A DNA stretch of 61,590 nt, counting the filler, from Rhabdomonas costata (taxonomy: Eukaryota), in assembly GCA_019059605.1 (NCBI GenBank). It is 22 parts of 22 records of this genome, joined end to end, with 100 filler letters (N's around TTAATTAATTAA, not from the genome) between each part and the next. Parts side by side here need not be neighbours in the genome. Positions count along the whole stretch, not along the records: positions 1 to 2,700 come from JAHMHO010002301.1; 21 more parts are not named here. One strand, given 5' to 3'. The notes under the pieces were generated by a model. It made no database searches, was not told where the DNA came from, and worked only from the letters and a program-made list of their open reading frames with translations. This document shows, in pieces, positions 1-61,590 of this stretch. A program made the position numbers and the translations under genes. Numbering within the stretch: position 1 is the first letter of the stretch; each line of letters starts with the position of its first letter.

Positions 1-627
1 GTTGGTTGTTGGATCTGATGTGCTCTTCAGGAAGCGCTGAGAGTCTTGTGGATCAACTTGTTGTGGAGGGGTATCTGTTCAGCAGACCGTGCACGTATAC
101 CGGTCGTTTTTGAGCATCGCTCCTTCTTTTTTTGGGGGGAGTGGTTTGTTTTTTGTTCGGCTCTTCGTGTCCTCCGGCTCGCTTGAGACTGAGATTTGGA
201 TGGGGCATCTTCGTCTGAAATAGGAACGTATTCGGAAAACTAGATCTTCTCCTGTTAGGTTGTTAGAAGTTGCGAGGGTGACTTTCGATGCTTTTGCCAG
301 GTTGCGGTATTTGTGTGGTGATGATGTGTGTGGTTATCATTAAGCTTCGGGTTCTGCCGTACCCATAAGGGCTGCTGTGGAGAAGGCTTCAACGATTCTG
401 GTGCTTTATGTCACCAACACAAATGGGACACAAATGTGATGAAAAGTGTTATTCTGAATCAAATGGGATGGGGTGCGTGTGTAAGGGAAGGCACTCCGAT
501 TGAGACATGAGATGTGGCAAATGAGCCAACTGAGCAGAGCTAGGCAGAAAATGGTTCCCAGGCAGGTTTCGTGGAGTGGAGTTTTGGGAGAGATCTGGAG
601 TGGGAAAGCATAATCATAAATCCTATT

Positions 628-891
628 GGCACACCTTCAGCAGTGTACCTTTTTTTATGGACACGTGGCCTCCTAACCCCATGCGAGATGAAATATCGTG
701 ATCCAGGGGGCACGTGCATCGCTTCCTAACCCCCTGCGAGATCAATAAAAGGATACCATCAGTGCAAATGTCCATTACCTCTTAACCTCCCTCGGAGCGT
801 CGTCACGGCCAAGATCCAGAACATCATAAAGTGTCAGCATGAGCAACAGAAGGAGCCTTAAAGAAAAAAGGTACACTGCTGAAGGAGTGCC
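628..891. mobile_element. 264-bp MITE with 28-bp TIRs and 8-bp TSD (Merlin/IS1595-like GG termini)
   Basis: TIR GGCACACCTTCAGCAGTGTACCTTTTTT at 628-655 matches the reverse complement of 864-891 with 1 mismatch. Flanking direct repeat ATCCTATT at 620-627 and 892-899. No coding capacity. Confidence 0.88.
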
Positions 892-1478
892 ATCCTATTT
901 ATTCCTTTTCGGTGTACTGTCCCCCCCCCCATCGCGAAATTTTACGGAAGTTTGTGGTTTATATCATAATGTAATGAAAAACATCATAATTTGACATAAT
1001 ATGCCAATACACAAGAGGAATAGATGCAGACAATCAGTTCTGTCATTCTGCTGTCTTGATTACGTGCCACCGCATAACAAGTTGACAAGGATTGAAGGAC
1101 TGAAAAATCCGCACAGTTCAGATACACAGCAAAGCACGGGGCAGGCAGTCTTTCAACAAGACAAGCAGTCGACTAACTGAACTAAGTGAGCAACAATGAA
1201 CTGTAGCAAGGCAGAGAGCAATTCAGAAAGAACGCAAAATAGCTAACTGAGTTTGCCAATGACAGAGAGCGAGCGAATGAAAACATTGAAAAATCATTAA
1301 GTCACAGGGGAGTTGGACGAAAGGTCGAAAGAGAGGGGGTTTCCGAGACGAGGAAAGGAGGAGGACGGGAAAAAAAAGAGCTGCAACCTCGGTGAAGACG
1401 AGTAATAACACGTTTCGTGAAAAACCAAAGCGACACCGACCAGGTGCTTGCTATCGCACATTGTTCCAGTTCAGCGAA

Positions 1479-2675
1479 ATGCGGTATTTCCTCTTGATAT
1501 GTGTGGCTGTGGCGCCGCCGCTCCTTGCTTCCCTGGCCGAGGCCTTGACTGTCATGTCGGGGCTCTTCTTCTACCATGACTGCTGCCTTACATTGTGCAC
1601 GTCGGGATTTTGCACTGCCATGGAGCTGCAGCGTTACCACCCGTTCTGTACCAACCAGACCTGCTTCAATGCCCTCCAAAGAGACCGTGAACTCTTCACG
1701 AACGTCTTCAAGACTGCGGTTGACCAAGTGTGTTCGGCGCACGCCACAGCCGGGGGTGACCCCCTTGTATGCCAGCGCTATGATGTAGTGGTCTCGGACG
1801 GTCCAGGCGATGATTCGTTACTGTGGACAAAGCCAGCGTTCCAGAAGCTCGCTCCCTCACCCCGGTGGGTCTACCAAGGTCACCATCGGTGCCATGCTGC
1901 GGCGGCGTTCTACGGCTCACCCTTCAAGACGGCGCTTGCTCTTTCCTTGGATGGGGTTACTCTTTTGGCGTTCTATGCGAGCCGAAGTCAGGGATTGCGT
2001 ATGCTCAAAATGGCGCCCGAGGGTCACAACCCTGTGGAAGCGTGGAGTCATTGCGTCTTAGGTGCGCCTCAGGCTGTTCTTCCTGTTCTGTTTTGTTTTG
2101 GGCTCTATCACTTTCACATTTTACTGTCACTCCCAACCCAAATGCGGGGACCCCGACGTTTCTGGTTTTTGCCGATGAAAGTGGTGCATTCCTTGATGTC
2201 AGGAAATGAACACCTCAATGCTGTGGGTGCCATCATTTGCTTTGTTTTTCCTCTCTCTTTCTTTGGGTGGCAATGGGATTTTGTGTACAGCGATGCATAC
2301 CACTGCCGGAAACGTTCCGGTGGTATCCCCTGCTGCACTCCAGATGGAGATCGCCGCAGCGGGTCAACCGAAACGGGAAATTACCGAACTTATTCTGCAG
2401 TTAATGAATCGGTCATGGACAGTGTCTCAGAAACAGATCAAGGACCTTGCTTCTCGACTACCTTTGCAACATATGCCTAACTTTCTGGCTAGTGCGCAGC
2501 GCGCCTTGGAGTTGTATGTCATGGACTTCCTGAGCTCCCTTGAGGTGAAACATCTCAACGTGGAAGGGATTGTAGTGGGTGGTGGGGCGGCATACAATGT
2601 GTTTCTGAATGCGCTTCTTGTGAAGGAGTTTCGGCTGCCATTGTATGTCCCCCCGGGCCCTGGGGATGCCACCGT
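1479..2675 (+). CDS. NodU/CmcH-family carbamoyltransferase, N-terminal Kae1-like domain (3' partial, 2 exons)
   Basis: Exons 1479-2061 and 2291-~2675 joined by a phase-1 GT-AG intron (2062-2290) that restores the frame. Motifs GLFFYHDCC..ELQRY, HHRCHAAAAFYGSPFKTALALSLDG and VVGGGAAYNVFLN..LYVPPGPGD match the family. Hydrophobic N-terminus MRYFLLICVAVAPPLLASLAEA. Confidence 0.85.
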
Positions 2676-2700
2676 GGCCCGGGGGGACATATAACAACAA

Positions 2701-2800
2701 NNNNNNNNNNNNNNNNNNNNNNNNNNNNNNNNNNNNNNNNNNNNTTAATTAATTAANNNNNNNNNNNNNNNNNNNNNNNNNNNNNNNNNNNNNNNNNNNN
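2701..2800. other. Artificial contig-joining spacer (first of 21)
   Basis: N-run/TTAATTAATTAA/N-run recurs every ~2.8 kb, starting near 5505, 8304, 11182, 13983, 16784, 19585, 22392, 25197, 27998, 30799, 33599, 36400, 39199, 41998, 44798, 47597, 50399, 53197, 55995 and 58793. Confidence 0.99.
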
Positions 2801-3324
2801 GGGGGGTGGGTTGTTGGGCGTTGAAACGGAGTGAAATTGCGGCAAATTCTCATTTTTTGGTTAGCGTGTGAGGTCACGGACAGATGCAGGCAGCCGGGGA
2901 CCCATTGCTCTGTTTGAGTAAAGAAGGCTGCCCACATCTACGTGGGGATTTCGACAGACGATCGTTGATCGTCAAAGATCACTTGTACAGGGGGACGGGG
3001 GGTGGAGAGAAGGCGATGCAACTGTGCCCCTTTTTGTCTCTGGCGATGTGTACGAGAGAGAGAGTCTAGGTGCTTGCGGCTTTCCGTCCTGATCATCACC
3101 AAAAATAAACATTAACAACGTCCATCACATTCTTGCCGCTGGTAGCGGGCGCTACGCCTTTTGGGTAGTTGCTGAGCCTAAGCGACAAACTTGGGGGAGG
3201 GGGGTCTCCTGTACTACGTTCAATGCTTTCGTTGTGGCACCATGACGGCCACTGGGGTACACAGTAATGGCAAAATTGCATCGATTCTCTTTTCGGTGGA
3301 CGACCGGAGGCCGGTTTTCAGCAC

Positions 3325-5032
3325 CTTTGTGGTGGCGTCGATGAGGTAGATCACAAAGCTCTCCCAGGAGATGTAGTCCATGTTGTTGGTGTCCACCGCC
3401 CGAAAGAGCTCGCTGAGGCAGAAGTGCAGCACGCGGTCATCTCTGAAGTAGTCCACCTGTGTCGGGAAGGGGTGGGGATAGTGAAGGACGAGGTGCTCGC
3501 CTGTCGTTTCACTGACCACAGCCGCCCTGCCCACTAAAATTGTTCACACTAGCGGGCTTTCTGCAGCGTTTCAGGCAAACAGCTCAATGGGGCTCCATCC
3601 CACATAACGAAAGGTCAGCCATTTCCAAAAGCAATCCCAGAGGGAATGATTTCGGATAACGCTCCTGAATTCTGCTCCGGGCAGCTTCGCCAGCGACCGT
3701 AATCTTGATCACACAAAGAACCCCCGAATCACTTCGCAGACCCGAAGCACGCGCAGACCTGCCCGACACGGGCATTGGCGCTGCCAAAGATGGCCTCGTA
3801 CTCGTGCTCGATGGCTCGGTCCCGGTCGCGGTGGGGGAGCTTGGGCTGCGGCATCCCCCTTGAAAATCCCCCCCCCAATACGGTAGAATAGCAGATAAGA
3901 AGTGCAGGACAAACTTTCTTGCTTGGGAGAGCTAGCCTGGTGCTCTGGTTTGAGGGCGTGCTGTGATCAGATTATAGTTAGGCTCAGCAGCTTGCTCAAG
4001 ATTCTCAATCAAATCAACTGGGCGATGCGGAGGAGGATTAAAATCACACACACACACATGGAAGATTTCCCTCTATATCTTTCTGCATTGGGTCCCGCTT
4101 CGTTCTTGTGGTGGTTTGCAGTTAGAGCCCACACCACTGCGCGCACCTCAGGAGGCCCCCCACGACGGCCTCGCGGTAGGCCCCCTCGATCTTCGCCATG
4201 TGCCACAGCCCACCGGAGGCCTGCCGCACCACGGAGTGCAACGGATCGTGCTCCCCCCGCAATTCGCCATGCTCCGCATCCCCGTCTCCGGCTCCCCCGC
4301 CCTCCTTGGGGGGCCCTCCGCTCCCGGCCGCGGAGACCCCCAGGAAGCCCAGCGAGAGCGTGCGGGAGATGTCCTCGTCCACACCTTCGAGGTATGTGGA
4401 GGGCTGCCTACCCTCACGGACGGCCGCGCTGCGGTCCAGGGCAGTCCGGAGGTATGTCGCACAGATCCTCACGAACTGATCGCACTGCAAGGAAACAAAG
4501 AGATATAGATGGATGGATGTAAATATGCGTGTATGCGTGTGTCTGTCTGCTGAAACGAGAAAGCCGTTTTTTGCCAACAACAAAATCACTTGGACAGTAA
4601 TCACAGTGTCCAATGGTCAAGAAGTGCGGTTTTTCGGATGGTCTCAGAGTGCTTTATGTCCGACTGAATACAGAAAGCCACGTGGGTCATTCCAGGGGAA
4701 TGGAGAAGAATGGATGCGTTCTGAAGAAACCAGGCAAAACCAGCAAAAAGGGGACGCCAGGAAGTCATGCTCAACACGCCAATGGGGAGGACCTGGGAAA
4801 TGGATATCCGGGCCATTGTGCTCACGAGGAAGCGGGCTTGGGGTTTTGACATAAAAAGATAATAAAAAGGGGAATTCGTTCTAATGTCGGCGCGGGAACC
4901 TTGACCCCGTACTCATGCTGCCGGAACTCCTTCTCCATGAGCTCGAAGAAGCCCCCCAGCTTCTGCACCAGGTGCAGGGCGAAGTTTCGCGCCTGCTGCC
5001 TCCAGTTCTCCGTCTCGTGCGTGTGGATCAGC
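3325..5032 (-). CDS. EF-hand-containing protein, possibly the N-terminus of a WDR49/WDR64/EFCAB8-like protein (partial, 4 exons)
   Basis: Exons 5032-4900, 4484-4147, 3858-3759 and 3456-~3325 splice in frame via GT-AG. Last exon LSELFRAVDTNNMDYISWESFVIYL is EF-hand-like. Confidence 0.6.
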
Positions 5033-5116
5033 CTGACAACAGATAAGGCCGATCGTGGCCTAGCCCATCTTAGGCATCTTGAAATATACTTTTACTGCGG
5101 TAGGGGAGCTTGATAC

Positions 5117-5333
5117 GTTCTAATACCGCCAAATGGTCATAATTTTTCTAACCCTCGACAATTCCAGATTCTGGGGGACCTCTACAATTAAAAATTGTCT
5201 GTGTGTGGGCGGAAAATCAATATACCTAAACCCCATTCTGCTAAAAAAAAGAGATTTAAGAGTTAGGTATTTGGAGGTACACTGCTCCAGAAATAATATC
5301 ACTAAAAACATGACCAGTTCGGTGGTTTAGAAC
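5117..5333. mobile_element. Degenerate ~217-bp MITE-like element
   Basis: Imperfect ~30-bp inverted ends: GTTCTAATACCGCCAAATGGTCATAATTTTT versus GTTCTAAACCACCGAACTGGTCATGTTTTT (reverse complement of the right end). AT-rich interior, no clear TSD. Confidence 0.5.
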
Positions 5334-6009
5334 TGCTGAATGCTTAACACCTATCCCATGGCATGTCCCAATACAAAAATTGATTCTGTTCTGTTTACCT
5401 CTCAAAGCCAGGCAACGACAATTCCAAAAATCCGCAAAAGCCAAAAACGCACAGCACTGCTAAATGTTTAGCGGTGCGAAACGTAAAAGTTGCCCCCACA
5501 AACANNNNNNNNNNNNNNNNNNNNNNNNNNNNNNNNNNNNNNNNNNNNTTAATTAATTAANNNNNNNNNNNNNNNNNNNNNNNNNNNNNNNNNNNNNNNN
5601 NNNNTGTTGGTGGGGTGTTGGCAGGTCTCCGAGAGGTTCGCTGCGGAAAAGGGGGTGCAGGTGTATTGAGGCGGCGCGTTTCGTAGAGCTTGACGCTGAG
5701 GATTGATAGACGGTTTTTGTTTTTACTGGGGTTGGGCGGACGAGTGGAACAGATTTTTTCGAAACGGCACTCTCTCTCACCGTTTCGGGTTTTTAGTCAG
5801 GAATTCATTTCTTCTCGGGCGATGACATGTGCAAAAGCAAGCCACTCAACTCGCTGAGGAACCTTACAAGCTGTCCAGTTGTTTAGGTCCAGACGACTGT
5901 CTTCGCGTCCCTTTCGTTCCAACGGATGCAAATCGCTTCACAGTTGAAACGAAGTCAAGGACTTCCGCTGTGTTCGGGGATGCACGAATGGGTATATGTG
6001 GGGACTGAC

Positions 6010-8200
6010 CGTCGGAAGGCGGCTCGTAAGGCTCGGCGCACATCCGCACCAGGCCCTGGCGATAGAAGAAGATGCGCAAGGGCGTCGCGGAGAGCACCAG
6101 GACGTAGCAGCGGAGGTCGAACTTACGGCCGTCGATGAGCATGGGCCGCGACACGTACTCCTTTGGGTGATAGGGTTGAGGGGGAGGGGGATTCACCCCA
6201 AACCAATTTTTGCCACAAATTTGGAGTTTTCAAAAAAAAAATTCACAACGGGTTGGGTCCTCAAGCTCAAGAAGACTAGGAATGAAGAAAAAGCAAGAGG
6301 ATAACGGCTTATGAAAGTTGAAAACTATACAATTCTGGTACACTTTGGTGCAGTTTTCGTTAAGATGGGCTCACCAATGCCTCACACACTCACGCACGCC
6401 TCATTTGCATACTCACGCGTCGCCTCACCCCGCGCCTTCATTGTCCTGGTTACACTTTTCCTTCCTCTCCCTCCCGCTTCCCGCGCTTATCCCCGTTTCT
6501 TTTCCGCATTCTTGCCGCTCAGTTGAACAAACCTCTGGACATTCTTGCTGTCAGTGTTGTGACTCTGCTCTGATGCTGTTGGAGTTGAGATGGAGCAATG
6601 ATTATAACCAAACCTTATTGCATCGTGAGTCACATACTCAGTCCATGGATGAGGCATATAGGAAAAGACGTATGCAAGGCTGAAGAGAAATTCACAAGAA
6701 AACGTGGGACGAGTGACCCAACCCCCGGCAGCGCTGTGGAGAGCGGACACCTGAACCACGTGGTTCTCAAAGTCCTTAGGATTGGGAGTGCTGGTGAGGT
6801 GGATGCCCTTTCCCATGCACCCATTGTTGGGCTGAGAATAGCGAGCGCGTGGGAGCAAAAAGCGCAGGCGCACACTTCGGCTTTGTGCAGAACTACTTTG
6901 CATTGGGGGATTACCCGTGGCGACGGGTACGGTTCTTACCAAGAGTGTCAGAAAGCCAGAGGTAGGGATCCACGGCGTCTTCTCAGAGAGTGGACGGATT
7001 GGACTGCACCATTATCGTTAACCAACATCATGCTTGACGAAGACGGTTGCAATGTCGGCAACTCGCAACATCCAACATTGACTCTGGGGAATGGGGGTGC
7101 GACACCTGGAGTCATTTTCCTTTGACAAATGTTGTGTTCTTGAAGGAATGCACACACATTTCTGTTTTTCTCTTCCGGTCCACCATTCAGCGGCTGAACG
7201 TGCACCTCCCGCTCCAGGGCACATTGTACACCTGTAGTAGCAAGCTTGAGTGCAACGCACGCACACCCTCCCGTATGACCAAGCTTTCGCTTCACATGAT
7301 GAGCTGCAGCTTCACAAAAAGAAGGTCTTCACCCCATTGGGCCGAGAAAAGCTGCATTGGGTGTGTACGCACCTTGACGATGTAGTAGGTCTTTGGGGCT
7401 TTCTTTCCCTTGGGCCGCAGCGAGGCCTGCCTGGCAGCCTCCGCGGAGTACTCACGGAAGTCTGTGAAGGTCCTCGGGAGGAAGTCAAACTCCCCAGGGA
7501 AGAGCTTTTTCATCCGCCCGACGTTAATAGCCTGGCGCACACCGGGACAATACTACAGTAGGCGGCACGCTAAAGTCAACGGCGGTCACACAAGAAAGAA
7601 AATGGCGCGCGCACACAGTGAACAGATCTACAGGTTTAATACCGCCGAGGAAGATGGGGTAAGTGTTTTGCAGAGAGGGTGAGTGAGTGGGTAAGTGAGT
7701 GAGTGTCTGCAACCGTGGGTGCACGCAAACGCAGGCATGCCAAGGGGATTTTCCGCGCGATGAGGTCCATGGAGGGGAAGTGGTTCACCAGCCTGTGGGT
7801 CTGGTTCAGGCGGGCCACCCTCTCCACAGACACAGAGAGGTCAGTCCAAAAGATGTGGTACTCCTAGTGAACGGGAACAGCCGGAGGTTACACCATTTGT
7901 GAAGATTAACATCTCACTTCGAGAAGCCCCGGTATCAATGTTGGCAAGTACACGGAAACCCGTTCCTTCCAACATTGACTCTGAAGAAGACGGGTGTGAG
8001 ATCCTGGATTCACTGTATATTTGGCAAATGTTGTAGGTCCTCTCTCTTCAGAGCAGTACAGCAAAACTGAAGTTGCTGAACTCACATCTTTGGGTCCAGA
8101 CTGTGCCGCCACCTCGGCGTTGGTCTCTACCTGTAAACGAAATTTGTGCCATTCCTCTGCCACAGCCCCGTAAGCATCCACAAAACCCTTCAATGAAAAT
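6010..8200 (-). CDS. Tubulin polyglutamylase, TTLL6/TTLL13-like (partial, 5 exons)
   Basis: Exons ~8200-8086, 7863-7741 (IFWTDLSVSVERV..VNHFPSMDLIARK), 7531-7373 (FDFLPRTF..YYIVK), 6831-6751 (PNNGCMGKGIHL..VVQ) and 6160-6010 (EYVSRPMLIDGRKFDLRCYVLV..GLVRMCAEPY) give the TTL-domain motifs in order. Confidence 0.92.
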
Positions 8201-8403
8201 CCTGGATCACTCCCAGCGTGAAAGCACCTACTGCCGAAAATATGGAAACATATTGCCCGTCCCATCTTAAAAATGAGAGCTGGAAAATTGGTGCCAAACA
8301 AAANNNNNNNNNNNNNNNNNNNNNNNNNNNNNNNNNNNNNNNNNNNNTTAATTAATTAANNNNNNNNNNNNNNNNNNNNNNNNNNNNNNNNNNNNNNNNN
8401 NNN

Positions 8404-9107
8404 TGTGTGGGTGTGCTGAAGCCCGTGTACCCATCCCTGATGGGTGTGGTACTGGTGGGCAACTCTGCGCTGGAGCTCAGGTTCCCCACCTCCGCACAGG
8501 CCACCGCCGCGGTGGCCTGTGGTCCTCCACGAGGTGCGAGCCACGCTGGAGCCAGACCGAGACGAGGAGGGCTCGCCCTCGCAGGTCGGGGTTGTGGGTT
8601 TGTTGCTATTTTTGCACCTGTGGAGAGTACTTGGGAACCTCCACTCCTTTTTACGTTGCTTGTTCTGTTACCAGCACTTATGCTCCGAGATAAAAGAATG
8701 GTGATGAACGCTTGAATTTTTCAGTTGGATTCAGCATCTGTGACAACCTCAATATGTATATGCCCCCTCCCCCAGCACCTTTTTTGTTATTTAGTTAAAT
8801 GCGTTCTTACCCTGTTTTGACGTCCGGCGATGTGCTCACCCCATTCACTCGAACATACAGCTGGGCGCGAATTTTGATATGATGGTGCGCTTAGGGTGTG
8901 CGGACGTTTATGAATTTTTCCGCCATGGGCGCCGCCGTGATCAGAAACGCTCTGGAGGCGCAAGGGGTGGTGGGTGTCTCGAGAGTGTCTTTGGAGGGGA
9001 AGAAGCGGAGGGCGACGGTTCGGTTCGACTCCCCCGAGGCTGCCCGGCTGTTTCAGGAGAGACACACGCTTCACCTCTGTGGGATGGACTGCTCGCTGTT
9101 CTTCTGA
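8404..9107 (+). CDS. Protein with degenerate RRM-like repeats (C-terminal part, 2 exons)
   Basis: Exons ~8404-8584 and 8895-9107 (stop). LELRFPTSAQATAAV and ATVRFDSPEAARLF resemble RNP1 plus helix 2. An apparent frameshift lies near 8520. Confidence 0.45.
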
Positions 9108-9718
9108 TCTGTCTTTGGTTTCTTTTATGGACTTCGACGTTAGTGTGAATCACACCTTTGTTTTTGCACCCTCTGAGAATTGCTGTTGCCTTTGGCTGTT
9201 TCTGCAGTGATGTTTTGCTTGTCCCATGTCACTTCACGTAATGGGGTAGCCATGGAGAAGGTTTTTCCGTCAATTTTGCGCAACGCGCGCCACAATACAG
9301 CCAAGTTCTTGGACCACGTAGATCACGAGCCCCACACCAAGTGAGTTTGGAGGCAGAATGTTTCCAGGAGGGCCATATTTGAAAATGGCAGGAACCAGGT
9401 GGCAACATTTAAAAACCCCACCAAAAACGGATCAACAACCCATGGGCGCGATGAATGATCACCACCGGGTGGTAGCAGAAATGAACCAGTGAACCAGTGT
9501 CTGCCGCTTCTTTCCCGCACCCTGGGACGCCCTGTCGCTGAAACCCAAATGTTATCTGGGATTCCGGGGTTGGATGTGGAACAATGAAATGTACCTTTTT
9601 CTTTCCCCCTGCAAACTGGTACCCCGCAGCGTTTACAATTTTACTGTTTCCAAAAGGTGGGCCTTTTCAAACCAAGCCCAAATCTTAAACCCAGGACAAA
9701 ACCAATCCGCAATATGCG

Positions 9719-9726
<8 letters not shown>

Positions 9727-9755
<29 letters not shown>
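9727..9755. repeat. (CA)n microsatellite
   Basis: Direct reading. Confidence 0.9.
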
Positions 9756-9757
<2 letters not shown>

Positions 9758-10215
9758 CACACATTTGAAAAGTTAACGGGAAATCAATTCTCAAGAACTT
9801 TGCCTTCGGAAGCGTAACGGAAGATCTGTTGGTTGGTTTCAAGCCCCGCGGGACCTGTACGCTCATCACTTCTCCTTCATCCCTTGCATCATGGGTGGTG
9901 CCGGGCGTATCATGTCACCTTTCTGATGATGGGTCCGGTCAGCACTGTGCGGGTCGGTGCCTGTTAACAAACCTTTCCTACAGTGCATCCGTATGGTGGT
10001 TGTTCTACGCGTAAGGCTGACTATCCGTAACCATAGAGGTGTGCACCCTAAGCTTGTCGTGTTGGATGCATACAACAGCGCACGTTCACTTGACCCATAG
10101 CCGTATCCTTCACCACTAACCATGCGGGCGGAACCATGAGGCTGTCATTCATTGCCGCTACGCGTCGTTAACGGGGAAAGCCTCCATCAGGATCCACCGC
10201 GTTGAGGTTGGGTAG

Positions 10216-10218
10216 TGT

Positions 10219-10261
<43 letters not shown>
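10216..10261. repeat. (GT)n microsatellite
   Basis: Direct reading. Confidence 0.95.
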
Positions 10262-10264
<3 letters not shown>

Positions 10265-11955
10265 TACCGGTCCCTCACGGCCGTCGCGTTACCGTTTATG
10301 CCATAGCCTAGCATCCATCGCTAGGTCCTTCATTTGACGCCCGAATACGCCAGGTATCTCATTGCTGCTCCTCCGGAACGTATGGTCAGCCGACACGTTG
10401 TTTCAGCGTCGCTTTGTTACAACGTGGATCGAGCGCCTTGGCTCAACTTCACCTCGTGCGTTCATCGTCGTTGTTGTTATCGTGCATGAGTGTAACGAAG
10501 CAACAATGAGCGCTTCAATCGTGATCAAGCTTCGGACCGCATCCTTATCGAGTCACGTCGTCTCATTCGTCACCTTTACCGTATCCTGCACATGGAGCTC
10601 TTTCTCGTCTGTCAATGCAGGCTTTTCGCACAAGACCCACCGTCATCCCAACTGGACATCCCGAAGGACTTCCGAAGAACCGAGACCGAACCCTGACCCA
10701 GAGACAGAAAGCAAAACCTGAACCCTCCAAAACCCACCCTCGAACTCAGAGCTCAGAACTCCAACTCCAACTCCCTCAACCCAACCCAACCCAACACAGA
10801 ACCAGGAATGCCACGAACCCAACTCACGACCCAGCAAGCAACCCACAAACACGAAACGCACCCACCGTCACATTCCCCATCCACAACCACGAAATCCACG
10901 CAACCTTGAATACACCACAAACAGAGGCAGAGACCGTTACACCTACGCACCAACACCCTGAACCCACCAGCCCAACAACAGCCATGACACCACCAGCATC
11001 GGCACACCATAAACACTAACACATCGCGTAACACCATGTCAGCAAGAACACAACAAGCGCTAACCCTACAACCACCAACACGACCAACGACACAAAGCAT
11101 GACAACCATCAGCACTAACAAGGACACAACGCCATGACAACCAGCAGCAACATCAACCACTAACGTAACACCCCACCCACCNNNNNNNNNNNNNNNNNNN
11201 NNNNNNNNNNNNNNNNNNNNNNNNNTTAATTAATTAANNNNNNNNNNNNNNNNNNNNNNNNNNNNNNNNNNNNNNNNNNNNGGGGGTGTGGGGCATAAGA
11301 TCCTTCCGAGTCAGCTCAAAGTGGTTGGGAAAGTCGTTGACTACCTGCGGGAGTGCACACAAAGGCTGCAAAGCAACTTCGTCAGATGCGTGAATTTGGT
11401 GAATCTGTATGCAGTTAAATGACCGTCTCCTTTGCACCCCTTGCGTTCCGAGGGTGTGCACAGGTGATGGATAGGAGCTGCTCTGTGAACAACAGTCCCT
11501 TTCCTCGGATCGCGATCAGTCCACCGCCATCACATGGGTGGCCGACCCAGATTTGCGGGGGGGGGGTCCGAGCATGCCGATGCTCTGCAGTAATGGCATT
11601 CTGCTTCCTGATTTGCCGTGGAAATGGTTGTTGTTGCACAGGCACGCTCCCTATGGAACGTGCTACCGTGGAGCAAGTCTGTGTGGAGCTTCCCTGTATG
11701 CGTGTGTGCGGGGTCACTATTTGTGTGGTGCACCCGCCTCATCAGAGGTAAGGAGCTGCCCGGCGAGCAGCCCATTTCTGCGGATCAGCCCTTCTGATTG
11801 TACAGGGGGCCTTTGTCGTCCCACGTATGTACCTGGTTTCGGCTTGCAGCGGTAGTATGGTGTTCCGAAGCAGATGGGGCCTGAGCCGATGATTAAAGGA
11901 GTGCCCAGCCTGTCCTGGAATCCAAATCAGGTGGAACTTTTTTCTTGTTCTACAG

Positions 11956-13962
11956 AGCGTGTCCTACCAGCTCCGAAACTCCCTGAAGATCAGCGCAGCC
12001 ACCGCAATGGCAGACATAATCCAGAGTGCGGAGCAGGCCGCCAACGTGACCCGGATCCAAATGATGGCCGGGGGCACCGTGGCGGGCAGCGGCAACTCCA
12101 CCAACTTCAGCGCCGTGCTGCCCCTCCACCCCACTGTGTTTGGGATGACCCGGGGGTTTGACTGGCTGGACATGGTCCAGGTGAACCGCTTCGTCGGCCT
12201 GGACCCCTCCACGTGCGTGCCGTGCAGTTGTGCATTTTGCGTGCACTCGTTCGGAGTGAAACACACAACGCTGTTTGCAGTTCAGATGGAAGCAAAGCGA
12301 TGCAGCAATAATTCACAGGAATAGTTGGAACTGAATGCAAATAAAAAGCGCTGCACCGTTGCACGAACAGAACTTCACATAGCTGAGTTCAGACCTGAAG
12401 CTGCGGCAAACAAAACTCACAGCTCGCCACAAACGATCACTCACAAGCTCTGTGTCAAGCCAGCGATCCAAGGCATGTGCCTGTTATGTCTTTAATTGAC
12501 GCCTTTAAAAACCCATTTTTGAGGTGCTATGTTCATCCTTGAGGGGCTGCTGATTCTAAATCTGCTCCAACTCTTTGCCAAAAAAAGAGGAGGAAGGGGT
12601 AAGAAAGAAAAGAACATGGGAGTAATCGGGAAGGTGAGAGGGGATGCAAGGTGAGAGGGGGCTCAGTGAACTCGCCTGTAAAGAGCCACTGCTGGGACCG
12701 TGAATTTTATGCGCTATATCCGCTATGCAGTTGAAGCCAGAAACTTTCTCCCTTCCGCTCGCCAGCTGGCCGGAGATGCCATGACGGTCTGGAGCGTCTT
12801 CCCTGTTGTTGGATGAGCCCCGTTAAGAACAGTTGGAAGCAGCAATAAAGCTGCACCATAATGGCGTTTAGGCTCAGGGTCTAGTCCGATGGGGAAGGGG
12901 TACATCTGCATTCGAGGAAGATAGGGAGGGTAAAAGATTCATATTTCATATGGGTAGAGAACCAGTCGGGGTGACGACAGCCTGAAATACAACACCCTCG
13001 GAGCCGAGGGCACAGGGGGCACAGGCATTGGAACGAAGGTACGAGGTCAAACGTTTAACGCCCTCCTCTCCCCCATCCAACGACCTGACCAATTCTCCAG
13101 TTCCGTGGCCCCGACAGCACGGGGCCACGGAACTGGAGAATTGGTCAGGTCGTTGTCTGGAGTATGGATAGAAGCTCGTTAGTACAACAGTGCAGGGGCT
13201 GTGTCCATTGATCAACTCAGCGCCACCGCTACTGCCTTTGCCACCTTTCACAGGCCCAAAAACCGGACGGTGACCGCCCTTTACGAGAGCGTCGCCGCGT
13301 TCAGTATGAACGTGAACTTGCAAACCCAGGCCTCCCAGAACACGTTCTACGGCACCACGACCAACCTGAGCCGTGACCTTCGCACCAGCCTCCTCTCTGT
13401 GAGCATTCTGGACTCCGAGCTGGGCACGCCCTACCTCCTCCGAAACTCCACCTACCCCTCCACCCGCCTCCCCTTCAAGGTCAGCGCCACCCCAACCTGC
13501 TACTGGTCCAACAACATCACCTTCATGGTCCTCACGGGGCTCCCGCTGACCACGATAACCTGCAGCGCCAGTGCTCCTGGAGGCAAGGTGGGGTGGGCCG
13601 TGGACCTCAGCATTAGCACCTACACCCTCAGCAGCTTCCTGATCAACCTTCTCCCGAGTTCCGCGGATCGCCTGTTTCTGATCATTAACAACGCGCAGGG
13701 AACGCTCGTGGGGGCCTCCCATGGGAAGTTCTTCTCCCATAGTGACCTGGACCTGCCGAACTCGAATCCATTGGTCAACCCTCCCCCTTTGGTGGACTTC
13801 CGGCTGTACACGGCGCTGAACAGCACTGACCCAATCATTGCGGCCGCGGGACGGTGGGCCCTGACCAGATTCCGGAGCTGGGACAAGATCCCCGCGATGA
13901 TGCGGTCCATCAACATGGGAGGCGATTCCTACTGGCTGGAAACTATCAAAGTTTCCTCTCAG
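11956..13962 (+). CDS. Cache-like extracellular domain of a receptor-type nucleotide cyclase or sensor (partial)
   Basis: Exons 11956-12212 and 13254-13962 joined by a phase-2 GT-AG intron. Many N-x-S/T sequons. AVDLSISTYTLSSFL..RLFLIINNAQGTLVGASHG..NSTDPIIAAA matches the dCache-type pattern seen upstream of TM-HAMP-cyclase modules. Confidence 0.6.
13078..13155. repeat. Perfect intronic hairpin, 36-bp arms and 6-nt loop
   Basis: CAACGACCTGACCAATTCTCCAGTTCCGTGGCCCCG, loop ACAGCA, then the exact reverse complement. Confidence 0.95.
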
Positions 13963-14210
13963 GTCCACCCGAACCAACAACANNNNNNNNNNNNNNNNNN
14001 NNNNNNNNNNNNNNNNNNNNNNNNNNTTAATTAATTAANNNNNNNNNNNNNNNNNNNNNNNNNNNNNNNNNNNNNNNNNNNNGGTTTTGGTGTGGAGAAG
14101 ATGAATGTTCCCGGAAGGCTGAAGAATGGGTTCTTGGGGATTTGGGGATGCTCTTCTCTAAGTTGATCGAGATTTCGACAGAGTTTTGTCGCGATGATTT
14201 GGACAGGCAG

Positions 14211-16742
14211 ACCTACCGCGAAGTCTTTGTGCTGTTCATATCTAAGAATACGATCTACAAGGAAGTGCTGCAGAAGATTCTGGATCAGGTGCCCCCCCCC
14301 GTTCATTCAAAAAAGGGAATGTTCATACACGTCGCCAATTCAGTTCAATTTCAAATCGGTGAGTTCGCTTTTCCAGCCTAGTCATCAATGGTGAGAGAAT
14401 CGAGATCGTCCATCTCTTTTGGCGTTTACATTTCTCGCACAAGCGGCAGACGCATCTGTGTAGAACTTCAAGCGGAAAGGGGGATGCAGCGGCCAAATAC
14501 TGTAGAATGTCGCACACTGAGAACACTCCCCCTAGGGTGGGAGTGCGAGTACCTGTGCTCCAGATGGATTTTTTCGTGGATTTGCAGATGGATGACTTCC
14601 TGAAGTATCACTCCTTCCTGAAAGAAAGCTTGGCTGCTACCAAAACGAAGTATGTCCCTTTCCCAGCCGTCCACATTTAGTGGATTGTTTAATGGACGCC
14701 TTGCTCCGCAGGGCCTCCAAGGTACTTCTGTGAGCGTTGGGTTTTGGTCCGCTTTGCGCAAAACAGGCTGCAGGGCATTCATGAGGCCCATTCCGCAGAG
14801 TTGCAGAAGGTGCGAGCAGAAGGCGCCGACACGGTGTGCGCACTGCAGGCCACGGTGGACTCCCAGGAGTTTCGAGTGAGGCGCATCGAGGCCCAGAACG
14901 AGCTGCTGCAGCGCAAGATTGGCGAACTCACCGCAGAGGTCGCCAAGCAAGCGCTGACAGATCCCACACGGTTCAGAGCAAGTGCACGCGAGTTCCCGAA
15001 CAGCCCTCGAAAAACTAATTGGGCCCTTCAAATGCTACTGGGAAATGCAGCCAGACGCTCGCAACGTGCTAGAAAATTTCACTTAGACCCCAAACTGCGA
15101 GACTTGCTGGGACGCTGGGAGATGCCGCCTAACTGGTGCACATCCGCGAGTAAAATAGGTGCAGAAATCTTAGCGGAGGTTCCAAGGGCGTAGTTCCAAG
15201 GGCACTTCTAGATCTTTGCAGGATGTTGGCACACCGACACCTCTCCCAAGGTGACAACCGCTGATTTGCATATTTTTGTTTTTGGTGATCTGCGCACAGG
15301 CGACAAAGTTCCAGGAGCGCCTTGAGCACGAGCAGAAGCTGCGGGCTTCGCTCTCACAGGTAATGTAAATACTGATGGTTCGGAGGGTTGGTGTGTGTGT
15401 GAGGCCATCATACCTACAATCAGTGAGGTGAAAGTGAGCGAGCTTGCTAGCTATTTGCCGCAAACTCCATCCAAGCCTTGTACGGGAGCTCGTCCGGAGA
15501 TGTTGTTGCTCTGAGTGACTGCCGACATTGCTGTCGATTCTTTCTGTTCTTTTTCTTTCTTCCTTTCTTCAGCCGATACCCCCCCCCCTCGCCCCTGATC
15601 CGTAGGTGATGGACTACAAGAGCGAGGGCCTGGCCGAGCTCAGCCTGAAGGTCATGAAGGTCTCTGCGGAGAACCACCGACTGCGGGGCGTCCACCACAT
15701 CAGCGACCAGGTAAATTTTCCCACCGGAGGAAATCTGTGCTCACACAAATGATGAATTGACGGACGGAGGCCAGCACCAAACCAATTTGCACTGCGGGAG
15801 CATATTGCTCAATGTCAGAGCAAATTCTGTTCACCGCCCAAATAGGTTTTAGGCGCATTGGGCTGTGGTCTGCGCCGCTCAGGTGTGGCAGGAGCTCCGC
15901 GATCTGCAGACTCAGAACGAAGAGCTGAATCAGAAGTACCTCAGTACTGTTGAGGAGCTCAAGCAAGTCAGGGTGCGGTTTTGCTTTTTTGGTTTTGTAC
16001 TTATTTGTAGTGGGGGGCCACGATTTGGGTTCCCAACCCTGGCCTCTGGCCATCGTGCCATTTTTTCAACATGCCACCATGCCGTTGACATCTTCACAAC
16101 AGCGGTGTGATGAATTCTTATAGTTGTTAAACAGTGAGGTACAAAACTTGCCTCACTGACCGCCAGACACCCCACATATCTGTCGCCTTTGATGTCCTCA
16201 AAAACCCCCCCTTTCGTCCTAACATCCCACCTCAGCGACCGCGCCGGCCTCGCCGTGGACTTGCCTCCGCTCCTAAAAAACCTCTCCCACGTGTCTGCCA
16301 ACATGAACAGAATATGAACAGGAAGGCCCGGTGTCCTGGTTTTTTTTACCTCACCAGCGTCAAAACTTGAAACGCAACCACTTCCAATTTTATGAGTCCT
16401 GATTGGGAGACGGCGTGTATTTCTTTTTATCGGGGAGTGAGGAGAGGCCTTATTTCTCCGCGTGAACTGGCTGCGAAGTTTATGTCGTTATGTCTTGTTT
16501 CCTTTTTTTGGTGTGATTCGGTGAAAGGTGGCAGGGATGGCGATGCACAGGGCGCACAGCAGCAGGCGGCGGAGCGCGCGCAGGGGGTGGTGGCGAACTA
16601 CCGAAGGGTGTGCCGGATCCAGGCCGAGGAGCTGGAGCGCCGCGAGCTCGCCCTGTCCACGGCCACCGCGGCGCACTCCGAGGTCTGTACCCACCGCGAC
16701 GAGCTCCTTCGCACCCACACCCCGCGCCCGAACTGGGCGCAG
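14211..16742 (+). CDS. TSNAXIP1-like coiled-coil protein (partial, 6 exons)
   Basis: Exons 14211-14288 (TYREVFVLFISKNTIYKEVLQKI), 14774-14938, 15300-15359, 15606-15710, 15883-15966 and ~16551-16742 ending in the HTPRPNW motif. Heptad-rich middle section. Confidence 0.7.
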
Positions 16743-18637
16743 GTCAGCCAGCGCTATGCCAGGGCCACCACCCCCCAACCACANNNNNNNNNNNNNNNNN
16801 NNNNNNNNNNNNNNNNNNNNNNNNNNNTTAATTAATTAANNNNNNNNNNNNNNNNNNNNNNNNNNNNNNNNNNNNNNNNNNNNGTTTTTTGCCATACCCT
16901 GTGGATTCTTACTGAACATCATACAATCTCATCTTATTTTCAGGGTTGAACACCAGCTTCATTTTTATTGTTTTATTTTTTGGGGAGAAAAAATGGTTGT
17001 CAACTTTTTGTTTTCGCGCCTCCGTGAGCTCTTTCGCCGTGAGGGTTCGGCTGGCGTGCTGCAGAAGAAAGGCATTTCAATCCTGCGCGCTCTGCTTTGT
17101 TTGCAATCTCTCACCCGCGTAACTGGCACTCACTCCCCGGTGCATCTGATTCGCCCAAAGTGTCGCGAGTTCTTTATCTCGAAATTGCTGCACTAGCACT
17201 TATTTCTGGAGTCCCACCAGCAAAATTTGCAACAGCCATTCAAAAAAGTAGCCTTTAGCAAGTAATGTACTACCTGGCATTCCGACTTTGGGGACATTCG
17301 GTGTCTGCCGAAACGCCAACCAAATTTTGTAAAGGGCGCCAGATGCCGTTTCTGCAGATACCCTTAAACACAATGAATTCCGCGCCTGAGGTCACAATGC
17401 TCAATCCCATCAAACAGTGGGAAACATTTTCCGATGAAGAATTTTTGATTCCGAAAATAATCCTGACGTAACGTGTGGACTCTCACAGCTCTTGACGTTC
17501 TTGTTCTGTTCCCGGATGAATGTTTAAGCAATCTCTCGTTTTTCAAGATTGGGGAATTGACTGTCTCCTTTCTTTGTGTTTGTGTGTTTGTCTCTCAGCC
17601 GTTAAGTTCTCTGAGTTGACTGCGGAGCTGGGTTGCCTGCTCGCCAGCGCCGGCGAGGGCGTTGCAGGTGTGCACCGGCGGGGTGATTGAAAACGGAGTT
17701 GTCGAAAGTGCCACAATTAGCGCCATCTGGCGCCGTCTGCGCCATTTAGTAGTATTCAGATCAAAGTGTCCAGAGGTGAGTGGGAGAAGCCGTTTTCTTT
17801 CGGAGGATGTCAAAAGTTTCAGGACAGTGAGCGTAGTTTGTGCACTTTCTCCGGAAGTTTCAGCTTTACCAACACAAAAAGAAGTTGGTCCAGAACAGTT
17901 CCCGTTCACCGCACAAACTCGAGTACTCTGGGGCATGAGTGAGCAAAAGTAAGCTCGGGCAAGTGTTCTCTTGCTCTCATCTCTCTCACGCCGCTTTGGT
18001 CCGTCCACGAAATGTTTGTTATTTTCGGGGATTTTCTGTTTCACCCTGACATCAGAGAGCAGAAGAAAAGGACTGTGGCTGATGGGAGCTGAGAAGTTTT
18101 TTCATTAAGGTGTCGAGGTGGAACCTCCTTTCACCGCCATGTGGCGCCGACAGCTCCCGTTATGTCATACCATAAAGATATTATTTTTAATTGATCGATT
18201 GATCGGATTAATAATGTATCAACTGCGGATTTTTACGTGAAGAAAAATAATTGATCGTGAAAAATGGATCAAGGAAGGCCACCTCCGTGCCAAACAGACA
18301 AAATTCCCTTCCTCATAGTGAGAGTGGTAAGAATAATAGATCATCGCATGCTGGATCAACTACCACACTGGCCCATTGATGCATTATTTTGCATCGTTCC
18401 TTCATTAATTCATTAATCTTTACGGTAACAAACCATTCTGTGTGTTCTATATCAAATCGGAAATAATGTGGACTGTCTGAAGAGAAATAAAGAAAATTTT
18501 CGCAATCTAAAAAAGGGGAAAATGAGTCGGCCACAACGGTGTCAAGAGAAACGAGCAGGAAAGTCTTGTGCAACAAGATTAAAGGACTGAAACAACTCCC
18601 AATTTAGGAAGCGGCGTCACAAAAACACACGTGAAGG

Positions 18638-18988
18638 TAGGGCTGGGAACATGCGCAACCGGCAAAATTTAATTTGCAGTTTTCGGCCCCTCCGAAAATT
18701 TGGCTTGAATGCACTTTTTTTTTTGCATGTTTATGCACTTTTTTGCAATTTTTTTTTACCGCATTTCTGACCCTTTTTACCCCAAAACCCTTCGGGAGCC
18801 GATTTCTGGGTCCCCATGCGTGTCACCGCCGTTGTCTGCTGCTGAAGGAGATGACCTTGTAATTCGGTTTTGTGTCGACAAATTGGACCCCGGGCGAAAA
18901 GTTGGCTTGAATTGAACTTTTTTTCACATGTTTGCTTGTTTTGCACTTCATTTTTGGTCTCGCCAATTTGCCTTTTTTCTCAGCCCTG
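18638..18988 (+). mobile_element. ~350-bp hAT-like MITE, copy 1
   Basis: Ends TAGGGCTGGGAA...TTCTCAGCCCTG, flanked by direct repeat GTGAAGG (18631-18637 and 18989-18995). Homologous along its length to 32195-32553. Confidence 0.85.
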
Positions 18989-19330
18989 GTGAAGGAGAGC
19001 GATGTTGGAAAGAAAGTTTGCCCGACGTTCCTCACGTCACAGAAGTTAGTGTAACGTCACTGTCAGGAATCGCGTTCAGTTCGGTTCAGGCTATACAGAG
19101 AAAAATCGAACCGAAGCGAAATCGGCTTGAATTTCCTTTTCGCAGAATTTTGCTATACATTTCATTTTCGGCATTCGCATTTTTTAGGTGTGGGGTCCGC
19201 CAGTTGCGTATCCCCTGGCGTAGGCTGGGGGTGAGGTAGACCATAACGCCGGGGTTCCGGGCTCTTTTTTCTTGCGTTTTTTTGCTCGCTGCGCGGATGC
19301 ATCTGCAGACGCCCCGGTTCACTTCCTGAG

Positions 19331-19421
19331 GAGTGCTGACATCGGGGGGACCGGCGGAATCCCTTTTGACCAGCTGGCGAACGAATACATCGACCTCAAG
19401 AAGCGGCGAATTGTCAAAATT
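19331..19421 (+). CDS. Single exon of a probable EF-hand protein
   Basis: AG/GT-bounded GC-rich segment reading SADIGGTGGIPFDQLANEYIDLKKRRIVKI, an EF-loop-like pattern. Confidence 0.35.
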
Positions 19422-19726
19422 GTGGGTTACGGCGGGACCGGCGTGCTTTCCGGGATTTCGGTGAACCCTCCCCCCCCATCCACCGTCACACCCCTCACTC
19501 CCTCTTCCTTCCCTCTGACGAGGCTTAGCAACTTAGAGGGAGTGAGGGGTGTGACGGTGGATGGGGGGGGAGGGTTCACCAAAANNNNNNNNNNNNNNNN
19601 NNNNNNNNNNNNNNNNNNNNNNNNNNNNTTAATTAATTAANNNNNNNNNNNNNNNNNNNNNNNNNNNNNNNNNNNNNNNNNNNNGTGTTTGTTTGAGCTT
19701 GTCTCTCCTTGTCTCTCGCTTGTCAG

Positions 19727-22215
19727 CTGCTGTCTTTCGCGGCGAACTTGCCTCGCGTCTGAAACCCAAGAAAAGCAAGGAGGATTCCTCCAGCGATGAG
19801 GACGAGGAGAAGGCCTCTGGGGACGATGAGAGCGAAGAGGGCCAAAAGAATCCTGCTCAGGTTTCGGTTTTATCAAAGTGGTCAGTAGTGGCACATCCAC
19901 ACCTTTCGTTCTTTCTTTCTACTTCTTTTTTTTTAAGGGGCTTTATGGTTTTTCTTTTGAACACACCAGCTCGCTTTGGGTCGTCTCACCCGCGGCCCTT
20001 AAGTTTATGCGGCTGTTTTTATTTTCAGAAGCCGCGGCGAGTTTGGTGGACCACCGAAAAACAAAGAGGGAGAAAAGAAACAGAGAGAGGAAGAGTAGGA
20101 GGGAGGGAGGAACCCGCTGAGCGCGGTCTTCTATCCGTCCCAACGACGCATGAAAAAGTGTGCGGAGAGGGAGGCTTCAAACCTTACGCTATGCTGTCTC
20201 AGAAAGTAGCACAGAGAGAGCACAGAACAAAAACTCATGTAGCACACCCGCACCCGACTAATGTAGCAACGAGCAACGGCTCATTTGAACTTCAGTGTCG
20301 GGAGGTTCTCAGGAAAATGGTTCTGGGGTGAGTACAACGAAGGGAGTTCCGGCAACGCCTCCCCCTCAAGCTACGTGCAAGCCTCACAAAGCTGGTGCCC
20401 AATGCCCTTGTGAAGAGCAACTGAGACCCTCTCCCAACACAGGGTTTGGAATTGACCTGGAAAATGCTGTTCAATTTCACGGCCAACCCGCTTCGCATAC
20501 CGAGCAAACAACTTAGCGAGAAACTCGCGCCCCTGTGGAACATACCCTCCAATAGTGCATATTGCAACGGGAAAGAAGTAAAAATCCAGCTTCGTTGCAC
20601 AGGGCAAGGGGTTTGTTGTTCTTCTGAGGTTTCATCAGTGTGATCAGTAGTGGCAGATCCACACCTTTCTTTCTTTCTGCTTTCATTTTGTTTTTTGACT
20701 TTCCGCGTTGGTGCTTCGCAGGTGCTGTTGGAATCGTTGAAGGAGAAATGCGAGCAGGACACCAGTGGCCGGGCCATCGCTCAGTTGCTGGATATGCAAG
20801 TTTTGGTGCCAAAGTGTGTTTTTTCCGGACGCTTTCTTTCTCTTTCTCGTTCCATCATCTCCTGTTCTTTCCTCTCCCTCTTCTTCACATACCCTCTTTT
20901 CATGCCTTTGTCTATAACTCAGTTGGACTTGTGCTTTTTGTTGTATAATGTTTTTGTCGTGCCACAATCGCGCATTCCTATGCTAGTGAGCAAGATGGTC
21001 ACCACGTCCGTCAACTGCGCCCGTTTTGAGCAGATGAAGTTGCGTGATGGGGTTCAGTGGATCTGGGATGATAAATGTTCCGTATGTCATTTGGTAGGAT
21101 GGACCCCCGCGGTCACCGGCAAACCACTTCGCCCGTTTGGTTCTGCATGCTTTTGTGTGTGGGTTTGGGAGCATGCTCTGCTGCTTTTTTATTTCACCTT
21201 ACCCGTCAGAGCCCGTCTGGATTTCGACTTGTTCAAGACAACCATGCGAGTCAGGGGTAAGAAGCAATCCTGGATGGTCACCTACGCTGACATCACGCAG
21301 ATGTTTCTGCTCCCTGCACCGGATGGAGTTACCCGCTATCTTGTGGTGTGACGAACTCTTGCGCCATTTCCAGCCGATGTTCCTTTTTTCATCTACTCAT
21401 CCATTGCTTTTTTACCCCTCCAGAATCACCACTTGGGGATGTTTTGATTAGTGGCGCGTGTCGAGAGTGCCGTGAGTCAACTTCTGTGTTCAGAAATGCA
21501 ATGCTCGCATTGGTTCGAACGATAACCGGAGCACAACAAGAAAACTCGGAATATTCTGGCTTGTGATTTCTCATGATGAATTATGTGAAACTCTCCCGAT
21601 ACTGATCTGCGATTTTGCCCATCCCAAAACCATAATTGGGTGGTGATTCGTTGCAGCGGCGTTTCTCATCATGTGGTGGACGATTTAAAGTTGCACACAA
21701 ACACACACCTCCCCCGTCGCCGGCCACCTTCTTTGCGATTCTGTGCATGTTCCGCCTTTCCATCTGCGTGATTCAGCTGTCCCTTTCGAAGCCTTTGAAG
21801 CAAGGGCAGACCCCGTATTACTTCTTGGTGCTGTCCTTCAATGAAAACGTTTTGTTGGGGGAAGAGGATCCCTTCCGTCTCACTCTGACCGAGTACGTGA
21901 GACTTCCGCTTTTAGCATCCCTTCCGTGGGGTCTCCTCCTTTATAATGCTCCTCGCTTTCATTTGGCTGTTTCTTTTATGGTTCCCCTTCTCCAGAGAAG
22001 AGCTCAACGAGCTGAATGGCAAAGAATCTGGCCCCAAGCTGAGTCTGCAAATGACAGGTGTTTCGGAGGGGATTCTCGGAATTCTTGTTTTTATTGTTTC
22101 CCTGCAACATGGTGAATTCATTCCCTCGCTTTTCAGGTCCGCTGTTCGAGCTCGTTGCTAAGGTACTCAAAGTCTTCTCCGGGGCAAAGGTCATCGGTCC
22201 GAGCAAATTCGTCAG
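19727..22215 (+). CDS. SSRP1: FACT complex subunit SSRP1/Pob3 (internal part, 6 exons)
   Basis: Exons ~19727-19860, 20722-20813, 21210-21345, 21777-21892, 21996-22057 and 22137-22215 splice in frame. VLVPKARLDFDLF..MFLLPAPD..LSLSKPLKQGQTPYYFLVLSF..GPLFELVAKVLK matches the SSRP1 middle domain. Confidence 0.92.
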
Positions 22216-22340
22216 GTGCGTCTGCTTAAAGTCGCTTATGATGGCAGAGAAATGCTTCTCTGTCTTCTCTGTTCAAACCATCTCCATTATTATCTGTGCA
22301 TGAGGGGAATCGTACCGGCATTCGACCCAGAAGAATTTTC

Positions 22341-22391
22341 AAAAAAGGACAAAATTCAAAAAAGGACAAAATTCGAAAAAGGACAAAATTC
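22341..22391. repeat. 17-bp tandem repeat, 3 copies, cut by the contig end
   Basis: (A/G)AAAAAGGACAAAATTC x3. Confidence 0.85.
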
Positions 22392-23352
22392 NNNNNNNNN
22401 NNNNNNNNNNNNNNNNNNNNNNNNNNNNNNNNNNNTTAATTAATTAANNNNNNNNNNNNNNNNNNNNNNNNNNNNNNNNNNNNNNNNNNNNCGTCCAGCA
22501 CGAACCGCAGCACCGTGAACGCGCCAAAAAAAACCAACAGGTGTGCAGAACAAGCAGCACAAGGACACGCCACAGCACACCGCGCCAAGGCGCCCTGTGT
22601 GTGTGTGTGTGTGTGTGCATGTGTGTGCAAATCTCAGGTTTGGGGGGAGGCCACCAATGACCCTCAGCCTGGCGCGGACGTGCCCCTGACGACCTTTAGC
22701 AAAGGGAGTCACAAGCAGAAGGCCCCCAAAGGGAAGTGACACTGACTAACTCTCAGCCCCTGCCCTGTGCCTAAAACTTTGGGCTGACACACTGATTTGT
22801 GACTGTTGTATCATTAGATGCTGTGTTGCGCCCTGCGTGTTGAACAAGGACCGTATGAGCAAAGGGTGCGAAAGAATTTCTTGGCTTTTCCCTGGGGAAC
22901 ATTTTTAGAAATGCTCATTTTATAGTTGATTTTTTGAGGAATTTTGAGAAGGTCATCGTTTGTGCCTCGGTTTGCAGTGTCACTTTACCACTGAAAATAT
23001 TTTCGGGGCTCGGTTCATGTTGATGCAATCCCAGTTGAATTTGACTAAACCCCACAATTTTTTTAACCTCTAATCGACAGATTCTACATTCCGTCCCCCC
23101 TCTCCTCCCTGGCGATAGAGGTCAAAGTCATAGCGACAACAAAAAGACGTTGGGTCAGCAGGTTTGGGGCAAGGTTTAACTTTTTGCCAAACCTGGTCCC
23201 TGCACTCCGTTTTTTTTTCAGGACTTCGAAGACTTTGGTTCCACTTGTGCTCCCTCTCTGCGTTTCATTTTGATCGCTGTGTTTTCTTAAAAGCCTCAGA
23301 GAGATAAAATGCTCCAAATGAAGACCTCCCGATGCATGTGAGCTTGCGGGCA

Positions 23353-25015
23353 ATGACGCACTCCACCTCCGGCCATTGCACAGTGGACACCGCTGGGGAA
23401 GGCTTCCCCACAACAATTACGCCCACGAAGCACCGCTCAAGTGTGGTTTGGGGAGCGGCCTGGGCGGACTCGCTGCACGGCAGTCCCGTGCTGGTTTGTA
23501 TCATGTATCATTTTGCTTGAAGCAAACGTTCGACACAATGCAATCGTCATTGAAGCTGAGCACGAGAAATTTTGGACACCACTATTCCTCAAGGCAATGC
23601 CGTGGGTTGCTAAGAAGATGGAAAGGCGGGGCTGCTCGCAGTTGATTCTGTGGTGTGGGACAGGGTGCCTTCAACATCATCTGCTGCGTTGTGGGAGTGG
23701 GTCTTCTGGGGCTTCCCTACGCCGTCAGCCGCAGCGGGTGGATTGGTGTGTGATCCTGCTTGCCATCAGGGTCTATCCTATATCCCATATTCCACGAGAT
23801 GCTGGCCTGGCAGAAAAAGGAAATCGTGTTTTTTTTTGTGGGGATAAGCCGAAACAGGCGCAGCAAAGAGATTTCCAGTTCTTGAGAAAGATGTTATGGG
23901 GAATACCAAAAACCATGGCGACCGATTTTGACCGATGGCGCAAGTTGGCACGTTGGCGGACGATGGGGTTTTGTTCATGGCCCTATGCTTCTGTTGCTGT
24001 AGTCGGTTGGCGCGCGTGCAAGCGCACAAACACACACATAAATCAGCTGTTTGCAGTGTGTGGTGTGCCACGGGGGCAACGGTTCCAACATAGGCGGCAA
24101 GTCAATTAAAGCTTGACCCAAATCTCTTGTGAATTCTCAAAGTGAAATTTTGGGGATCTTGAATTAATGGGTAGGTTCAAGGCGAAGGGAGGGGGGCGGG
24201 GGTGCAGCCCATATTGCTCAGGCACCCTGAGGTTTCTTGAGTGTCCCCCTTCCTCGTCGTTTATAGCAGTGAACTCTCCTGAGGGTTCTCTCGGCTGGTT
24301 TTTATAAAGGGTGTGCCGTCTGGTGGAACGTGCATATTGGCCGCAACGAGTGGTGGCGCACCCTCCTTCCCCCGCAGGGATTCCCCTTCTTTTGCTGACC
24401 TGCTGGATGGCCTCGTACACCGCGGTGCTTCTGGGGGAGTGCCTAGCTGCTGTGCCGGGGGTGAAGTCGTTCGGAGATTTGGGAGAGGTCTTCCTCTCGT
24501 TTCCACCCACCGGCTCAAAACCCAGAAACACACGGACACCCTCATTCCCTCCTCTACCCCCACAAGCCCGTGCTGGGCTGGGTGCATATGGACTATTTGG
24601 ACGATTGGGGCTATGAATTATGAATCATTCAGCGTGATTTGAATGATTTAGCGCGATGTGGAAGATTTATGAGCCTGGCCCGTTTTGCTTCCATCCTGGT
24701 TTGGGTTGGGTTTATAGATGTCGATTTTGACTCATGGTCGCCCTGCCTAGATGTCCTGCTGGCCGATTCCAGTCAACGCTCAACGTCCAAGCACGGCTGG
24801 AAACCTTCTTGCAGCCTTCAGCAGCCTTTCACATCCTTTGGCAGGGTCATTTTCTGATGCGCAATGTTGACCGTGGGTATCGGTAGAGTTTGGACTTGAT
24901 TGACTGATTTCGGGACTGCTGTGCCTGCCTTCAGGCCGCGTACGGCGCCCGTGGGCGGTACGCGGTTGTGGTGCAGCAGTACATGACCATGCTGGGAGTG
25001 GCGTCGATCTTCTTG
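23353..25015 (+). CDS. Amino acid/auxin permease (AAAP, Aa_trans) transporter, N-terminal part
   Basis: Exons 23664-23745 (GAFNIICCVVGVGLLGLPYAVSRSGW), 24378-24487 (MASYTAVLLGECL..SFGDLGE) and 24935-25015 (AAYGARGRY..) are in frame. Probable first exon from ATG ~23353. Confidence 0.9.
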
Positions 25016-25965
25016 GTCGTCCTAGCCTCCGGTCTTTGCCTTGCAAAGCGTTGTCAATGCTGTTCCGAAGCATAGTGCCCGGGTGCCTACACGGCAACTC
25101 TTGTTTTTTAAGCTTGGAGGCTCGAAGAAGACCCGTGATCCCGAAAGAGCTTTCTATTTTCGCCATCTGCCGCCTGCCTGGAAACAAAAAAACAAANNNN
25201 NNNNNNNNNNNNNNNNNNNNNNNNNNNNNNNNNNNNNNNNTTAATTAATTAANNNNNNNNNNNNNNNNNNNNNNNNNNNNNNNNNNNNNNNNNNNNGTGG
25301 GTGTTTGAGTTATACTGTATAATATCGCAAAGAGTTTCGTCTGTTGTGATGCTGCTTTGTTTTCGCCGGGAGAGCGATGTTCATAGTTTGAGGTGAAAGT
25401 AAACCCTTTTTCGGTGGCTTTGAAAAGTTGCAGAATGTCACAGGCTTTGATGACAGATGCGCAATACGGCAATGAAACATCCGCTGCCGCTGCTGAAGAC
25501 TAAATTCTGGACTAATTCTCATTCTATCTGAGACTGAGGCGAGCCTCAGCCGTGCATATGTTGCTCTTTTATTAAAGTCGAGCATTTTGAATCTGCGACC
25601 ATCACCTGATTTTCATGTTCTTCCGGACAAGGTTACGAATCAAGAAGCACAATAATGTCGGGTTTTGGGTAGCAAAGAGCCAAGAATACTAAGCACAGAA
25701 GCAAAGTACGCGAGCAGCACAGTGATCACTTGATCCGCACGAACGAGGGTGTTGTTTCATCCAAGTTGCCTCCCTGTTCTTTCTCGTCCACGGCATCTCT
25801 TCTCTCGCAAGCAGCGCTGCGCCTTTGCTCTTTTTATCGCGATGCGGTCCATTCTTTGCGGCCTTCCGTGAGTGAATCATCGTCATCCCGCCAGTATTTT
25901 TGCGGTGAACTACTCTTCTTCTTCTTCTGGGGCGGCATTGGGACACACACACGCCGTTCCCATCG

Positions 25966-27892
25966 ATGCGTGTCCTCATTCTCGCGGGCGGGTCTGAGGA
26001 GCAAGTCCTGCCATACGTCTCCCTTGCGCTTGCCTTGGTCTCTGCGGGACACTCTGCTGTGCTCTGTGGGGGCCCGGCCGTAGTCCACCACGCCCACCAA
26101 CACGGAGTGCCCTTCGTGGAGCTCCCTTCATCTCCCTCCTCGGAGGAGGACTCCTTGCTGTGCAAAGGGTGTGTCAAGCAACATATTTCACTTGCAAATT
26201 TTTTCAGGGCCTCCCTAGTGCTCGCAGTGCTGACTGCCCAATTCACATATCAAACCTGGTTTCTATTTAAGACGCACTTAAAGCAGTAACACCTCCGCTG
26301 GGACTCTTGGATCACAGGCTGGCTCTCGCTTCGCGGTTCTCCCTTTCCTCCTCCTTTCAGACTCACTTCTTCCGGCATAGGGTGGCGGCTTGGCACGAGC
26401 TTGTGCTGCAGCTAGTCAGGAAGGCGGCTCCCCCTGTCGCCACCCCCTGCCCCTGGGACGTTGTCCTCACCTCCTTCGCATCTGCCTACTCTGGAGTCCA
26501 CCTTGCAGAGGCCCTGCACCTCCCAGTGGTGGTCGCCGAGACGCTGCCGCTCTCCTCGACCGCCTATTTCCCCTCCCCACACACACCTACACCCCTGCGC
26601 ATTGCCGGGTCGTCCAAGTCCTTCGCACCCACGGCCAACCGCTGGTCTCACCGATGGGCAGAGCTCGCTTTGCACTGGAAAGCCTCGGCTTACCGCACCA
26701 CTCTCCGCTCCTCGCTGGGGCTGCCCCAGCTTTCATGGAGGGGCTCAGAATGGCCAGCCCATGACCACGCCCCCCGGCTGTTTGCATTCAGTTCCAAGCT
26801 GCTTCCCAAGCCCCCGGACTGGCCGGAACAGCACCGGGTAGTGGGGTTCTGGTTTCCTCCAGAACAGCGCCCTGCGGAGATTCCCCGGGCGCTGATGAGC
26901 TTCCTGTGTGAGGGGTCTGTCCCTATCCTGGTTGCCCTGGAGGCGCAGGACACAGCTGCCCTGCTGCAGGTTCTCCCAAAGGAGAAGCACAGAGTAGTGG
27001 TGTGTGTTCCGCCTGAGGGCTTTGCGGAGTCCAAGAACGGCTTGGAGAGCCAGGTCTTCTTCTTGAACGTGGGGATGTCTTCCCCGGTTGTGGAATGGCT
27101 CCTTCCAAAGGTCAGCGCGCACATTCTGAACAGACATGTGGCATAACATATTGGCTCTTGTCGGGTCTAACCCTTCACCACCCCCCTCCCCAGGTACCTG
27201 CACAAAGGCAAGAAGAACGCAAGTACCTAATTCCATTCATTTTTGGGTTCTTCGGGAATGGAATCAGTGGCTTGCTTTTGATTGTGTAATTGATTTCCCA
27301 AGGCAAACGGTGTGATGAGAATTGGGCGGCAGCCGCATTTTGCCTTCGAGAGCGGTTGTTTTGCACTATGTGTCATATAAGAGCTGTACACGCTCCGATC
27401 AATACATCGGAAGTGGGGTCTGATCGATTCTTTTGGAAGGTGTTGATGCATGCCCCCACCCCCTCTGATTGTTGGCCTTTGTAGTTTATTTTATGCCGCG
27501 AACGCCTCAAGGTGTGTTGTTACATAGCGGGACCTCATTCAGAGGCGGTATTTCCGTCCCTGAGGGTGCGTTGTTTACCACCCTGTGCGTTTCACCCTTG
27601 TTCCGTTTGGTTTCTTTCAAAGGTCTCCTTGGCAGTGCACCACGGCGCCACTCACCTGGTCGCGCAGTGCGTGCGTGCGGGAGTGCGGAGCATTCTGGTG
27701 CCGCGGTGCACGGAGCACTACCTGTGGGCAGTTCGGCTGCACGAGGCGGGCTGCAGCCCGCGCCCGGTGTGGCCCTCTCGGCTGCCGTGGAAGTTTCACC
27801 CGCTGCTCGCAAGCGTGCTGTCGGATGACGAAATGAAAGACCGGATGTCCCAGCTCTCTGTGCAGGCAAAGGCGGAGGACGGCTTGGGCGAG
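25966..27892 (+). CDS. GT1-family glycosyltransferase, sterol 3-beta-glucosyltransferase-like and divergent (3 exons)
   Basis: Exons 25966-26168, 26318-27110 and 27623-~27892. Motifs MRVLILAGGS..VLPYVSLALAL..AGH, HLAEALHLP, PRLFAFS..LLPKPPDWP..VVGFWF and EWLLPKVSLAVHHG. Confidence 0.85.
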
Positions 27893-30463
27893 GTTTGCTC
27901 TTTGGTCTTCAGGACGAAGCACTTCAGAGGTGAGGCGACGTTCCTTTTCCCTGAAAATGTCCCCCACTGCAAAAAAAACCCAACCACACCCAACTCANNN
28001 NNNNNNNNNNNNNNNNNNNNNNNNNNNNNNNNNNNNNNNNNTTAATTAATTAANNNNNNNNNNNNNNNNNNNNNNNNNNNNNNNNNNNNNNNNNNNNTTT
28101 GGGGTGGGGGGTGTCGATCCCGTCCTTTACACGTTGAAGAGATTTCTCTCTCTCTCTCTCTCTCTTGCAAACGTTCTCACCATCTTTCGGCTGGGGAATC
28201 CTGAAAGGCATATCTCCCGTCCCAGCTCGCCCCACCCACCCAGCTGCTGAACCATTACACCAGACGTTGCACAAAGTTGTGGTTCAATCAAAGACTAGCC
28301 ACCAAAAGAAAAGCTCAGGGTCATCTTTGGGGTGACTTACCGTCGTTTGCCGTCGTATACCACTGGACATTGACGACTTCACGTATTGCCGAAGCTGCCT
28401 TTTCTGGAGGGCAATTGGCCCTAGTTCTCGTTGACCAATGCACTACCCTCAATCTCCACGCTCCCTTTTAGGCCGCCGATCGAGCAGAGGCAGCTGTTCA
28501 TCAACTGAGGTACGTGCACCACCTTCTCACCTACTGCATGCTGCATGCTCGAGAGTTACCGCAATTGATTTGGTGGATGTTTCTGATTGAGGTCTGGCAA
28601 ACAAAAGTTACAATTGTTGTTGTCATTGCCATTTATTGAAGTGTGTGGGGTCCCCCATCCTCACCCACCTAGCCTTCATCTCCGGGGCTGGGAGGCGTGC
28701 AAGGAGTCCGGGCTCAGGACATGAAGTGAAACGTTCCTGATCCCTGATCTTGGGATGAGCATTGACGACTCAAGTGGCAAGGAATCTACATAAACTGCGC
28801 AAAAGTCGGAGAATGCAACCTTTCAATCGTTGCTCGGTTTCTTTTCACGTGCTCAGAAACTTCAGCTTTCCCTGTGAAAGATAGCCTGCATTCCACTTGC
28901 AGCGCGAATGGCGGAAAGAAAGACATGAGAATGAAGGTGAAGATCAAGCGCAACACCAGAAACGTTACGCATGTGCGGGAGGGAATACAGAAACGGAAAC
29001 AGGCCTCAGCCGTAATTCAGAGAGGGCGATGAGATGGGAGACAAGAGTAATGGTCGACGAGATTGAAAGGATGAGGACATCTTCAAGTGCACAGCAGAAG
29101 CGAGAGAGAAATGCGGTTGAAATGCGGTGGGTAATGTGGTGAGAGTGTCGATGAGAACCGGTGTGGAGTGATTGGACCATGTGAAGGCGGTACGTTCCCT
29201 TTTGCTCTTTGTTTCGGGTGAGACGAAAGAGCAACCACCACAAAAAACAACAGTGAATGCGGGGTGGCTAGATCCTAAGAAGTTGCGGAGGGACTCGCCT
29301 TACTCCATTGTGGAAACGAGCCCAAGGCACGTTGATTGGCCTTCCGGATGCCAGGAGCGAGGGACGCCAGTTGGAATGGTGGATCTTAGGGCGGTATGAA
29401 AAGCCTGACGAGAGACGTATAGCTGGCGGTGGTCCTGCCTAAACCGGGGGATTGGAGTGTTGGGGCGCCAGAGCACTACGGAGGGGCCGGAGGGCCAGGG
29501 GAACAAGCAACACAGTACATACCAGATCTTCGAGAGGAATTTCTTTAAGAGCACCAGCGACTTAGTTTTCAGTCTCGTCGGACCGTCGGAAATATCTAGG
29601 GAATCCGGATTCGAATTCGCTGGGTCGTCCTTTCGAGGACACGTTTGCGATCAAACAGCAAATTCCAAAACGCGTTCTGCTTTCGCAAGGATGGCAAAAA
29701 ATCAAAAAAAATCAAAAAAAGGTTCGGGTTCAGTTATGCAGGCAACCATAAAGCATAGAGAAAGAAAGGAGGTACAAGTCCAGTGTCCAGCTAGAGCGCC
29801 ATCACGCGCTGCAGAATCACGGGCCACCAGCTGTCCGTTTCTGATCCACGGCACCGCGCGAGCCATAGGTAGTGCATGCAAGGTTGTTGCATGGCGCAAC
29901 GCCGCCATTGCCACTGGCCGCTACCACACCATTTCGAGCTGAGCTGTATCCACGGCGCTTCACAAGCCTACGCTCGGCGCCAAGACGTAAAGCTCACTTT
30001 TAGATGAGAAAACAGCCAGACCTGCATATTGCATTACAACCTAGCAAATCTCCGCACGGGTCCACTTATACTGTCCCAATACTTCCCCCTGCCCCCTGAA
30101 TTTCGTCATGGTTGGCACGGCACTTGCCGACATATCCCCTACAAGGTTTCTCGCGGAGCGCATTTGCTTCAACTGGCCCTGCAGTAACGTTCAGGTCAGT
30201 GCAGGCATCTTATGGTTCCAATTCATCCAAGTCCTTAGGGTTGGAGGCTAATGCACCTTTCCCTGGTGTTCCCATTAATGTGTCATATGATATTGCAAGT
30301 GCAAGGGTGGGGTAGGGGGGGGAACGCCCCCCCTCCCAGCGCGCTCACCAGAATATTCGAGGGACGGAATATTCCGTCGGTGCAGCAGAGTTGTTTTTGT
30401 TGCAGCTGTTCACCTCACTTTATGTTTGTGTTTGCGTGTCTGCCTGTGTTCTCCAGTGTGCAG

Positions 30464-30558
30464 CTTTCCGCGAAGGAGACTCAGCTGCAAAGGCTGAAAT
30501 CCCAAGCCGAGGACGTCTCCCGAATGCAGCAAGAGATCCAGTTGCTACGCAATCCCAC
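30464..30558 (+). CDS. Exon of a coiled-coil protein
   Basis: AG/GT-bounded segment LSAKETQLQRLKSQAEDVSRMQQEIQLLRNP. A probable earlier exon lies at ~28472-28509. Confidence 0.4.
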
Positions 30559-31013
30559 GTATCTCCCTTCCCCGCTGCGCTTTCCTGTCCTCATTTCACC
30601 CCCTTTCTTGCATAGCTTACACACCGCAGTTTCAAGTTTACGGGGTAGATGTCCCCACTGCTGAAATAAGACTAATTGATTGTTAACCACTACACACACG
30701 CACTTCAGCCACCTCCCCCACTGGTGTGTGAATGACTTCTCTGTCCGATTTTGGAAGCACCGCTGCATCCAAGGTTCGGCGCGCCCCGAACTCCCCCANN
30801 NNNNNNNNNNNNNNNNNNNNNNNNNNNNNNNNNNNNNNNNNNTTAATTAATTAANNNNNNNNNNNNNNNNNNNNNNNNNNNNNNNNNNNNNNNNNNNNAA
30901 GTAAGTTTGGACGGTGTGGGTGTGAGCGGCTTTCGTTCAGAATCATGCAGTGGCTGATCGGGTTTTATAAACCTGTCTTGGTTTGCCTATAATTCACTTC
31001 TGATCCACTGCAG

Positions 31014-33012
31014 AGTTTATTCGAAGCAAGCGGATCGCCTTCGACCAATTTCAGCAAGTGTTCCAGATCAGTCAGGTCCGAGCGAGCGGTTTTGCTGGCT
31101 CTATATGGCCTCCTTCGTCGCCAAGAGGGCCCATTCCGTGACCCCTCGCCCCACACAGGACGAAGAGGTCCGGGATGGCGAAAAGTTTTACCGCTGGGTA
31201 GATGCCGCTGAGTACGAGGTTTTCTTAAAGGTGATGCAGCAGACCTTCGCCAATCGCAGGAGTGGGGACAGCTCCACGCAGCCCTGTAAGATACTTCGGG
31301 AGATTATTTCCAAGCGAATGGAGGATGGTGTCTCTTGCCTTGCCTGATTGGATCTTCTTTCGAACGCAGAGGAGCAGTTAAAATCATTCTTGTGACTAAG
31401 GTTCAAGGTCGCGTTTTCAAGCTGCAAAGCACCAACGTGGTCATGAAACCCGCACACGAAGTTTTGTGCGCAACTTTCGTTGGCGATCACACGGTTAAGT
31501 AAGCCCTGTTGAAACGAAAGCCGTGAAAGCAAACAGACCAGGTCCGTTGCACATGTAGCTCATTTTTCGTTTGGGTGACTGGTGACCGCAACTATAACCC
31601 GAAGAGAGGAAAGATGCGACATGCCTCTGCGTCTTTGTGCGCGTTTACCTTTTTCCATTCAGCTCGGCTTGCCTTGCGGAGGCGAAAGAATATACGCCCA
31701 CTTCTGGATGAGTGGGACTTATATGACTTCAACCAGCTGCTGCGAGTATGCTGCTTCGGCCCCGGCCTTGGCTGAAAACTTGGAGTCCAATTTATCTTTG
31801 CCACCTTTTCTGCTTCGACTTTCAGGTTCTGCAAGACCCCAGCTGTCCCAAACCGACCGTAGATGGTGGGCAAGAAGAGAAAAAGTATCTCGCCAGGTGT
31901 GCTTTCTTTCATTCTTTCGTTCTTTCGTTGATGATATGGGGACTCGTTTTTTGTCGAAAAGGAAGGATCCCCGTTTGTTCCCGTTTTCCCTGTTCTCCTT
32001 CGGCTTACTTTCGCGCACAAACATATTTAAACATATACAACTTATACACCGTCCCAGTCACCCAAACCAAAGGTGTTGTTCATGACTCAGTACGGATGGA
32101 TTCAGGTTTGCAAGAGCTCAGGAGTCCGGCTCCTGGGAAAGAGTCAAAATAATAGCACCGTGGTGGAGAGAGATATTGACTTGGGGACTTGAATTAGGGC
32201 TGGGAAAAAACGCAACCTGTAAAATTTGCAAAGTAATTTTTTTTTTGCATTCCGACCCCTCCGAAGATTAAGGCTTGAAATGCACTTTTTTATTGCATGT
32301 CATCACATTTTAACCGTTTCTTTTACCCAATTCACATTTTCCCTCCGGGAGCTGATTTCTGGGTTCCGCGGCTGTCAGCGCCATTGCCTGCGACTGAAGC
32401 AGATGGAACTCCTTATTTCGCTTGCTCTTGTAATACGGGTTTGTGATGTAAACAAAATTCGGGGCGAAAATTTGGTTTAAAATGCACTTTCTATTTTGCA
32501 ATTTTTTGCATGGCATTTTTGGTCTCGTTAATTTGGATTTTTTTCCCATCTTGGGATTGAAGCATGATGTAGTAGGTTGGAGGAAGTCGGCTTTTGGGGT
32601 AGTGTTTGGGAGGGGTGAAGCTGAATCATTGACTGAAAATGAAACTTGCTGAATGGAGGTTACTGGAGCAAGATGGCGTTTACGACACTCCCCCGAAGTC
32701 TCCGTTCTTCTCCGTTCTTCTCCGGCCCCCCTTGCGGCAGATGGAGAGTGAATCTGGTGCAGCAGCAGCGCGAGAGCACCGAGGGGAAAACCTCCCGTGA
32801 AGTAATGACCGAGGTCTGTCCATTCGATTTTCTTTTATTCATAGGGGGGGGGGCTTGATGATGATGTGTCCCGTCCTTCGGTTCGTGAAGTGTTCCTTTT
32901 CTTCGTCTCTCTCTCTCTCTGCAGTACATCGGCCGTTCCACGGAGCAGTACTCGGACCAGGACTTCACGGAGCTCCTTGCCTTCATCAAGTCCCACATCG
33001 AGAAACTGCCCT
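31014..33012 (+). CDS. Unknown protein (partial, 6 exons)
   Basis: Exons 31014-31075, 31159-31327, 31663-31745, 31826-31896, 32741-32813 and 32925-33012 are joined by phase-compatible GT-AG introns with no stops. No family recognised. Confidence 0.65.
32195..32553 (+). mobile_element. hAT-like MITE, copy 2 (intronic, right end decayed)
   Basis: Starts TAGGGCTGGGAA. Shares ordered blocks with 18638-18988: CCCCTCCGAA, GGCTTGAA.TGCACTTTTT, GGGAGC.GATTTCTGGGT, GGGCGAAAA.TTGG and CATTTTTGGTCTCG. Confidence 0.85.
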
Positions 33013-34012
33013 GTATGCCGTCGTGCTTCATTTTTGGGCCAATGTGGTCTTTGAGGGGATCGTCGAGCGTTTTTCTTTTGAGGTACCCACTTTGTTTTGC
33101 GTCTTTTTGCGGTTATGGCTGAACATACGCGCTTTTTTGTGCGGCTGTATTGTAGTGAATGAAGCTCAGAAAAGTGGATTCAAAAAACGGGGAATGCAGA
33201 AAGGCTGGTGCATCATGCTCTAATAAGCAGTAAACATAAACAATTACAAACAGTTAAAAAAAAACTTTAAAACCCTTGCCGCCCTGGTGCCAAGCCCGCG
33301 AAGGTGATAAAAGAGCAACCGACGCACCAAGGCACGTGTAGTTGATACGGTGCTCGCAGCCAACATTCCCCACCAGCACAGCGTCCGTGTTGATGCCGAT
33401 TCGCATTCTACAAGCAAACCCAATCCCAAATTCCAGTCCTTGCCGCCAGCGACGGAAACGGGGGGAACAAACACAAGAAACACCCGCAAGTACAACGCAC
33501 ACGTGCGCAGACGCACCGGATCTGAGGAAGGCCAGCCTCGCACCACTCCCCCCACAACGCCACCAGCCGCCGCTGCATCTCCATCGCTACCACACCACNN
33601 NNNNNNNNNNNNNNNNNNNNNNNNNNNNNNNNNNNNNNNNNNTTAATTAATTAANNNNNNNNNNNNNNNNNNNNNNNNNNNNNNNNNNNNNNNNNNNNGT
33701 TGGGTTGTGGTTGGTTGTGTGGGGCTGCGGGATCTACGCTGGACAGGCCCACCAGAAGCACCCTTTTGCATTGGGCCTGTGTAGGCTATATACTACCCAT
33801 AGGCCCGTGACCTTCTGGCAGCATATAGCTTTCCCTTCAAGGGTGTAATAAAACAAAATCACAGCCTGGCTCGAGATCACATCAAAAGCCACAGCAGACA
33901 TTAACACAGCAACCAGGGGTCAAAATCCCATCCGTCAGCGCTGAAAAGGGAAGTTTCATCCGAGCAAAATGAAGCTCTGTAGAAAGATGGACTAATACCT
34001 TCTTTTTCCGGA

Positions 34013-35410
34013 CCTCAAGCTGGCGCAGTAAGGTCGACGCGGGAACCCCGGCGAGTAAAACTAGCTCATCCAGGGTGGGGGAGCGGCTCATCTCCTGCAC
34101 CACGGGAAGCAGGGCCTTGGGCACTGAGCTCTTGGCCAGCGCCTGCCGATGTTTTGAGGCACGGAACGCCACTCTGAGCTGAGACAGTGTCTGCTCGAGC
34201 GGAACTCCTGCACAAGCAGGAAGAGGCCATCGGTCGATCACCGAAGGCAAACAAGGTAATTTCTGACGTTGCGGCCACTTCAGCGTGATGTTTGCAGACA
34301 CGGAAAGGGCAACGGTAAAAACCATGGGAGACAATAATAGTGATTGTTGTTTGCACATTGCAGAAGCAGGAAAATGGTGTGGGAGGACATGAATTACGAT
34401 TCGCAATACTTACACAGTTAGTAATATTTCAGAGGTTTTGCAATAGTCCGAAAAGGTCACTAAAATGAAGGGAAAAATTACAATGTGGTTGGTGGCTTCA
34501 ACCCTCGGAGACAGCACGAGTCGGGGAAAGGCATTTCTAAGCAAAAGAGCGAAGTCGTCACTGCGAAAAGAAATAGAGGTGCCCAACATACCTTTGGCAA
34601 TATCGGCGTTAACCTTGGCCACACCTTGTGGAGACAGCGCCTGCAGCAGATTCTCCTCAAATGTGTGCAGCTCACGGCCCAAGGCATCCGAAACGGTAGC
34701 AAACAATGCCATTTTCTAGGCACTCTGAACAGAGGGCATCAGCAAACCAACGGAAAGTCCCAACCATATCCATGTTCAAGCTGAATTTTCGAAGTGACTC
34801 TCAAACCAGTGAGCCGGTTATAGCTAATACTCGACACTACAGTGGCAGCACATTATCTGCCAAAATCTGTGCAAAGGTATAAAAGAAAAATGGTAAAAGC
34901 TTTCCTTGGTGGAACAACATGCGGAAGCCTGGCAAAGCTCGACGATATTAAGACGGTCAGAATCCCCAGAAGTTTCCGGCCTTTCAGGAATCGCCGCAAG
35001 AAATCTCCGAGCATTTGCTTCTCCCCTGGTGCAATGTTGTTTAGTTTCCTTGCGGCTCTGTGAACGTCGCAGTTGGATTCGGAGGGCGTGCCGAGGCTGG
35101 TAGCCTGCCGCTCGAGGAAGCTGAACAAGGCGCAGATGATCATCAGAGGGAGGGCTGGAGAAGAAAGATCTGGGTGGAGGAGGAGGCCAAATTACTACGG
35201 AATCAAACAGCAGGATGGGTGAACTTTCGGTTGAGCGCCCTTTGCCCTGCTGGCCCAACCTGCTGCTGGTTCGCAGCTGCGCCAGAACCTTCCCTGCCTT
35301 CCCGCACGAGTCGGCGAAGCAACAACCACACAGCACTGCACTGCTCTGGGAGTTCCATGAGTTCCGCGCGGACGAGGCTGTTCGGTCAGGACTGGAAGAG
35401 GGGAACCATA
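34013..35410 (-). CDS. Unknown helical protein (partial, multi-exon)
   Basis: GC-rich splice-bounded segments: EANARRFLAAIPE..IVELCQ (to 34929), KMALFATVSDALGRELH..DIAK (34715-34592) and GVPLEQTLSQLRVAF..LRQLE (~34207-34013). Upstream exon structure is uncertain. Confidence 0.45.
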
Positions 35411-35717
35411 TCTGGGGAAGAGACACCTGCTCAGCCGTCTCACCGCGGCAGGGCGTGTCCGCAGCCCAAAATCACAGCACATCCGACACAGACACACACA
35501 ACCACACACCCATACAATCACCTGCGAGAAAAAACAAACACAGTGATGCACCAGAAGTGGACAATGGAACGCAGTCAAAAATAAAAAGTGAAGGGTGGAG
35601 GGTGAGGCATGTGTGATGAGGTCTACACACCCACTGCGTGACGAAACCAAAAAGAAAATGCTGGCAAAAACCAAATCAGCTCCAACCGCGCGGAAAAAGG
35701 GAAGATAGGATGCCTAC

Positions 35718-35752
35718 TGTGAGTGTGAGTGTGAGTGTGAGTGTGAGTGTGA
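35718..35752. repeat. (GTGAGT)n microsatellite
   Basis: Direct reading. Confidence 0.85.
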
Positions 35753-36500
35753 ATGGTTCAGACATCGCGACCACGGTTGAGCGTCAAAACGATCAAACGA
35801 CGGCCGGGTCCGTGGGGGATTGTGAACGTGAGTGTCCTTTGACTGCGATTGCCTCTCTCTCTCTCTCTGTGTAAGTGTGTGTGTTTGTGTGTGTGTGCAA
35901 GGCAGGAAGACGACACTTGCACAATGAGCATCATAACGGGCGGCTGGGACAAAGGGTTTCTAAACGGCGCAGGGCTGCCCGGCAAGGAGCAAGGGGAGCA
36001 CGCGCACAATAAAGACACGTATGAGGGCGAGGTTGCATGCACGCGAAACGATGAGAAAACCCATAGGGCGGGGGGTCACAGCAGGGCCGCAAAGTTGGGC
36101 CCGTAACCGCAACTTTGCTCGTGCCCGGCTGTCATCTCGGATTCCCTGTGCGGTCGCAAGGAGAAACGTTCGAGATCACATGGCGCGCCCACGCTCGCAC
36201 AGACAAGGAAAGGCATCACCAGAAAAGGGACAAGGGGCCAGCACCCAGCAAGGGGCATACGTATACCAGGCAAGGAAGGGATTGGGGTGGGGAACAGCAC
36301 TCTTTGAATCTACGTTGTAGTTTGTGAATTATGTGCATCGATTGCCGGCACAACCTCTCGCAACTTCTCCATGATGAGGTGAAAAGAAGACAAAAACCCN
36401 NNNNNNNNNNNNNNNNNNNNNNNNNNNNNNNNNNNNNNNNNNNTTAATTAATTAANNNNNNNNNNNNNNNNNNNNNNNNNNNNNNNNNNNNNNNNNNNNA

Positions 36501-36827
36501 AAGCCGAGTGTGGTCAATTCCTGTCATGTGCGGGGAGGCCCCCAAGGCGGCGTCCACGACACTGCTTCCCGCCGTGTGGGCTTCAGGCAAGCCATGTGAT
36601 GGGTTTGGCTGAGAGGCTTCAATCTTTTGGGCAATGAGGTCCCCAGTGAGCCAAAGCACGGCGCTGGTGGCAATCCCTGTGGTGAGAGGGTGGGAGGCGT
36701 TGACCCTCTGATAGGCACCCCACAGCCCGGTCCCGTCAGAGGCCGGCTCGTGAACGTCGCCGTGGGCGCGGCGCTGAAGGGCACGGCAGAAACGGCCACG
36801 CAGCCAGCGTGGTGAAAAGCGCCACAT
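36501..36827 (-). CDS. Mpv17/PMP22 family membrane protein, N-terminal part
   Basis: LWGAYQRVNASHPLTTGIATSAVLWLTGDLIAQKIE..IDHTRL is the family's first-helix signature. Arg-rich N-terminus MWRFSPRWLRGRFCRALQRR suggests mitochondrial targeting. Confidence 0.88.
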
Positions 36828-38162
36828 AAATGCGCAAGTACAAAGTAACTTCTGCAAATGAGACACGATGAGAGAGAGGCTGTCTGCGCCGCAAAAATAC
36901 AATTGCCCTGCCAAACGCATTCACTTCTATGCTTTGGTTGGCAGTTTTGATGAACAAAACAGCAGTGCTGCCTCCTCACATGTGGTAGGAAGAGTCGAGC
37001 AAGCACGCCGAGTAAGGCGCTTCCCTCGCAACGATTGAAGTCAGAGGTGGTCCCCATTCATTCAGTTTCTTTGATTCGATTCAACGAAGTACCAACGTAA
37101 GCGGATGTGCCGCATGATGCCGAGCCGTGTACAAAGGAAAGGACGCCATCTTCATCATTCTATGGCGTATTTTGTTCACTACTCTACTACCATTTCACGA
37201 CGTTGTGCTCCGATAGGACAGTGTTCAACATATGCACGGTCACTCTACGGCTTTCAGCAACCGCCTTTCTCGGAGGACCGCCCAAACTCTTCGCTGGCAG
37301 TAACTGGCCTGGACGACATTGGTGCATGGTGTACAGCACAAGGAGGCTTCGAGCGCCCCGACCCTGCAAACGGAATCGCCTCTTCCCGTGAAGAGGGACA
37401 TTCACCTCCACAGACACACAATAAAGACAAAAACAAACCGGAAAAAAGAGTGGAAGGGGTGAACACGCTCAGAAATGGAGGCGGACCCTAAGGATGGCCC
37501 CAAGCACAAAACAAGGTGATGACAATAGGGCGTAGGTTAGTTCTCGCCCTTCTTGAGCAACCCATCCTGTTATACAAAAAAGACTTTATGTGACCCATCC
37601 AGGGAGTATTCGCATTGGTTCCCTTGGCACACATTGCCAGACAGAGTAGCATGGCGAGGCACGGCCCCAATCCCCAATGGGGTGGCTCAACCGGGGCCCG
37701 GTGCAAGAGGGTTCGCCACTGGTGTAGCTGCAAGTTGGAAGATCACAAAAACCGGGGGGAAAAGTCGGAAAATATATCGTATGAGTGATTTCATAGCCAC
37801 AAGACTGATTCGAACGGCAGGGCTCGAATTCAGACAGTAAGCAAGCAATCTACAATTATGATGACCAGTTTGCTGACTGATGGAGACGCTTAGTGTGCAC
37901 CCTACCCGACTGAAATCCGCAGTAAATGGTCATAGTACTAAAAACAAAACATCCATCAAGAACCTAGCTCGACACCTACTCGCTTGAACCCTCACAACAC
38001 CCACGAAGAAAAAGAGATAAGTGAGTCGATGGGAGTTAACGTGAAGCAATTTTTCAGGAGTATGCATGGAAAGGCAACTTCTCTGCAGGAACTCTTTCTG
38101 AGCTCCCCTGTGGCGAATGGCATCTCTTCTCCCTGCACCGGCCAAGAAAAGCAAAGGCGTAC

Positions 38163-38846
38163 CGGCGGTGGCCACCCCATGGCCAGCACAGCATGGGAAG
38201 CACGGGAAGCCGCAGCACCCGCAGAACCGGTACGACTTGGAGTGGCAGCAGCACGTGAAGCAGCAGCAGCACGGGAACCACGAACCCCGCCCACACGTCG
38301 AGCACTGCCCAATGGAGAGAAGGAGGGACGCATAATGAAGCGAAGGTTGGGGAAGATTGAGGGGAAGAGGCACGCCAGGTGAAACACTCCTTTGCCCCAC
38401 TCCCTCATGATGCTAACCAGCGGTGCTCCGATTAATCATTTACTCCTCTTAGCAAACTTGTTTGCCAACACCGACAATTCATTACAAGCAAAGCAGCGGC
38501 TCCGGTGTGTGCGAGGGGGGAGGGGCGTGCAAACGCGCTTACGGCGAGGAGTGCCCACTGGCGACGTGATGAGGGGAAATTAGCAAAACTTACCCAACCA
38601 CGGGTTACCCGTGTGCGAAACAAAAAAGATCAAGGAAATACACACATCCGCTGTTTCGCACATAGAGAAGCACACGTCTGGACATTTCCCAAGCACAGCG
38701 AACCTTGCACTTCAGGCACAGGAAGCGCAGCGGGAAGTACACCAGGAACAGCAGCACGATCAGCGGGCACAGTACAAGGAAGACGATGACCCACCCGGCG
38801 TACCCCGCGTCCGAGGTGTAGCTCTTGGACGCGCACTGCGCATCCC
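38163..38846 (-). CDS. Single-pass membrane protein with a Cys-rich tail (partial, 2 exons)
   Basis: Exon 38846-38704 (YAGWVIVFLVLCPLIVLLFLVYFPLRFLCLKCK) splices in phase 0 to exon 38304-38163 (CSTCGRGSWFPCCCCFTCCCH..CGCCGFPCFPCC). Confidence 0.65.
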
Positions 38847-39897
38847 CTGAGCAACCCACACACGGACAGGGGCTTATAGTTATGAAAAAACGGTGCAGTG
38901 AGGGTGGTGAGTTCCTAAAAGCACAGTGCTCTGCAGCGGAATGGGGACGTGTTGTGAACAGAGTTGATCCGGACAGTCGTGGGGATGCGCGGCATGGTGG
39001 GGTCGACAAAAATATCCCCCGAGATGACGTTTTGTTCTCTCGCATTTTCAGCAAGGCGAATCACCAGCTTGACAGGAAAAAAACATGCATGGCCCAAAGG
39101 GTGAGAAGGAGTGTTGTCCTCACAGGCAATGTGGATTTATGGTGCTCCAATAGCAACCCCTGGATTAAGCACTGGTACGCTACGCATACAACACCACANN
39201 NNNNNNNNNNNNNNNNNNNNNNNNNNNNNNNNNNNNNNNNNNTTAATTAATTAANNNNNNNNNNNNNNNNNNNNNNNNNNNNNNNNNNNNNNNNNNNNGT
39301 TGGTAACAAAGCCTGAATTTTTAAATTTTACCTTTTTTTTCCTTTGAGAAGCCTGCACCTCGTTGCTGACACACCAGTGCGTGAAGCCACGAGATCTCCA
39401 AAACCTTCGCAGTTCGCTGGGCCCCCACTGCAGCCACTGCAACAACCCGACCACTCCCTTTATATCTTTTTCATTTTCAGGCATTTTCAAACAACACCTG
39501 TCGTAACCCTGCCGCCCTCCCCGTGCATAATAAAAACCTGTGAGCGCTGCCTTTCGGCTGTGCGCCGCACAATCGTGTCCGTGGTTGCTTCTTTCATGCC
39601 CCTGGGCAAAACGGAAGTTTTCGGACAAAACCTCCATTCCGGAAGAAAAAAATAGCGCCACGCTGAGCAAACAAAAACGAGTTTTTTCCGTTCCAGACTG
39701 ATTGGTTATAACTATGAACCAACAAGGATTCTGTTACAGCCCTTTCGACGGCAAAGTTGCCCACAAACGATTACAGGCACGGTTACGCAACGCTGAGTGA
39801 AGCCACGGTCTTGCAGAGAAAAAGGATGTGTCCAACACCATCACGAAACATCCAGTAAAAGTATTATCACTGGGAGGGGGGCTGTGGCACTTGCTCC

Positions 39898-41945
39898 TCA
39901 CTCATCTTCACTGTCAAAACAACCGCTCAAGACGGAGGAAACCTTCACCGCAGGAACTGAACGACGGGAAGCTTTGTGAGGTTCCATATTGAATAATTTT
40001 CGCTTTTTGCTCCCTTTCTTCGAAGAATCTGCCTTGGATGTCGTTTTCTTCTCACTGGCCTTTGCAGCAGGAGGTGCACAGCATTGCACGATGCGGGGGG
40101 CCGTATCCAATCTCCAAGGTGGGAGGAAGGTTAGGTTCTGACCGGGCACAACATTGGAATCCCAAAAGTACTCCAGCACCGTGTCATCAGAGCAGGTACC
40201 GCGACGAAGTTCACAATCTGAGTTGATGAACGGCATCCCGGGTGTTGGAGGAGTCGGAGGCGAGCTCAGCTTCACACCGGGTTTGGTTGAGCTGTAGAAA
40301 TAAACTTTTCCAACATTAAGACACTCCTTGAAATCAGCAGAAAGTTGCTCATAGCTGATCAACTTCAGTAACCGCTCAGTGGCCTCTTCAGCATCAGTTG
40401 CCTTACAAGTCTCGCCGAGAGACATAAAAGCTTGAATGCTGGCTTCTGCTGCACGGCAGCGCGTACGTCGCTCTTCCACTGAAATTGCAGCGAACTCTTG
40501 ATGGCAACGGGATAGCACAGCGAGCTTCTTTTCCTCCCCAGCCCTGGATGTAAAGCAGGCAACCAGTTGGTCGTGTGGAGCTGGTAAGCAGGACGGAAGG
40601 CAAGTAGCGGGCATCAACATTATGTAGTTGATCACAGGGCGTGGAGGTAGTTCTCGTGGGTTTTGAGAAAAGGTGTTGGAGATGCTTGTGAAAGCAGATG
40701 AAAAACTATTTCGGATACGTGCGGGGCATGCTCGGCGTTGTAGGCAAACCCGTAGTCAACGCAATACCCAAGTGCAAAGCTCAGTGTGCACCATAGCATG
40801 GCGTGAAGGTGGTGCTCGACCGCATTTGTGCTCAGGGGCCTGTGGAACGTCATCTCACTGATGCCGGACTTCTCGTGCGCAAGCTGCAAAACTCGAGCGA
40901 GGAAGGCACGGTTCATCTTCACTGCGGAATTCTTAAGCGTCACAATGCTGAACTGCATGTAATCTTTCTGGCGGAGCTCAACGTACGCCTCCCAGCACAT
41001 CTCCGGATTTACGCTGTCGACGGCAGGAAGATAGTCATTCCCTCTCAAAAGAGCCAGAAAAACGAAATCAATTCGTGCCCCAGGCAGTAGCAAAGATGTC
41101 ACGAAACCACCTTTCTGCAGCTTCTCGGATGCATCGGAGAAACTGTCATCATCAAGTGCGGCGCGCTTCTTGAAGCCCTGATTCTGCTCTTTCGTTATCA
41201 ACTTCTGTCCTTCATGGAGAAGTTTTGTCAGCCTGTCTTCAGTGGAGTGTCCTTTCACGGTATGCCCAGATCTTGTTTGATGTTGTTTCAGCCAAGAAAA
41301 ACACAGGTTTCCGACCGAGTAGCAAATTTTCGTGGACATCTCAGCAACGGATACGTTCACCACCGAAGCGCAAGCCACGGCAGAAAGAAGCAAGTCGCTG
41401 TCCTCCCCGACGATGCAGAATCTGTGATCCTTTCCGTCAGGATTTTCGGCACACATTCGCCGAATGTGAAATACGACCTTGAGGTCTCCCTCACCGGGAA
41501 CAAGTGGCCCTGAAATGAAGAACTTAACGGCATTGGCCTTTTTAGTCTGCAGGCGGAGGCAGCAATAGTACTCCAAAAACTTCTGAACCCGAAGCAGCAG
41601 CTCAGATCCTGCGGTGAGGAGAAACGATGACAGCTCAGCACGTTTTGCCATGCGTTGACTCTGCGACCGGCGCTGCTTCTGTATCACAAACTTAGCCATT
41701 GGGGCACAGCCGTCGATGCAAAGCAAGAGGGACCTCGTCGGACGACAGAATGTCAAAACAGAATCCAGCATTTGAAAGAGAAGATCAAACAGCTCAGCTT
41801 CAGTTGAAGCCCGTTCCCGGGCACGGTGAAGAAGAGGATTCAACTCCACCATGACGTGGTCAAAGTCCGCGGGGCCCAACATAGTTGTTGCCACAGTTGG
41901 AAAGTGGATCCGAATCCATCTTTTAAAAGATGAAGAAAGCCCCAT
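39898..41945 (-). CDS. XRN-family 5'-3' exoribonuclease-like protein, intronless, one apparent frameshift near 40660
   Basis: Motifs FDHVMVELNPLLH, LCIDGCAPMAK..QKQRR, SGPLVPGEGDLK, IVGEDSDL, DFVFLALLRGNDYLP and YGFAY..HAP. Homology continues in the -1 frame as PPRPVINYIMLMP..CLPAP. Confidence 0.85.
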
Positions 41946-42563
41946 TCTCTGCAAGCAACAACAACCTGGTCGAAAAAAGTCAAACAGACACATTCGCNNN
42001 NNNNNNNNNNNNNNNNNNNNNNNNNNNNNNNNNNNNNNNNNTTAATTAATTAANNNNNNNNNNNNNNNNNNNNNNNNNNNNNNNNNNNNNNNNNNNNTTT
42101 TGGGGCAGGCACAGATTCCTGAACATCCTTTGGAAACAGCGGGGAAGGAGCGGGACTGTGTAAAATTGTGCGGTGGTTGGCTGCTTCGCCCTTCTGGCAT
42201 TCTGACAGTCCGCGCTGGTTTTCGGAGTTCCGAACTTGAAAAACAAGATGGCGGCATGCTGGCGGAGCAAGTTTCGCCAGCCGTATTCTGAGGCACCCCA
42301 GCAACCACGACAGTGGTCGGACTGGCCAAAAAAGACCACGCGTTGCCGCCCGCAGCAAGCATGTCAAAACAGCCGTGCTAGGTTTATTTCCTAAAATCGA
42401 CGAAGAAAACACTGCAACCCAACGGATGCGCCTAATATTTGATTCCTTGTGGTCAAATGGCAGAAAACAATTATGAGGCCTTGGACGGAACGGGGGAATG
42501 TTTCGCCCGAAGAGTTCGGCGAATAAACTGCCCCAAGGTAATCTTGTCGAAACGGTAGCTTGT

Positions 42564-43100
42564 TTACGGCGCGATCTGGATCATCTCAGCGGCAACCCTT
42601 TTTTTTTGGACGTTCTCGTTCGGCACGGCGCTTCCCAGCACCGGATCCATTCTTGCGGCCATAATTGAAACCATCTGGGCAGGCTCCAGCGCAGGACACT
42701 TGGCCACCAGGAATAGTGCCAGGATTGGTTCCGGAAGGGGATTCCGGCCAGAGACCCCGAAGGGATTCTGCGTGGCGAAGAAGAGGAAGTTGGGATGCAC
42801 ATTGACAACCTTGCCCAAAATAGGAACGGTGACGTAGCGGGGGTTTTCCGGCACAGCATGCATGAAGGCCACCACTTCCGAGGGCGGAAGGTTCACAAGT
42901 GCCCGGTGCAGCTGCCCGTGGATGATTTCCAGGGTCCCATTGGGGCGAACCATGAATGTCCCAAAGGAGTCCTGCGTAGTGGTGTCCGCAGAGTTAAGGA
43001 CGAACTCGAAGGTACCCGCGAACGGTTTTTGCTATTACACCGGCTTTTTGTCATCAGCTGCGCTGCAGCGGTCTTCCTGACACTTGGGTTTAGTTTGATT
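42564..43100 (-). pseudogene. Decayed midasin/MoxR-clade AAA module
   Basis: VNLPPSEV..VHPNFLFFATQNP..SGRNPLP matches the midasin-type AAA signature. The Walker B segment is absent between HRAL and VNL, a Walker A relic (NPSVRKTA) lies in another frame, and there is a premature stop. Confidence 0.65.
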
Positions 43101-44529
43101 GAACAGGATAGGCAGTGGAAAAGTGACAAAAGCCCTCATCAGCGACATTAAATTCAACTTTGGTATGGTCAGCGGTGTGGATGTGGCCAATCAGGCAGAA
43201 ACATCTCTTCCGGCTCTTGAGCAAGAGGGGCCCAAAATAGGAGGAGGACTGTTTATAACAGCAATTCAATGCGGAGCTCGCAATAAAGGCCACAAACAAA
43301 CGTCACAATGTCGTCACAACGTGAGAACATGACAAAGGCAATGGGGGCAGCAGCCCTTGAAAACTCTCCTCCGGGGAAAGCAAAGACGTTTATCGTGCTA
43401 GAAGGCTGGAGTCTGAATGCAAGCCAGGTGCAGGCTGATAAGCCGCACCCACAGGCTCAGCTGCCGCAGAGGCTCCCGGCGGTGCACCTGTTCGAAATCA
43501 ATTCGCCATAAAAGGACACAAATATGGCAAAAAGGAACAAAAACTGGTGATAATTGTGAAAACAAGTCAAAAGACACCCTAAATGGTACGTTTGCATGCC
43601 ATACAAGTTGTCCCTCTTGCCAGTGTTTTGTCCTCATCTCGACTCGATGCCACACTTCAGCAATGCAACATCTTTAAGGAAAGGTGGTGCAGGGACCAAA
43701 GGCTGCGAAACAAACCCTTTATTGTGGTCAAGTTTTCCGCAGACAGTCTTGGAGTGGGAAGCATTTTATTCGGGGTGGGGGGAAGTGACGGGCGATAAAC
43801 GCGGTGATATTTTCGGCGGATCTATCTCTGGTGGGTTATTTTGCCTGGGAGTGATTTTATTCTGGGGAGCGTACTCGGCGTCAGGGTCCTGAAATCAAAT
43901 TTTTTCTCCAAAGGCACCATAGGTAAGTGGCCCATTGATTCGGATTTCCACGACAAGTTCCATAGCGTTTCTCTTCGTGTCGAAAGGCAACAGTACGAAT
44001 GAATTGGAAAAAACCAACCCCACTATGTGCCAGCAGATGTGAGCTTCCAGCATATCTTTGTAAAATCTTTGTAAATCTTTGTAAAATTGCAGCCTGTGCA
44101 CGGTGGTGCTTCTCTTCTGATTCTGGGCCACTGCGAATCTGCGGTAAATTCACTGTAAATTTATTTGGCTTCAGTGCCAAACATTTAGCACTGCTATTTG
44201 CTTCGGCGGTCAAAGATGGTTGCATTGGTCGTTGCTGGGCAGACAAAAACAGTATAATTTATCGCGGAGGCAAGCGAAGAGGAGCGGCCGGAGCGAGGGA
44301 CTAGAATTGGGACGTTCATGGTGGGCGATGCACGGTTGAGCACTGCTAAACCGCCAAACGGGTCACTTTTTCTTGGGCACGGAAATTCGGTAAAATGTGC
44401 CAGCCACCTCTAAATGAGCGACATGGGGTTAGGTAAAGCGTTTTCCCGACCCCTGGAGAGAACTTCCCTGGTGGGAACTTTTATTTCAGCTCAGCTTTCC
44501 GTTTAGTGCACTGCTGGGGGGGGCTTGCG

Positions 44530-44797
44530 GTCACCGTTTCCCAAGCACTCTGCCGTGCCGCATGGCGATCTCAGCGAGAGAGCCGCCTGTAGAGGCTCCT
44601 CGCCCTGTGGCGGGTCTTGCGACCCCAGAGCAGCCAAGAACTGTGTGATCACGGGCAGCCTAGGGTCCCCCTTGGAGGAGGCGATGGTGTGCATTAGGCC
44701 GTTTCCCACATCGCACCCCAGCGGGAGGTGCGCGAGGATCTCCCGGATAGTGTTCTCCTCGCTGTCGTACAGCAACAGCACCACGGTGTCACTCTGG
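44530..44797 (-). CDS. Exon of an unknown protein
   Basis: GC-rich open frame VVLLLYDSEENTIREILAHLPLGCDVGNGLMH.. running in from the contig edge. Confidence 0.4.
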
Positions 44798-47700
44798 NNN
44801 NNNNNNNNNNNNNNNNNNNNNNNNNNNNNNNNNNNNNNNNNTTAATTAATTAANNNNNNNNNNNNNNNNNNNNNNNNNNNNNNNNNNNNNNNNNNNNGCA
44901 CAAGGCCGCGACGCGGAGAGCCAGCGAGAACACGGGCTTGGAGGAGGAGGAGGCCGCAAGGCAGCACCGAAAGCATCACAGCGAAGCTGGATAAAGCAAA
45001 ACAGAAGGAACAGAAGGAAGTCTCCTAATTGCTGGGCGGAAGTCTCGTATTTCGATATTAAGTCGATCGACCCCCGTCAAAAACATTTTCGGTCCCTTTG
45101 CATGAGTAGGTGTTTAATCGAGGAGGTGTTTACGACCGCCGGAGGCACTTGTGCAGAATAGTTGAGTACGAAACGCTCGTTCAAGCACACTTGGCCAAGG
45201 CGACATTTTTCTGAAGAAGACTCGCGTTTCTCTTCGCCATTGGTCTCCCACCCTCGATGGGTTTTGGGCATGGGGCCTCCCTCCTCTTAGAGACCCGGGT
45301 GTTTCGGTTTCTGCTATTGATTAGTCGATTGTCGTTTTGTGCGTATGTGTGTATGAGTGGTGGACTGGTGTTCATGGCAGACAGTGGCAATCTAGCACAA
45401 AATTTCACTAATACTTCAATCAAGGGTTGTCCATTTACTTCAGTTTTTTTTTCTGGGTGTAGGGTCTTCTTTCCTTGAAAGGAGGTCAAGCGATGCCCAC
45501 TCTTGTAAATGCGTTTCGTTTACTCCTGGCTCCGTCTGTCCGTATCCAACCTTCATATTCACAGCGGTTTTCTTTCTCTATCACTCAATGTAACTTGTGC
45601 TCTCCATTCCACTCGGCCGCGCACGTATTCTTGTTATGATTATGGCGCGCAAGTTTGCAGAATGCTCTGCCCTCCACGCGATGTGGCCCTTCACCACCGC
45701 GGACTGCTTATTTGATTTTCTCTGTTTATTCTGCGTTCTCCATTCCTGCCTGCCGCCCAAGTCTTTTTGCATTGATTATTGGGTGCAGTTTTATAGACCG
45801 TTCAAAAGAGTCTAGTAATTCTTTAAAATTCAGCGCATCCACGCACTCAGTTCAGATTACAGTGCACGTAATTGCGTGGAAATTTTTACTTACGTGTTGG
45901 CTGGTAGCCTCCAATGCAGTGCAGCTCCTAGTGCGATTACGTATTTACTGAGCAAACCCGAAGCCCAAGAACTTTTACGGCAAATAACGAGCAACAGAAC
46001 GATGCAGAATAAAAACGATGTAAATAAGAACGTAGAATTGATTCTAAATCATTTTATTAATGTGGATTTCATTTGCCTTGGTTTGCTTTTGACATACGGT
46101 TGACCTTGCATTTCTGGGGGGGGGGGAGGAGAGAAATGAAGTTACCACGAAGGAGGCCTCCACCGTGATCCCGGCAGTAAGCCCAAGGCAACAAGCCCAA
46201 GGCTTACCACGCGCAACCCTTGGAACGCCATTTTACTTCATTTTTGAATGGTTCAAGAAAGGATGTAAGCGAAACACTGCAGAAGAAGCAGGAGAGTAAA
46301 GAAGGGTGATTCTGTGAACGGGTGAAAGTGGGGTGGTAAGCAAATATTCCTGCGCAGCAGAATTTGCTGTGCGAAGGAATTGTATGAAATTAACAAAGCC
46401 ACCGCAGAGGCACCAACAACAGCATTGTCAAGATATTTTTCATGACAGGAAAGAGGACGAAAGTTACAAAGGCAACAATCCTGAAGTCGAATGGCAGGAT
46501 TGCAGCTGAAGCACATTCCCTTTGGATCCTTTGTTTTTAGAGAGAATTTCAAAAAAAAAAAAGAAGACCAGAAACGTGATGAAGCTGCAGCGCCAAGTAG
46601 CGCTCGTTCACAGTGCGCTTGCAAACACACCATCACCAAACACCACTTTGACCCAGTGAAAAGCATGCAAACAGAGAGAGAATAAACAAGTCCGATTTGT
46701 TGCGAAGTTGCGCGTTGCTGTTGCAGCCATGGGTGCTGCAAAAAAACCTTAAGGGTTGTGGAAACTGCGTCGCCGACAGCGACACAGCACGCTGAACGTC
46801 AACCTCCCCAATATCAACACACTCTTCTAATTTCAAAATCACGCCGACTATGAGATATTGCAACCAGAGACGGAGTTCTCCTGCCCCTGGTACTAGGAAC
46901 ACGATATCCAAGTGATGAGGTTCAACTGCACCCCGCCCATAGAAATACGGCGGGGTCAAAAACGCCCAAACTGGACCCTTCGAGAGATCAATCAAATTGG
47001 AGCCGAAAAAAGTGGTACCACGCCTCCCATTTCCGAAGTGACTCCTGACGGGTGCTGCCGGAAGACACCAGCAAAAAAAAAGAAAAGGACGCCATACAAA
47101 TCAAACCCCACCATGGCTCCATCCGCAGGCATTGGGAATAGGGCTGCTAGGGCTGTTGCTCCTGGTCCTGTTGGGCGTAAAGCACATGTGCTCGCGCCTT
47201 CTCTCATCCAGGTAGGATTCCCCTCGACCCACCCTCCCAGATCAAAGGCTGGCGGGGCGAAGGGTGGGTCCATGAGCATTACCAGCCGCGCAACCAGCGT
47301 CAACAACCGTTGTGTGTGTCTGTGCTTGTGTGCATTTTTTTTTGATAAGGATGCACACCTGGGCACATCTGCATTCCGCGCAGGCCTTTGCCCACTCAGC
47401 GGTTAACATAGCCGCGTCCCCATGCAGGGCATGGCTTGCTCAGCCCTTGCGCAAAATGGCAACCATCGGCAAGATGTGGAACAGAACCGTGGGACCAGTG
47501 CATACCTGGCCAAACCCCAGCAATGCCAACGATACAAGCAATGCGGCCTCACCCCAGCACAGCGGACGGGAGGGGGGAGGGGTGCGTTACCATGCTNNNN
47601 NNNNNNNNNNNNNNNNNNNNNNNNNNNNNNNNNNNNNNNNTTAATTAATTAANNNNNNNNNNNNNNNNNNNNNNNNNNNNNNNNNNNNNNNNNNNNGTTT

Positions 47701-48793
47701 TGATGGAATCCCATAGACATCTGCAGCATCCTCTAATCCCCTACCAGCCCTTTATCGGAATCACACGGGAAATTTACCCAAAATACTGTGGAGAGTGGAA
47801 TAGAGTTGATGGGGGGGGGGGGCAAAAAAACTGCTGTGCCGATAAAAACAGTGCGACCACAGGACCTAGAAAGATAAGAAAAGTGCGTGACACCTGCGCG
47901 CATTGTCATGCAGGACTGCAGAAGGGCCCGAGCCATTGTGCGCCGCAGCATCATCTTTGGGGGGAGAAAAAAGCCGAAAGGGAGTGTATAAGGGAAAATA
48001 TACCTTGATTGGGAATCTGTTGGGGAAAACCGAAACACACAAGGAGGTGCCCCAAGAAGCGCCATTTCTATCATGCAAACGTTTTCACCGGAAAGTACGC
48101 CAAAGAAGCAGCGCGTGGTACTGTATTCTCAACTGGCCAAGGCGAAAATGGGAATTCAGCAGTGTGTGCTCGCGCAAAAAACGTGCCACCCCCCCCCCCC
48201 AGCTCGCTTCACAAATCACCCGACCACTGCTACTGCTGGGAGCAGAGAAACGACCTGAAACCAAACCCTCCATAAGCATCTTTTGCTATGCACGTTCTAA
48301 GTATATCAAAGTCCTGTCTTTTCGTTTTCTTCAGTGTTGGGGAATGGAAATATCCTGGACTCACATGGGCGCTGAATCGCCTTAACATCACGGCGAAATT
48401 CTCCAACCTTACCCCCGGGGGGCTCCAAATGACCACACTCACTCACTCACTCACTCACTCACTCATGAGGCGTTCGAGTTATATTGTAAAAACAGTTTCA
48501 CTGATGATCGTTAATCCCCTACCCACAACATGACAAGGGTCTTGAATCGTAGCGCGCAGAAAGCCATCGGGAAGGTCCACTTGCTAATGCAGCACGAGCG
48601 TGGGGTCGTGCGATCGAATAATAGAAAGCCAATGAGACAATAAGTACATCACAGCACAAAGACAGAACGGCACGGAGGAAGAGAAAGAGCAGTGGGACAG
48701 GGGGGGCGTCGGGCTTTGCGGGGGGGTAAAGCCTTTGGGGGCCCGTGCCGTGGAAGCACAGCAGGGGCCCCCTCCCCTCCAACGACGCCCTTT

Positions 48794-50365
48794 CTATGAG
48801 CGGAGCACAGCGTCGGAGACTACTCGTGGCCGTGCCTTAAAAAAGACGGAAAACACACACACAAATGGCCAAATAAAACCATGCAAAAATTCCAAAAAAA
48901 AACAGTTGCTTCAGTGGATGCCAGAGAGGACAGGGAACCTCTCCCTTTGTCAACCCTCCATCCCCCTCGTACCTTTCCTTTCCCATACAATCAAGTAAGC
49001 ATAAAGTTCTACCTAGCGAATTGCCCGCATTTGGAAGAGCTCAAGCAGATCAAGCAGAACGGTCGCAACAACCCTGCAGGAAATTTGATTTCCTCAGCAC
49101 TTCGTTTTCAGTCATCAGTGCCAAGAAGCCTTGAAACAGGAAGCAAAAAAACATAACATAAAGGGGGACGGGGGCGTGCCCTTCCCTACCCCCAAAACGT
49201 GCACAGGCCGCTGAGGAGAGTCCACGGTGGTGGGGGAGGAGTCGACGTAAATTGGGGCCTGGTCCGCGTATGCCACTCCGCGCGAGGGGCTAAGCACGGC
49301 CCCCCCGCATTCCTGCAACCCAATCACCCGGCGCTGGCCAGGAACCTCCACCTCGACGATCTTCTCAATGATGTTGTCCACAGGAACCTGTCACAGGAAG
49401 TGTGATAATTGCTCTGACAGAAAAACGGCGATGGTGCTGCTGACAATCCATTGCTTCTGCTCTGCCGCTGGCTACCTTATTCTTGTGGGAAAATACTGGT
49501 TTGAAGTTCGGGTCATAGCAACAAGGACGTAATCTTCCGGAAGACCTGCCACTCGTACGCAGGTTACCAGGCATGGCAGTGTGTTGGGCGCATTGCGCGC
49601 TGGCTATTGCATGGTTGATGTTGGTGACCACTCGGGCGCACGCGCTGTTAGTCGCGGGTGCTCGCGAGGGTTAACGTTGGAGCGAACGGCGCTGTGGGGA
49701 ACCGGCTCACCACCGGCCATTGTCGCGCAGCTGCTCTTTTCCAACGGCTACCAGCAATGCTCCATTGCTGCTCAGGTCTCTGAGACCCGTATATATATGT
49801 GGGGGGGGGGGGGGAGCGCAGAACGGTAGACCTCGACAATGCGCTCCACGATATTCTCGACGGGGACCTCGATGATTTTCTCGCGGATGTGCACAACGGG
49901 AACCTCGATGATTTTTTCCACCACTCTCTCCACGGGGACCGTGATTGTCTTCTCCACGATATGTGGGACGGGCACCTGTCACCCAGGTGGCACAGCAAAC
50001 AGCAGCAGACATCATCACCTTACCAAAACCCTCCATAAGTGGTTTCCTTTGCACGACAGTTCAAAAACGAGAACCGCACCAAAAGATTCCCAACGAATAA
50101 GTAAGAAAAATGAAAGTTTTTGTTGCAACACGGGAAAAATTGATCTTGTCCGATTTGCTTAAGTGAGCATGTGCTTTGACTCATGCGCGAGTAAATTAGA
50201 GGATGACACAACCATGGAACCAAAGAGTCCTGGCCTGAATGGAAGCATTGGAGCAGAAACCTCGACAATCTTTTCGATCACTTTCTCCACGACAACCTCC
50301 TCCTCCTCGTACACAATGCGCTCCACGGGCACCTCCACAATCTTCTCGACCACCCTCTCAACAAC
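48794..50365 (-). CDS. Articulin/alveolin-type VPV-repeat cortical cytoskeleton protein (C-terminal part)
   Basis: Phase-0 exons 50365-50261 (VVERVVEKIVEVPVERIV), 49975-49832 (VPVPHIVEK..VPVERVVEKIIEVPV), 49387-~49199 and a probable last exon ~48835-48794. Confidence 0.85.
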
Positions 50366-51914
50366 CTGAACGAACCGGACATTGCGCAGGATCACCCANN
50401 NNNNNNNNNNNNNNNNNNNNNNNNNNNNNNNNNNNNNNNNNNTTAATTAATTAANNNNNNNNNNNNNNNNNNNNNNNNNNNNNNNNNNNNNNNNNNNNGG
50501 GGGTGGGTGGAGGCTGCAGACCTGTAGTGTCCTGCTGTAGTCTCGTGGGCGGTGCGGTAGCGGGCCCTCCCACTCTAACCACTCACTCCTCCGCTTCATC
50601 ATTGTCTGTAACTACCCGACCTGTGCAGTAGCGCAGCCACGGGGGCCAGGACCGGATTCCATCAGTTCTGTTTTGGCTCATTCGTGTCCCCTTTGCTTTC
50701 GTCGCGATGCGTCTAGTGTGTACCTCGTGCCCTTCACGGGTGATTCATTGACCTCACCCTTCTGAACACCCGGTGCCCGCCTTTCCTCACCCGCTGCGAG
50801 TACGCTCACAGCAAAAGAAGCTGGAAAAGCAAGAGGGAGTTCAAACCCTTTTGCAACAACCTTATATCCTACGCCTGCCTTGTTGTGCACTGCAAAGAAG
50901 CTTAATCGAAATAGAAAAGGGGAATCGAGACCCTCTGGGGTAAAGGTATATCTCACCCATTCCATGTTTTTTAGGTCCCCAACCCGCCGCGTTTTTTTTT
51001 TGCCATCTCGGGGGTGACCCGCGTTCCACTTTCCAACAGGTCCACAGTTGTTTTTTGTGCTTGTGCCTTGTGCCAGCATGAGCTGCTCTGAGCGGAATTG
51101 GGGTCTTTTTGTCTTTGCGCTCCACTGCTCATCCCCCTCTGTTCTTCTCCTCGTGTATTTGGCGCCGTGGGGAATTTTAAATAGGCGGTTTCTTGGACCT
51201 GACTTGTGCCCTTTCTGACATGTTTGGGTGTGCGTGATTCCTGGGTGCTTGCTGACTCACTCTTGTAAACTTGTGCTGTCTCGTGCTATTTCTTTGGTTC
51301 AGGTCACTTGTGATCTCGCCCGAAGTCTCTTTTCCCCGCTCTTCCCAGTTTGAATGACAAATCCCAGAATAAAGAGGATACGAAATCGGTGAATAATTCT
51401 GCATCGCCATTCCCTCTTCCCCCCACCCCCAGGGTAAATGTTGAACGTGCACAGATTGTGTGGACCTATCTTGATATTGATCTTTACGAGAAAATTAGGG
51501 TGATAAGAAGAGGGTTTGGCTATTTTTGATCATTTTCCGAAGGTATTTCCATGGCATTCCAGTTCTGCCCCTCCACTGGAACGTCTTGGCACCTCACTGT
51601 TATACAGAAATTCGTCGCTGTCCCTCGTAATTCTGCAATGTACAATGCTGCACCTGCCAGGGAACGGGTCACGCGCGAAAAACCTGGTCTCGCAGTGAAA
51701 GGGCACCCCTCCTCCGACTTCAGATACGAAACATCCCACGAAAAGTCGATCTCACCCTGGAGTCGCAAAGAAGAGCGTCCTAGTTAGGCTTAGGCGGAGA
51801 TGGTGCCTTGCTGATGATGACCCAACCACTCCGGGTCGAAACGCCAGTCAGTTCAGTAAGGCATCAGATCTTTCTGCTGTTCTGCTCAGAGTTCACCCCT
51901 TTCACCCTCACTTA

Positions 51915-51977
51915 CACTCACTCACTCACTCACTCACTCACTCACTCACTCACTCACTCACTCACTCACTCACTCAC
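51915..51977. repeat. (CACT)n microsatellite
   Basis: Direct reading. Shorter (CACT)n tracts also occur at ~48436-48465 and, on the reverse strand, ~7680-7704. Confidence 0.95.
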
Positions 51978-53344
51978 CTATTCTTTTCAGCTCGTCCTCC
52001 GCGACAGACTTTCTCTTCTCTGTGTTCTGTTTTGTTGGAAGCTGTGCCTTTTGGGAAGGCACTGCCGTGTGTCTGTTTGTGTCTCTTTCTCTTTCTGTGT
52101 GGAGCTGTCTGGTGAGGAAAAATGAGGCTCCCTGTTTTCCAGCTACGGCTCAGAGGGCTGAGGCCTTTTCATGCGCAGAGAGCCACTGAACTTTTGAATG
52201 AGCTTGTGCGCACACCAACCACCGCGGTGCTCAAGGTACACTCGCTTCTCTTCCGTCTTCCTTCTTCGCCGTCTTTCACGACTTCGCCTTTTTCCCCCAT
52301 GGCGGGCGGTTTGTCTTTGCTGATTCGAATAAAAGATTTCCCTGGGGAATTGCAGGCGATGCACGTTCCTACGGATTTCCACCCTATTTGCGGCAACCCT
52401 CATAACTCTTCGTCTCACTCACCCCCACGCTCACCCACTTGTGGAACTTAATACTTCACCGCGATGTCCGAACACTGCGATTCCAAGTCTCTCAGTTTTT
52501 TGAACAAGACAACGAAGTCACGGCACCGCGGGGGAAAAGTTCTTGCAGTTGCAGAGTCAGCACCAAGCAGACGCCGATGTCACAAGAAGAAACGCAAGGG
52601 AAAAGACAGCGAATGGCAAAAGGCGCACAAACGAACAATTAACATCAAGAAACGCGAGAGATCGGAGGGAAAAAGCAAACCACAAAGACCGAAACGGGAG
52701 TGACATGTCCGAGAGGGGGAGGGGACAAAAACAAGATGAATGGAGAATTCTGCTACAGAGAAGCAATTTTCTCAGTTTCGATTTGCTGCTATTGTTCTAT
52801 TGCAAGCCTGCGTGTCACCAGTAGCAACCCTCATGATTGCAATTTTGAATGGACACCCAAAAATTTATTAGAGACCTGACTTCCTTGGCATCAGACAGAG
52901 TAAATTGCTTAATTGTTTGCTCGAAAGATTACCAAGGTGGTGTTTTTGGGACATGTGCATGTACGTAAGCCCCTGCGAGAGATTCTATCGTGTCCTGATA
53001 GGTGGAAGAAACCTGCATCCTATAGGGTCCATAAAGTTCACCTGAATATACAGTACAGCAAGCCCCAAGGTGAGATAATACAGATGGAAAATGCATTTGC
53101 TCCCTCCCGTAATCCCAATATATGCACAGGGGAAGTGTCAGCGGTTAGCCTTTTGTTATCCCTTGTCAACTCACCCCCCCCCAAACACACCCACACNNNN
53201 NNNNNNNNNNNNNNNNNNNNNNNNNNNNNNNNNNNNNNNNTTAATTAATTAANNNNNNNNNNNNNNNNNNNNNNNNNNNNNNNNNNNNNNNNNNNNTTGT
53301 TTGGGTGTGTGTTTGGTGGGGTGGTGGGGTGCTGTGTGGGGTTC

Positions 53345-54443
53345 CCACATATGCTGCATCGCCTACGTGAGTTCTTCGGTCTGCAGGCCAACTGGGCAGA
53401 GCGGCAGCATGCCAAAGAGAAGAGGCGCAGCATCTGCCCCCGGGAGTTCCTCCCGTACATCTCCCCTGCCCTGGCCACCAGCAGCACCAGGCACCTGCTC
53501 TGTCCCTCTTCATCTCTTTCACTATCACTCAACCACAACCCCTATTCACCAATCACCCGGTCACCCCCCACTCCACCCTCGCGCATCCCATCTCACAGCC
53601 CGTAGAGCCCGATCAATCCTCCAATTTCTGATGTGGAGGTCGCCCGAGGACGTCAATCCCACAGCGGCAAATAATCTGAGGAAGAGCGTTTTAGGCAGGC
53701 GGAGGCGGTGCCTTGCTGATAATGATCCAAACTCTTCCCGGGGGTCGAGACACCAGTTAGGGATGGGGACGAAGAATACTAGGGCCAAGCAACTCTGCCA
53801 GCTTGGACCGATGGATCTTGACTGTTGCACAAAGAGAAAAAAGGAGGGGTATGTGGACTGCCCACTGGGGTGGACGGCGGGCAACCGCCACAAGAAAAGA
53901 GGTGCGATGGCACTGCTCACGGGAGTGTCTCAGTTGTGCTGCAAACTCAGTCAGCACGCGCAGTGCGTCTCCGCAGAAATGGGGCGGGAAGGATAACATC
54001 TCTTCGGTTCTGAGACGGATAGGTTCAAGGATTGCAGTCAGAGAAAGTTCAAGATGCTCAGGTCAAGATGCGGTGAAAAACAAAACGAAAAGGTTGTTGG
54101 CACCACATCAACGTTGTGCAAGGTCTGATTCAGCTGAGGTTGTACTCAGCTAAAGTTTGGCGTAAGGATGGCTTCGTTCACGGCAGACCTGGCGGTTGCT
54201 GCAAAATATTTCGGTACACAAGCAACGAAGATTGGGGTTAGAAATGTGTTTGGGGAGGTGAGTGGTTTTGGGTTAGGGCGGACTACTTCATGGACTCCGC
54301 GGACTCCGCGACGAAGGAGCTTCACCGGGCCTGGGTGCGGGCGAAGCAGGAGCAGGTGCGGCAGCTGCGGAAGGGCAGTGGCGCTGCCCCGCTGTCTCCG
54401 GAGCCCGCCCACGTCCTCCAGGGCTGCGCCCAGGCGGCAGCAG
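53345..54443 (+). CDS. Unknown protein (partial, 2 exons)
   Basis: ..LREFFGLQANWAERQHAKEKRRSICPREFLPYISPALATSST (to 53490) joins in phase 2 to 54277-54443 (ADYFMDSADSATKELHRAWVRAKQEQ..). Confidence 0.5.
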
Positions 54444-57400
54444 GTGCGTGTGTGTATGAGGGAAAGTCGACTGGACCCGCAGGTTGTCAGAAGTTCGGCA
54501 GGCGAAAAAAGAAGAGAGAAAAAAGAACAAACAGCCGCTGTAGCACAAGTGCCGGGGGTTGCGAGCTGATGGGTTTCAAATGAAAAGGTCGAGAGAAAGC
54601 CTTCTTGAAAAAATGAGCAGAAGATACAGTTTGTGGGGCCTTAGTCGTTACCGTTGTCAGTGTTGCTGCGGTACTTTTATTTGTTTGGACGGCCCTTGCA
54701 ACTCCTTTGCGCTTGGGAAGTATTTCAGGACCCGCAACCAATGGTGGTTACCGTTAAAACGTTTTGATGATGGATCAAATTGAACAATGGATCAAGGGAA
54801 CAGCATCCAACCAGATCCCCTATCGATGACAGTCAACATTGTTTTAGAAGCAAACGGGTATTTGCCTTTCTTCATCCACCTTTTTTCTTCACAAAATAAT
54901 CTGGAGTTGATCCTTTATTGATTCGGCAACTGCTGCTCAGAGCGCGTAGCCGATGGAGACCGTCCATGGACGGATGGGAAATCGTTGTTTTGAAGTCGGT
55001 TGTGTGAATGAGGGTGATGAAAGTGGGGAGGCGAAGTCATTCAATAGTGAAGGCATTGGAACCAGAAGCTCCTCCAGCCTCTAGAATTGAGGTGCTGGAG
55101 TACACCAGTTTTGCTTGTCGTTGTGCTTTATGCTCGGAGCTGCGAGGAGCCGTTCGTCTGTTCCCGCGCAGGCCCTGGGGCGGACGCTCGGTAGAGACGA
55201 GGCGGCGAGGCGGTGGCCCATTTGTACAGCTTTTGCGTAAATGGCCATGTAATGTGTGTAGTTGTACTCTGCCGCGTTGCTACGTTCGGAGGCCACAAGG
55301 GCTGTGTATCTGAGAGTATTTGTGTTACGTGTGCATGTAAATTTTTGCCCTTGGTGCCACATTTGTAGCAAGAGGGGAAGAAGTCCACGCGACGCAGTGA
55401 CCCCTAAGCCTCCTGAAGACCTCTTTTTCATCGCCAAACTGCTGCAACCTCGAAACAAGGATAAAGCTGTCAGGTTGTGTTTTGGAAGTCACCTGCGGTT
55501 TTCGTCTTGAGTTGGCTACTCACGGTTCCAACTCCTAAGGTGACTTAAAAATCGAGTCAAAGATGGTGGGAGGAGTAACCTCAAAGTCACAGGTTCAAAT
55601 TTTGGCTCTGTGTGGTTTTTCTCCAACTTTTTGAATTCGATACCATATCTTATCTGTGGGACACCTTCCTGTTGAGGACTTAATGTTAACCCTTCCATGA
55701 GCAGGCTTTGACGCAGCACTACTGTTCTATGTGTTGGCTTCCGCTTTTTCACCGCAGAACGTGATCGCTGTTCTTTTTTATACCTAGACCCAGACGAACA
55801 AGCACACATTGCTGCAAAGGCTTTGCTGTGGCCCCCTGTGTGTGGTGGCGTGTGTCACCCACACCAACCGCAAGCTCACAGCGCGCATCCACACTCACAC
55901 TCTCGCTCATTCCCTTCGAAACCCACACAAACACTCGCACTTCAACCCCACGGTCCCACGGTGACCCCGAGAAAATCGAAGACAAGTAGAGAAANNNNNN
56001 NNNNNNNNNNNNNNNNNNNNNNNNNNNNNNNNNNNNNNTTAATTAATTAANNNNNNNNNNNNNNNNNNNNNNNNNNNNNNNNNNNNNNNNNNNNGGGGTT
56101 TTTTTGTTTTCAGAGACATGTTCGACAGGCTCCGACGTGCTTCCGCCGGTGCTGGGCAGTTTGCCGCCCTCCTGCTTTACATGGAGTGGTTGAAGTTGAG
56201 GTAGGCAGCCCCCGCCCGTCCCCATCCGTCACCATCATCGGTGCCACCACTGCCCTTCCCTTGGCTGACGCACGCAAACAAGGGCATATGGCTGAGGCCT
56301 TCTGCTTGTTCCAGTCTCTTGTCCGAGCCAGAGCACACGACAGGGTAGATGTACATTGAGCAAAGTAATTTTCCAGATCGCCAACACTGAATTTGCACGC
56401 CGATGTGCGTGGGCCGATGCAAGACACCTATACTGTCTCTGCGGCTCTGCTTGAAGATGCCCCCGATGCAGACCATCCGGGTTTTTCCAGCAGTAAAATG
56501 GGCGCAACTTCTGGAGGTGTACCTTCTGGAGGTGAATGTTACCACTCGCGGACTACATGACGGGATAAGGCGTCTTGCCTCGTAGAGATGCGGGGATGAC
56601 ACTTTGCGTCCTCCTCCATCTTTACTTATAGGTCCGCCGAGTTGCTTCGGCTCGCCAGCCGATGGAGCGGTGTACAGCACAGAGCTGGGCTCCGAAGTTT
56701 TCCGCTGTCATCGGGGTATGCCATGCGGAACAGACGGCCTCCCACCCATCCTCCCTTTGGCCCATACACTCACACATGGTGTCCTCCATGGTGACTCATT
56801 CCCAGCAAGAAGCAGCTCGACATTGGAGGCGTAAACTCGAACCGTAACTCTAATTCATCATCCCAGATCGGCGGCATGCCCCCTATGGCATAAATTTTGG
56901 TTGTTGATATGTGCTTTACCATGGGAGATATGAGCACGACGGAACGCCCTTTTGGTGTTCCGGTCTTAACCCCAAGTAACTATTTTCCACAAACCCTGAA
57001 CCCAACCACCAACCGAAACCCTACCTGAAGCTTTCTGAAGCCTTTAGGCCCAATGGCGAAAACCAACCGCCAGCCCTGTATCTCACTATCTGATTGCCAG
57101 CACACCACATAATGGCTTCAATTTGGACCAGTGCAACCACCACAAAATCCCGACGCAGCGATTCTGTCATGTCAAGGCCTTTCGTGATTTGTTGTTTTGG
57201 GAGTTTGTGTCTGTCAGTGTGACATCCGTCCTGAGTCGATCACACAACGAGCTTTTGCAGAGCCTCGGGTTTCCTGTACGCGTTATTTGCAACCACACCT
57301 TATGCCCAGGATCGTGTCTTCTTCTCCACAGCCAGACCCCAGTCTAATGTGCATGTAACCACATACTCAATTGTAAACCCTTCCCCTGCAAGGCTCTCTC

Positions 57401-58893
57401 TGTCTCTTGATCTCTCAGGTCGGTCGAGCTTTTGAGACCGGCCACGCGGTGGCTCAGTGTACAGCGCGGATTTATGCGCCGGTGGTTTTCCCTGTTGATG
57501 AGGTGTGTAGGAAAGAAAGTACCACGCCACCCCCTCCCAGAGAAAGTTTGGGCCCTCGCCTCTTCCTCGCCAATCATCATCCCCACCTCCGAAAAATGCA
57601 GGCTGCCCCTGCTTTTACCCCAGCCGGCACTGTGCAACGCCCCATCGAAAAGCCGCAAAATTTGCTCTTTGCAGCGGGTGGGATTCGGTTGGCCACGGGT
57701 GTGCGGGGTACACGACCAGAATATTAGAATATGGAATTGGTTTGAACGCCACAAGGAAATGAGGTGGGTTGAGGAAGCTGGGCAGAGCCTATGCTTCCTT
57801 CTTTGACTTAGGGACAGTTATGTCTCTTTGTTCGCGTTAGGGACAGATACGTCTGTGGGATGTAAAGACAGAAAAGAACAGACACACACACACACACACT
57901 TGAAGGAGAGTGATGATGGAAATAAAAGGTCTTTGCTGTCTGTTCCCCTCGGAGGAAAATGCAGTTTTTAAGTTTAAATGGTAATGATGAGAGCAGTAGA
58001 AGCTCTGCAATTTCAATCACACCTCTTGTTTTCATATCTGAATATAAAGTAGTTGAGTCCGAAAGGGTACTGAAGAAACGTAATGCCCTCTGCCTCGCAC
58101 AACGAAAATTTTGTTGAGCACTGCCAAAACACGACTTTAGCACATCCAAATTTCCCCAAACCCTTCTACAAAGGTGAACCCAGAATTGCAGTGAGAGCGG
58201 TTTCTTCCTTGCCTGCCCAGCACATCATTCTTGCACCATCTTCACCCTCCCACCTTTTATTGCACTGTTGAAAATCTTTTGTGCATCCTTCATCGTGTCT
58301 GTCTTTCATTTCTGCTGAAAATTACTGTCGCTACCTCCGAACTGTGTGCATTGCCGGTAACCGCGTGTCCAGCGCAATATGAGTGGGTCTGTTGTATTTT
58401 GGCGAGGGGGTGGGGCGTTAAACTAACTCATAACTCATTTGAAAATCGAAAAGAAAAGCTGTTTTTATTGGCTTTAAACGCGTTAAAATTTTCGCAAGAA
58501 CCCCTCATGGCACGTCCGCTCCGGCCGCGCCGCGGGGTGACTTCCACCCCAAGACTAATGTTGTGTCAATCGATTCACAAAGTCCACAGCGTTTAACGCC
58601 GCAAAACCTTTAGTGTCCCGCCCCCCCAAAAAAACATATAGAATTGTCCAATAAGAGTTTTGAATTCGCTGCTTGTGTGTCGTTTGTCAGGAGTGCAGGG
58701 AGGCTCCCTCTGCGGGATCCCCGGAGGAGTCCGCCAGCCGGATCCCGCAGAGGGAGCCTCCCTGCACTCCTGACAAACGACACACAACCACCNNNNNNNN
58801 NNNNNNNNNNNNNNNNNNNNNNNNNNNNNNNNNNNNTTAATTAATTAANNNNNNNNNNNNNNNNNNNNNNNNNNNNNNNNNNNNNNNNNNNNT

Positions 58894-61470
58894 GTGTTTG
58901 TGGTTTCGGTGCTGCTGGCCGTGGGCCTCACCGTGGCGATTTCTGCGCCGTTGGTTCGGCTTGTAGACATGATCCATCGGATCGCCACGATGGACCTTGA
59001 CGGCCTCGCTATTGACCCGAAAGAGATGTCGATGTTCAAGGAAATCCACAGCGCTGAGGTTTCAGTCTTAGATCAGAATTGCTTTCGAATTGCGTTCCGT
59101 GTTTTGCGGTGAAGAGAGGCGAAAAGAGCAGGTTTCCATCAATAGGTTATGTCAGTAAACGCGGCCAACCAGGTTTTGGCTTTGTCAGTGAACGAGGATG
59201 ATAGGTGTCTCTCGTGCAGTGGGACTGTTTTTGCGTTTGTTGATGTTCACATGGTGTTCACAGGTGTGTGAAGATTTTGGCCCGGTGGTAGCATACTTGC
59301 AGCTAGGGGGAGATTTGCTTCCAAAGTCAAAATACTTCGCAAGTCCGTTTCTTTAGACGGTGCGCAATGCATACTGTTTAACTGAGAGTAACGAAAACCA
59401 CGCCGTGCGTAACCAAGACTACTCATTAGCAGCGTTAGTTGTTCTCACGTCTCGGATGCATAATGGCGTTTATCAGTAAATCATTCAGAAAGGCAAAATA
59501 AAAATGAGTGAGTCATCCAATATGCATTGCTTACGATACGGCCTACAGCCCAGCTGTGTGCAGTATCGTTGCAGTGTTAGTTTACCCTTAAGTTCTGCAT
59601 GGGAGTCACGGCAAAACCACATCCAGGATACCAAGATTCTGCTTGTGGGACCATTTTGGTGAAGGGAGCGGGGACCCAGAGGCGTCAGCTCTGAATTCGG
59701 CCATTCCATTTGTTTGCTAAGTATGCACGCGATGGGACGCTGCCCACTTGCGCTTGGTGGTCCTGCTGCTTTGAAATCAACTTCATGAACCCGATGTGTC
59801 TCGTCCTTCGCTTCCGTTATCCTCCCGAATCATTTACTGTGTTGTAATGTTGGGTGTGTGTGTGTCCTACGGGCCGCCTACCCCGGGTGGCGGTGGTTTG
59901 TGTACATGGGGGGGGGGTCGCAGTGGGCGAAATCCGGACTCTCAACCCAACCTACCAAGAGGGAGCATGCACGTACTGGGATACTGCCCGATGTTAGGTG
60001 CTGCACTGGCAGGGCATGCTCAGGAATAAGGGTGAAAGGTTTGTTCCCGCAGATGTCCAGGCGACAGAGCAGACTTTCGCACATGTTGGGAAAACAACCT
60101 ATTCACCTGCTGAAAACCATCTTCGCTATGAACCCCATGACCGCTCGATAAAAGCTCGGATTCAGCGATTCAGCGTTTGACGATGCTCAACAATGTGTTT
60201 TCAAGGGGCACTGCGCATCTTGTGGTATTACGTCGGAAGATAAATGACGTTTTTGATTAACGTAACTTTTGTAGGCCTGGGCCGTGGAATGCTTACATTC
60301 TTGGTTATGTTGTATGGGATTCCCTCATATTTTTTTTTCGTTTCGGGTGCAGGTCTGGCTGAACGACACCATCCGAATCCTCACCCAGCTACGCTGCTAC
60401 ATCCCACAGACCTTATTCCCCACACGCCTGTCACTGAGAGGGGCCATTGCTTCAGTTAGGGAGCCCACTCACACCGTCCTCGGTGAGGGGGAGTCCTCTG
60501 TTTCGATGGCGGAGCAAAGCACAGGCCGCTGCAGTCCCCGCAGGGGCCCACGGCCTGCAGGGCGACACAACCCCACCCTTCTCCCTGCGTCACAGCTTGT
60601 GCTTCCCCAGACGGAGCTGGGGCTGCGTTGTGGCACCGTCACGCTGCTTCTGGTGGACATCACGGACTTTTCAGCGGTGGTGCGCAACGGGCCAGAGCAT
60701 GTCGAGGAAATAATCAGTCCCTACCTTGCGACCGTGCACAAGGTACATCATGGGATGAGGGCATCGGTCCTCTGCGGATTTGTGGTGATGGGGTCGTGTA
60801 GGAATTGCAATGCGGGCACGTTTGCGGGCACGTTCGCCTATGCATTCCGATTTGGATCACACACAGACAGGAGGCCACACACGTGGAGTTTTTTCGAACT
60901 CATTGGGGGCTTCCTTCCCAAGTATATTTCATGCTTGTTTCCTTTCAAATGACTACCCCCCCCCCCCGGGAAAACATAGCGAATACGAGGGTTCCTTCAC
61001 GGAACAGGATCCTGTCTGGCTGCATGAGGTGAATTTCCAAATTCCGTCTTGAGCACCTAAAGCACGATTGGGGGTGCACCTTTGCCAGGAAGTTAACGCC
61101 TTTGGGGGCATTGTGGACAAGGTGGTCGGTGACAAAGTCCTGTCGCACTGGAACGCTGCCAGCAGACAGGCCAGCCACCAGAGCAAAGCATGCGCAGCGG
61201 CGCTTGCGGTGGTCCGCGAGGCGGGCACCTTTTCCACCACCGGTTACCATGGTTCGCAGCTTAGCATGCGCGCTGCTGTGGCCTCGGGAAGTGCGCTGTT
61301 CGGGAATGTTGGTGCGGGGAATCACCGAAGTTTTCAGATCTTCGGCAGCGTGGTGTGCTGTGCCCCTCTGAAACGTGTTGCCATGTGCATGTTACAGTTC
61401 TTTCTCTTATCGCTGTTTTGGGGGTTCTACCAGGTGGGCCTATCTAACCTCTTCAGCCTCGGTAACCTCA
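58894..61470 (+). CDS. TM-HAMP-class III adenylyl/guanylyl cyclase-like protein (partial, 4 exons)
   Basis: Exons 58894-59058 (TM plus HAMP, ISAPLVRL..IATMDLD..MFKEI), 60353-60742 (LRCYIP..VTLLLVDITDFS), 61089-61352 (GGIVDKVVGDKVLSHWN..ASGSALFGNVG..FQIFGSV) and 61434 onward, all GT-AG and phase 0. Confidence 0.9.
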
Positions 61471-61590
61471 CCAATCGTCGGGGGCCTCATCGGAAATGGG
61501 GGGATAGGACCACTTACTGCGGCCGAACAGCGATAAGAGAAAGAACTGTAACATGCACATGGCAACACGTTTCAGAGGGGCACACCAACC

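Follow-up and report, generated by a model that had tools for sequence, protein, structure and literature searches.

The window analysed here comprises 61,590 nucleotides of the euglenid Rhabdomonas costata, in which 22 unrelated contigs of ~2.7 kb are strung together. The gene under study lies on the contig at window positions 1-2700, directly followed by a 100-nt N/TTAATTAATTAA linker. Since the contigs are unrelated and linker-joined, neighbouring ones are uninformative on the context of the gene, and a neighbourhood analysis across the window was dropped; the sequence-only reading of this DNA, which had singled out the gene as the best candidate here for an undescribed pathway, finds no footing in the neighbours. 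Other contigs of the window carry the eukaryotic domains TTL and SSRP1, and an Rfam search of the whole window gave no match at gathering threshold. The features of the gene contig are as follows:

6..110, + strand: 3' end of a tandem paralogue, "copy A", last 34 codons and TGA at 108-110 (tblastn)
111..1478, + strand: spacer separating copies A and B, GC 46% (sequence inspection)
1479..1544, + strand: signal-peptide-like N-terminus of copy B, aa 1-22 (hydropathy, clade comparison)
1479..2061, + strand: exon 1 in its minimal extent, first half of the Kae1-like domain (Pfam, alignment)
2062..2290, + strand: intron as predicted by the sequence-only reading, GTGCG...ACAG, phase 1, 229 nt, GC 46.7% (reading frame, in-frame GT/GC-AG pairs)
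2291..2675, + strand: exon 2, partial, second half of the Kae1-like domain (Pfam, match to P0001)
2676..2700, no strand: fold-back at the contig end (inverted repeat)

Copy A, upstream of copy B and on the same strand, is represented by the very end of the C-domain of the family, and these 34 codons are the only C-domain sequence in the window. Window positions 6-104 are matched by residues 340-372 of the relative P0002 (tblastn, E 2.6e-5, 48% identity) and by residues 215-243 of P0007 (tblastn, E 1.4e-5, 52% identity). As a gene model, P0007 looks mis-joined. Copy B starts at ATG 1479, which is the first ATG past the in-frame stop TGA 1287 and the sole ATG within 1400-1481; no in-frame ATG is found upstream of it within the spacer. 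Directly 5' of this ATG, a pyrimidine run is followed by CAG/TCAG, possibly a spliced-leader acceptor. At the other end, 2676-2694 is an inverted copy of 2641-2659 (19 nt, 95%), so that the TAA at 2692-2694 is a false stop; the homologues P0001, P0002 and P0005 continue beyond the position matching the contig end. Copy B is truncated, the 2700-nt contig ending inside the gene.

The reading frame of exon 1 runs open from ATG 1479, that of exon 2 is a different one (open over 2197-2694), and no single frame covers both, so that an intron is required. The need for an intron, claimed before, is thus borne out: the two halves of the domain lie in different frames and are joined only by it. The predicted 3' splice site, CAG at 2290, is firm and common to all three in-frame models, which place the 5' splice site at 2062, at 2074-2076 (2074 or 2076, non-GT-AG) or at 2095 (GT, weak); with the latter two borders, exon 1 could extend to 2073-2075 or 2094. 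The previously proposed intron, 2062-2290, is one of these three predicted models. It keeps the frame, and its GTGCG and ACAG ends may be compared with the GTGTG 5' end and CAG 3' end given as the conventional intron consensus of Euglena gracilis in excerpts of PMC11170887. Homology continues past 2061, and homologues keep a G-(A/V)-P-(Q/E)-A segment that donor 2062 would remove. Because homologues keep these residues, a nonconventional intron was weighed. According to excerpts of the same paper, nonconventional introns of E. gracilis carry CCAGG at +3..+7 and CCTG at -9..-6; neither terminal motif is present at the borders 2074-2290, where the ends are joined by a 5-bp complement only (GCTGT at 2073-2077 with ACAGC at 2287-2291), and the fold stability of the intron is not unusual (z +1.1). 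Without terminal motifs and without a stable fold, the nonconventional intron was kept as a minority model only. Two further options were rejected: an acceptor at 2202/2203 would add a 30-residue hydrophobic stretch that is missing in homologues, and donors at 2046 and 2052 would remove conserved residues.

As judged by profile and structure comparison, 1479-2675 is the N-domain of a very divergent relative of the class III (TobZ/NodU-type) carbamoyltransferases. The Pfam search suggested by the sequence-only reading places both exons above the 24-bit gathering score of PF02543 (Carbam_trans_N), with E 2.4e-5 and 24.4 bits for exon 1 and E 9.9e-7 and 28.9 bits for exon 2, and it names the protein Carbam_trans_N, not TsaD; the homologues P0001 and P0005 reach 56.6 and 52.3 bits, respectively. 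The phage profile phrog_1601, annotated as "Nol-like carbamoyltransferase", gives higher scores than the Pfam model for all clade members tested (26.6 bits for exon 1, 33.3 for exon 2, 69.6 for P0001 and 87.5 for P0005), and NCBIfam gave no meaningful match. Fold and pLDDT were computed on the homologue P0001, not on the window protein; its AF2 model (pLDDT 89.7, pTM 0.87) has as best PDB matches in Foldseek TobZ (3VEN, E 9.5e-14), GdmN (7VYJ), NovN (9S2T) and VtdB (7XB6), all with the same Kae1-like N-domain fold at E 9.5e-14 to 1.7e-7, at only ~18-20% sequence identity. The t6A synthesis proteins Kae1/TsaD/Qri7 form a second tier (E 5.5e-8 and weaker). Pfam, alignments and the structural matches of P0001 thus agree with the assignment to the NodU/CmcH type that had been made from the DNA; NodU and CmcH themselves we take, by name, to be class III enzymes.

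The N-domain motifs reported earlier are all found: HD corresponds to H33/D34 (nt 1575-1580), HHxxH to HHRCH at aa 135-139 (1881-1895), DG to D158/G159 (1950-1955) and GG..N to GGGAAYN at 2578-2598, and the final D of PPGPGD lies at 2665-2667. In GdmN, iron is bound by H133, H137, D156 and D333 and the general base is H27, as stated in excerpts of PMC9633730. Aligned with these ligands are H135 (1881-1883), H139 (1893-1895), D158 (1950-1952) and the D of PGPGD, and H33 (1575-1577) aligns with H27; the corresponding His of TobZ is H14 by PDB title, and the H14N variant is among the structural matches. Judged by this alignment, the window protein retains the general-base His as well as all four metal ligands, and it also keeps the columns that are invariant in 67 full-length relatives (HH..H, D, Q, GG, N, D). 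Compared with most relatives, five residues are missing from the loop that follows DG, as is the G.GNDG usually found there, which could affect the oxyanion hole or the pocket.

The C-terminal half, a YrdC-like domain in the class III enzymes, also exists in the euglenid family, and was compared over 18 columns that are at least 95% identical in the 67 full-length rows. In class III enzymes, the adenylation motifs of this half are GR.E.GPRALGNRS, K.RE.FRPFAP, H.DG..R.QTV and NTSFN. P0002 and P0007 are the only close relatives that show such a half (sharing 43-52% identity with the window in the regions common to both). P0002 keeps 8/18 columns (2 gaps, 8 different) and P0007 5/18 (2 gaps, 11 different); in both, the K.RE.FRPFAP block is absent, NTSFN is lost, and the GR.E.GPRALG motif shows changes of E to A and R to H. 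The more distant P0010 keeps all 11 of the C-domain columns that it covers, and the phage-type P0023 keeps 17/18. For PF16861 (cut-off 27 bits), P0007 scores 32.3 bits, above the cut-off, and P0002 19.3 bits, below it. Since any C-domain of copy B would lie beyond the contig, the notion of a degenerate C-half rests on two relatives, P0002 and P0007.

These observations bear on whether copy B specifies a complete and active two-domain O-carbamoyltransferase, which, in the ER or Golgi, would use carbamoyl phosphate and ATP to form carbamoyl-AMP and would carbamoylate glycans or a secreted metabolite. The intact catalytic set of the N-domain is consistent with such an enzyme, as are the existence of a C-domain in the family (P0007 with its PF16861 score, the copy A tail at 6-110) and the PAN-domain relative P0010 with its canonical columns. 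Against it stand the altered motifs of P0002 and P0007 and the low PF16861 score of P0002; with KxR and NTSFN lost in these two, it becomes doubtful that carbamoyl phosphate and ATP feed a full reaction of the TobZ type. Moreover, the ER and Golgi lumen are not known to contain carbamoyl phosphate or carbamoyl-AMP, nor is a lumenal source of carbamoyl phosphate known. A complete enzyme of this kind is therefore considered unlikely, and the earlier proposal of carbamoyl transfer from carbamoyl phosphate and ATP is argued against by the loss of the adenylate-forming motifs in the two relatives.

Copy B might also be an unexpressed or decaying paralogue of expressed R. costata-type genes. No identical or near-identical protein was found in the searched collections, the best protein matches being 72-78% identical; moreover, the 5' splice site is ambiguous and the gene belongs to a tandem array, a setting in which redundant copies can decay. 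This pseudogene reading has to contend with 322 codons (194 + 128) that are open in the right frames, with the retention of all five catalytic residues and all six clade-specific cysteines (see below), and with a short branch in the tree (0.16, the same as that of P0001). Composition is also against it, with a GC3 of 57-67% in the exons compared with 47% in the intron when read in frame. Overall GC is 53-58% in the exons (exon 1, 57.5%, with GC3 66.5%) against 46-47% in intron and spacer. Decay of copy B seems quite improbable.

The hydrophobic residues 1-22 directly precede the first strand of the domain and contain R2, a run of 18 uncharged residues, and A-E-A ahead of L23, with a best 12-residue Kyte-Doolittle mean of 2.58. 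An extension of ~20 hydrophobic residues is also seen in P0001 and P0003-P0007. The HD motif lies at residue 28-35 in 7/7 clade N-termini as opposed to 11-15 in seven bacterial/viral-type proteins, and the best 12-residue hydrophobicity is 2.05-2.72 in the clade compared with 0.86-1.62 in those proteins (7 versus 7); small residues occupy -3/-1 in all seven clade N-termini. By inspection and simple hydropathy, the signal-peptide-like start noted before is thus present and conserved in the clade. Further relatives also show hydrophobic sequence in front: in the Dinema validum protein P0016 the domain is preceded by a short charged tail at the N-terminus, then a Leu-rich stretch that would span the membrane and a stalk rich in Pro/Ser/Thr, and P0010 combines a hydrophobic start with its PAN domain. 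Six clade-specific cysteines (C40, C45, C57, C62, C85 and C98) are kept in 6/6 clade rows; in 73 other rows, the same positions hold Cys in 5, 1, 0 and 25 rows, the remaining two falling into a clade-only insertion. Their spacing (C-x4-C, C-x4-C, C-x12-C) makes local disulfides possible, and extension and cysteines together would fit entry into the ER. The window protein also contains NQT and NRS sequons, which are not conserved across the clade.

The same N-terminus may be read as a membrane anchor or another targeting signal, leaving the domain membrane-tethered or facing the cytosol. The Dinema relative P0016 indeed resembles a type II protein held by an anchor more than one that is secreted, and in the AF2 model of P0001 the equivalent segment is one long, separate helix (3-21). 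In contrast, R2 before the hydrophobic run favours a lumenal C-terminal domain, the small -3/-1 residues are shared by all clade N-termini, and the six cysteines fit an oxidising compartment, so that an anchor or other targeting signal is given little credence.

The nearest proteins to copy B are P0001 (72-77% identity) and P0003 (78%) of R. costata, followed by P0005 (41%); for P0001, the match has E 9e-93 with exon 1 and E 1.7e-52 (77% identity) with exon 2. An exon 1 query retrieved only 18 of 1.84 billion representatives at E<=1e-3. A profile search with alignment A3 against the 8000 candidates sharing most words showed no further named euglenid member among the 85 matches listed, nor was P0001 relisted, and two scans of JGI metagenomes, based on the clade alignments A6 and A7, gave 130 and 121 pattern-matching stretches, respectively, none encoding a relative. 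As the closest relatives are R. costata proteins, the gene is assigned to a euglenid nuclear genome rather than to contaminating DNA, and the earlier claim to this effect held in light of the euglenid homologues, the tandem copy and the higher GC of the exons relative to intron and spacer. An origin of the contig from bacterial or phage contamination or from chimeric assembly, as the mostly prokaryotic and viral family and the fold-back artefact at the contig end might suggest, was rejected as having a barely perceptible chance, given domain halves in different frames with 229 nt of lower-GC sequence between them, 72-78% identity to euglenid relatives against about 20-25% to prokaryotic/viral-type proteins, and a signal-like extension missing in the seven bacterial/viral-type proteins examined.

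In a tree in which most rows are metagenome proteins, eukaryote-like and phage-type groups together split from 14 other relatives (support 100/98), and under the assumed root the two groups are sisters; "phage-type" refers to the P0023 cluster, which was checked on viral contigs, and to 17 other rows labelled by tree position. The nearest non-eukaryotic relatives in the sample are, by this placement, phage "Nol-like" carbamoyltransferases. Acquisition of the gene from a prokaryote or virus is plausible in view of this sister relationship, and to that extent the horizontal origin previously put forward is supported.

Known class III carbamoyltransferases are cytosolic enzymes that tailor antibiotics or Nod factors (in part after excerpts of PMC9633730). 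With them, the window protein has in common the general-base His of HD, the H/H/D/D metal site and the GGxxxN loop. It differs from them in its shorter post-DG loop and in being encoded by a eukaryotic, intron-containing gene; moreover, the euglenid clade has the ~20-residue hydrophobic extension and six extra conserved cysteines, and the KxR-type block and NTSFN are missing from the C-domain in those nearest relatives that have one. The phrog_1601-type proteins of phages (P0023; L001-L003 on marine viral contigs), the nearest non-eukaryotic group in the sample, begin with the first strand, carry HD at residue 13, lack a hydrophobic extension, keep the invariant C-domain columns almost completely (17/18 in P0023), and are encoded next to sugar-nucleotide-type genes on viral contigs of 90-134 kb. 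A further virus-carried enzyme with the same two Pfam domains, the phage 5-hydroxymethylcytosine carbamoyltransferase, uses a carbamoyl-adenylate route according to excerpts of PMC8670742; compared by that description, it differs in acting on nucleic acid and raises no issue of a signal peptide. Kae1/TsaD/Qri7 share the ASKHA fold and a His-His-Asp metal site but use another donor (threonylcarbamoyl-AMP) and another acceptor (tRNA). Full-text searches for eukaryotic NodU/TobZ-type carbamoyltransferases, including Euglena and signal peptides, yielded no paper as judged from listings and abstracts, and the word "carbamoyl" does not occur in the R. costata genome paper.

Taken together, copy B is probably, if by no wide measure of certainty, a tandem euglenid gene of class III carbamoyltransferase descent, encoding an ER-entering, metal-dependent transferase with a C-half that is probably degenerate. 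The contig would be euglenid nuclear DNA that holds the tail of copy A and the first two exons of copy B, and the family would be a lineage-specific one, descended from class III (TobZ/NodU/"Nol-like") carbamoyltransferases. A cleavable-looking signal peptide (aa 1-22) would lead directly into the Kae1-like (ASKHA) transfer domain, which keeps its general-base His, the His pair and Asp pair of the metal site, and the GGxxxN loop for the nucleotide. Upon ER entry and signal cleavage, the protein may act within the secretory-pathway lumen or extracellularly, presumably transferring an acyl or carbamoyl group from an adenylate-type donor to a hydroxyl of a glycan or secreted metabolite in a metal-dependent manner. 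The adenylate-forming YrdC-like half probably follows downstream in degenerate form, as in the nearest relatives showing one; with this half degenerate, the copy B protein would not make the donor by the canonical route. ER entry with signal cleavage, disulfide formation, continued catalysis, the identities of donor and acceptor, and the condition of the copy B C-domain are points that we infer.

A more specific form of this interpretation, which we put forward tentatively and regard as rather unlikely, envisages a lumenal or secreted euglenid family of Kae1-like metalloenzymes that arose from a phage or bacterial "Nol-type" carbamoyltransferase: it would have gained a signal peptide and disulfides, kept the transfer half-site, lost the carbamoyl-adenylate-forming half-site, and taken on an undescribed modification in the secretory pathway with a donor made elsewhere. 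Such a modification might be directed at secretory-pathway glycans, at pellicle or mucilage components, or at secreted metabolites, and the donor, carbamoyl-AMP or another acyl-adenylate, may come from a partner enzyme, for example the PAN-domain relatives with a canonical C-half.

Class III carbamoyltransferases have been known from bacteria and, of late, from phages, as tailoring enzymes of the cytosol. If a eukaryotic branch carries both a conserved signal for ER entry and cysteines of its own, carbamoyl chemistry, or a derivative of it, would be placed in the secretory pathway. If the transfer half is indeed active and the adenylate-forming half dead, this would be a natural split of a two-step enzyme with one half re-used, and would also point to an undescribed glycan or metabolite modification in euglenids.

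The studied gene sits on the first piece (1-2700) of the window, which consists of 22 pieces of ~2.7-2.8 kb and 21 identical 100-nt linkers (44 N, TTAATTAATTAA, 44 N). Because separate pieces have been joined, gene order across the linkers is uninformative, and the sequence past 2700 is unrelated to the gene. For the other pieces, 52 of the window's 168 long ORFs were taken into a Pfam scan, of which 48 had no match at E≤1e-4; among the features identified are:

5867-6229, minus strand: exon of the tubulin-tyrosine-ligase family (PF03133, E 2.5e-20)
20644-21348 and 21636-22112, plus strand: two open stretches with an SSRP1/FACT-type PH domain (Pfam scan)

Rfam found nothing in the whole window.

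The locus is a gene fragment on a 2.7 kb contig, adjoining a tandem copy. The frame of exon 1 is open to past 2061 from ATG 1479, which is the first ATG to follow the in-frame stop (TGA 1287) and the sole one within 1400-1481; a second frame is open at 2197-2694. The C-terminal half of the gene is missing from the contig: homologues run on past its end with ...LGAAWLAE, and P0002, a relative of the same clade, continues further into the C-domain. The TAA at 2692-2694 is not the true stop, since it is located in a fold-back, in which 2641-2659 recurs as an inverted copy at 2676-2694 (19 nt, 95%), the last nucleotides before the linker, and which is apparently an artefact of assembly or amplification. 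At the opposite end, nt 6-104 and the TGA at 108-110 specify 34 residues matching the extreme C-terminal tails of P0002 (tblastn, E 2.6e-5) and of another clade member, P0007 (E 1.4e-5); the contig therefore opens on the 3' end of a paralogue that lies upstream on the same strand. At this locus the family is tandemly arrayed, and it possesses a C-domain. The spacer upstream of the studied gene also holds a MITE-like element of 266 bp (627-892) whose terminal inverted repeats of 29 nt are 97% complementary and lie 208 nt apart. TCCTAT borders it on either side (621-626, 893-898), apparently as a target-site duplication; the element includes a 25-nt direct repeat (668-692 / 721-745, 88% identical, 53 nt apart), and its repeat arm has no other occurrence in the window.

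The sequence-only reading had assigned the gene to the carbamoyltransferases, and this holds: PF02543 (Carbam_trans_N) matches exon 1 (24.4 bits, E 2.4e-5, profile 127-161) and exon 2 (28.9 bits, E 9.9e-7, profile 249-343), both just over the gathering score of 24, while an NCBIfam search of the gene returned nothing useful. Every motif listed by that reading is present in the sequence:

1575-1580, plus strand: H33-D34
1881-1895, plus strand: H135-H136-R-C-H139
1950-1955, plus strand: D158-G159
2578-2598, plus strand: GGGAAYN
2665-2667, plus strand: Asp of PPGPGD

An AlphaFold2 model of the homologue P0001 (85-row alignment; pLDDT 89.7, pTM 0.87) has as its top PDB matches TobZ (3ven, E 9.5e-14), GdmN, NovN and VtdB, followed by TsaD/Kae1 proteins; by sequence alone, the match of P0001 to these structures is weak (E 1.8e-5 to 6e-4). 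In GdmN, according to extracts of PMC9633730, H133, H137, D156 and D333 are the iron ligands, and H27 is the general base, whose H27N exchange abolished activity. The window residues H135, H139, D158, the PGPGD Asp and H33 align exactly on these ligands and on H27 (HMMER). The columns H-H..H, D, Q, GG, N and D, identical in 62-67 of 67 full-length bacterial/viral-type relatives, are all retained. The window protein differs from these 67 relatives by a Q in place of E in the first helix motif, by T rather than G following the last Asp and by a loop after DG that is 5 residues shorter and lacks the usual Gly. Since the metal and base residues and the conserved columns are kept, the transfer half looks competent.

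The gene is euglenid and no contaminant. Its nearest protein matches belong to the euglenid Rhabdomonas costata: P0001 (RCo021422, 333 aa; exon 1 72% identity, E 9e-93; exon 2 77%, E 1.7e-52), P0003 (RCo021423, a 130-aa fragment, 78% identical to the window protein) and P0005 (RCo013555, 347 aa, 41%). The R. costata paper describes a protein set predicted from a transcriptome, of which these EukProt entries are presumably members. Searched against all 1.84 billion cluster representatives, exon 1 yielded only 18 proteins with E≤1e-3, of which 5 reached ≤1e-10 and 2 reached ≤1e-30. Among the 18 are ENA proteins of the same clade (P0004, P0006, P0007; a separate search added P0002), a protein of the euglenid Dinema validum (P0016) and P0010, a 1099-aa ENA protein (cluster of 3) that combines a hydrophobic start and a PAN domain with a carbamoyltransferase region. 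No exact match to the window copy turned up in the protein collections searched, and two JGI metagenome contig scans with clade alignments yielded no relative; members of the clade are scarce in public databases.

An intron is required to join the two frames, as had been proposed. All in-frame GT/GC-AG pairs were enumerated, and three models were retained, which have the acceptor CAG 2288-2290 in common:

2062-2290, plus strand: model (a), the intron proposed earlier, GTGCG...ACAG
exon 1 end 2073-2075, exon 2 start 2291-2293, plus strand: model (b), homology-guided, not GT-AG
donor GT 2095, same acceptor, plus strand: model (c), weak donor GTTTT

Model (a) fits the Euglena gracilis consensus GTGTG / CAG (extracts of PMC11170887) and agrees with six R. 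costata genes whose complete introns are GT/AG in 29 of 29 cases (extracts of PMC8219788). It is doubted because a donor at 2062 would delete residues that homologues keep: across this site P0001 reads C-I-L-G-V-P-E-A-M-K-P and the window C-V-L-G-A-P-Q-A-V-L-P, tblastn homology to P0001 reaches nt 2084, and the more distant P0004 has C-I-A-G-A at the same place. Model (a) has the best odds, though below even, with model (c) next and not far behind. Model (b) is unlikely; it lacks the terminal motifs of E. gracilis nonconventional introns as given in extracts of PMC11170887, and its ends share just a 5-bp complement. Some other model would be quite improbable. The intron fold is not unusually stable (z +1.1). 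All three spliced products would be tolerated, since the junction lies in the loop that the P0001 model predicts with least confidence (residues 191-210, block pLDDT 74 and 63). Base composition supports the exon/intron layout (GC 57.5% and 53.2% in the exons, 46.7% in the intron, 46% in the spacer; GC3 66.5% and 57% in the two exons against 47% for an in-frame reading of the intron). Of the earlier proposal, the need for an intron and its acceptor stand; the 5' splice site is not fixed to 2062.

A quick maximum-likelihood tree of 87 N-domains and a careful tree of 40 hand-picked rows (all 8 eukaryote-like, 18 of 20 sister-group and 14 of 59 other rows, leaving out P0013, P0014 and P0017) agree. 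In the careful tree, the window groups with P0001 (support 100/98) and four euglenid-clade rows form a group (100/97), which joins P0016, P0010, P0008 and P0015 at 92/94, a grouping that is not firm; the eight eukaryote-like rows together with an 18-row group separate from the rest (100/98). The 18-row group includes the cluster of P0023, found at 83% identity on IMG/VR viral contigs of 90-134 kb, whose proteins match phrog_1601, 'Nol-like carbamoyltransferase', at 376 bits and neighbour 2OG-Fe(II) oxygenase-like and heptose kinase/adenylyltransferase-like genes. phrog_1601 also outscores the Pfam model on every clade member, and ESM Atlas look-alikes of P0001 and P0010 fall in clusters labelled mostly viral. 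With the root assumed, the eukaryote-like group would be sister to this phage-type group, a placement that shows no donor. On one viral contig, L001 (133,839 bases), the carbamoyltransferase lies within 1-7608 and has a 2OG-Fe(II) oxygenase-like gene on one side and two heptose kinase/adenylyltransferase-family genes on the other, a group that looks like a sugar-modification cassette. Six marine metagenome and viral relatives (P0032-P0036, P0039; ~347 aa) have the N-domain and no C-domain; in the tree, they are nested among full-length phage-type proteins.

The signal-like start noted earlier proves to be a conserved clade feature, accompanied by clade-specific cysteines. HD lies at residue 28-35 in 7 of 7 clade N-termini (window, P0001, P0003-P0007) versus residue 11-15 in the 7 bacterial/viral-type proteins examined. 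The ~20 extra residues are hydrophobic (best 12-residue Kyte-Doolittle mean 2.05-2.72 versus 0.86-1.62), form a separate helix (3-21) in the P0001 model and close with small -3/-1 residues (A-E-A, V-E-A, G-N-A, C-E-A, A-N-S, G-E-S) directly before a conserved L-T-V strand. Six cysteines (window C40, C45, C57, C62, C85, C98) are present in all 6 clade rows covering them. Of 73 rows from outside the clade, 5, 1, 0 and 25 carry Cys at four of the six columns; the last two of the six fall within an insertion that only the clade has. Their spacing (C-x4-C, C-x4-C, C-x12-C) would allow local disulfides. P0016 (336 aa), which is without these cysteines, is laid out like a type II Golgi enzyme: a short charged tail, then a Leu-rich membrane-type segment and a Pro/Ser/Thr-rich stalk lead up to its Kae1-like domain. 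P0010, where a PAN/apple domain accompanies a C-domain with a canonical beginning, may be an extracellular or membrane-bound carbamoyltransferase. Entry into the ER would be the best reading for the clade protein because the extension, the cysteines, the P0016 layout and the extracellular-type PAN domain of P0010 combine.

For the C-terminal half, PF16861 (cut-off 27 bits) is passed by P0007 with 32.3 bits, and P0002 falls short with 19.3. An L-INS-i alignment that included 67 full-length relatives has 18 C-domain columns with ≥95% identity. Of these, P0002 keeps 8 (2 gaps, 8 different) and P0007 keeps 5 (2 gaps, 11 different), the phage-type P0023 has 17, and P0010 retains all 11 that it covers. 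Both P0002 and P0007 lack the K.RE.FRPFAP block and have lost NTSFN, and in both GR.E.GPRALG has become GRQ(A)(M/L)GPHPLG. YrdC/Sua5-type adenylate formation has the KxR...SxN tetrad as its catalytic signature, and the TobZ variants K443A and S530A are named in PDB titles. Because motifs of this type are lost, these two relatives, 43-52% identical to the window and the basis for a degenerate C-half, are probably unable to form carbamoyl-AMP canonically. P0007 (248 aa) passes from its N-terminal ~60 residues (signal-like start, first strands) straight into the C-domain and looks like a gene model from a 1.6 kb contig in which exons were skipped, or else like an unusual splice form.

The lumenal reaction from carbamoyl phosphate and ATP that the sequence-only reading envisaged is doubtful, since the closest relatives have a degenerate adenylate-forming half. 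Literature searches at the level of titles and abstracts found no paper describing such eukaryotic carbamoyltransferase-like proteins. Going beyond the sequence, we infer, and consider fairly probable, a Kae1-like transferase of the secretory pathway that would retain its transfer site and use a donor made elsewhere.
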